Below, piece by piece: positions 1 through 64,000 of a stretch of 64,000 nt of DNA (position 1 is its first letter; each line of letters starts with the position of its first letter). The notes beneath the pieces were generated by a model. That model worked only from the letters and a program-made list of their open reading frames with translations, was not told the origin of the DNA and searched no databases. Made by a program: the position numbers and the translations under genes. Source of the stretch: Octopus vulgaris (lineage: Eukaryota); assembly GCA_951406725.2 (NCBI GenBank), contig OX597837.1, forward strand, positions 3,844,001 to 3,908,000. Reading direction: 5' to 3'.

Positions 1-3
1 CAT

Positions 4-407
4 GGCAGCGAGCTGGCAGAACCGTTAGCATGCCGGGCGAAATGCTTAGCGGTATTTCGTCTGCCGTTACGTTCTGAGTTCAAATTCCGTCGAGGTCGAC
101 TTTGCCTTTCATCCTTTCGGGGTCGATTAAATAAGTACCAGTTACGCACTGGGGTCGATATAATCGACTTAATCCGTCTGTCTATCCTTGTTTGTCCTCT
201 CTGTGTTTAGTCCCTTGTGGGTAGTAAAGACATAGAAATAGGTATTTCATCCGTCTTTACGTTCTGAGTTCAAATTCCACCCAAATCGACTTTACATTTC
301 ATCCGTCCGGGGTCGATAAAATGAGTACCATTTATACACTGGGGTCGGTGAAAATGACTTACACCCTCTCCGGAATTTTCCGGCCTTGTACCAGAATTTG
401 AAACCAG
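4..407 (+). mobile_element. tRNA-derived SINE, family A (head + internal unit + tail)
   Basis: Head ggcagcgagctggcagaa, B-box-like gagttcaaattcc and core gcctttcatcctttcggggtcgat; more than 12 related copies in the window. Confidence 0.9.
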
Positions 408-1009
408 CTATGGAAACTAGCTTAAGTTCCCGCCTTATGAATCATACAGGATCACAAAAGATCTATGTACACGCATCAAAGCGCATCTACTTCTAAATAA
501 ATACGATCTTGTAAACTCTCATGGATATCTAGTTTTGGTATTTATACTCGTATCCATTACACTTTATCCTAATAACCTTTACCAATGTTACTCTCGTGGT
601 AGTATTGTATATCCAGGCTGAACTTTTATCTCTAATTAGGTGCTAACTGTACTTTAAAGGACACGTGTGATAAGACAAAAATTATAAAAGCTACGAATAT
701 AAATCCGCAGGTTTTAATTTTTTCATACAAAAAAAAACCAAAAACCAAAAACAAACACAGTAGATGTTTTCTGTGGTTTTTAAATTGGAATTAATGGAAG
801 AAGAAATACTGAAGCATTTCATACACTAAATAAATAAATAAATAAACATAATTATCATTAAATTTCCTGCAAAAATCAAGTCGTTCATTAGTTTCAGCAC
901 TGAATACACCGCTATAAATTATCCGTGTGTGAAAATACCGTGCAGATTCTCCGAATCATTGCTGTCCGCCATAATTATACGTTTATACAATATATATATA
1001 CTATGACTC

Positions 1010-1371
1010 CTTCATCATCATCACCATCAACACAGTCCTCGTCATCATCATCATCATTATCATCCTCATCATCATCATCATCATCATCATCACCACCATC
1101 ATCATCATCATTCATCATCACCATCATCACTATCATCAGCATCATCATCACTATCATCATCATCACCATCGTCGTCTTGGTGGTCGCTTTTATCAGCAAC
1201 GTCTTCATCATCACCATCCTCATCATCGTCGTCGTCATCGTCGTCACCAGCATTCTCATCAACGTCATCTTCCTCCTCCTTCTCCTCCTCCTCCTGTCCT
1301 CCTCCTTCCTCACCTGCTCCTCCTCTACCACCTCCTCGTACTCTTCCTCTTCATCATCATCATCATCGTTG

Positions 1372-1403
<32 letters not shown>

Positions 1404-1425
1404 GTCATCATCATCATCATCGTCG

Positions 1426-1457
<32 letters not shown>

Positions 1458-1458
1458 G

Positions 1459-1532
<74 letters not shown>
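1010..1532. repeat. (TCA)n/(TCC)n compound microsatellite
   Basis: Direct reading; source of the poly-S/D/M ORFs. Confidence 0.95.
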
Positions 1533-1533
<1 letters not shown>

Positions 1534-2055
1534 CCGCGCAGATTTTTCTTTTTCAGTAGCCTTCTGCGCCAACATTTCTCGAATGATTGATTGGTAACGT
1601 CAGTTTTCGGCATTAAAAAGAATTCTCATTTAATTCAGGCGAGAAATATTCCTGAAAGCATATGTCACGCGCACACACATTCGTAAGTACACATTTTGCA
1701 CCCCCTGCCAACCATGAAACGATAAATGTAAAGGCATGCAGTCTAGCTTATATAATAGAGAATACGCTGAGATGCATGCTAAGCTAATTATACGTTAGTA
1801 ATTGCACTGCTTATCCGATAATGAACTTAAGAAATCTATGTCGCGCTTTTTTATGCGAATTTCATAAAGAATTGTGGAATAAACACTTGTAAAAACTTGA
1901 CAAATATATAATTGCAATTTTCTAAGCTAAAAATACGATTTTCCTTGACTATATACGATGTGTCACTGTCTGTCTGTCTGTCTATCTTTCTATCAATCAA
2001 TCAATCAATCAATCAATCAGGCGACTGAGCCAAAATTAGCACTGACATTTTTCCT

Positions 2056-2470
2056 GACTCTTTTACTTGTTTCAGTCATTTGACTGCGGCCATGCTTGAG
2101 CACCGTCTTTAGTCGAGCAAATCGACCCCAGGACTTATTCTTTGTAAACCTTGTGCTTATTCTATCGGTCTCTTTTGCCGAACTGCTAAGTTATGGGGAA
2201 CTAAACACACCAGCATCGGTTGTCAAGCGATGTTGGTGGGGGTGTGTCAAACAGACACACAAACATATACACACATACACACGCACATATATATATATAT
2301 ATACATATATACGACAGGCTTCTTTCAGTTTCCATCTACCAAATCCACTCACAAGGTTTTGGTCGGCCCGAGGCTATAGTAGAAGACACTTGCCCAAGGT
2401 GCCAAGCAGTGGGACTGAACCCAGAACCATGTAGTTGGTAAGCAAGCTACTTACCACACAACCACTCCTA
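2056..2470 (-). mobile_element. tRNA-derived SINE, family B (CORE-like)
   Basis: Minus strand: A-box-like gtggttgtgtgg, B-box ggttcagtccc, CORE-like gcaccttgggcaagtgtctt, internal (TA/TG)n, tail gaaacaagtaaaagag. Confidence 0.9.
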
Positions 2471-2582
2471 CACCTTGTAAAATTAAAAAAATTTTACGCT
2501 ATTGAAAAGTATTGGGTTATCTTTCAATTTACTATATTATGTTAATGCGTAGCGTGGCATAGAAACACAAACACACACATAT

Positions 2583-2659
<77 letters not shown>

Positions 2660-2664
2660 ATCAT

Positions 2665-3130
2665 ACAGTTCTATATTTAAGGGATGAGGAATTATGTGCA
2701 TTATTTACAGTATTATATTGTTTACATTTGACGGATATTTGTCCTCATCTTGTTTGTTGATAACACAACGTTTCGGCTGATATACACTCCAGCTTTCATC
2801 AGGCGTTTTGGGGTTCTCATTCCTAAGGTATTTTTCGATGTTATTGTTATTATTATTATTATTATTATTACTATTATTATTATTATTATTATTATTCAGC
2901 TCACTGCCTGGAATCGAACTCGGAATCTTGGGGTTAGTAGCCTGCGCTCTTAACTACTACGCCATATGCCCACGAGAATATGGCGTAGTGGTCCTCAAGA
3001 CTTGTAATGAAGGCTGGAGGATATAACAGCCCAAAAGTTTTGTGTTAGCAAGATGAGCAAGATGAGCAACAAGCAAGATGAGGACAAATATCCGTCAAAT
3101 GTAAATAATTTAAATAATGTAAATAATGTA
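2665..3130 (-). mobile_element. tRNA-headed, hammerhead-bearing short element with an inverted partial copy
   Basis: Minus strand: tRNA-like head 2971-2896, (AAT)n, HHR 2807-2762, tail to ~2665; head-to-head internally deleted copy at 2976-3130 (+). Confidence 0.7.
2762..2807 (-). ncRNA. Minimal type I hammerhead ribozyme
   Basis: aacgc CTGATGA a agctg-gagtgtatat-cagcc GAAA cg TT gtgtt; stem I aacgc/gtgtt, palindromic stem III, one mismatch at the base of stem II. Confidence 0.8.
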
Positions 3131-3631
3131 TATATAATCAGGTTTTGAAATAGTGGCTTTCGAATCTCAGAAAATTAACAATGATATAATGTAAATATTG
3201 GGCTGAAAATCCCCTTTGAAGGCTGCTCGGGATACTTGAACCTACGTCTTCTGAATACATGACAGGCGTTTTATTCCTGAAGAGCCAGTATCCCCTCCCC
3301 CAATAAATATTTCACATTTTCTGGAAAGTTTATGACGTACTATTCTCGAATAAAATTTCTAAAATGGACAGAAGAATTACAAAGGGTTGCTTTAGTCCAA
3401 TGGTAGAACGTCTGTCATGTGTACATGTAAAATGACTTCGAGACGCACGAGTAGCCTTCAACGTTTTCTATTCAAAATGGGATTTTAACCCGATACTCAC
3501 ATGCTGTTATTTAAAGTTTTACGTAAAACGCGAGATACATTCGAAAAGAGAATTATTTCATGTTCTGATACGGTACTTGTACCACGTCCTCGCGTTATGG
3601 TCTATTCTTGTTTGTTCTTCTCTGTTTGTAT

Positions 3632-3692
<61 letters not shown>

Positions 3693-3745
3693 CAGCCCAA
3701 AAGTTTTGTGTTAGCAACAAACAAGATGAGAACAAATATCCGTCA

Positions 3746-3801
<56 letters not shown>

Positions 3802-3808
3802 CACACAC

Positions 3809-3852
<44 letters not shown>

Positions 3853-4779
3853 ATGTAATGTGAAACAAATAGAGATGTGCGTCGATTAAGATGCTGATAA
3901 TAATAGCATGTAATTTTATTGAATTTATAAACCTCTGGATAGAATAAAGAAACACAGCAAGGGTTACCTGCGTAATTCGAAACCGTATCTCATGCACCCA
4001 GGACAGAATCCTAACAGTAACACTAACGTAACATCCAGCTTCTTATTGCATCCGATTAGAAGTCTTATTCTTTACAAGTAACAACGTAGCTGTTTACATC
4101 TTCAACAACAAAGGACGAGCAACATTACTTTAATTCACTCTCAAAACACGTTCCATTACTCACTGCAGATAAAGAAACCATTTACAATGATTTATTGAAT
4201 ATCTCGAAATCACCTATATCTCCAATATTTTTAATGCGATTGACGATTCATTTCTGCAACACAAAAGCACCAATAAAAACAAACACAAAAGCAAAAAATT
4301 GGCCATATCACTGTCATAAAGAAACAGTTAAAATGGCGCCAGTTTTATTTGTCAAGAGCTTTGTGAGCTAAACATTTTACACCCATTCTTACACGCGTCC
4401 CAGCGTTTGTAAAACGGCTTCTGGAACTGCATCTAAAGACATCTCCAGATAGCAAATCGATGAATATGACAAATAAAGCATTTAAAGTTTAATGGATCAA
4501 CTAATTGTCTTTTAAAACATACTTTAAGGCTAAAAATTTAATCGAGAGAGACGCCGTCCTGTAGGCGCTGGTTCGCCTAGAAAGCAAGCATATATATTAA
4601 TATAAATACATTAATGTGTGTATGTGTATATGAGTATATAAACGTGCATATGCATATATTTATATGTAAGTGTTTATACACTCATATGTATATGTATGTG
4701 TTTATACACTCATATGTATATGTATGTGTATATATGTATGTGTATATTTTGGCGGTGAAGCAGCATATATATATAGATA

Positions 4780-4853
<74 letters not shown>

Positions 4854-4854
4854 T

Positions 4855-4998
4855 CGCCGAGGTCGACTTTGCCTATCATCCTTTCGGGGTCGATAAATTA
4901 AGTATCAGTTATGCACTGGGGTCGATGTAATCGACTTAATCCGTTTGTCTGTCCTTGTTTGTCCCCTCTGTTTAGCCCCCTGTGTGCAATAAATAAAT
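4855..4998 (+). mobile_element. SINE A, 5'-truncated, following (CTA)n
   Basis: Matches the core and internal unit of the 4-407 copy. Confidence 0.85.
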
Positions 4999-5061
4999 AA
5001 ATATAATAGTGCATTTGATAAGCACACTAGCAGACAGCACCTCTCTCTCTCTCTATCTACC

Positions 5062-5425
5062 CTCACCTTCCTCTTCAAATGAAATTTGAAGAAACTGAGG
5101 ACTTGACCAGATAGGAATGTGGATGTCTTCAAACCTTTCAGACGGGTCCGCCACACAGCCTCTTCTGCCACAGCCACAAAGCAGAGAGAGTGATCTGCTT
5201 TCCTTCTCTGCTAAGGAAAAGTGGTGCGTCGAACTTCACTGTACACTGGGCTGACAGCTGAATTCGTCTTACATGCAACAACAGCTGCTGCTGCACACAA
5301 TTTCTAATGTATGAATTATTGCATGCTGGACGATATCGTTCCAGTGCAAGCACCCCGGGGAGGTTCGGCTGTTGACACTTCCATGCTCGAAGAATTTGTC
5401 TCGAACGGGCAACCCTCTTTAGCGT
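5062..5425 (-). pseudogene. Tx1/L1-clade LINE ORF2 C-terminal fragment (frameshifted)
   Basis: Minus-strand translation across frames gives LPVRDKFFEHG..IVQHAIIH..VAVAEEAVWRTRLKG..FFKFHLKRKVR, resembling the zf-RVT region and C-terminus of Tx1-type ORF2. Confidence 0.6.
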
Positions 5426-5429
5426 AATG

Positions 5430-5474
<45 letters not shown>

Positions 5475-5600
5475 TTAATAATAATATTAATAATAATAAT
5501 AATAAAAATAATAAAAATAATAATAGTAATAATAATAATAATGATAATAATAATAATGATAATAATGATAATAATAATAATAATGATGATGATGATGATG

Positions 5601-5667
<67 letters not shown>
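5425..5667. repeat. (TAA)n microsatellite
   Basis: Direct reading. Confidence 0.95.
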
Positions 5668-5668
<1 letters not shown>

Positions 5669-6420
5669 CACAAAAACAACAACACCAATAATAAACAGAA
5701 GTTATGTTTGGAAACATACATATTGTCTCTGTGAAAAAGCAAAACACAAACACGTACACAAACATACACACAAACATACACAAACATACACACAAACGCA
5801 CACACGCACATATGCATGTATGTATCAACGCCTGTATGTATATATGTATGTATGTAAGTACGCATTGGAGTTTAATAGAGAAGACGTACGATAGGAATTG
5901 TTAAGGAATATTTATTGAACTATGTTGGCACATTGTATATAGTTTATCCATTGTGTCCCATTGACAGCTGATTGGAGCTGAGTGATAGCGTATCGATATC
6001 TGAATCTAGAAAAGAATTAATCGATGAAGCACGAAGAATGGATAGCTTTGTAATATTTATTTTCTTTTGTGGATTTACTTTATGATTTGTTCTGTTCTTT
6101 TGATTTGCGATTTGGAACGAACGACGGCATGAGATAAGAGGATAATGTCAAATTAAATAACTTTCGTGTGTGTGTGTTTGTGTGTGTGTGTGTGTATGTG
6201 TTTGTGTGTAAGTGTTTGGGTGTATGTGTGTGTGAATTGCAGTATATATAAACATAATTGTACGATAAATAGCTACATGCATATATATGTGTGTGGGTAC
6301 GTAGATATACATATGCACATGTATACACATGAATGCATATATATATATGTATATAAATACATATATGTATGTTTATATATATATACATACATGTATGTAA
6401 ATGCGTCCATATATCTCTCC

Positions 6421-6464
<44 letters not shown>

Positions 6465-6670
6465 TTGTGTTTGTGTGTGTTTGTGTGTGTATGTATATAT
6501 AAACATGCATATATGTGTATCTGTGTGGATGTATGTAAGTATATACAAATATATATCTATGTTATATAGTTAAGCACTCACACACGTTCATTTATAAATC
6601 TACAGGTATAAAAATATAAATGTAGTTAAGGTATATACTTAATACTTATATATTTATCCATGCACACACG

Positions 6671-6765
<95 letters not shown>

Positions 6766-7254
6766 GTTTCGTTTCTATCTACATTATGTGTAGGTGTGTG
6801 TACCTGTGTGTAACAACACCTCAACTTTAAAACACGATTTCCCGACAACACGACTGTCAACTTTTATCTTTTTAAGCAAGATATTTTTTCCTATTTCCTC
6901 AAGAATTCTTTTCCTGTTTGCAAGAGTGAAACCTCCGTATTCCGCATCATCGTGTTCTCTCTTGTACAAAGTGATGCTTATGTCTTTTTTTTTATACGAA
7001 GCATTGCAAAAGTGAATGATGTAGCGTGTGACCAGTAAAGATCTTATATATATTTTATTAATGTATTTTATTTTGGCGTTTATTTTACCTTTTAACTATC
7101 AGTTATTTATTTAATCTCCGTGTTTTACTACTTGTCCATTCTGTAGAGTATAGATTCATTGGTTGCAAATGTTTTCCTATATAATTTTATTGTGTGCTGC
7201 ATGACACGGTTTGATGACAATTGCGTAATGTTTAAGAGCGTTGCGAACCACATT

Positions 7255-7580
7255 GTGAAGGCGTGTAGACTAGTGTTTAGATTGCAGCACCCGCGATCAC
7301 AAGCTTGTGGTTTCGATTCCCAATCCGTGTAGTGCCTTGCGTTTCTTGAGCGAAACACTTCGTTTCACGTCACCCCAATTCCATCAGTTTTAAATGAGTA
7401 AGCCTCCGATGGGCTAACATCCTGTTCAGGGTTATGTTCGGCTCTCGGACGCTTATACGCTAGGGAAAAGGGGTAACCGACTCTCCGAGTCCAGGGACTC
7501 GAGACAGAAATGCTTGATGATGATGATGTTAGCAATGATGAGGATGACGGTTATGATGATGACGACGATGATGATGAGGA
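7255..7580 (+). mobile_element. Decayed tRNA-derived CORE-type SINE with (GAT)n tail
   Basis: B-box gtttcgattccc, CORE-like ttcttgagcgaaacactt..aaatgagta; head related to the copy at 17323. Confidence 0.6.
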
Positions 7581-7907
7581 GGAGGAAACAGATGGAGAAT
7601 GTCGGACAACTTTGTGTCTAGTGACTAGGCCCCAGTACTTTGCTTAATAACAAAGTTAACTCCTTCTCAGTTAGTGATTTTGTTTGCTTTTGTGTCAATA
7701 ATTTTCCATAGTTACGTTCGAGGGTAAAGTGTGTAATGTTTCTGATGAATGTTTTAAAACAAACCGTCGAAGTAATACTTTATCGAGTCGGAGCAGTAAA
7801 ACAGATTGTATATAATGGCTTACAATACGGAAACGCAATCTTTCTGTGGTATTTATGGTTACTGAGCTTTGATATTTTACGGTTTCTATTTAGTATATGT
7901 TTTTCAC

Positions 7908-8321
7908 TAACGTTAGCACGCCGGGCGAACTGGCAGAATCGTTAGCACGCAGGGCAAAATACATAGCCGTATTTCGTCTGCCGTTACGTTCCGAGGTCAA
8001 ATTCCGTCGAGGTCGACTTAACCTTTCATCCTTTCGGGGTCGATAAATTCAGTACCAGTTACGCACTGGGTCGATGTAATCGACTTAATCCGTTTCTCTG
8101 TCCTTGTTTGTCCCCTCTGTTTTTAGCCCCTTGTGGGTAGTAAAGAAATACGTATTTCGCCGGCCGTTACGTTCTGGGTTCAAATTTCGCCGAGGTCGAC
8201 TTTGCCTTTCATCCTTTCGGGGTCGATAAAATAAGTACCAGTTACGCACTGGGGTCGATGTAATCAAGTTAATCCGTTTGTTTGTCCACTCTGTGTTTAG
8301 CCCCTTGTTGGTAGTAAAGAA
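7908..8321 (+). mobile_element. SINE A with duplicated head piece and 2 internal units
   Basis: Similarity to 4-407. Confidence 0.88.
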
Positions 8322-8520
8322 ACATATTTACTAATCGAGTGAAAAAGAAATAATTAAAAATGGAAAAAATTCATTTACCAGGAATTATGACAGGGTTCTA
8401 AGAATGATTATAAAGCGGCGATATTCATGACATATATATCTTTCTCTCTGTCTCTGTCTCTCTCTCACTCCTTCTCAATATATACATACATATATAGTTC
8501 CATTTCTATATATGTATATA

Positions 8521-9710
8521 CAGACATGCAGGAAGTAAATAGACACCTTTAATTTTCAGAATCTTTTATTTAATACGCAAAGCGAACAATTGAAATGTAA
8601 TCGATAGGTAGGACTACATACTTTAGTATTTAGTTGACATTCCCTTTGCAGTTGTTAATTCAGAAATTCTTTTTGGCTTTGAACTGATGGGCTTTGTGAT
8701 TGTCTTTTGTGGAATTTATGCCCACTTTTCACGCAACAATCGAAAAAATTCATTTTTAGATTTAGGTTTCTGTCGAGTTTTTCGTGTAGCTCTATCTAGT
8801 ATGCTCCAAACATTTTCACTTGGGTCCATGTCAGGAGATTAGCTCGGCCAAGGAAGCTTTTCGACCCCATTTTTAGTCAGCCATTGTTGTTTCATTTTCG
8901 TTGTGTGTCATGGAACCCCATCTTCCATGACTAAAAACCCATTTCTCGTTATCGTATCGTGTGAATGCATGGGAAGAATTCTTTGCTTAAGTATTTCGAT
9001 ATATTTTTCAGAATTTATGGTTTCAGCACATTCGATCAGCTCAGAACGACCATTGCTAGTGACAGCTCCCCATACCATTACAGAGACACCGCCACGTTTC
9101 ACAGTTGTTTGGAGTCGTTTCAAATCAAATTCTTGACTGGGAAGCCTCCAGACACAAACACATCCACTGTCTGAAAATAATGCAAATCTGGATTCATCTG
9201 AGAAAATCACTCTATCCCAAAATGAACTGGCTTTTTCTGACATCTCTTTAGCCCAATACTTTCTGTTTATGATATTAATTGGTTGAAGGAGAGGTTTTCT
9301 TCTAGCTGCTCGTCCAGAATACTCAAGCTTATACAGATATGTAATACATGTTCTTTGACTAACTTCTAGCTGTTTTGCAATGTCAGAAGCATTCTAGCGG
9401 CCGGGACGAGAATCTGTTGATTATTTTCCTTGACTTTTGAATTGCATTATGATTCTCTTAACAGTAGCAAGAGGAATTTGAAGATTTTCGGCAATTTTTT
9501 GTTGGCTAAGACCAGCCTCAGATTGCCCAACAATCTGACAGTTCTGCTGAAATCTTTTGCGTGGCATGGTTACACTTCGCAAATGTTTAATATATTTGTA
9601 CCTAGAATGAAAAAGAATAAATTGTAAATTCTACACCGCTGAAAACATTAAGACGCTTAGATCAGAAATTTTGAAAATTAAAAGTGTTTGTTTTACTTCC
9701 TGCATGTCTG
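8521..9710 (-). mobile_element. Tc1-family (DD34E) DNA transposon, decayed
   Basis: ~42-bp TIRs (cagacatgcaggaagtaaa..), TA on both flanks; transposase remnant WDRVIFSDESRF..VMVWGAV..EDGVP*H..WPS*SPDMDPSENVW with 34 residues between D and E and in-frame stops. Confidence 0.92.
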
Positions 9711-9839
9711 TATATATATATAATTTTAATATTACAATTTTGCTGAATCAGCCATCGTTTCCAGTGGTAAATTCTATAAATATTGACAAGTGGATCTTTG
9801 CCACCAGCAATGGAGTGGTATCATTTATTTCAGCATCGA

Positions 9840-9988
9840 GTTTTCGAAAGATTCTGGCCTTATTTGAACTTCAAGGCATGTGATTTACGTATGTGCTAAA
9901 AATCATTAAAATCAGTTGGATGGTGTGGGAGAAGTAACAGTAACCTCAAACAGACAGACAAACACCATTACACATTTATGTATATAGA
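9840..9988 (-). mobile_element. Possible Helitron-type 5' end fragment
   Basis: Minus strand A|TCTATATACATAAA, then (TGTC)n and ..aactgattttaatgattttt; no 3' end seen. Confidence 0.35.
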
Positions 9989-11269
9989 TATCATGCCAAT
10001 AGTGAAATAAACAGTTTCTAACCTAGATTCAAGGTTCCTTCATTGGAATTTCAACATCAACAATAGGGTTGTTTTTGCTTTCTTCTATGTATGTATGTAT
10101 GTATGTATATATATGTATGTATATATGTATGTATGTATGTATGAATGTATGTATGTACGTACGTATGTATGTACGTATGTATGTATGTATGTATGTATGT
10201 GTAGGTGTAGACTAGTATATTTTGTTTTATGCATGTATCCTCATGAATATAGTTACATATCTAGACATGCTCATATATATTTAAATGATAATCTTCTGGA
10301 AAGTTTTACAGATCTTTACTGTTCCAGTGATAAATTGGATCTGTAGTCTTCGAATTAGCTTTCTCTTTTCTGGTGTTGAGAAGTATGTATGTATGTATGT
10401 ATGTATGTATGTATGTATGTATGTATGTATGTATGTATGTGTGTGTGTGTGTATGTGTGTATGTTTATGTCTAACAGAATTCTGTGATTTTAACATATGT
10501 ATGGAAATTGTTTATCATGTTAGATGTTGGCGAAGGAATTCGCAGCGAAATATTATTTATCCTAAATCTCTTTTGATGCATTAAAATTGTTTTATTATGT
10601 TATATTGCAACGTAAATAATAGATTTCTTCTGACCAGGCCACCGTCTTTCACGTCAACCAAGAAAAATTTAAGACTTTGATACGTTTCTCTAAACTATAC
10701 ACAGATAAAATACTTGTACACACAGACACACAAACACACTATGTTGTATTTCTAACAATGGTTTTTCAATAAATTACTTTGATATATCATCGTGGAAGCA
10801 CCGAGACAGTTTTCTTACCATTTGATAATTCAAGTGAAGACAAATTATTTGTAATGTTATGGTTGTACCAAACAGCAAACATTACAAGACACTGCAAACA
10901 GGAAGCAATCCTTTGTTCTTTTAGAATTTAATTACATTTCTACATATACAAACATACATACATAAATGCATAGACACGTACATACAGTGTATATGTATCT
11001 CTGTCTCTCGTTCTGTAAATGTATATAAGCGTATATGTGAGTGTACGCGCTCGTGATGGCGTGTGGGTGTTTGTGTGTTTGTTGTTTGACTAACCATGAT
11101 ACATTTGATCTCTACCCTGTTGTGACAGACGATTATATTTATAGCTGTTTATATATTATAAGTGTCTGCACTTTGGTCGTATGTGTTTCATGGATGATGC
11201 AGCACCGTCTACGTAACTAAAACAGACTACGAAACAGGTGTCAACAAACAGAATATATTCTTTTTTCTT

Positions 11270-11650
11270 TTTATTCTTTTTCTCGTTGCAGTCATTTTGA
11301 CTGCGGCCATGCTGGAGCACCACCTTTTTTTAGTCGAGCAAATTGACCTCAGGACTTATTCTATCGGTCTCTTTTGCCTAATCGCTAAGTTACGGGGACG
11401 TAAACACACCAGCATCGGTTGTCATGCGATGTTGGGGGAACAAACACAGACACACAAACACACATACACATTCATATATATATACATATATATGACGGTC
11501 TTCTTTCAGTTTCGGTCTACCAAATCCACTCACAAGACTTTGGTCGGCCCGAGGCTATAGTAGAAGGCACTTGCCCAAAGTGCCACGCAGTGGGACTGAA
11601 TCCGGAACCATTTCATTGGTAAGCAAGCTACTTACCACACAGCCACTCCA
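11270..11650 (-). mobile_element. SINE B
   Basis: Similarity to 2056-2470. Confidence 0.88.
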
Positions 11651-12191
11651 GTATTAAAGTATAAACACCTTTCACTTCTCTTATCTGGTAAATTTTTATA
11701 CATACTCCCCACCCCTGTGATTGCCGTATTTTCAGAACGAGGTCGAGTGCGTATAGAAGTCTTAACCATTGCTTTTCTCGATAGCAATGAATCAGGCACG
11801 GACTTTAATGCTGTGTTTGATTATTGAATTTTTATATATACGTCTGTATGTATGTATGTGTAAAGTGTGTATGTGTGTATAAATGAATGTGTGTGGGGTG
11901 ACTATTCATATGTGAATTTTGCAGAAAAGACGTGAAATTCCAGAACGGATATAATGAGAGTTTAATCAAATTTCCTTCCCGTTCATCTTCCCTTCCCATA
12001 AACCGTGACAAACTACAATTAATAAACGTAACAATTTTCAAATCAAAATTTGTTTGTTGTAATTTTTTATTGTTTATCAATCCATCTTTCCTGCTGATTC
12101 CAAAAATGAAATTATTTCTACAGTTAAAAATATATGTCGACTTTGAATGTTATATATTCGGTATTGTTATAATGTTTCGCTACTAAATGTA

Positions 12192-12228
12192 GAGTCCGCT
12201 GCCCTAACCACTGGGCCATTGCGCCTCC
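12192..12228 (-). mobile_element. Isolated head of SINE C
   Basis: Reverse complement ggaggcgcaatggcccagtggttagggcagcggactc matches the head at 35181. Confidence 0.8.
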
Positions 12229-12864
12229 GTATCAAATATTACTTGCTTGTGAACGGTGTGGATGTGTGTCTAGAATTTGTCTGTAGATTGGATGTTCATG
12301 TCTGAAGACATTCCGATATCTCGATAAAAAAAAAACTTCGTTTTACAAACGGAAAAATCTTTCTTTATTTTGTTTCAAATATATACACCAACAAGGCTAT
12401 TAGCATTAAAGTGCACGTCGTTCTAATTTAATCTACCATTTCATTAATTATATATGTAGAACAGATGGATATGGTGCGATAATTTCATGGTTGTTCTTAT
12501 GGCGATGCTCGGAATAGAACTATTATGGTTGATAGCATATGAATGTATCTGATGGTTGATAGAAACCTAAATAGCCTAGTTATGAAACTGAAAGGAAACT
12601 GTATTTCCGAGTCAAACAGTTTTATGATTATTTGAGTGCTTGTACTGGATATTAGGTATTATTAATTGAATTCATTATTTGCTGATTGCTGAATATGATG
12701 GACTGGAGAATCTAATTTACAGAGTGATAACAAACGTTGATCTTATTACCCTTTACTACTGTAAAATAAGCTGACTTAGGCGAAATAGAGCAATTTCTAA
12801 ACCAGATGGCTATATATTATTATTGCTGAAAACTGGCTGGCTTGCTATGATGTTTTCCAGTAAA

Positions 12865-12927
<63 letters not shown>

Positions 12928-12933
12928 ATATAG

Positions 12934-12988
<55 letters not shown>

Positions 12989-13039
12989 GAGGTAGATATA
13001 GATATATAGTTATATAGATATATATATATTTACATATAT

Positions 13040-13340
13040 ATACTCTTTTACTTGTTACAGTCATTTGACTGCGTCCATGCTGGAGAACCGCCTTTAATCA
13101 AGCAACTCGACCCCAGGACTTATTCTTTTGTAAGCCAAGTACTTATTCTATCGGTCTCTTTTGTCGAACCGTTAAGTAACGGGCTTCTTTCAGTTTCCGT
13201 CTACCAAATCCACTCACAAGGCTTTGGTCGGCCCGTGGCTATAGTAGAAGACACTTGCCCAAGGTGCCACGCAGTGGGACTGAACCCGGAACCATGTGGT
13301 TGGTAAACAAGCTACTTACCACACAGCCACTTCTGCGCCT
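13040..13340 (-). mobile_element. SINE B, internally deleted
   Basis: Both ends present, central microsatellite segment missing. Confidence 0.85.
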
Positions 13341-14084
13341 GAAAATATATACTTATATATATATATAATATATATATATATGCGCATACATATATATACA
13401 CACACATATTTATACGTATACATATATGTGTGTATACATAAACGTATATACACACACATACGTATATATATTCATACCTACACACATATACACATATGTG
13501 TATACATATATGCATACTTACGTACATGTGCAAGTGAAAGTACGTGTATTTACACATCTTGATCTATGGGTACCTCTATACTCTTTTAATCTCTCTACCC
13601 GTTTCTTCTATATACGTGTGTGTGTGTCTGTCAATGTCTGTGTGTATGAGTGTATGTGCGTGCGCGTGTGTGTGCGTACTTATTTCCCGAACAACAAAAG
13701 CGAGATTCAATTAGTGCTGGACGTTTTGTTAATAATACTTTGCATCAGTGAACACCAACTTACCAGCGAGTTCAATAGAATTTGTACTAATAGGCAGAAT
13801 GACTTCTCGTTTCCTTTCACACTTCAGTTTATTGTTTCCTAGCTTTACCTTTAACCTAAACTGCATTAATACTTAATACTTCAACCAGCTAATGTGTTGT
13901 AATAATTTACTATCGTACCCAATTACACAAACCGAAAAGCAATATATATATATACATACACACATGTAATAATCATGCACTTAAACGGTAAGGCACCAGG
14001 TCGTGTTTAAAAGAGTGTGTACAGAGCAAAAATAGGAGAATGTATACGCGGGTACCAAAATACAGGCAGAACGATATTCATCAA

Positions 14085-14662
14085 GGCGGTGAGCTGGCAG
14101 AAACATTAGCACGCCGGGCGAAATGTTTAGCCGTATTTCGTCCGCCGCTACGTTCTGAGTTCAAATTCCGCCAAGGTCGACTTTGTCTTTCATCCTTTCG
14201 GGACCGATTACATAAGTACCAGTTACGCACTGGGATCGATGTAATCGACTTAATCCGTTTGTCTGTCCTTGTTTGTCCTCTCTGTGTTTAGCCCCTTGTG
14301 GGTAGTAAATAAATAGGTATTTCGTCTGTCTTCGTGTTTTGAGTTCAAATTCCGCCGAGGTCGACTTTGTCTTTCATCCTTTCGGGACCGATTACATAAG
14401 TACCAGTTACGCACTGGGGTTGATGTAATCGACTTAATCCGTTTGTCTGTCCTTGTTTGTCCTCCCTGCGTTTAGCCCCTTGTGGGTAGTAAATAAATAG
14501 GTATTTCGTCTGTCTTCGTGTTTTGAGTTCAAATTCCGCTGCGGTCGACTTAGCCTTTCATCCTTTTCGGGTTCGATAAAATTAAGTACCAGTTATGTAC
14601 TGGGGTCTGTCCTTGTTTGTCCCTTCTATGTTTAGCCCCTTGTGGGCAATATAGAAATAAGA
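14085..14662 (+). mobile_element. SINE A with 3 tandem ~184-bp internal units
   Basis: gtatttcgtc recurs near 14132, 14317 and 14501. Confidence 0.9.
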
Positions 14663-14874
14663 AGGATATTCAGGTTACGTATACGACAAACTATACCCGA
14701 CTCGGTATAACATGAGCCCTGCGGCTAATCAGGAAACGCACATTGCACTAAATGTACGGTTCATTTGTTTGGATTCTTCTTTTCTTCTTTTCTGAGCGTC
14801 CAATAATACTATACGCGAGGACGTGGAAGAAGTACAGTCTTATTGGACGCTCAGGCAAGGAAAGAAAAGGAAGG

Positions 14875-14909
14875 ATTCTACGTTTCGAGCGAAGCTCTTC
14901 GTCAGAAAC
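14875..14909 (-). ncRNA. Minimal type I hammerhead ribozyme
   Basis: gttt CTGACGA a gagc-ttc-gctc GAAA cg TA gaat; same family as 53751; host element ~14760-14963 with a 15-bp inverted repeat at 14792/14840. Confidence 0.75.
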
Positions 14910-14961
14910 ATAGGAAAAGGAAAGGTCCAAGGAAGGGAAGACGGAGAAAAAAGAACGCCAA

Positions 14962-14996
<35 letters not shown>

Positions 14997-15000
<4 letters not shown>

Positions 15001-15270
15001 AAATAATATATGACAATTATTCAATAGCCAAATAAAGCTCTGAGTTTCGGAAGCCGAGGTGGAAATCCACAACACCATCTCTTCGGTTGTCTGACCAGAT
15101 GGCCAGATAACCGAAGAGATGGTTTTGTGGATTTCCACCTCGGCATCCGAAACTCAGAGTTTTATCTTGGCTACCGAATAATTGTCACATATTATTTTAC
15201 ATATAATTTTACCTCTATTTACATAATATTGAGGTCTCTTTCTTTCTTTTGTTATCTTACCGTTTTACCA
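14997..15270 (+). mobile_element. Fold-back PLE-like element in (TA)n with HHR-like motif (15102-15171)
   Basis: Arms 14997-15088 / 15109-15201; gccagataa CCGAAGA [imperfect stem II] GAAA ctcagag TT ttatcttggc; sibling at 60308. Confidence 0.7.
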
Positions 15271-15286
15271 ATATATATATATATAT

Positions 15287-15353
<67 letters not shown>

Positions 15354-15608
15354 TTTTTCAGAATGAGATAAAAACCCAAGGCTGTGAAGATATTAGAACA
15401 TTTATAAATAGGTCTTTCCACATTTTTCGTCAACAACAACTGCTTAACCTCCCAAGCTAACCTGTCATATCTATCGACTTTTCTTTCTTTCTTATCGCAT
15501 TCCTTTTTGTCAGCTGGGTATGCTATATCTGTGATCTAGCATCGTTTGTTTTCTTTCTCAATTAACACTCTGTCTGGCTTCCTATTCTCTATTTCATAGT
15601 TGTTGTTA

Positions 15609-15646
<38 letters not shown>

Positions 15647-16107
15647 TGTGAATAAGATAAACATTTAACCAATTAAGTGATCATTGGCTTCATTAATCGT
15701 TCGCGCAATCAATCATCCAGCTAGGTTTGTCAAAGTCCTGTCATTGTCATTTCCGATCCCATCAATAATATGCGCTCTCCATCCAGGAATGCTTCCAGGT
15801 ATGACCTCAGCGATTAATCAGAGAATCGGTTTGTTAATTGATTAAATGTTGTGCTAAATTCACAAATGATAACAAAACACGTGAAATAGAACGAGAGTGT
15901 GTTTATATTATTGACGTAAAACACGCCCAAACTACAACAAAATATGTGTTAACATATTTGTACATCTTAAGGAACTAAATACAACAAATTATATTTTACG
16001 TATTTATACTAATTCACCTTTCTTGTCTTTTATCCCAAATCATTTTTTGGTTTGGTGTTTTAAATTGTTTTATACTTGCTCTCATTAATCACATTTCTAC
16101 TTATACA

Positions 16108-16280
16108 GGACCAGGTATGGTTGTGTGGTAAGAAGCTTACTTTCCGACCACATGGTTCCAGGTTCAGTCCCACTTCGTGACTCCTTGACCACGTGCCTTC
16201 TACTATAGCATCAGGCCGACCAAAGCCTTTTGAGTGGATTTGGTGGACGGAAACTAAAAAAAAAGCCCCTCATATATATG
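16108..16280 (+). mobile_element. SINE B, 5' part, diverged
   Basis: A/B boxes and ..ggatttggtggacggaaact. Confidence 0.75.
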
Positions 16281-16284
16281 TATG

Positions 16285-16720
16285 GGGGAAGGAGCCAGTC
16301 AATTAGATCGATTTCATTACGCAACTAGTATTTAATTTATCGATCCCGAAAGGATGAAAGACAAAGTCGACCTAGGCGGAATTTGAACTCAGAACGTAAC
16401 GGCAGACGAAATACCGCGAAGCATTTCGTCCAGCGTGCTAATAAATCAACACAGCGACCATTAACTATTTATGATATATCAGTTAACAAGATCTAAAATT
16501 ACCAATAATTATTTCTTTACTACCCACAAGGGGCTAAAGACAGAGAGGACAAACAAGGACAGACAAACGGATTAAGTCGATTATATCGACTCCAGTGCGT
16601 AACTGGTACTTATTTAATCGATCCCGAAAGGATGAAAGACAAAGTCGACCTAGGCGGAATTTGAACTCAGAACGTAACGGCAGACGAAATACCGCGAAGC
16701 ATTTCGTCCAGCGTGCTAAT
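16285..16720 (-). mobile_element. SINE A, two pieces with co-duplicated flank
   Basis: Near-identical ~170-bp repeat at 16320-16489 and 16596-16768. Confidence 0.85.
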
Positions 16721-17145
16721 AAAGCAACACAGCGACCATTAACTATTTATGATATCACAGTTAACAATGAAGTCCCTATAACAGCAATTCCTTCTACGGC
16801 ACCGCATTCACAATAATAACAATAATAATCAACACAACCGTTCACCATCACAGTTACTACGCCCATATAGCATCAACGCACGAGAGATTCATGAAACCAA
16901 TTCCAATATTATTCTCTAGAAACCTACATACCACGCGTATTTAAATAATAGGACGCCTCCATTAATCAAGACCGCTATGTCCGATCGCTTTCTGAAAGCA
17001 TTTTAATAGCAACAAATAAAGAGAATCCCATCGCACAGCGGTATCATAAAGTTCTCATTTGTCCACGTCCATTTTATTTATTACTGACCACAATCTGGGT
17101 TAACAATGGGTGTTCATAGTAGATATACATATATACAACAACACC

Positions 17146-17178
<33 letters not shown>

Positions 17179-17227
17179 GCTATCACTCTCCTTTCTCTCT
17201 CTATATATATGTACGTATATATATCTA

Positions 17228-17306
<79 letters not shown>

Positions 17307-17322
17307 AATGTGTGTGTGTGTG

Positions 17323-17655
17323 TGAAGATGCATGGTTCAGTGGTTAGAGCGTCGATCTTACGACCGTGAGGTTGTGAGTCCGATTCACGCACCGGGCTGC
17401 GTGTTGTGATCTTGAGCAAGACAGTTTATTTCACGTTTTCTCTTGTTCACTCAGCTGTAGAAATGAATTGCGACGTCACTGATGCCAAGCTGTATCAGCC
17501 TTTGCCTTTCCCTTGGATAACATTGGTGGCATGGAGAGGGGAGGCTGGTATGCATGGACGACTACTGGTCATCCATAAACAACCTTGCCCGGACTTGTGC
17601 CTCCGAGGGTAACTTTCCAGGTGCAATCCCATGGTCATTCGTGACCGAAGGTTGT
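17323..17655 (+). mobile_element. tRNA-derived CORE-type SINE, family E
   Basis: A-box tggttcagtggttagagc, CORE-like gatcttgagcaagac..gttcactcagctgtagaaatga; 3' body shared with 28888-29085. Confidence 0.8.
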
Positions 17656-17691
17656 CTCCGACTCCGACTCCGATATATATATAATAATATA

Positions 17692-17769
<78 letters not shown>

Positions 17770-17788
17770 ATATATATACACACAACTA

Positions 17789-18329
17789 CAGGGTCAGGCA
17801 AAATGATCTGACACATTTGTAGGTTTGAAGTAAAGAAACAAAAAAGTGTTTTTATTTTTGAAAAGTACATATAATGCCATTTTGTTTCATTATGTTTTAA
17901 AAATGAAATCAGTCAAATGGGATCCATTATTGTCCACACACTGTCGAAGGCGTTCACGAAAGTTGTCAATAACTCGGCGGGTCATTTCATGTGAAATGGC
18001 AGTAATTTCTTGACGAATTGCATCTTTAAGTTCTGGCGGTGCGAGGTCGGCCGGTTGATTTTCGTTTCAATGCAGATCCAGTAGCTCTGAAGTTGGTAAC
18101 CCATAACAAGATCGTGTTTCGAGCTGGTACGGGATCATGTCTACCAAGATTGAAGTGCAAACGGAACGCTCTTTGTGTTGCAGTTACAGAATCGTTTGTT
18201 TTGATAAACGTTTCCACAATGAAAGCGCGATGCTCACCAGTCCAATTCATGGCAGCAACTGAAAAAGAAACGAAAAACAATGCCATTTATTTAACCTACA
18301 AATGTGTCAGATCATTTTGCCTGACCCTA
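17789..18329 (-). mobile_element. Internally deleted Tc1/mariner-superfamily transposon (DUF4817-type N-terminus)
   Basis: ~36-bp TIRs cagggtcaggcaaaatgatctgacacatttgtaggtt; N-terminal HTH (SVTATQRAFRLHF..GRPRTART) lies directly next to the C-terminus (..NFRERLRQCVDNNGSHL). Confidence 0.88.
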
Positions 18330-18743
18330 AGAGAGATCCACTATGTAGACGATCTTACGCTAGATATAGATCCGCAAAGGGAATTCACCACTAAGAATTG
18401 TTCTCAAGAAATAATTCAAACACCAAAAACGTAAGCGAGCAGGACAAATGAAAAATAACGAAAATATAGATTAACCCCATACTATTGTTTCATCATATAT
18501 ATATATATTAATGCATATATGGGTACTGGACGTCACAAAGAGTAAACAGCATCAAATACAACAAATGAGTTGAATACGCAAACGAGATAATCAAATGGAA
18601 AATTGGAGAAGTAACATAAAGAACGACCCTTCATCAGTTGTCGGCTGCCTATCTGCTCCTCATTTCGAGCATTGAGCGACAATATGAGTCTTCGAAGGCA
18701 GTTGCTTCCACAAAACCCAAAATAAAATTTGGGATTTATGGAA

Positions 18744-18839
<96 letters not shown>

Positions 18840-18969
18840 TACATACACACATGTATTCACGGCTCCGATAAATGTCTATTCTCTCTCTGTTTTGAGCGAG
18901 GACAGAAAATTTTAGCTGGTGTTTTTCCTACGTTCAGGCCCGCACAAATGCAGCCCTTATGAAGTATAT

Positions 18970-19300
18970 TTCACTCTTTACAGCTGAGCAGATTGGAGCA
19001 ACGTAAAATCAAGTGTGTTGCTTAAAAACAAAAACAAAAAAAAAAAACTCCCACTAACCGCTCCGGGACCTGAAACCACGATCTTCCGATCGTGATGGCT
19101 GGAGTACCATGATTCATAGTGCCGGTTCCCCGGTTATCTCTTTTCCCTATTCCTCTGCTACAACCTTCATCATAAACGTGGCGTCATTCCGTGGCCAGGT
19201 TAATTACTAACATCTGAGTGAAATGAATCAATGTAAAAAAGGGAAGGTTCATCCGAGAATCGAAACCATGACCCTAATCGTTAGAATACGCACCTTCACG
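18970..19300 (-). mobile_element. Two highly decayed CORE-type SINE remnants
   Basis: cagctgagcagattggagcaacgtaaaatcaagtg and gaatcgaaaccatg resemble the reverse of the family E head. Confidence 0.45.
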
Positions 19301-20431
19301 GCATGACAGTGAAGTAGATGTAAAAACATGATACACAAAGTTTTTAAAGCCTTCTCTGATAAAATACACGAATGACTAAAGAGTTATACATACCGTTTGT
19401 ATTTGAAATACGATGTTTTTTTAAAAACTATTCAAATTAATATATCACAAGTATATAGTCCCATGATAGCAGAACTTTTTCTCTTTCATATGGAGCTGAG
19501 TTTGCATAAAACGAAGAAAGAAAAGGGGAAAAAACAGCGAATTCACGGTTGACTGAATTTTACATGACTGTCAGACTTGATAACGACCAGTCTTAAAGTT
19601 TTCTTCGTATTCACATATTCATGTAGCAAAAACAAAACAAAACAAACAATCCCAAGAAGCAACGACATAAAAAAAAAATTACCTCGTATTTACTTACATA
19701 TATGGCTTTAGACAACGTACTTAATTCAGCAGAGCTTTGTAACTTTATAGTTTCGTACACAGACATAACTCAGTGATATATCTTTGACATATAATCTCTT
19801 TCTTTGTTTTCCTAGTTCCAATATTGTCGGACAGAGGCCATGCCAGGGCATTGGCATCAAGAGATTTCAACAGATAATGCCGACCTATCCATTACGTTTA
19901 TACTTACATATTTTGGAAGATTATTTATTCGAACATCTAATTCTTTCTCAGTTTAAAGGGGCATAACTTGGCTTATGAAGTAGTGCAAGGTATTTTGTAA
20001 CGCAACGTACTACATTTTGAATACACACTCACACACACACATACACACACTCACACGCACGCACGCACACCACGTTAACACACATACATATGTATGGATA
20101 TCTCTTGTCTTTTATTTATTTTTGTTAGTAACCTCCAGCCATGCTCGACCCCACGAACGCACACAAACTCGCACAAACACTCACACACACGTGTACACAC
20201 ACGTGCACACACACGCACACACTCGCACACATTCACACACACACACACACAAACACACTCACAACACAACACACACTCACACACATAGGTATACAACGGA
20301 CTTGTCTACAAAATTCATTCACAAGGTATCGGTCCGATCGGCGTTATGGTAGGAGGCAGCTGCTCTGAGAGCGGCACAGTGGAGCTTAACCCGAAATTAC
20401 GTGAGATTGTGTGTGTATGTATTCGCACACA

Positions 20432-20494
<63 letters not shown>

Positions 20495-20532
20495 ACATAC
20501 ATATATATATATTTATAATTATGAGTATAATT

Positions 20533-20700
20533 ATAATTAGGGTTCAGCAAAATTTGCTTCACCACATACCGAACTTTAGAAATAACAGCCAAAGAACTTA
20601 GCTATTGCTTCTACTATAAGAAGGAACTCCCAGATAACATTGGTGGAATTCTTAGTTACTAATTAACTAATTAATTAATTTTACTCTTTATTATTATTGA
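20533..20700. mobile_element. Deleted copy of the 43557 fold-back family
   Basis: taattagggttcagcaa..tttagaaataacagc..ttctact followed by the tail taattaattttactctttattattattg. Confidence 0.7.
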
Positions 20701-20791
20701 CTATATATATATACACGGCGGTGCATCAGCATGGTCGTAGCTCTGAGCTGCAACTAGAGAGAAATATATATATATATGTGTATATATGTAG

Positions 20792-21314
20792 AAGAAGAAA
20801 AGAAAATGGAGATAAGGAAGTTAATTACTTATTATTAACAAATTGGTCGTCTTCTCTACTTACATCCGTTTCAATTAATACTTATTAATTTCATTATAAA
20901 TTTGTACATTAAATTTGCATTTATGTGACATGAGCATAATTTCATCAGAGAAAAAAAAGAAAATAAGATGTAAATTGGGACGTTGTATGTGGACCTATCA
21001 ATTCATTTCAGCAGAGTAAATATTACGGTTTATGATTTGTATTATCATATACTCGGGTGAAGAGTTTACAGATTGATTAGAATATGATTATGAATAAAGT
21101 AAAATAAATAAATCTGGAACAATAAAGTAAAAATAGAGATTACTGAGGAAAGATAAATATGAATAAGGTAAATTTATTGTTAATTAAACGAATAAAATAT
21201 TCATTTATAAGGGATGAATAAAATTATAAAAAAATTATATATGTATATGAAAAATATATATACACGCACTCACACAAACATTTACACATATACATATAGC
21301 TATACACGCACACA

Positions 21315-21369
<55 letters not shown>

Positions 21370-22250
21370 TATGAGAGAGAATCCACTAAAGTGGACGCCC
21401 TTACGCTAAAGTGAGATCCGCATGTGTCTCAACCACTAAAAATTGTTCTCTCTTTAGCATAAGGGCGTCCACTTTAGTAGATTCTCTCTCATATTTGTGT
21501 ATTAATAATATTTACTGAATCTCAGTTGTTTATGCGCTAAACCATTGGTTTTAAATTGATTTTATTAAATTAATATACAATTTTTTCACCCTCATTTTGA
21601 TTTATATATATACGAGGGGCTTCTCTCAGTTTCCGTCTACCAAATCCACTTACAAGTCTTTGGTCGGCCCGAGGCTATAGTAGAAGACACTTGCCCAAGT
21701 TGTCACGCAGTGGGAATGAACCCGGAACCGTGTGGTTGGTAAGCAAGTTACCTACCGCACAACCACTTCTACGCCATATATACACATATTTATATATATA
21801 TATATATATTATACATATACATATATAAATATTTTATGATTTTATTCATCCTTTATAAAAGAATTTTATATTCTTTAATTAACAATAAATCTCTATTTTC
21901 ACTTTATTTATTGTCTCAGTTTTATTTACTTTACTTTACTTTATACCTAATCATAATCTAATTATTCTGTAAACCTTTCACCCGAGCATAAAAATAATAC
22001 AAACCATAAACCGTAATATTTGCTCTGCTGAAATGAATTGATAGGTCCGCATATAACATCCTAATGTACATAGTTATTTTCTTTTCCATTTTCTCTGATG
22101 AAATTGTGTTCATGTCATATAAATGCAAATTTAATGTACAAATTTATAATTAAATGATTGAGTATTAATTGAAACGGATGTAACAAGCGAAGATAACCAA
22201 ATTGTTAATAATAAATAACTGTTAACTTCCTTATCTCCACTTTCTTCTTT
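20792..22250. repeat. Long inverted repeat (arms ~20792-21250 and ~21813-22250), each arm with an HHR
   Basis: Arms align as reverse complements throughout; the spacer holds a second fold-back (21363-21600) and a SINE B fragment (21612-21775). Confidence 0.85.
22089..22190 (+). ncRNA. Type I hammerhead with ~70-nt stem II (mirror copy 20855-20952, minus)
   Basis: CTGATGA aattgtgttca...tgagtattaatt GAAA cggatg TA; core retained in both diverged arms; stem I weak. Confidence 0.6.
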
Positions 22251-22291
22251 AAATGGATATAAGCTGTACGCTTGATATATAACTATTGTGA

Positions 22292-22960
22292 GGCGGCGCG
22301 CCGGCAGAAAGGTTAGCACGCCGGACGAAATGCTTAACGGTATTCCGTCTGCCGCTACGTTCTGAGTTCAAATTCTGCCGAGGTCGACTTTGTCTTTCAT
22401 CCTTTCGGGGTCGATTAAATAAGTACCAGTTACACACTGGGTTCGATATAATCGACTTAATCCGTTTCTCTGTCCTTGTTTGTCCCCTCTCTGTGTAGCC
22501 CCTTGTGGGTAGTAAAGAAATAGGTATTTCGTCTTGCGCTACGTTCTCAGTTCAAGTTCCGCCGAGGTCGTCTTTGCCTTTCATCCTTTCGTGGTCGTTT
22601 AAATAAGTACCAGTTACGCACTGGGTTCGATATAATAGATTTAATCCGTTTGTCTGTCCTTGTTTGTCCTCTCTGCGTTTAGCCCCTTGTGGGTAGTAAA
22701 GAAATAAGGAAACGCTAGCACGGCGGGTGAAATGCTTAGTGGTATTTCGTCTGCTGCTACGTTCTGAGTTCAAATTCTGCCGAGGTCGACTTTGCCTTTC
22801 ATCCTTTCGTGGTCGATTAAATAAGTACCAGTTACGCACTGGGATCGATATAATCGACTTAATCCGTTTCTCTGTCGTTGTTTCTCCCCTCAGTGAGTAG
22901 CCCTTGCGGTTAGTAAAGAAATAGGTATTTCTTCTGTCTGCATGTTCTGACTTCAAATTA
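22292..22960 (+). mobile_element. SINE A multimer
   Basis: Three internal units plus the start of a fourth, with a second head piece near 22710. Confidence 0.9.
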
Positions 22961-23704
22961 CGTACGTAATTACGTAAGTGGTAACAATGAAACCGGGTTT
23001 GTGGTTAATCTTTATATTTTCTATCTTTTCATTTGCCTTGCTCGCTTACGTTCTGGCATTTGCTGAATTTTCATGAGAACAATCTTTTCTTAATGGTAGA
23101 CCATATGGGGTCTACATCTAGCTTAATGGATGTCCATTTAGTGATCATACCTTGTATATGTATATATATATATATATATATTAGTAATTTGCCTGTACGG
23201 ATGGTATTCGCCACCACTAGCGATGGTATTTTGATAGTACAACAGCTCTCATATTTACTTGTAACTATATATATATATATACTTATGTGTGTGCGAATGC
23301 GTGTGCATGATAAAGAAGAGCAAAAGCGCACGGAATTTTTATGCACATATATTTGAATGAAATAAGTTTTAGTTTTTAACAAAGAAGGTAAAATTTTCCA
23401 TTATCTTCCTGTGTATGAAAATATAAATACGAAACTATGTTGTCACATAAATGTTTTCATAAAACTGTTTTTCTGTCAAAGTTTTGATTGTGTTTTCTCA
23501 CGGGAAATTTTTACTCACAGAAAACAAGAGACAATCATATATTATTGAAAAAGTTTTCGTATAGAAAATAGCTTTCGGAGAAAAACCATAAAGTGCCTCT
23601 ATTTCTCCTTCTCTCTCTAACTCTGTCATTCTATCACTCTCTCACTTTCTCACTGCGGGCTGAATCATTTTTAAGGATTTATATCAATTATAGAAGAATC
23701 TTTA

Positions 23705-24120
23705 ATCTTTTATCTCTTACTCGTTTCAGTCATTAGACTGCGGTCATGCTGGATCACAGCCATTAAGAATCTTTAGTCGAGTATAGCAACCCCAGTACTT
23801 ATTTTTTTAAAGCGTGCTCCTTCTTATATCATTCTCTTCTGTTGAACCACTAAGTTACAGGGACGTGAGTACACCAGCACTAGTTGTCAAGTAGTGGTGG
23901 TGAAAAAAACACGGACACAAAGATACGCTCGCCCCACACACATATGCACGCACGCGCACACACACATACATACGACAGGCTATCTCCATTTTCCATCTAC
24001 CGAATTCACTCACAATGATTTGATAGGGGCGAGGCCATTGAAGAAGGCGGTGCAACATAATAGGACTCTACCCCAAACTATGTGGTTAGAAAGCAAGCCT
24101 ATTATCACAGAGCCAAATCT
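23705..24120 (-). mobile_element. SINE B, old diverged copy
   Basis: ttcagtcattagactgcggtcatgctgga..aaactatgtggttagaaagcaagc. Confidence 0.75.
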
Positions 24121-24232
24121 GTACAAAAACCGCCAGCATAGCGATGCATAGAAATTACAATATATACTTTAATGAATAAGGACTATAAATATGGAAGAGT
24201 TCACTATTTACAGCTAATATAGACTTAGTTAT

Positions 24233-24835
24233 GGCGGCGAGCTGGCAGAGCCGCTAGCACGCCGGGCGAAATGCTTAGCAGTATTTCGTCCGCTGCTACG
24301 TTCTGAGTTCAAATTCCGCTGAGGTCGACTTTGCCTTCCATCCTTTCGGGGTCGATTAAATAAGTACCAATTACGCACTGAGGTCGATATAATCGACTTA
24401 ATCCGTTTGTCTGTCCTTGTTTGTCCTCTCTGTGTTTAGCCTCTTGTGGGTAGTAAATAAATAGGTATTTCGTCTGTCTTCATGTTCTGAGTTCAAATTC
24501 CGCCGAGGTCGACTTTGCCTCTCATCCTTTCGGGGTCGATGAATGAAGAACTAGTTGCGTACTGAGGTCGATCTAATCGACTGCTCTCCTCCACAAAATT
24601 TCGGGCCTTGTGCCTAGAGCAGAAAATATTATTTTCAAGGCGGCGAGCTGGCAGAAACGTTAGCACGCCGGGCGAAATGCTTTGCGGTATTTCGTCTGTC
24701 TTCGTGTTCTGAGTTCAAATTCCGCCGAGGTCGACTTTGCCGTTCATCCTTCCGGGATCGATAAATTAAGTACCAGGGTCGATCTAATCGACTGGCCCCT
24801 TCCTCCAAAATTTCAAAGCCTATAGAAAAGAATGT
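24233..24835 (+). mobile_element. Two adjacent SINE A copies (long form 24233-24630, short form 24639-24835)
   Basis: Two heads ggcggcgagctggcaga and two tails. Confidence 0.9.
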
Positions 24836-25165
24836 AGACTTTGTTAATATTCATTGTCACGCAAGATTATGATTTCAATAACCGGAGACAAAGATTCCAT
24901 TTTACGTTGCCCTGCGATCACTTCGACATTTGATGTGTTACCCACTATGCACCTGTGCGGGTAATGTTTATTTAATGGAGGAGAGTAAGCTAATTTATTA
25001 TAGGACAAACATAGGATCACAATAAGCAAATCATCTTAGCAATTTGTTCAGTAAGAAATTGCGGAATCACTATTTGTGGTTCTGAAGAGTTGAGAGTCTA
25101 CGAAAATATATATGCAGATATAGTAATACGACAAGGAGAGAGAGGAAGGGATTGAAAGTGTGTAT

Positions 25166-25224
<59 letters not shown>

Positions 25225-26018
25225 TGTGTTTGTGTGTGTGTGTAAGGGAGAGAGATAGATGGAAAGAAGGAGAGAGAGAGGGGCGAAACACATGCACACA
25301 AACAAAAATGAACGCAGTGTAAATAACGGAGAGAGTCAAGAGTATAGAAAAGATTGCAAGACGCAACGAAAATTTAGGAAAATAAAATTAAGAAATAAAG
25401 GGAAATTTTACCGGTGAGTGTGTTAAATTATAAGGCAAAAAAAGAGAATGACTCTCCCCAGACACAATAGGATGAAATCTATAATTTTACGTCCTTGTTT
25501 TTGGTTCGCTATAATTAAAATTTCATTAGACGAAATAAAATACAGATCAACGTCAGTTAAGATAAATGTGAATATAATATTTCAAGTATAGTATTTCAGT
25601 TATAATGTTTAAAAAGTAGAAAGAGAAGAGGAAACGATAGAGATGTATGAAAAAAAAAAAAGACAAACAATACAGATATCACGACTAGAATCTTCTAAAT
25701 AACATTTGAATGTTAAAAAAGAATAAAAGAAAATATGCCTGACTTATAGAAATTGTACGAATTCTCTGTGAATGCATGCAATACAGTAATTTGTAAACAT
25801 ACACACATATGCACACACAGATTTGTGTGTGTTTGTTTGTGTGTGTGTGTGTGTGTGTGTGTGAACGTGCATGCATATATGTGTATTTATATAGGCATAT
25901 ATATATAGGCATATAAATATATATATATGTGTCTGTATATATAGACATATGTATATATATATATATAGATATATATCCATATCTCTCTCTATATATACAT
26001 ATATATATGTGTGTATAT

Positions 26019-26076
<58 letters not shown>

Positions 26077-26199
26077 ATGGGGAGATCAGACTTATGCCGA
26101 CACATGAATTTATAAGCACGCTCACTATCATACCCACTTGCATACGCGTACACACATATATATATACATATAATATAATGTAATATATAATATGATATA

Positions 26200-26246
<47 letters not shown>

Positions 26247-26303
26247 TATATACAAACACTAGCGAAAATAATTAATTTTATTTTATCGCATTTTGAATTT
26301 GTT

Positions 26304-26352
<49 letters not shown>

Positions 26353-26759
26353 TATATATATGTGTGTGTTTATGTGTGTGTGTGTGTATATAGACAGTAA
26401 GGGAGAGGGAGAGAAAGAAAGAAGAGAGAGAGAAAGGGATAGAGAGAAAGAGAGAGAGATAGAAAGAGAGAGAAACTTATACATATATTTTATACATTTC
26501 AAATGTCTGAAAGATGAGCCCCGCTTACGTAAATGCGCCCCGCTTACGTAAAAGCGCAGACACGAACAGGAACATAGCTATTAATGTCGCAGGTGTTGTA
26601 CCTGTACAATATAATGTATTCTAAAAAACTTCTCTCTAAGGATTTTTATATTGTACAGCAATAAAAAAGAGTCCACGGATTTTACTACTCTGCTTTCTTA
26701 TATTCTGTCGGGGCGAAAAGTGTCAAGGTATTTCCAGTTGCATAAAGGGCCTAATAACA

Positions 26760-26965
26760 GGTATTCCGTCGGTTGCGACGACGAGGGTGCCAGTTGATCC
26801 GAGCAACGGAACAGCTTGCTCGTGAAATTAACGTGCAAGTGGCCGAACATTGCATAGACACGCGGACCCTTAACGTAGTTCTCTGGGAGATTCAGCCTGA
26901 CACAAAATGTGACGAGGCCAGCCCTTTGAAATACAAGTACCTCTCATTTTGCCAGCTCAGTGGCA
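26760..26965 (-). mobile_element. SINE 3' body (family F)
   Basis: Reverse complement matches 28775-28886 (tatttcaaaggg..gagaactac..ttaagggt..gccactt.cacgttaat). Confidence 0.65.
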
Positions 26966-27263
26966 AATTAATAATGTAGGTTTAATACGTCTTTCTCAAC
27001 CGCTGATTGGATCTTCGTGGTTGTCTTCCCTGTTTACAACGATGTTCTAATTGTTTTCAAATTTGGTATATCGATTAAGTTTTGTCTACTAATTATGAAA
27101 ATGAAATTCATTTTCTCCATAAATCAGTAATTAAAACGTTATTAGCCTTTAAATTTGCAATCAGAAGCGAGTATTTTAGACATCACCGTGGCGAAGAAGT
27201 CTGTTGCTATAGTAACTAAAATGCTGTGCATGCGCACAAGGAGTGTAGCTACCACTTGTTCTA

Positions 27264-27622
27264 CAGAGTGATTGAAAAGTCGCCATAAAAAGGAGCGATT
27301 TATCTTTTTCATAAGAAACATTTTATATGAAACATTTAAAAAAATTTATTTAACAGTCTCTATATGGTTACCCTTGTTTTGAATACAGATTGCAATACGT
27401 TTACCCCGCTCATTGTGGACTTGTAATTGCACATCTGGTGCAAAGGAGTTGGTGAAGCGTTCCTTCAAATCATTTACGTCTTTTATCTTTCCGCGATACA
27501 CCATGCCTTTCAAATGACCCCAAAGATAGAAATCAAGAGAGGTCAGATCAGGGGATCTTATAAGCTGTCTCTTATAAAAAAAATAATTTTGTCCTATGTA
27601 TGGAGACTTTTGAATCATCCTG
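27264..27622 (-). mobile_element. Mariner-like (DDxD) deletion derivative
   Basis: TA flanks, ~24-bp imperfect TIRs, transposase C-terminus RSPDLTSLDFYLWGHLKGMVY..CIQNKGNHIE. Confidence 0.85.
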
Positions 27623-28589
27623 TATAATTGTTTGTTTTCATAACTGATGGGACTTGCAATAAAAAAATTGAAAGTACCTCGCATGGATGACTCTTATGGC
27701 TGTGAATTTATACGGAGAAGAAGATACGAGAAATATTTATTTGTGAATTTATAAACGATTTATTTATGAATTTACAAATTTATGAGGAAGATATAAGAGA
27801 AAGATTTATTTTATAAAATCCCAGAGTGTATAGCAAACTTTCTTTCTTGAATTTTTTAAACTAACAAATGTACGTTTTAAACAATGCTTTGACTGTTTAT
27901 TTCTAGCAACTCCTGTAGATTTGTTCGTAGCTTTTAAATACTTAATTTTCTCGATAATATTTTAATGTGAATTTTGATCGTGTATATTTTAATGTTTTGA
28001 CTGTTATTTCTAGCAACTCCTGTTGGGTGGTTCATTGCTTTTAAATATTTAATTTGCACGCGTGATAGTTTAATGTTTTGACATGCCGATGCACCAGCTA
28101 TGATGATGAAGTGGGCAGCGAACGTGCTATTTTCTGATTGATTGAAAATTCTGAAATTTATCAAACTGAATACCTGTACCATTTTTGAAAATTTTTTTTT
28201 CTGGAATACCAAATTCGGATTCAGCGTCAAAAATGACATCTATCTATATGACACATTAAATATTTTTTTTTGTTCAAGATAATTGTAAACAGTGACGTAA
28301 ACTACAAAAATCCTTAAGTTATTCGGAAAAAAAATAAGTGAAGCCAATCTTAATACTTTTTCTTTGTTTGCTTTTGAAGATCGGAAATATATATCAAAGA
28401 TTATCCATGTAGAGCGTTAATCAAGAGTTCAATTAAAAACAGATTGTTAAACTCTAGAACATTATTAAATCGCTGTAAATCCTAGTGGAACCAACTTGAA
28501 TGTATATACATAATTGGCTAAAACGATGTTTAAGAGCAAAATATGTCAAGTAAAATCAGAAAACATTACATTTATAGTTCCTATTTTGT

Positions 28590-29085
28590 GGAGGCGCAAT
28601 GGCCCAGGGTTTGGGCAGTGGACTCGCGGTTTCAATTCCCAGAACAGGCATTATGAGTGTTTATTGAGTGAAAAACACCTAAAGCTCCACTAGGCTCCGG
28701 CAGGGGGTGGTGGTGAACGCAGCTGTACTCTTTCACCACAACTTTCTCTCTTTCTTCCTGTTTCTGCTGTAACTCTATTTCAAAGGGCCAGCCTAGCCGT
28801 GTCACACTCTGAGGCACGCTGGATCTCCCCGAGAACTACTTTAAGGGTACACGTGTCTGTGGAGTGCTCAGCCACTTACACGTTAATAAATGAGCTGCGA
28901 CGTCAATGGTGCCAAGCTGTATCGGCCTTTGCCTTTTCCTTGGATAACATCGGTGGCGTGGAGAGGGGAAGGCCAGTATGCATGGGTGACTGCTGGTCTT
29001 CCTCAAACAGCCTTGTCCAGACTTGTGTTTCTGAGAGTAACTTTCTAGGTGCAATCCAATGACCATTCATGACCGAAGGGGGTCA
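28590..29085 (+). mobile_element. Composite SINE: C head + F body + E tail
   Basis: Segments match 35181, 26760 (reverse) and 17460-17655 in turn. Confidence 0.75.
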
Positions 29086-29934
29086 CAGCAACAATATAGT
29101 TCATATTCTAAGCGTATTTGACAACTGTTTCCTTAAGATAAATACCGCCAAATGTATAATTACATAATTGTGATACGTAATGAATTTAAATTAAATTAAA
29201 TCACTGTTACTTTGAAAACAGTGTATTTCTCAAACTTCAGGAGTGTTATGTTAACCCGAAAATCGTTCCTGGGTTATCTGAAGAATTAAGTAAATAGTCA
29301 AAAACACATACGCATCATTCAAGAGTTGTCTGAAATGGGTAAAAATGAAACATAACTATCTATAAACATGTACATAAATATTTATGCGAAGGCAGTGAAT
29401 CATACATTTTGAAAGCATTGTATTTAACTTTGGAAGATAAATGTGAGGAAATCTAAGAATGAATAATATTTTGTATCATAAACTTCCGATTTAAACATAT
29501 TTTTGCCAAAGATTAATATTTAAAACAATAAATGGTATTTGGCCCGTTAGGCAAGTATAAACAGTCTCATCTACAAGCAGTGATGTTCTTGATAGTGCAG
29601 ACACGCGCGCGCACACACGCATACACGCACGTACACACATACACCAACAAGTGCATACACACAAAAACACATGAACATACACACACATATGTATGCATGT
29701 GTGTGCGATTATGTACGCCTGTATGTGTGTGCATTACCACACTAATAGACTTGCCTTCTACTCATACACCTGTCTTCGTCTTTTGCTTTGAAAATTTCAA
29801 TAATATATATATATCAGATATAAATATATCAGCGGTGGTGCCCCAGCATGGCCGCGGCCTTCGGGCTAAGACAACAGATGCATTAGTACAAAACAAACAG
29901 ATGCATTAGTATAACGCTGAGGAATAAAAAAAGT

Positions 29935-29970
29935 CTTTCACGTTTCGAGCCTACGCTCTTCTACAGAAAG
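29935..29970 (-). ncRNA. Hammerhead-like motif, A6U core, GUG triplet (probably inactive)
   Basis: cttt CTGTAGA a gagc-gtag-gctc GAAA cg TG aaag. Confidence 0.6.
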
Positions 29971-30284
29971 GGGCACATAAAAATACAAGGAGAGAAACAA
30001 GGAGAGAAAAAAAGGAGAGAAAAAATTGGTGTAGTGGCTAACGATCTACCATGGCGTCTATACACACAATCGCTTTCAAAGGTTTTAAAGCCAGCTACTT
30101 TAGCTGGTTTTATAGATACAGAGTCCAATAGAATCGACGTATTTTGAAAACATAGGGACTAAGGTAGAGTCGAGGATAGCATACCTGCATATTAACAGTG
30201 TGTACGGACATTCACGTACTTACTTTCTTAAAAGATGTAATTGATGTGTTCATCAATAAAAAACTCATTCGAAACAGCTGTAGT

Positions 30285-30365
<81 letters not shown>

Positions 30366-30368
<3 letters not shown>

Positions 30369-30710
30369 GCTCTCATGGCTTCTTAACCGATTGGAAGTGT
30401 TATCATGTACATTGTTTTGTCTTGGTATAAAAGATGGGCTAACAGAAAATATTCTGCTCAATACCACAGATTTGCTTGTCAGTTGTTTGACCTTAACCAG
30501 TTGAGCATGTCAATTAGTGGCTGACGATATGTGCATCTCTGATCACGAGCAGAAGTAGTGGGGAGGGAGCATCATAGCTGTGTGTTGAAAGGAATTCTTA
30601 GAGGTTTGAATAATTCACCTTTGGAAACATGAGTGTTTTGTTCAACATCCTTAAACAACCCTTATTCTTCAACCAACAACATCTTGATATAGGATACTGT
30701 GCGACGTCTT

Positions 30711-30759
<49 letters not shown>

Positions 30760-31310
30760 ATTATTATTATTATTATTGAGTGAGAGAGCAGTTCATGCCA
30801 TCAAAGTGACACCGGGGTAAAATATACGAAGCCCAATATACCCATCATGACTACCCGACTGATAAGGGTACACCAGGCACATGCATCACAACCATACGTG
30901 CGCGACATGGTGATCTTATATCAAGACAAACAGCACATGACCTTGCAGGTGGGGCCCAGTTAGAATTTTCTTCAGGTTGAGTAGCCCATCCCGCTCAAAA
31001 GGTCCCTGAATAAGGGTTGTTTAAGGACGTTGAACGAAACACCCATGTTTCCAGAGGTGAATCATTCAAACCCCAAAGAATCCTTCTCAACACATGGCTA
31101 CGATGCTCCCCCACTACTTCTGCTCGTGATCAGAGATGCACATATCGTCAGCCACAAAGGGACATGCTCAACTGGTTAAAGTTAAACAACTGACAAGCAA
31201 ATCTGTGGTATTGAGCAGAATATTTGCTGTAGCCCATCTTTTATACCAAAACAAAACAATGTACATGATAACACTTCCAATCAGTTAAGATCAGAAGCCA
31301 TAAAGTCTAA

Positions 31311-31376
<66 letters not shown>

Positions 31377-31874
31377 TGAGTGAGAGAGCAGTTCATGTCA
31401 TCAAAGTGACACTGGGGTAAAATATACGAAGCCCAATATACCCATCATGACTACCCGTCTGATAAAGGTACACCAGGCACATGCATCACAACCATATGTG
31501 CGCGACATGGTGATCTCATATCAAGATAAACAGCACATGACCTTGCAGGTGGGGCCCAGTTAGAATTTTCTTCAGGTTGAGTAGCCCATCCCGCTCAAAC
31601 GGTCCCTGAATAAGGGTTGCTTAAGGATGTTGAAAGAACCACCCATGTTTCCAGAGGTGAACTATTCAAACCCCAAAGAATCCCTCTCAACACATGGCTA
31701 TGATGCTCCCCCACTACTTCTTCTCGTGATCAGAGATGCACATATCGTCAGCCACTAAGGGACATGCTCAACTGGTTAAGGTCAAACAACTGACAAGCAA
31801 ATCTGTGGTATTGAGCAGAATATTTGCTGTAGCCCATCTTTTATACCAAGACAAATCAATGTACATGATAACAC
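30366..31874. mobile_element. Cluster of family D (~560-bp non-coding repeat): 30366-30667 in one orientation; 30778-31301 and 31378-31874 tandem in the opposite orientation
   Basis: High mutual similarity and similarity to 41942-42524; copies separated by (TTA)n. Confidence 0.9.
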
Positions 31875-31881
31875 CAAAACA

Positions 31882-31926
<45 letters not shown>

Positions 31927-32033
31927 TTTATTATTTTTCTTCTTCTTCTTCTTCTTCTTCTTCTTCTTCTTCTTCTTCTTCTTCTTCTTTATTATTATTA
32001 TTGTTATTATTATTATTATCATTATTATTATTA

Positions 32034-32136
<103 letters not shown>

Positions 32137-33324
32137 CATTATTATCATTATTATTATTCCATCACCAATAATACAAAATTATCCGGGTATTTACTTATCT
32201 GGAAAAACCCTAGGAAATGTGTTGCTTGATACTAATAAGACGATGATAGATGTTAACGCTGTATTCCCTTATTTAAATTTGTTGATTCTTCCACATTCGA
32301 AGAATATTTAATAACCATTTTATTAGTTTTCGCCCAGTCTTGTACATCGATTCTCACAAATATCGTGTAAATTATTGACCCTCACAAAGGAAATAAGGTC
32401 AAATAGCCTCTAATGCAATTTTCAAAGAAACCCATATAGGCGATATCGGTTCTGTATCTTACCAAAGAAACATAGGGCAGAATTGGTTGTGCTCTGCGAA
32501 ATATTAGTTGAACAGCACAAATTTGATAAAATGTAATTCCCTTTCCTGCCTTCTCCTGCACGCACCAATATTGGGTTTCGCAATTACTTACAGTCTATTA
32601 AATTGACATTAGTTTGCAAATATATTTTCAATGGAAACGATGCTGAATATTTATTCTGACAGCAAAACAGCCATCTGGAATTTATCATTACTGAAGCGAC
32701 GGTATAATAAACGGAAGATGTTCTCTGGCATGTTTCGTCTTTCGAAACACGGAATAAACAAATGTGGAAACCTAAATTCCATCACTGTCGTTACCATGGC
32801 TCTGTGGTTAAAGAAATTCGCTTTGGAACCACGTGCTTTCGGTTTCAGTTACATTGCGTAGCATCTTAGACGAGTATCTACTAATATATAGCACCGGACC
32901 GACTAATGATTTCTGAGAGACTCCAGTGGACGTTAAGTGTCTCAAAGCATTCGTACGCTACAACCTCCAGCTTCACGTCTGTCTTCTGCCCCAATCTTTC
33001 TTTCGTTGTTCCCGCCGCAGAATATGACCGCTTGATTTTGCCTATTTCTCTTGATATACATATATATTTCTCCATACATTACTACACTTTCTTTACCATT
33101 CCTATCCTATTCTATGGTTGGGTTCTAATACGGATCGCAGCAAATCGTCCACCCCCGCCCTTCTCATTCTATCATCACTGCCATAAGGTCCTGGAAACAT
33201 TCCAGGACAGTGTATGCAATAATGTTATTGATGTAAATGTGACAACGTTTTCCTCTTCTTTAAACACCACGAAGTGGGTTCCACAAGACCGATTTGGATG
33301 CTTCCACTTCTGGGTGGCATTGAC

Positions 33325-33422
33325 CAGATAGAAGACACCGGCCTAAGGTGCCACGCAGTGGGAATGAACCCGGAACCCTGTGGTTGAGAATCAAGCTTCT
33401 TAGTACACAGCTATGCCTGCGT
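33325..33422 (-). mobile_element. SINE B head fragment
   Basis: aaggtgccacgcagtgggaatgaacccggaacc. Confidence 0.75.
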
Positions 33423-33608
33423 CTACACACACACAGATATTTATATATACACACCTTTCACTTGCTGCTGCTGTGTTGGGTTGTAAACATTAAGCCATAT
33501 ATACATTATATAACATGTATGTAATATCCAGTGTTTTGTGTGCTAGTGTGTGTTTATGTACGTGTATGAGATTTGCATATTCATGTATGTATACATATCA
33601 TACACACG

Positions 33609-33650
<42 letters not shown>

Positions 33651-34182
33651 CACACGCACGGAGTTTCGCACATGTCGGAGTGAAATCTATCTCATGTAAT
33701 TGAAGTTTGCAAATTAAAGTTCAGCTTGAAACATCAAGGTAAAATTTATCTTCGCCAGATTCTGAAAAATTAATTACTCTTGTGATGTTTCACAATTTTA
33801 AGCAGCACTGCAACAGTAAAACACCATTCCAAACTCTACTTACGTGTTTAACGAGAATTCAATGAAAATAATTCTTCACTTTAAATCTAACTTTGTTAGC
33901 TGCAAATCTGTCGCTTTCTATTAGCTCGAAACTGTGTATTAGTAAAGCGTGCGTTTCTTAAATGCCATTCCACACTTTGTTGTCTTTGGTGGTATTGGTG
34001 GTGGTTTATTATTTAACCCCGGGTCAGTTCTGACTAAGGGTGCAATCCATTGCCGTATGTCCGTACGTGTGACTAATTATAACGAATTGTTGGCTCCTTT
34101 GGTAAGGATCTTCTATAAACCCGGGTCAACCAACGCATTTTGACTGCATTTGGTTAGCAGAAACTGTAAAGAAGCAAGTACT

Positions 34183-34240
<58 letters not shown>

Positions 34241-34244
<4 letters not shown>

Positions 34245-34892
34245 GAAATATTAAAATTACTAAGTCTCTCTAAAAGAGAACAGCGGCAGCGTTCCCGGAA
34301 AATAATAGTTATCGCCATACTAATATGGCATTCTTATAAAAATAAGAATAAAGCTGTCCGTAGCTGCCGGTCAAGTAGTGTGGAGCGACTGACCTCCCTT
34401 GTTCGAAGGTTATATGGATACAGTTTGTGTATCAAATAGCTAACTTAAGGCGATGGCCTCATGGAGCTAATAAGCGGACAGCTTTATTCTTATTTTTATA
34501 AGAATGCCATATTAGTATGGCGATAACTATTATATTCCGGGAACGCTGCCGCTGTTCTCTTTTAGAGAGACTTAGTAATTTTAATATTTCTATTATTGAA
34601 AACAAGTGGATGTATTCCATCGAAACTAGGTAAATAAAACCATCGAACAGAGATTGTCGGAAGCGACACCTACTGGCTGGCTACGCTGCATTGAAAAGGG
34701 GCAATACCCCGAAACGCGTCTGTAGCTGCCGGTCAAGTAGTGTGGAGCGACTGACCTCCCTTGTTCGAAGGTTATATGGATACAGTTTGTGTATCAAATA
34801 GCTAACTTAAGGCGATGGCCTCATGGAGCTAATAAGCGGACAGCTTTATTCTTATTTTTATAAGAATGCCATATTAGTATGGCGATAACTAT

Positions 34893-34898
<6 letters not shown>
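34241..34898 (+). mobile_element. Young non-autonomous PLE/retrozyme-like element: inverted arm + ~1.5 tandem copies of a 362-bp unit
   Basis: 34241-34360 is the reverse complement of 34475-34594; 34360-34536 is repeated at 34722-34898; (TA)n on both sides; internal HHR. Confidence 0.85.
34685..34726 (+). ncRNA. Type I hammerhead, U3-A8 core variant
   Basis: gctgca TTGAAAA gggg-caata-cccc GAAA cgcg TC tgtagc; palindromic stem III acgcgt; predicted cleavage after 34720. Confidence 0.8.
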
Positions 34899-34941
<43 letters not shown>

Positions 34942-35045
34942 GTGAAATAGAAAGATGAATAATCTTGTAGTAGATTAATCAAAAGTTTAACCGATACCTT
35001 AGTAGCAAAAATCACAGCAGTAAAACAGCACGGTTGGAGGTTCAC

Positions 35046-35470
<425 letters not shown>

Positions 35471-35478
35471 ATAAAAAA

Positions 35479-35558
<80 letters not shown>

Positions 35559-35652
35559 ATATGTATATATATATATATATATGTTGATTTGTTAGCTACT
35601 GCACGCATTTTTTTTCTCTCCTTCTTTCTGTGTTTTTTTTCTCTCTGTGTAT

Positions 35653-35688
35653 CTTTCTGTTGAAGAGCGTAGGCTCGAAACGTTAAAG
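35653..35688 (+). ncRNA. Minimal hammerhead, A6U core variant
   Basis: cttt CTGTTGA a gagc-gtag-gctc GAAA cg TT aaag; stems I and II pair perfectly; host element ~35585-35790 lies between (TA)n tracts. Confidence 0.7.
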
Positions 35689-36384
35689 ACTTGTTTTATT
35701 TATATTTCCTGAGCGCCATACTAATACAATTGTTCGTTTGTTTTCCACCTGCCTTCGTCTTTTGTCTATTTTCATAAAGCTTCCCGTTATATATATACAT
35801 ACATACATACATACATATATATATATATGAAGTAGAGCAGAAAGGACGGAACAAGCGGAAATAAAAAAAAAACACAACATACGAGAAAATAGACGCTAGC
35901 ATAACAAACGGCAAACAGGACAAAAAAAAGATACATGGATCATTTGCAGCTGATTTACTCCTCGGTCGGTGTCTGGAAAGTCCTTGCAGTTTCGAGACTG
36001 CTTGAAACCTGGCAAGTTCTAGGAACTTAGGCTAAAAGAATTAAGCCTCTGGGAAAGGCAAACGAATGAATACAAGGACGGAAACAGAAACGAGAAGGCT
36101 AGAATTATACATGTACAACAGAACGCCTTTCGGCTATACGACAGAAGGAAAATAATTGTACATTTACGAATACGTAAAGAACACAAAGGTTCTTTCTACG
36201 GTCGGATGAACGTAACGTTATGAAATAATAATGGAAGTGCAACAGGAAAAGAATTACACACATACAACGGACAAACACCTTTTGGCTATACAACAAAGGG
36301 AAAATAATTGTATAATTACAATATGAATAAATAACAAATAGGGTATTTTGGTTTTCAGACGAACGTCATTAGGTGATCAATGAA

Positions 36385-36598
36385 GAGCGAGCTGTAAAGT
36401 TCCTAGTTTTGGGTAAAAGAAAATACAGGAGGATAAGTTAAATACGATTTTATTCGACATATTTCGCTCTCAAATTCACGCAACTATTACAGCGGTCCTT
36501 CAGTTTTCCGAAGCTCTGCAAAAGAACTAGGAAGGTTGGGTCTCCAGTCAGGCATTTCGCGATACCCTTAATGCCAGGAACTTTTCTCCAGCCCCTCG
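36385..36598. mobile_element. Mariner-type MITE, decayed
   Basis: Right end ccaggaacttttctccagcccctcg|ta; left end gctgtaaagttcctag is a partial inverse. Confidence 0.55.
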
Positions 36599-36814
36599 TA
36601 TACAGTGGTAATCAAATGCTTCGAAAATGTTTTCAAAAATTGAAATAATTATGCCCAATTTGATTCAATATAAAAATTCCAATTTTCAGGCCTATGTTCC
36701 AAATTTTTGGCCAAGTAATATATTGCAAATTAAATATAATGTTGGGCATTTAAAATTAAAATTCTAATTCTCAGACCTATGTTCCACAATTCTGACCACC
36801 ACGACTATATATCC

Positions 36815-37000
36815 AAATGTGTTTGTACCCCCAACATCGCTTGACAACCGATGTTGGTGTGTTTACGGCCCCGCATCCTAGCAGTTCGGCAAAATAGACC
36901 GATGGAATACGTACTAGGCTTACAAAGATTTGCTCGACTAAAGGTGGTGTTCCAGCATGGCCACACTCAAATTATTGAATCATGTAAAAGAGTAGAAAAA
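36815..37000 (+). mobile_element. SINE B 3' half
   Basis: caacatcgcttgacaaccgatgttggtgtgtttac. Confidence 0.8.
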
Positions 37001-37110
37001 GTACTAGACTATGAATAATTAAATTATCTATAACAGTTATTATATTCCCCTCTGCATTGTTGTGCCATCCCATACACGTTACATTTCATATATATTACAT
37101 ATATATACAT

Positions 37111-37182
<72 letters not shown>

Positions 37183-37857
37183 CATATATATATATGTATG
37201 TATGCATATATTTATATATATATATACATATATATACATAATTATCTCTCTCTATATATACACACACACATATATATATATACATATATGCACGCAAGAG
37301 AGAGAAAGAGTAAGTATACACACCACTGTAAAAGAAGTATCCATAGGTGTTTATAACTTAATACAACAATAAATTTTGAGTTATAAATTATATTTCAGAC
37401 TCGTACGCCTTCGACAACAAATGCCATTTCTTCTCATAGTTGACCTAATAGCAAACAAACAGTCAACATGAGAATTTTATATTCGGCCTACAGCATAATG
37501 CAGAGGACTAAAGCTGAAGAAGCTCATAACAATACGAAAACTTTTTGATAGAGCCATAAATGCAGAGAAGTAAACGTATTTCTATGCAAAATGATGTTTG
37601 TGTAGATTTATGTAACCGCAATGGTACACTTGTATTGTGGAGTAAACTTGATTTGGTAGGTATTGCCGTGTTGTTAATGAAAACAGGTGAAGCAACAGGA
37701 TATAATTTTATAGTCATCGCAATAAAATTATTCCAAATTAAATTTAATATCTATGGAAGTATGTGAAGTATCCCATCTGATTTCTATTAGGAATTTATGC
37801 TTGTTATCTACCTCTGTACGTGCGTATTTGTGCAGGTATGTGTGTAGGTATGTAATC

Positions 37858-38947
<1,090 letters not shown>

Positions 38948-39121
38948 TTATTAGTTTCATGTGATGAAAGAAGATCAGATAGCCTTTTTAACACTGGTAT
39001 TTTATCGCAATCCTCAGGCTATCGTGTTTAGCTTGTTATGCCAAGTGCTAAGATACCAAATATGTTAAAAAGCTACTGCCTGAGCTGCTAGTGTCGCAGG
39101 AAAGTAATGGTAGCTCATAAG

Positions 39122-39176
<55 letters not shown>

Positions 39177-39539
39177 TACACAGAAATGGCTTATATACAT
39201 ATATTTATTCACTATAGGCTTACAGTATGTTTATTGTTCGCTCGTATCGGTCGATCTAGTGTTCGATTAAAGAATTAGGAACCACTAACACAAGGCTACC
39301 GAATTACCTGAAGTACAACACCGATCACAGAACCATTTTGGTAGCCTGGTTTAATTTTATCTACAGAAGATTAAGAAGTGTTTCGCATGGTTTTCTAATT
39401 CCTTGTTAATTTCTCTTTATATATATATAAAATTTATATATTTATATATATATTTATTCACTTACATACATGTATATATATATATATATATACTGTATAT
39501 ATATAACGCACTTCGACCGGAAAGGATGAGAGGGAAAAG

Positions 39540-39572
<33 letters not shown>

Positions 39573-39958
39573 CGACCTGAACATTAGCTTCAAGGTTCAT
39601 CCAAGACTGGGACCACGGGCCATACGTCCCCTGCCCAATTCAAGATCACAGCATACATGTACACGGCAACATAATTTCTTTTCCTCAACAGGCCCTGCCC
39701 TATTTAAAATTGTTCCGAAAGAGATCAAAGAGGAAAAGGATCCCTCAACTTTAAACGGAGTCTGAATAGATTCCTTCAGGGAATACCAGATAAGCCACCC
39801 ATAATTGGATACAACTCACCCAACAAAAACTCACTACTTGAATGGACCATAAACAAAACTTGACTTAAACAGGATTCAGATAATCCTATCAGGTGGTGCT
39901 ATTAAGTTAGACATATGCCTGGACCAATCTTTGGTCGAAACATATCTAAGTTTATCTA

Positions 39959-39963
<5 letters not shown>
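39573..39963 (+). pseudogene. CR1-group LINE 3' fragment
   Basis: HNFFSSTGPALFKIVPKEIK, then in a shifted frame RFLQGIPDKPPIIGYNSPNKNSLLEW; ends in a ctaagttta repeat; (TA)n flanks. Confidence 0.65.
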
Positions 39964-40039
<76 letters not shown>

Positions 40040-40042
<3 letters not shown>

Positions 40043-40340
40043 CGAAACGTACGTCCGTAGGTGACTTAATATTGTATGATTGTCGTCATTTCTTTCTCTC
40101 TTGCCTGCGTTTGCCGTTTAAGTGCTGTGGTTTTACAGAGATCTCCCTTTTAGTAGAAAGAATAGCTATAACTCTTTGACTGCTATTTCTAAACTCGGTG
40201 TGTGGTGAGGCAAATCGTTGATAAGCCCTTAATTACTTAGTATTACTTAAACTTTCCTCGAATGGGGCTTTTACATGCCGAAATCTACTTGGTGAAATTA
40301 GTGATTATTCCAAATTAATTAATTTCACCCTATATTACTA
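40040..40340 (+). mobile_element. PLE-like short element (43557 family) starting with an HHR 3' half
   Basis: GAAA cgtacg TC at 40044-40055 right after (TA)n; 40150-40340 matches 43662-43850. Confidence 0.65.
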
Positions 40341-40370
40341 TATGTATATATATGTATATATGTATATGTA

Positions 40371-40442
<72 letters not shown>

Positions 40443-41599
40443 AACACACATATATACTGATACATATATGTATGTTTGCGCGCCCTTATAGATACACACT
40501 TGCGTGCGTGGGTGTTTAGAGAAAAATATATGTATAAATATTTGTTGGCTGTTAATTTACACCAGTAACATTTTGCCTTTTTGGAAGCATTCTGTATTTT
40601 TTATGCTTATGTATTTATTAATGTTAAATGGTAAAAGGCTTGTGTATGCGTGTGATTTTCGGCGTACGTAACTTCATATGTACATAAGAGACTACATGTT
40701 AAGTATGTGCGAATACTTGTTAAGTCTGTGTTCGTGTGAATGCGTTGAGTTGTGTGTAGTTTACTGGTAAATGCAGGTTATATAAGCATAAGAAACCCAT
40801 TTATTCTAGTAGAAAAATACATTGCTAGCAGAGATAAATCACCCCCTCCAGGCATAATTCTCCCCTCAAATGGTTCATTTCACGTGTGGTTTATGTCTTA
40901 TTATAAAGATAATATATCGTTTGACAGCATATATTAGTTAAAGTAGGCAATGACGTTTCGGGTAATAGTAGCAATTTTTTTTTTCTGTTTTGAATAATTA
41001 CATCGTTTGAGAGTTAAACGGAGTTAACCGGAGTTAAACGGAGGACATTTATTTCTCTAATAATTTAAAGTTAAGTCAAAAGGAAAAAGGGAAAACGATA
41101 AAGGAAAAGTACATTTATTTTTCAAATCTATGTAGTTGTAGTCGTAAATGTTCGATCGAAATAGATGGCCATTAACTGAAACGGATTTGATAAAATGTAG
41201 AAGATGTTTTCTGTTATATGGGAAATTATGCCATTCAGTGTTTAATGATGGATAAGTGGTTCATTTTATTTTTTTGTAATCTATCTTTCGCAATTGGTGC
41301 TTGTTTTATTATTTTACCGATACTGGAACAACGATACGCAATGCTGATTTCTCGTTTGAGATTGAAATCAGGATTTAAAGACGCATAAAAATATTCTACA
41401 AGATATTTTGTCATCTGCTCTACTAACTCTCATTATATATTCGCACCATTTTCTCTACGAGTATACCAATTCTATGAAACTATTACGACTACTTTATCCG
41501 TCAATCTACTATTGAAAATCTGAAGTTTCGGTGTCAATAAATTTTTAAGCTGCACCAAACTGGAGCGTTTGAAAACCAGTCCTGTGTATTTCGCTGTGA

Positions 41600-41669
41600 A
41601 TAATTATAACAATAGTAATAATAATGATAATAATAATGATAATAATAATAAGAATAATAATAATAAAAA

Positions 41670-41713
<44 letters not shown>

Positions 41714-41780
41714 ATAGTAGTAGTAGTAATAGTAGTAGTAGTAGTAGTAATAAAAATAATAAAAATAATAATAATAAAAA

Positions 41781-41815
<35 letters not shown>

Positions 41816-41831
41816 ATAGTAGTAGTAGTAA

Positions 41832-41924
<93 letters not shown>

Positions 41925-41943
41925 TAATAATAATAATAATAAT
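41600..41943. repeat. (AAT)n/(AGT)n compound microsatellite
   Basis: Direct reading. Confidence 0.95.
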
Positions 41944-42524
41944 GCCTTGATGCAGTACCAGGCAATGCCCTGATGCAGTACCAGGCAGTGGCTCTCATGG
42001 CTTCTGATCTTAACTGACTGATTGGAAGTGTTATCATGTACATTGATTTGTCTTGGTATAAAAGATGGGCTACAGCAAATATTCTGCTCAATACCACAGA
42101 TTTGCTTGTCAGTTGTTTGATCTTAACCAGTTGAGCATGTCCCTTAGTGGCTGACGATATGTGCATCTCTGATCACGAGCAGAAGTAGTGGGGGAGCATC
42201 GTAGCCATGTGTTGAGAGGGATTCTTTGGGGTTTGAATAATTCACCTTTGGAAACATGGGTGGTTCTTTCAACATCCTTAAACAACCCTTATTCAGGGAC
42301 CTTTTGAGCGGGATGGGCTACTCAACCTGAAGAAAATTCTAACTGGGCCCCACCTGCAAGGTCATGTGCTGTTTATCTTTTTATGAGATCACCATGTCCC
42401 GCACATATGGTTGTGATGCATGTGCCTGGTGTACCCTTATCAGACAGGTAGTCATGATGGGTATATTGGGCTTCGTATATTTTACCCCAGTGTCACTTTG
42501 ATGGCATGAACTGCTCTCTCACTC
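41942..42524. mobile_element. Family D element, longest copy, within (AAT)n
   Basis: Matches the 30-32 kb copies; 23-bp terminal duplication aatgcc.tgatgcagtaccaggc. Confidence 0.88.
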
Positions 42525-42669
42525 AATAATGATAATAATAATAATAATATTAATAAAAGGCCAAACATACACACAAATATATATATAAAATACAGTTTAC
42601 ATTTAAACATATAAATGGAAACCACTCATGGGATTTATCACGCTAGAAAGATTAAATATATAAACACGA

Positions 42670-42738
<69 letters not shown>

Positions 42739-43259
42739 ACACATATATACACGCATATAAGTGTGTATTCATGCATACAAGCATAAATATCGCACACGGT
42801 ATGGCTACGTATACAACACATAAAACACATGCAGACAGGCACACACATACCTATGTAAAATTATGCACGCACACACACACACACACATACATACACAAAC
42901 ACACACACACATTACCTATTTGATTTAAAACTTAAGTACCTTAGCTAATTTAGTATTCGGTTTATTTGCTAAGCTTTGAAACCATCTTAACTCTAGGCTG
43001 GCAAAAAACATTTAGAGGTCTTATATTATCGTATAAAAACATTCGAATGTCGAGAAGTCGACATGGCTGTCATCCAATGGCCGAAGAGAGCGATGCAGAT
43101 TGGCACCAGGTCAAAGACAGTAAACAATAAAATTACACAGAGACGAAACACTAAGCCTTAATTCATTCATTAAACGCTCATATTAATAATGGATGAATCC
43201 ACAAAATGGCAGGACAAAAGGTCGAGACAATTAGCCTCCTTCCATCAAGAGATATAGAT

Positions 43260-43302
<43 letters not shown>

Positions 43303-43469
43303 GTGAGAAAGAGAAGAAGGAGAAATAGAAAGATAGTGATCCAGGGAAAACATGTAAATACAATATTTTAAATTGTACTTTTTATAAATGCGTGACAAGT
43401 GTCTTCTACTATAGGACGACCAAAGCCTTGTGAGGAGATTTGGTAGACGGAAACAGAAAGAAGCCTGTC

Positions 43470-43556
<87 letters not shown>

Positions 43557-43559
<3 letters not shown>

Positions 43560-43854
43560 TAAATAATTAGGGTTCAGCAACGATTTGCCTCGCCACACAC
43601 CGAATTTAGAAATAGCAGTAAAAAAGTCTTGGCTATTCCTTCTACTTTAAAGAGAGATCCAAAGTAGAAGGAATAGCCAAGACTTTTTGACTGCTGTTTC
43701 TAAATTCGGTGTGTGGCGAGGCAAATCGTTGCTGAACACTAATTATTTAGTATTACTTAAACTTACCATGAATTGGTCTTTTACATGCCGAATTCTACTT
43801 GGTGAAATTACTGATTACTTCTTAATTAATTAATTTCACCCTTTGTTATTATTG
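43557..43854 (+). mobile_element. Fold-back element in (TA)n
   Basis: Arms 43557-43648 / 43661-43752 plus an unpaired tail. Confidence 0.85.
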
Positions 43855-43870
43855 ATATATATATATATGA

Positions 43871-44260
43871 ATTTTTTGCGTAATGAAATAAAAAAAAAGC
43901 AAGGCAGTGTAGATTTTAGAACATTTAAATATAGAAGGTCTTACAGCTGTTTGCAGGAGATTTATTAATTATATCCCTTCATCGGAGACGGTGTGAAAGG
44001 ATGGTTAAGTAATAGTTAATTTAGATGGGATACAAAATAGAGAGTGAGGTGGAGGAAACAAAATACATGTGAGATATGTAGGGATATTGAATTTGTAGAT
44101 TCATTTTTTTAGGCAGAATGGTATATATGTAAGATTCCAATACCTTATGAGAAAAATCCAACAGTATTTAAAATTTTTCATTGCAAGTAAGACCTTCTAT
44201 TTATAAATGCTCTAATATCTACACTGCCTTGTTTTTTTTTATCTCATTATGCAAAATTTT
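43871..44260 (-). mobile_element. Fold-back element with degenerate HHR (43938-43989)
   Basis: Arms 43871-43944 / 44187-44260; gtct CCGATGA a ggga..tctcct gcAAA cagctg TA agac. Confidence 0.65.
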
Positions 44261-44400
44261 TTTATATACACACGCTGGTATATGACTTAAGTTAGACTCC
44301 TTATTCACAAAATCACCGAACCTGGAGCTTAACTATGGTCTGTCTATAGCACTTATTCAGCATTACCTGACACCTTTGGGTCTCAATGACGCCATTACCT

Positions 44401-44469
<69 letters not shown>

Positions 44470-44487
<18 letters not shown>

Positions 44488-44690
44488 TTGTCCCCCCCCC
44501 CCCCAAAACATCGCTTGACAACTGATGTTGATGTGTTTACGTCCCGGTACCTTAGTAGTTCGGCAAAAGAGACCGATAGAATAAGTACTAAGGTTACAAA
44601 GAATATGTCACGGGGGGGAGGATGTTTTTCGACTAAAGGCAGTGCTGCAGTATGGACTGAAACAAATAAAAGAATAATAGAATAAAAGAA
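44470..44690 (+). mobile_element. SINE B 3' half
   Basis: Similarity to other copies. Confidence 0.85.
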
Positions 44691-44749
44691 TGCACGATGC
44701 AATATGTAATATGAAATATGATCAAGTAACTAAACATTATAGATAACGT

Positions 44750-45170
44750 ATACTCTTTACTCATTACTCTTTTACTTGTTTCAGTCATTTGACTGCGGCC
44801 ATGCTGGAGCACCGCCTTTAATCGAGCAACTCGACCCCGGAACTTATTCTTTGTAAGCCCAGTACTTATTCTATCGGTCTCTTTTGCCGAACCGCTAAGT
44901 GGCGGGGACGTAGACACACCAGCATCGGTTGTCAAGCAATGCTAGGGGGACAAACACAGACACACAAACACACAAACACACACACATATATATACATACA
45001 TATATACGACAGGCTTCTTTCAGTTTCCGTCTACCAAATCCACTCACAAGGCATTGGTCGGCCCGGGGCTATAGCAGAAGACACTTGCCCAAGATGCCAC
45101 GCAGTGGGACTGAACCCGCAACCATGTGGTTGGTTAGCAAGCTACTTACCACACAGCCACTCTTGCGCCT
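44750..45170 (-). mobile_element. SINE B, full length
   Basis: Head-to-tail similarity. Confidence 0.92.
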
Positions 45171-45323
45171 ATATTTATTTTAATCTGATTGAAAATTATG
45201 CTACATATATAGATAAATATAATTTACCATTGAAAAGCTTATTTTCGGTTCTTTAGGAGAAGCTGCTGTGTTCATTTCTATCGACGATTTATTTTAGTTC
45301 ACACAACATATATTTAATAGAAA

Positions 45324-45370
<47 letters not shown>

Positions 45371-45879
45371 AGCAGTGAGAACTTAATATTCCAATTTATA
45401 TTTTCTAAATCAATAATACTTCTTTCAGATGTCAAACGTGTGTCAAAACACAAGCACTTCTCAATCTTTTGTATATTTATCTATTTCAGCAGCGCAGACG
45501 TAGAAGTATCAGATGTACTCTACTCTGTCTCTTTTCGTATATTTCTGTCTGTCTGTCTGTTTGTCTGCCTGTCTGTCAGTCTGTCTCTCTCTCTGTCTTT
45601 CTCTCACTCCATCTCTCTCTCTCTTTCTCTCACTCTCACTCTGCCTCTCTCACCATTCGTCGACGCTCACTTTGTCTCTCTTTACTCACAACATTCATAA
45701 GCGATTTTGTCCGTCAAGTATGACGGCGAACTCTCCTCTGCCAATAAATAAATAATTAAATAAACAAAAAAATAAATAAACAAACGCATAAATGATTGAA
45801 TAAATACATAGTTAAATAAATAAATAAATATATAAATCAATAAATGCAGTGAAGCTTTCGATCGTTAGAAGAGGAGAAA

Positions 45880-46284
45880 ACCGGGGAAGTGGGGATGGAA
45901 ATTCAAACTCATTATCTTGAGTTCAGTTTCCATGTCCATCTTTACTTATGGTCCGTAATGTTGGGTGATGACGGAAAGATTACAAGTGGGTTACTCAGAT
46001 GAGTTTCTGGAGCAATGTTGCTCGACAGGGTGCGCGGTTTGGAGATTAGGGAGTCTCTCCAAGTCGAGCCGAAACTTATCCGTATTGAAGCTACAATACT
46101 AAGGAGATGTGATTAGAGCGGAGTGGCTGTGTGGTAAGTAGCTTGCTAACCAACCACATGGTTCCGGGTTCAATCCCACTGCGTGGCATCTTGGGCAAGT
46201 GTCTTCTGCTATAGCCCCGGGCCGACCAATGCCTTGTGAGTGGATTTGGTAGACGGAAACTGAAAGAAGCCTGTCGCATATATG

Positions 46285-46315
<31 letters not shown>

Positions 46316-46785
46316 TTGTGTGTCTGTGTTTGTTCCCCTAGCATTGCTTGACAACCGATGCTGGTGTGTTTACGTCCCCGTCACTTAGCGGTTCGGCAAA
46401 AAAAGACCGATAGAATAAGTACTGGGCTTACAAAAAGAATAAGTCTCGGGGTCGAGTTGCTCGACTAAAGGCGGTGCTCCAGCATGGCCGCAGTCAAGTG
46501 GCTGAAACAAGTAAAAGAGTAAAAGAGTAAAAGAGAGTAAAGAGAGCGTCGCAGGAAAGAATCGCAAGGTGAATTCTTCGAACGTAGCCAAGTGGCAGGA
46601 GACTTTAGGAGTAAACCAAAATCAGGATGGTGGAAAAATATCCTTAGTCTTATTTGGCTACGCTTGGGTATCCACCTGGAAAGTGTAATGACGGTTGCTT
46701 CTGATAGGACCCTAAATAAGAGGTGCCTGAAGAATCTACCATGGCGAGCATTCTAGGAATGATTGGCAGGGTAGTTGGATGGAGG
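45880..46785 (+). pseudogene. Decayed RTE-clade LINE 3' fragment interrupted by SINE B
   Basis: SIFTYGP*CWVMTERL..LLDRVRGLEIRESLQVEP..ASQERIAR..RLGIHLESVMTVASDR. Confidence 0.65.
46121..46542 (+). mobile_element. SINE B, full length
   Basis: Possible TSD agagcg at 46115-46120 and 46543-46548. Confidence 0.92.
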
Positions 46786-46909
46786 GTAACGCAAAATATT
46801 AATCGACTTAATCCGTTTGTCTGTCCTTGTTTGTCCCCTCTGTGTGTAGCCCCTTGTGGGCAGTAAAGAAATAAGAATCAGACGGACTAGAGAACAAAAG
46901 AGAGGAAAG

Positions 46910-46960
<51 letters not shown>

Positions 46961-47630
46961 GAAAAGAGAGAACGACAGAGAGAAATAGAGAGAAACAGGA
47001 AGGTGAAAGAGAGGCAAACGAAAGGACGCGATAATCGGATCCAAGAGTGGAAAGCTGGAAGCTTCGAGAAGTGAGTAGCAGGTATAGAGAACAAAAAATG
47101 GACAGAATATAAGAAACAATAACACTTTCCTCCATACTGAAGATTTACAAAAGATTTTTGTAATATTAAATGTCACCGAGGTGTTGCATCTCAGTGACGT
47201 CTAATATTACAATCTCAGTTTTCTGTAAATTCTTGCTGCGCAAGTGATTTGTTTAAAGTTATCAAAAGTACATATGCCACACATTATATTTCAGACACCA
47301 CCTCAAATACGCATTGTCTGTACAGGGTGTCCCAGTGGTCGCAGAGTAACGTGAAAAGAAATGCTTTATCTCAGAACACAGAGCATCATCCGATCCCGGA
47401 ATCGAAACTAGGGACTTGAAACTACTGATGATAGTATGTTGATATACTAATTATACCTAACTCTCTGTACACACACACACATATACACACACGCACAGAA
47501 ACACACACACACGTGTGTGTGTTATCATTATTGGTTAGGAAATCGTATGATATACACCTGGTTCAGTGTTCGTTGGTTATTTGATTAAAAAGGGAGATGG
47601 AAGATGGAAGATATGAGAATTTTTATTGAG

Positions 47631-47733
47631 CACTACAATTATTTCGACACATCTCGCATCGATAATTTCGCGAGTGGGGTACTAAACATCTGGTTTAGGT
47701 GCATCCGTAGGTGTAGATGTGTTTCCTCAGGTG
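47631..47733 (-). ncRNA. Type I hammerhead with enlarged stem II
   Basis: cac CTGAGGA a acacatct...agatgtgt c GAAA taattg TA gtg. Confidence 0.7.
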
Positions 47734-48984
47734 ATTTCAAGAGGCATCTCGTTAAAATAAACTCTGTTTCGCGAGATTTCTTCTCGTTCTTCGTAAGTAT
47801 AAATGGCACATTAAAGCATCAGACTTATAGGAGATTCATATATATATATGTATGTGTGTATGTATATATATATATATACACACGCACTTTGGGCCTTCTT
47901 GTCGTTGACAACGGAGTAGGGTTCCGCGAGTTCCGAACAAACACCTTTACGGTTACTGAAAAACCTGCACAGATAGCCATTTGTGTTTTTTATCAAATGT
48001 GATCGAAGAAACATGGAATGAAAGGAGGTGATTACACAAGACATGGAACGAAGTTCAGCAATGCAATTCAATGCAATAAACCACCGTGAATCGAAATATA
48101 CCCAGGAATCTAAACCGTGTTCTTGCGATCGTGTGTGCAACACCCTAACCACTTATGCCACGCGTTTTTCGTTATAATTACTACACATTATATAAACTAG
48201 TAGCTAAGGCATTAATCTATTTTACCCAGTTTCCGAATTTACGATAAGAAATAATTGCCTAAATTAAATTATGAATGAATTTACTCTTAAGAGTCTCAAC
48301 GTGAATGTAGCGTTTAGGTATTATATGACCAGTTTGAGATAGAAATAGCTTAAGATGAATTCTTTAATATTCTCTTCACAAATTATTATCAGAATCTTAA
48401 AGAAACAATCAAACTCAATTTATATTCTTAACTATATGGATATCGTTGATTAGCAATTATCCATCCGGTTTAATACAATCAGTATCACGCGATTCTTTTG
48501 TTATTTCAACGGCGTGCGTTCTAGTGCCAGCTTTCAGTCGAGATCTTTAATGTGTGGTTAACGGGAATTTTTCGTTCGTGTGTTTGCTTTGCAGGATTCT
48601 TGATATAAACTTGAGCGCTGAAGCATATTTTGTTGTGCCTCGGGTAGGGGGCTCATCGTGCCAACAATAAACACGCGTACTGTTTCTAGTTCCGTTCTTT
48701 ATTAATATTAACCAATTCGTAAGCATTTAACTAGCTAACTAATCAGTTATTTTATTAATCTTTCGGTCAATCAATCAACCAGCGAGGTTTGTCTAATTGC
48801 TTTCGATGTCATTCATTCTGAATCTCATTAATTGAATAACCTCTCTAGTTCAGTTCTACTTCGGCTCTGTCTTCTTAGGAAGATATGTCATTGATGAGAT
48901 GGTGAGTGGCAACGAAAGGGCTTTGATCGATTGACCGAATGGTCACAGAAGCACAACTAATGGAATCTTTATTCATAATACTGG

Positions 48985-49404
48985 CTTCAAATTTTGGCAC
49001 AAGGCCGGCAATTTGGAGGCAAGGGAAAATCCATTACATTAACATAAGTGTTCAACTGGTACTTATTTTATCGACCTCCAACGGATGAAAAGCAAAATTT
49101 ACCCCGGCGGAATTTGAACACAGAACGTATAGACGGGGGAAATACCGCTCAGCATTTTGTCCAACGTGGTAACGCTTCTTATTTCTTTATTGCCCACAAG
49201 GGGCTAAACGTAGAGGGGACAAACAGAGATAGACAAAGGGATTAAGTCGATTACATTGACCCCAGTGCGTAACAGGTACTTAATTTATGGACCCCGAAAG
49301 GATGAAAGGCATAGCCGACTTCGGCGGAATTTGAACTCAGAACGTAACGGCAGACGAAATACCGCTGAGCATTCCGCCCCGGCGTTTTAACGTCTCTGCC
49401 AGCT
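48985..49404 (-). mobile_element. SINE A, long form
   Basis: Reverse complement matches head, unit and tail. Confidence 0.85.
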
Positions 49405-49594
49405 CAACGCAGTAACGCTTCTTCCAGCTCCCCGTCCTCTTCTTTGACCATTTTGCGCCCATGCATTTTTGACCGTCTTCTTCCAAGATCTATGAAATAC
49501 AGTAATAAACAAGAGTACTGGAGTGGAGTCCGCAGTAGGTCCACAATCAGATGACTGTTCCTAGAAAAAACAAAACAACAAAATAATATTACGA

Positions 49595-49764
49595 AGGCGT
49601 GGCCATGTGGTAAGAAGCTTACTTCTCTATCAGATAGTTCCAGGTTCAGTCCCACTGCGTGGCACCTGGTTCAAGTGTCTTCTACTATAGCCTCGTGCCG
49701 ACCAAAGCCTTGTGGGTGGAATTGGTAGACGGGAACTGAAAGAAGCCAGTCGTATGTATTTATG

Positions 49765-49856
<92 letters not shown>

Positions 49857-50080
49857 GTGTCGTGCCTTTGTGTCTGTGTTTGTCCCCCAGCATCGCTTGA
49901 CAACTGATGTTGGTGTGTTTACGTCCCCGTAACTTAACGGTTCGGCAAAGGAGACCGATAGAATAAGTACTAGGCTTACAAAGAATAAGATCTGGGGTGG
50001 ATTTCTGGACTAAAGGTAGTGCTCCAGTATGGCCGCCGTCAAATGACAGAAAAAAGTAGAAGAGCGGAAGAGTAAAGAGT
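49595..50080 (+). mobile_element. SINE B, full length with expanded (TA)n
   Basis: Similarity to other copies. Confidence 0.88.
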
Positions 50081-50619
50081 TGGTGTAACCTTGAGAAAAC
50101 TGCAAAAACATTTCTACTACAAAATATTATTAAAAAAAATTAATAAATAAATAAAATGAAATAAATCTGATTGGATGAAAATTGTCAATTTACATTTTCT
50201 GATTTCTGATCAAATAATGTTTTTTTTCAAATTATATTTTTTTCTTCGTATAACTCGTTGTACGTAAATTTTATATAAAATATATATTCTGTGGAAATAT
50301 CAACAGGTTTGCTTAGATAATATTCAACCCTATAATCTTGTAACTCTTTCTACGTAGGAAGTAAAAATTGTTTATTGATGTTTTATGGCTTATCGAAATG
50401 TGTATTCATGGCACTCCCCCCCCACACCACCTTAGATCCTTAGATATATCAATTTTTTTAATACGAGCACAGTTATTCAAAAACTGCAAAAAGTTTAGTA
50501 AGTGCTTTCCTTTCTGTATGTTGATAATTATAATATTATAGATATCCTTGAGTGACTTAGATTTTTATGGACATGAGTATTTTTATCGATTCTTTTCATG
50601 ATATGTTTAGATTGTAGTA

Positions 50620-50672
50620 ATATAAATATACATATGTGTGTTGGTAGGTGTGTCTGCGCATGTGTATATATG

Positions 50673-50719
<47 letters not shown>

Positions 50720-51115
50720 GCATATATATATATATGTATATAAATATATATATATATATATATATAATATATATATATATAAATACATATGTGCATATAC
50801 ATATACATTTATATATATATGTGTTTGTGTGTATATGTTCATATATATATATATATATATATATATAGCATGCACATATATAAATATATAAAAATGTACA
50901 TATATGTACATATATGTATATGTATTTGTGTGCTTGTATGTATATATATATATGTATATATACATACACACATATGTAACATATTATATATATATAATAT
51001 GACATATACATATATGTATACATATATATATATAATATTATATATACATAATATATTATATATATATCATATATATATATATATATATTTGTGTGTGTGT
51101 TTGTGTGTGTGTATG
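50620..51115. repeat. Degenerate (TA)n/(TG)n low-complexity tract
   Basis: Direct reading. Confidence 0.9.
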
Positions 51116-51794
51116 TGTGACGTATATTTGTGTAGAGTATATGTTTGTTTAACTTTTACAAGAAAAATCTTAACCTCCTTCAAATTTTCTATTTACTCGC
51201 CTTCGTTGTATATATTCTGTATATGTATTTGGTGAACAGATGTATCTTATATTGTTATTATAGTGTCAACTAATATAATTACATTCTCTACACGTTATTT
51301 CTATCAAGTGTATTATACCTACACACAATTACATTAGACCGAATAAACTATTTCGGCGCCAAACTCATCTGTTCTTCGAAGAATAAGAAAAATTTCAATT
51401 TTACCTAAAAAGAAAAGTAACACCGTAATGCAAAAGAAATGATTATAGAAAAGAAAGCGAACATGGAAGAGAAAAAAAAATGTTTAGATATAATTACATG
51501 AGAATTTTTTTTCGGAATGTTGGTCTTTCGTACGTTTTTTCTAATAAAATTGAAAAAAACACTACAAGTCTCATCAAATATCTTCGGTTTTAGCAATCAC
51601 AAAACGCGACGGCATTATCTGATCATTCGCTAAACAAACGGATGATTATTTTTGATATGAGCATCAAACTTTGACGTGTTGCCGTATTTCAGTGAAGAAT
51701 CAACGAAAAGTTAAACTATTCATGGTTTTGGTACGATAAACCTGGTCAGGTGGTGAAGATGGTCGCTTTGCAACTATTTCGTTTTTATGTTTAA

Positions 51795-52080
51795 CAAGCA
51801 GTATCTCCCAGCGTTGCTCGGGTTTGTAAGGGAAATAACTATATAATCATTTTTAGAGAGTTATATAAATAGAGCAAAAAATGCATTGAAAAAATGATGA
51901 TAAATTTTTCTAAATTGTAGACTCATCGTAGACGCGCGCTAATACCCAGAAGGGCTAGATATGAATCACGACTATAAGATACCCGCTTTTGGTTAAACTG
52001 CACCGCAAAATGTGGGAGTAGTTAGGAATCTAAATCGGAGGAGACAGACTCTCACACAACTTCAGTTTTATATATAAAGA
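51795..52080 (-). mobile_element. Non-autonomous Helitron
   Basis: Minus strand A|TCTTTATATATAAA start, subterminal hairpin cccgagcaacgctggg, end ..tgCTTG|T (one change from CTAG), no TSD. Confidence 0.75.
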
Positions 52081-52599
52081 TTTCACTGATTGGAATACGT
52101 GGCGAGTGTTTAATATCATCGCCTTAGGTATACGGAAACTGTTTGGAAGCTCATAGCTGGGATTCTTAATGTTATTGCTTTGATGGTAAATGTAGTCCGT
52201 CATCCCGTTAAATGCAACCCCTTGTCTTTGTATGCCTTAAGTAGAATACACTTACTTGTAAGTATTTGGACTAAGCCCCTTACTTTAAGAAAAACTCCCT
52301 TGTTTACTCCCACCAATTACTTTCAACAGATTACTTAGAGGATGAATATGAGTCTCTGAAAAGTTTGATGATCTGTGTCCGTTATATTCTGACAGATCCA
52401 GTTAAAGAAAATGGTAAGTTTAACGCGATCTTATCTTGCTCTTGAAATTCTCAGATCAGTCTATCAGGGATCAGCTGATACATTTCAAAATGCATATAAA
52501 CAGAAAAGATTTCGGGAAGATTTGGTTACTATTTCTAGCCGGTTTCACATTCCATTCCTGGTGTTAACAAGCAAGCATCTCACATAGATGATCTAACGA

Positions 52600-53277
52600 A
52601 AGACTACTCTATCGACATTTTTCAGCCATCTTGGAAACATCTGAACCACTTGTACACTTGTGTGCGGCTCATACACTCCTCTCCACACACTTTCTGCAAC
52701 TTTGCGTAGCTCTCTGAGCAGACATCACCATGACAACTTTTTTCTGTCATGGTCAATGTGAATAACACACGCAACAACCTTCCTTCCAAGCACTGCTGTA
52801 AACAGCGGAAGTGACCTAGAACGTTAAATCTTATTCCTATTTCTTTACTACCCACAAGGGGTTAAACACAGAGAGGACAAACAAGGACAGACAAACGGAT
52901 TAAGTCGATTATATCGACCCCAGAGCGTAACTGGTATTTAATTTATCGACCCCGAAAGGATGAACGGCAAAGTCGACCTCGGCGGAATTTGAACTTAGAA
53001 CGTAACGACAGACGAAATACCTATTTCTTTATTACCCACAAGGGGCTAAACACAGAGGGGACAAACAAGGACAGACAAACGGATTAAGTCGATTATATCG
53101 ACCCCAGAGCGTAACTGGTACTTAATTTATCGACCCCGAAAGGATGGACGGCAAAGTCGACCTCGGCGGAATCTTATTCCGTATGCACAGCAGAGTTTAA
53201 GATCAGTCCGTGCCAGGCGGTTTCACTCTGCTTCGTTACTATGGCAACAAACCGGATACTCATTGATCTGACTTCGT
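52600..53277 (-). mobile_element. Mariner 5' fragment interrupted by SINE A
   Basis: Mos1-like HTH remnant SESYAKLQKVCGEECMSRTQVYKWFRCFQDG; TIR-like end ..gatctgacttcg|ta. Confidence 0.7.
52838..53169 (-). mobile_element. Headless and tailless SINE A internal-unit dimer with 11-bp TSD
   Basis: aatcttattcc at 52827-52837 and 53170-53180; unit period 184. Confidence 0.88.
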
Positions 53278-53750
53278 ATACATAAAACGCGTTGCAGCCC
53301 AAATACAAAGATTAAATATGTTTGTACTTTTAAGTAGATGCAAAATGCCAGCTAGAAATATCAATGCGAAATGTTAAAATACAGACGTAGCTCCAGGCTT
53401 AAAAGTTTAGAAGTACACTTTGTATGAAAATACGCGAAACAACAGAATTCGAAAGATTGTTTCGAATGCAAAAACGAAAACAATGTAAATGACAATGAAG
53501 ATACCAAAGGTTATATGTCTACGCACCTCAAAGGACAGTAAAGCGTGCACCGTTACTTTATTCATGGAAAGACAAGATGAAAGCTGGTATAGCTTTGTTA
53601 TACAAGAAAAGAAGATTTCTTCTAAGTGAGTTCGAACAAGGACTTGATTAGAGGAAACCCAAGGTTTCGTGTGACGGAGAGTATTCTTATTTCTTTACTG
53701 CACACATTTTTTCCTCCGTCTTCTCTTCCTTGGATCTTTCCTTTTTCTAT

Positions 53751-53785
53751 GTTTCTGACGAAGAGCTCCGCTCGAAACGTTAAAC
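53751..53785 (+). ncRNA. Canonical minimal type I hammerhead ribozyme
   Basis: gttt CTGACGA a gagc-tcc-gctc GAAA cg TT aaac. Confidence 0.85.
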
Positions 53786-53921
53786 CCTCCTTCTTTCTTT
53801 CGTGTGTTTTCAAGTTTGGATTAACTATATAAATATATATATATATATATATACATACATACATATGTACACACACACACAAACACACATACATACACGC
53901 ACGCATATATATATATCTATA

Positions 53922-53963
<42 letters not shown>

Positions 53964-53964
<1 letters not shown>

Positions 53965-54087
53965 ATAAATGAAAGAATGGAGTCGAACGAAGATGTTAAC
54001 AAAATTCCTTTACTCTCGACACATGTTTCCAAGACAGCATATTTTCATTCCGAAGGAATTTTGTTCGACTCCATTCTTTCATTTATT
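53964..54087. repeat. Fold-back beside (TA)n
   Basis: Arms 53964-54010 / 54053-54087 with one indel. Confidence 0.75.
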
Positions 54088-54303
54088 CATATACAACACA
54101 CAAATTTCTACACATGAACCCGGAGTTTCTACCCTTGACAGGTTGCTTCAACCGTGTTTTCTGACGTGAATTTTCTACCCAGTTTTCGGTTAAACGAATT
54201 TTCCATGCTGACGATAAACATAGGATAATCGACCAGCTTCCTTCCCACAAAATTTTCAAGGCCTTGTTGCTGGAACAGAAATAATAATAATAATAATAAT
54301 AAC

Positions 54304-54335
<32 letters not shown>

Positions 54336-54357
54336 TGATAATAATAATAATAATAAT

Positions 54358-54419
<62 letters not shown>

Positions 54420-54458
54420 CAACAATAATAATAATAATAATAATAATCATAATTATTA

Positions 54459-54518
<60 letters not shown>

Positions 54519-54530
54519 CATCATCATCAT

Positions 54531-54723
54531 TCAGTAGTTTTATTTTTATAACGTACTTTTACTTCACTACCGAGCGCAGCTCTGTGTGCCTTGGGTATGT
54601 GCTGTGATTTGTTGTGATGCTCTGATGGTTACTGTATTGAAAGTGTTCTGCGTAGGATGTGTGCAGGGACTAGTAGTGCAATTTTCTGTATGTTATATGT
54701 GTTTGGAAGTCCTGGTGTTTTTG

Positions 54724-54725
<2 letters not shown>
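54531..54725 (-). mobile_element. R4/Dong-like LINE 3' end (family 1) in (TTA)n
   Basis: Reverse complement of ~58210-58404. Confidence 0.85.
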
Positions 54726-54795
<70 letters not shown>

Positions 54796-54894
54796 TCATT
54801 ACTATTTGTAAACCCTCACACTTTATGTCTGTGTCTGCATTGTCTAACTTATCCTTTTCCCTAGTGGCAAATAAAATCCTTATCATTATTTTTG

Positions 54895-54943
<49 letters not shown>

Positions 54944-55597
54944 TCTTGTCTTCAGTGCTCAATGTCACCACTCCTGTCATTCACGTCGTTTAAAACGTTT
55001 TCCTATCTAGCTCGAACTATCATTAACGGTTCTGTCACGCATTTTCTTAACAATTTGCTTTTCCTATTTTTCATCTTCCCTTTGTTGTCGGAATCATTAA
55101 TGCTATTTGAACAAAACTGTTTCCAATATAAAGAAAACATTTACCGATTCTTTTCTGTATCTCCCAAAGCAGATTCTCACGGCCATTATTTTCCGAATCA
55201 GTTTTCTGACAGTTCTGTTTTTCACTCTCTTCTTTCATTATTACCGCAACGTCATAAGACGTTCTACTTTGAAGGGGTCAGAAAGAAAAATGCAAATCTT
55301 AGCCTCCGCCTCGGATTGTCAGTTTCCATCATTTCCGTTCCAAGGTAGAATCTGTCAACCATTATTTCACGAATCATTTCTCTTTTACGGATTTCGAAAA
55401 ATAAATCACTCCTTGTAGGGATGCCAATGGGGAATAGCGACGTAATTCCTCATTCTTCAAACGTGGAAAATGTTGAAGCACGTGTTTACTACAAGCCTAT
55501 ACATACACAAACACACACACACTAAACACACTCACACATACAAACACACACACACACACAAAATATATATATATATATATATATATATGCGTGTTTG

Positions 55598-55653
<56 letters not shown>

Positions 55654-55684
55654 AGTAGGTGAATGAATTATTTCATCAACTCCG

Positions 55685-55792
55685 AAAGCAAAGTTGACCT
55701 CGGCGGAATTTAAACTCAGAGCGTAGAGGCAGACGAACTGCTGCTAAGCATTTCCCCCGGCGTGCTAGCGATTCTGCCAGCTCGCCGCCTTC

Positions 55793-55842
<50 letters not shown>

Positions 55843-56012
55843 TAGTAGTAGTAGTTACAAATTTTGCACGAGGCCAGCAATTTCGCGTGAGCGAGTAAGT
55901 CAATTACAACGACCACGGTACTCAACTAGTATTTATTTTCTCGACCACGAAAGGGATGAAAACCAAAGTCACCATCGGGGAAAATTTGAACTCAGAACTT
56001 TATGACGGACGG
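55685..56012 (-). mobile_element. Two SINE A pieces separated by (TAA)n
   Basis: Head ends at 55789; diverged short form at 55858-56012. Confidence 0.8.
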
Positions 56013-56032
56013 GGCAGGATGCAGGGAACAAC

Positions 56033-56329
56033 ATGATTTACGTTGATTGTACAACAGAACGATTAAACAAAAAATTTAATGGGCGTAGACTCGACGTCAA
56101 GCAAAATAAGAGTAATTCGAGAGAACTTGCCGAACATTTTGCTTCAAACGGCTGCAATTTTGAAAAATATTTGAAAGTGCATACTCTCAGAAAATATCCT
56201 GAATCTGGGACACTTTCAATACTTAAAATGCATGAGGAGAAATACGTTTGCGGGTTATTAATATCATATCCTCGAAGAATGAATAAAATAACAGAATTTC
56301 ATCAAATTTACACAAAGCTGTTTGGTTAA
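56033..56329 (+). pseudogene. Penelope-like element GIY-YIG endonuclease C-terminal fragment, decayed
   Basis: IYVDCTTERLNKKF..ELAEHF..C.F..LKV..LKMHEEKYV..L..YP..MN follows the YIG-T-R..H..HF..E..PxGxN layout, with substitutions at conserved sites. Confidence 0.7.
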
Positions 56330-56583
56330 ATATTCTTCTTTTTCCCTTTCTTTCTCTTTCCTTTTTTCTGTCTTCTTTTCCCCACTTATAAAATTGAAAC
56401 TTAAAGACTGATGACGTAATTCCATCAGTGTGTAGACGCTGGCTGCTCTCGTTTATACTTTAGATTTATTTGAATTACTATAATTTTGATTTTTTATCAC
56501 TTTCTATTTTGAACTCGACAAAGACAGGCTTGCTCTCCAAATATCGTTCAACCAATGAAATGTCTATTGCAATCGCTCTTCGT

Positions 56584-57960
<1,377 letters not shown>

Positions 57961-57969
57961 ATAATAATA

Positions 57970-58552
<583 letters not shown>

Positions 58553-58739
58553 GTAATCCTTTCTACTATAGGACCAAGGCCTGAAATGTGAGGGAAGAGT
58601 ACCCCAGTGATTCTCATCGACCCCAGTGATTCACTGGTGCTTAATTCATCGATTCCCAAAGGATGAATGGCAAAGAACATAAAGACGGATCGAATCCTGC
58701 AAAACATTTTCCCGGTATGCTAATCATATTGCCAACTCG

Positions 58740-59080
58740 GCCTTTAGTCGAGGAAATCAACCCCAGGACTTATTCTTTGTAAGCCTAGTACTTATTATAT
58801 CGGTCTCTTTTTGCCGAACAGCTAAGTTACGGGGACGTAAACACACCAGCATCGGTTGCGAAGCGATGTTTGGGAGACAAACACATAAACACACACACAC
58901 ACACACACACACGCATATATATATATATATATATATATGCATATATACGACGGGCTTCTTTCAGTTTCCATCTAACAAATCCACTCACAAGACACTTACC
59001 CAAGGTGAAACGCATTGGGACTGAACCCGGAACCATTTCATTGGGAAGCAAGCTCCTTACCACACATCCACGCCTGCGCC
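58740..59080 (-). mobile_element. SINE B, preceded by a decayed SINE A at 58556-58743
   Basis: Similarity to other copies. Confidence 0.85.
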
Positions 59081-59139
<59 letters not shown>

Positions 59140-59164
59140 GTGTGTGTGTGTGTCTGTATGCATG

Positions 59165-59203
<39 letters not shown>

Positions 59204-59390
59204 CTTTAAGTCAAAATATATGCATTCAATTAATGCAGTTGTGCTAATTAAAGAACCTCCTGAATGTATCATTCCGCAAAAGAGATGGAGTATATAGTAG
59301 TGCAGAAAATTTTAACGAGTGTATAATCTTTATGAATAACGAGAGAAATATAGTGTGGTAAAACTTATTTAAACATTGGAAATACTTATA

Positions 59391-59530
59391 TCACAACAAA
59401 TGTTTCGTAACTTAAAGCATGCAGAGATAATTTACTTTATTATATTTTATAATAAGTAAATTACTTACGTATCTGCATTGATATAAACAATTTTAAATTA
59501 ATGCAGATCTCAAGTTGCCTCATCGGGTGA
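59391..59530 (-). ncRNA. Type I hammerhead, U4C core, branched ~110-nt stem II
   Basis: tcac CCGATGA g gcaacttga..[atctgcatt/aatgcagat]..[taatttactt/aagtaaatta]..ttaagttac GAAA catttg TT gtga. Confidence 0.65.
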
Positions 59531-59948
59531 GAAAATCGAATTTAAACAATAATCTCTCGACATAACGTTTCTAGAACGCAGAGTCAATATTCAAAAATAG
59601 GACGTTAAGAATTTTGGAAGACAATAATAATAGAATTAATAGAAAATAATAAGACAGCTTTATAAAGGAGGGAAGAGAAATTTAGGAAGATAATTAAATT
59701 ATGATTAGTAGATAATATTGGTATAAGAAAAGTGATATATTTATTGTTAATAAGCGAGAAAGAAAAAAGACATCTTAAAGATAGCGAAAAAAATATATCA
59801 ATTTAAAACAAAATAAACGCTTTTAGAGACAATGTTTAAGAAATATATGAATGTATATATGTTTGTGTGCGTGTGTGTGTGTGCATATGTGTGTATGTAT
59901 GTGTGTGTGTGTGCGCGTAAGTATATATATATATACATTCACTTCCAT

Positions 59949-60280
59949 TGGCGCAGGAGAGTAAGTAGCTTGCTTACCAACCACATGGTTCAGGGTTCAG
60001 TCCCACTGCGTGGCATCTTGGGCAAGTGTCTTCTACTATAGCCTCCGGCCGACCATGGCCTTCTGAGTGGATTTGGTAGACGGAAACTGAAAGAAGCCTG
60101 TCGTGTATATGTATATATATATATATGTGTGTTTGTGTGTCTGTGTTTGTCCTCCCCAACATCGCTTGACAACCGATGCTGGTGTGTTCATGTCCCCATA
60201 ACTTAGCGGTTCGGCAACAGAGACCGATAGAATAAGTACTAGGCTTACAAAGAATAAGTTCTGGGGTTGATTTGCTCGAC
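59949..60280 (+). mobile_element. SINE B, truncated by (TA)n
   Basis: Similarity to other copies. Confidence 0.88.
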
Positions 60281-60307
60281 TATATATATATATGTATATA
60301 TATATAA

Positions 60308-60502
60308 ATGTAAATAGAGGAAATTTATCAGTAAAATAATATGTGATAATTATTCGGTGTTGTGGATTTCCACCTCGGCATCCGAAACTCAGAGTTTTAT
60401 CTTGGCTACCGAATAATTGTCACATATCATTTTACTGATAAATTTCCTCTATTTACATGATATTGAGGTATCTTTCTATCTTGTGTTATCTTACCGTTTT
60501 TA

Positions 60503-60506
<4 letters not shown>
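60308..60506 (+). mobile_element. Fold-back element in (TA)n, same family as 14997
   Basis: Arms 60308-60358 / 60408-60458; same 3' end ..cttaccgttttaccaa; retains only the 3' part of the HHR. Confidence 0.85.
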
Positions 60507-60565
<59 letters not shown>

Positions 60566-60694
60566 CGTAAATTAAAAACGTTGAATAGGTGCGCCTTCTA
60601 TTCCCATGTATACTAATGTCACTTTTTCTTTGGGGAGTTTATATCCCTTAATATTATACTATGATCTATACCCAATATACGGTGAAAACTCATA

Positions 60695-60741
<47 letters not shown>

Positions 60742-61358
60742 CATGCATACAGACGCACACGCACGCATACACACATATATTTGTATATATATTTGTTAAT
60801 ATGAATAGAAATGGCCATTCAACTTTTATTAAGTATTTTAAAGTTCTTTGATTTAGTTTTGAAACGATTCCTATTATACAGTTTATCCGTTGTGCTTTCA
60901 TCGCAATTCTGAATTGCATCGGCAATTATCACTCCGACACAGACAGAAGACAAAGTCCATAATATACTTTGATATATAAACATAAAACATAAATAAGTGT
61001 GTATATATATACGTACGTACGTATGTATGCATGTATGTATGTATGTATGTATGTATGTATGTATGTATGTATGTATGTATGTATGTGTGTGAGAATCATT
61101 GCGCATTTTGTGTTCGTACCCTGGTCATTAAGGCTCATCGGAAAATCAGCACCATTATGCAAATGAAGTTTAGAAGTTTCAATTATTATTAAAAGACACG
61201 GATTCTACATTTTATTTTTCAAAAATATCTCGTCTTTCCCTTGCTACACTCGTAGTCGTTCATATACGCACATGCAGACTCAGGCATACATGTATATATA
61301 TATATATATATACATACATATATACACCCACATATCTGTCTATATACATATATATATC

Positions 61359-61385
<27 letters not shown>

Positions 61386-61390
<5 letters not shown>

Positions 61391-61432
61391 TGTCCGACGA
61401 ACGGGAACGTGAAACTCAGAGTAACAGGTTTT
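61386..61432 (+). ncRNA. Type I hammerhead, U4C core
   Basis: aaaactgt CCGACGA acg-ggaa-cgt GAAA ctcagag TA acaggtttt; host element 61386-61530 lies between (TA)n tracts. Confidence 0.8.
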
Positions 61433-61528
61433 GTTGATTTTTCTGCTGCTTTAAATAAAGCATATTACTCTACCTCTGGTATTTGAGTACTTTTTTTCCA
61501 CCTTGTTTCACATTTATGTGTTTACTCC

Positions 61529-61945
<417 letters not shown>

Positions 61946-62452
61946 CGCACACACACACAAATATATAAAGAACATACGTATACATATAGTGGAAATATTA
62001 TTTCAAATGTCAGCCAGCGGTGCTCGAGGTATTAGCCACTTTACTACATGGGGTTCCTTCCTCAAACCCGTTTGCTTACAATTTTCATAAGTAGTTCTTC
62101 GCTTCTTAAGTTCTGCAGTTTATAAGATAAAAATAAGTGATACCTGCTGAGTTTTAATAACACTGAAGATATTAATTTCAGTCTATTTTATCAACTACCA
62201 CACCCCATGTGATTTGTCCCTTTTATCTTCTTTCCCATCCAGACTAAACATATTTGATTAATCACATAGAAACCAATATTTAGTGGATTGCTTGCATTAA
62301 GAGCATAGCATCTGCGAATTTCATTTCTTTTCAGAAATGCATTTGCTATATAATTATTGATCTTTATTTCTAAACATAACCTTTTCTATGGGCGTAGGTT
62401 TAAATTCTTTTTCATTAATTGTGTTTATCTCTACAATCGGCTTACTAAAATG

Positions 62453-62864
62453 CATATACTATATGTCTCAGAAACCTGGACGTTATCAAAGAAGCTTGAG
62501 AAGCGGTTGGATAGAACCTACACTCGCCTCCTTATGAGAGCTCAAAATCTCTCGTAGAAGCATCATCCAACCAAAATGCAAATATATGGGAAACTACCAC
62601 CTGTGTCATCTCTTGTGAAAGGTCGGAGAGTCGAGTTTGCTGGACATTGTTGTAGAGCTGAAAAAGAAGTAATTTCTACTCTTCTTCTCTGGAAGCCATC
62701 TACTCGCAATACCAGAGGGCGCACACTCTCCTACTCTGATGTAATCTCCATGGATACAGGCATCTAGCAGCAGGACCTCCATAATGCTATGATGGACCGT
62801 GAAGTCTGGCGTAGCATAGTAAATTCCATTGTCTCGACCACGGTCAAACAATGATGATGATGAT
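62453..62864 (+). pseudogene. RTE-clade LINE 3' end
   Basis: LYVSETWTLSKKLEKRLDRTYTRLL..RRVEFAGHCCR..AMMDREVWRSIV; (TGA)n tail. Confidence 0.85.
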
Positions 62865-62918
62865 GTATATCAAAACCTAGCAGACGCACTGCTGCTTCCG
62901 GTTATCTTATCGTTCAGC

Positions 62919-62959
<41 letters not shown>

Positions 62960-62994
62960 ACTTTTAATCTGTTTCAAAATGTTTGCTGACTTCA

Positions 62995-63410
62995 TTTCCA
63001 TTCCATGGGGACACAGGTTTATGATGTCTCTAATCTTTAGTTTTGGAGCGCAGGTGGTCTCACCTTCCTTTTCACTACTACGACTTTGTGGGATGTATCA
63101 TATCCTTTATGACATATTCTGGTGTTGTATGTTGAGACATTGATGACCTCGAAGGGTAAATCCGCTTATGCATCAAGCTTTTAGTTTTAAGGTGTTGCTA
63201 GTTTCACCTTGATTTTCAGTCACAAATTCGTGGTCTTTGATACTACACATGGTTTGTTGAGGGCCATACATCGTTGCCTATGAACAATGGAACGTTTTTC
63301 TGAATCCAGTATTTTGTCTCATGGAGATGAGGGATAGTGCCGAGTCCAGTTTTTGCTGTGGGGGTCCTTTGTGATCACGACTTTCTTCAGTTGGTATGTG
63401 TTACAGCCAT
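62995..63410 (-). pseudogene. Possible highly decayed RTE-like LINE fragment
   Basis: Only patchy peptides (NL*LKIKVK, KRKVRPPA); composition less AT-rich than the flanks. Confidence 0.3.
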
Positions 63411-64000
63411 AGAGGAAAAAAACGAACGCATGAATAACCTTCAAATTTTCACGTACGTTTTCCGTCAGAATACTTGATATCAAGAAAAACATTTCTTTCC
63501 TTCAATGCTATTCTGAACGAAACGATTGGTTAGGGCTGTTTCGATATTGAGGTTTTGGCACGGCTGATTGGGAATTGAACTTGATGTGGTGAAAGTACGG
63601 TTCGGTATTGGAGACAAGGGTGCAACACACACACGCGCACAAACACACAGAGCTGCAGAAATAGACACACTTTGAGAGAAAGAGAGAAAAAGGAAAGAGA
63701 AGGTAAGAAGGAAAAAGAGAGTGGAAAGAGGGGAAGAGAGAGAGAGAGAGAAAGGGAGGGGAGAGATGAAAAGAGAAGGTAGAGAGAGGGAAAAACAGAG
63801 GAGAGAAGAGAATGAGAGACGGAGAGAGGGAAGATAGACGGCGAGAGACGGAAAGAGAGAGAGGAAGAAAGGGGGAAAAGAGAGAGGGAGAAGGAATGAA
63901 AGAGGAAAACAGATCATTATCCAGTTCTTTCAATTAGGTGGAGAAAAAGATGGAAGGTACCTTCAGTAGGTACCTCGAACTACGATACTAAATATAACAG

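Follow-up and report, generated by a model that had tools for sequence, protein, structure and literature searches.

Two-armed insertions of a young hammerhead-bearing retrozyme family in Octopus vulgaris and a LINE that inserts within it

An insert in a 64,000-nt stretch of Octopus vulgaris DNA (the window; assembly GCA_951406725.2, contig OX597837.1, positions 3,844,001 to 3,908,000) is one member of a non-coding family that is young, numbers about 1,000 insertions and, as judged from sequence, is a metazoan non-LTR retrozyme. The insertions commonly display two head-to-head arms with fixed outer ends, and the family was probably written in this form, into (TA)n, by a Penelope-like enzyme that used circular monomer RNA as its template. 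The retrozyme serves in turn as the target of a LINE. The feature for which the window copy was originally flagged, a 5′ end at its own ribozyme cleavage site, is a minor class.

The window copy comprises ~660 bases, with 1.5 direct units and a 122-bp inverted arm, flanked by a (TA)n target microsatellite on the left (34207-34238) and on the right (34899-34938). With unit base 1 set at window position 34721, the first base past the predicted cut, and a unit length of 362 nt, the insert starts with (TA)n, continues with an inverted stretch from unit 238 to 117, then with unit 2-362 and unit 1-178, and closes with (TA)n. The inverted arm (34239-34360, minus strand), which bears the long, tailed outer end (L), aligns with 34475-34596 with a single mismatch in 122 bp. 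By repeat alignment, one full unit, spanning unit base 2 through base 1 of the following unit (34360-34721, plus strand), is followed by a partial unit, 2-178 (34722-34898, plus strand), that ends at the short outer end (S). The 63-nt “tail” (34534-34596, plus strand) separates the two ends, both marked by CTATTAT, the short one at unit 175 and the long one at unit 238. Comparison of the direct repeats 34360-34536 and 34722-34898, spaced by 362, gave 0 mismatches in 177 positions, and the longest stop-free frame of the unit is 55 aa, with no ORF for a reverse transcriptase (RT) or a GIY-YIG nuclease. The first-pass annotation, which had described 362-bp direct repeats without differences, a ~120-bp inverted arm inside (TA)n and no ORF, was therefore accurate in its account of the structure. 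The sole mismatch between the arms (34301/34534) lies at unit base 176, where the direct copy has A and the inverted arm the family’s T. Elsewhere in the window, three arrays (14152-14607, 22339-22706 and 52836-53172), built in tandem from a related 184-bp unit, are probably a SINE-like repeat.

A type I hammerhead with an extended helix I was modelled at 34650-34758 on the plus strand, with a predicted cut after 34720. The core TTGAAAA, with a U3-A8 pair, occupies 34691-34697 and is followed by a 4-bp stem II (34698-34710), GAAA, and the palindromic stem III ACGCGT (34714-34719), C17 being at 34720. The motif thus presents the 3-8 pair, the GAAA and the UH cleavage triplet of a type I hammerhead, in the U3-A8 form. 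The predicted fold of the 91-nt hammerhead region has a z-score of -4.1 and that of the circular 362-nt unit a z-score of -7.9, in which helix I pairs positions 1-57 with 276-332. Throughout the genome the core pattern yielded 1,278 matches, against 29 for a reversed control. In an alignment of only 4 related rows from subfamilies A, B and C, two-sided changes were observed in 5 of the 20 named pairs and in none of the slid controls; they include a switch from G-C to A-U in the basal pair of stem II, and ACGCGT to ACATGT, which preserves the palindrome of the dimer. Helix III persists solely as that dimer palindrome, and subfamily B lacks one of the helix I pairs. No Rfam hammerhead model matched the window hammerhead, either at the gathering score or at E values up to 10. 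Conservation of the core within subfamily A was not significantly higher than elsewhere (9/1426 vs 436/44300, p 0.22), and purifying selection on the core within that subfamily was not retained as a claim. The sequence comparison across the three subfamilies, in which the helices are kept, nonetheless predicts a conserved variant type I hammerhead in the 362-nt unit, as originally noted for its U3-A8 core and palindromic stem III. U3-A8 cores are already in print for Schistosoma elements, and the accessible text of that report (PMC4209133) describes U3-A8 core covariation in the minimal hammerheads of Cercyon, from which the octopus motif differs by its canonical size, 4-bp helix II, long helix I and occurrence in tandem non-coding units.

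The family was surveyed in the 2.8-Gb assembly. An internal 26-mer of the unit has 2,358 exact matches, the first 100 of which fall in 44 insertions, leading to the estimate of about 1,000 insertions. A total of 146 distinct loci were parsed, consisting of the 40 best BLAST matches, 43 + 31 position-ordered loci and 32 loci chosen for cut-site ends; over 143 loci, divergence from the majority has a median of 0.8%, in agreement with the earlier suggestion of a recently mobile retrozyme. The 362-nt units, each with a type I hammerhead, are arranged in tandem up to 9.9 units, displaying the organization of few-hundred-bp repeats by which retrozymes are recognised, and in most copies the flanks are (TA)n. 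Subfamily B (e.g. L226:6437-6990; L250-L279) has a 360-nt unit, about 81% identical, with 1,862 candidates; its two outer ends are the same as those of subfamily A, and its LINE target site differs. Subfamily C is represented at L290, L294, L295 and L302. Among public sequencing runs, which supplied contigs only, none of RNA was listed as carrying the repeat; a 392-nt contig in run X16 closes a 362-nt cycle, a result that tandem DNA yields equally. A further hammerhead-like motif, with a canonical core (CTGATGA...GAAA CCGG TC), was observed at L212, on the minus strand near position 4900 of the locus as reversed. In the accessible portions of the published descriptions (PMC7229834; bioRxiv 10.64898/2026.07.22.740005), metazoan non-LTR retrozymes likewise comprise a non-coding tandem unit, in mussels of 350-390 nt, with one type I hammerhead per unit, a weak palindromic helix III and a compact predicted circle, and they co-exist with Penelope-like elements. 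In contrast with those retrozymes, which display a C3-G8 core, the octopus family has U3-A8 and is found mostly as short, two-armed inverted (TA)n insertions with two fixed outer ends, an arrangement for which no description was found in these portions of the two papers.

Head-to-head two-armed insertions account for 101 of the 146 distinct loci. Each outer end is either S, near unit 175, or L, near unit 238, with CTATTAT preceding both, and 91 of the 93 distinct two-arm insertions in which both ends are classifiable present one S and one L end (92/94 in the raw tallies, where one locus is counted twice; p 4.5e-25). Of the two exceptions, L155 has an eroded end and L174 is an artefact of parsing; in 8 more loci an end is eroded. 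The insertions thus combine a head-to-head inverted copy, a one-sided tail and a microsatellite target, the pattern of Penelope-type insertion. While the outer ends are fixed and the insertions dispersed, the inner ends of the arms are scattered. Overlaps of at least 2 nt at the junction between arms, measured as BLAST overlaps and judged against an exact-match null, were found in 56/87 cases, against 16% by chance. Folding back of a single cDNA was rejected as the general route, as 32 of 83 simple two-arm insertions are incompatible with it. Inserts foreign to the family were seen between the arms at L095 (136 nt), L096 (250 nt) and L122 (44 nt).

Both arms and all tandem units of an insertion share one sequence variant. 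At six common variant sites, comparisons between arms gave 455 same and 3 different, those within arms 1079 and 21, and those between loci 28690 and 14305. Variants private to a locus occur in one unit only in 148 cases, in some units in 6 and in all units in 10, which counts against the copying scheme favoured below. Together with the insertions that cannot be fold-backs and the junction overlaps, the single variant per insertion fits two primings, at S and at L, on one template. Segments that cross at least two cut sites number 72 of 260, with up to 10 crossings, and indels show no excess at unit junctions (4 in 2,117 nt, compared with 254 in 107,675 elsewhere), both of which argue against jumps between linear monomers. 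The simplest option is a circle, which is likely to have been the template; a monomer or circle had been proposed for the window copy, and a monomer circle is plausible, although the uniformity of variants also fits an uncleaved multimeric transcript of a homogeneous array. At L243 the variants differ between the two arms, and a truncated LINE directly abuts an inverted arm of the retrozyme; not every template was therefore a plain 362-nt circle. At L238, unit 301-174 from a different variant comes after the LINE and replaces 318-335 of the host array. As for uncleaved RNA in related systems, it is the main substrate in vitro of the Anolis element PAc (PMC11167929, accessible text), and cleavage failed in 8 of 9 retrozyme dimers from Xenopus (bioRxiv 10.64898/2026.07.22.740005, accessible text).

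[quoted passage not shown] The copy does begin at unit base 2 (34360), but this G is common to the inverted arm and the head-to-head junction (34356-34360, plus strand, GTCCG) has 4 of its 5 bases in common with GTCTG, the sequence at the cut site; the start is thus resolved only to unit 360-3. This 4/5 microhomology of its own also explains the junction, on the letters alone. Self-cleavage as the origin of the template 5′ end is weakened by the about 94% of strands that pass the cut site. Among the strands carrying unit 5-24 in the position-ordered samples, 6 of 102 stop at unit 360-4 (7 with L168, whose end was assigned to its other arm), the expectation for 8 nt being 2.0% (p=0.016 for the count of 6); ends do accumulate at the cut, at about 3x background, although this concerns few strands. 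A sample drawn with an internal motif had 0/76 arm ends at unit 360-4 and 13/76 at 38-48. The strong cut-site pile-up seen in the first 40 loci (5/70 main-arm ends) came from a biased sample, as their query began at the cut, and was dropped in favour of the position-ordered samples. Genome-wide end patterns, which demand two non-family letters upstream and capture only part of the ends, gave 37 matches at 360-4 among 1,068 core matches (34 after 3 indels were removed by eye), 51 at unit 6-12 (about 48 real), 142 at unit 39-45 (not all checked) and 21 at unit 350-357 (about 16 real). Stops cluster along the 3′ strand of the ribozyme with no peak at the cut; unit 38-48 (34396-34406 and 34758-34768 in the window, plus strand), near the base of the extended helix I, is the strongest 5′ stop region of the family and a stronger stop than the cut site.

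On the reading that we consider probable, multimeric transcripts would self-cleave, probably in dimeric form by way of the palindromic stem III, and the resulting monomers would be ligated into circles. A Penelope-type endonuclease would open both (TA)n strands, and each strand would prime on one shared template, the first at S and the second at L. The two cDNAs would then roll round the circle, often stalling at the long helix I of the ribozyme, until their 3′ ends were joined via microhomology. The about 6% of stops at the cut site may represent run-off from a linear or re-opened template, the window copy perhaps being one such case. An inverted 5′ copy, a one-sided tail and (TA)n targets are hallmarks of Penelope elements (PMC8557442, PMC3846280), whose tail has been explained by two internal RT starts (PMC11167929). 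As far as the accessible text of these papers goes, endonuclease-bearing (EN+) Penelope-like elements resemble the octopus family in the head-to-head inverted 5′-truncated copy, the tail at one end, the (TA)n targets, the microhomology junctions and the two internal start sites. They differ from it in that the family has no RT/GIY-YIG ORF, consists of many tandem units and has a tail of 63 nt rather than 30-40 nt, present strictly once per two-armed insertion where theirs is “optional”.

A young, intact RT+GIY-YIG element resides in the same genome (L206-L224), also in (TA)n. It encodes a 765-aa protein with RT, GIY-YIG and a CxxC linker, and an upstream 347-aa ORF that has no Pfam match. Its two-armed copies display one long and one short end in 3/3 cases, with the two 3′ ends about 33 nt apart (the tail), compared with 63 nt in the retrozyme. 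This element was rejected as a proven partner, having no sequence in common with the unit and a shorter tail, and a crude scan of its copies (L206-L224) found no hammerhead common to them. No autonomous element with unit sequence was found in 52 Penelope-type loci, mostly of one family, 150 of 6,136 GIY-YIG candidates having been scored.

Double priming of the Penelope type could also have taken place on an uncleaved multimeric or read-through array transcript, the ribozyme being slow or acting at another stage. Such a template would suit the about 94% of strands that read through the cut site, and both the LINE-containing arm at L243 and the foreign 301-174 segment at L238 point to longer templates; in PAc, hammerhead mutants leave insertion unaffected (PMC11167929, accessible text). 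It would, however, demand that many conserved ribozymes stay uncut in arms of up to 10 units. Variant sets fixed through whole arrays (e.g. L108, L083 and L045) and helices that covary across subfamilies also argue against it, as does the accumulation of comparable retrozymes as circles (PMC7229834, accessible text), and we regard this route as unlikely while giving it real weight.

The proposal from which the analysis started, a linear template with a self-cleaved 5′ end from which copies typically start at the cut, fares considerably worse and appears very improbable. The ends at unit 360-4, at about three times background and genome-wide at 34 against about 16 just upstream, are what it would expect. 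However, stops at 38-48 and at 6-12 are equally common or commoner, the window junction has its own microhomology, and the scarless passage of about 94% of strands through the cut refutes self-cleaved linear templates as a general rule. Growth of the arrays at the DNA level, by unequal crossover and fold-back repair from monomeric Penelope terminal-repeat remnants, is hardly credible: local tandem amplification has been proposed for retrozymes (accessible text of bioRxiv 10.64898/2026.07.22.740005) and one duplication of a whole insertion was found (L068), but young dispersed insertions with fixed outer and scattered inner ends, together with the 32/83 that cannot be fold-backs, are not what it would produce.

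The end search also revealed the LINE. The 21 genome-wide matches at unit 301-307 comprise 6 indels, 6 true ends and 9 LINE junctions, these nine apparent ends at unit 301 having one common upstream sequence. The LINE is 5,358 bp long and intact (e.g. L244:982-6339). ORF1 contains a CCHC zinc knuckle, the intact 1,132-aa ORF2 comprises an APE endonuclease, RT and zf-RVT, and the 3′ end lacks a poly(A) tail. Exact matches to a 28-mer close to the 3′ end number 19, spread over 14 loci (L238-L247, L280-L306), and in 19/19 of them the LINE 3′ end adjoins unit 301/302. The target is a 17-bp site (unit 301-317) lying 16 nt upstream of the ribozyme core; it is empty in the window copy (34659-34675, plus strand), and full-length LINE copies duplicate it. 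Fourteen copies begin at base 1 after the duplication and 5 are 5′-truncated, including one with an exact duplication (L301). Five copies are arranged in tandem on C2, with spacings of 5,373-5,374 or 5,735 bases, mostly parted by the 17 bp alone.

The hosts of the LINE include several subfamily A variants and subfamily C. A single LINE insertion hitch-hiking on the retrozyme was rejected as the sole origin, because the host variants are not alike, the subgroups of the LINE fail to follow them and L301 has its own duplication; some composite LINE/retrozyme copying is likely at L243 and L238. Named homologues, Ciona pol-like Q76IK4 and Chlorella O64428, are only 25-27% identical. From its sequence the LINE classifies as a target-specific element of L1/Tx1 type, displaying the target specificity by which Tx1 families are recognised in the accessible part of PMC4494074. 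The Tx1-clade LINEs described there (Tx1, Keno and Tx1-Mar) similarly occupy a fixed site in a multicopy element, with a duplication of about 16-17 bp and tandem copies sandwiching it. In contrast with those elements, the octopus LINE has as its target a retrozyme that carries a ribozyme, and the site lies 16 nt upstream of the ribozyme’s catalytic core. A three-tier system is a tentative possibility, somewhat short of an even chance: a dimeric Penelope-type enzyme would prime both target strands at two sites of the retrozyme circle, the LINE would breed only inside the retrozyme, and, since the 17-bp duplication rebuilds the downstream ribozyme, host hammerheads could cut out the LINE RNA. 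An RNA so excised would end in target sequence, with no poly(A), and would be usable for priming.

Retrozymes, their proposed link to Penelope and U3-A8 cores are already in print. By title or abstract, none of the papers listed on hammerhead ribozymes and octopus deals with this family, and one octopus repeat annotation leaves ribozymes unmentioned in its main text. The literature consulted likewise contained no paper joining a retrozyme with Tx1 or describing a LINE that targets a hammerhead repeat; Repbase or Dfam may hold the repeat or the LINE. The copying of retrozymes, and the inverted arms and one-sided tails of Penelope elements, are stated open questions in the accessible text of PMC8557442, PMC11167929 and bioRxiv 10.64898/2026.07.22.740005. 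The value of the octopus family lies in its family-wide record of two-site priming, which can be counted and comes with a 362-nt substrate bearing two predicted start sites, and in the LINE that targets it, more than in the single-copy feature first flagged. Through this LINE, a new kind of target joins the known ones (small RNA genes, microsatellites and DNA transposons), and the element may use the ribozyme of its host to form the ends of its own RNA.
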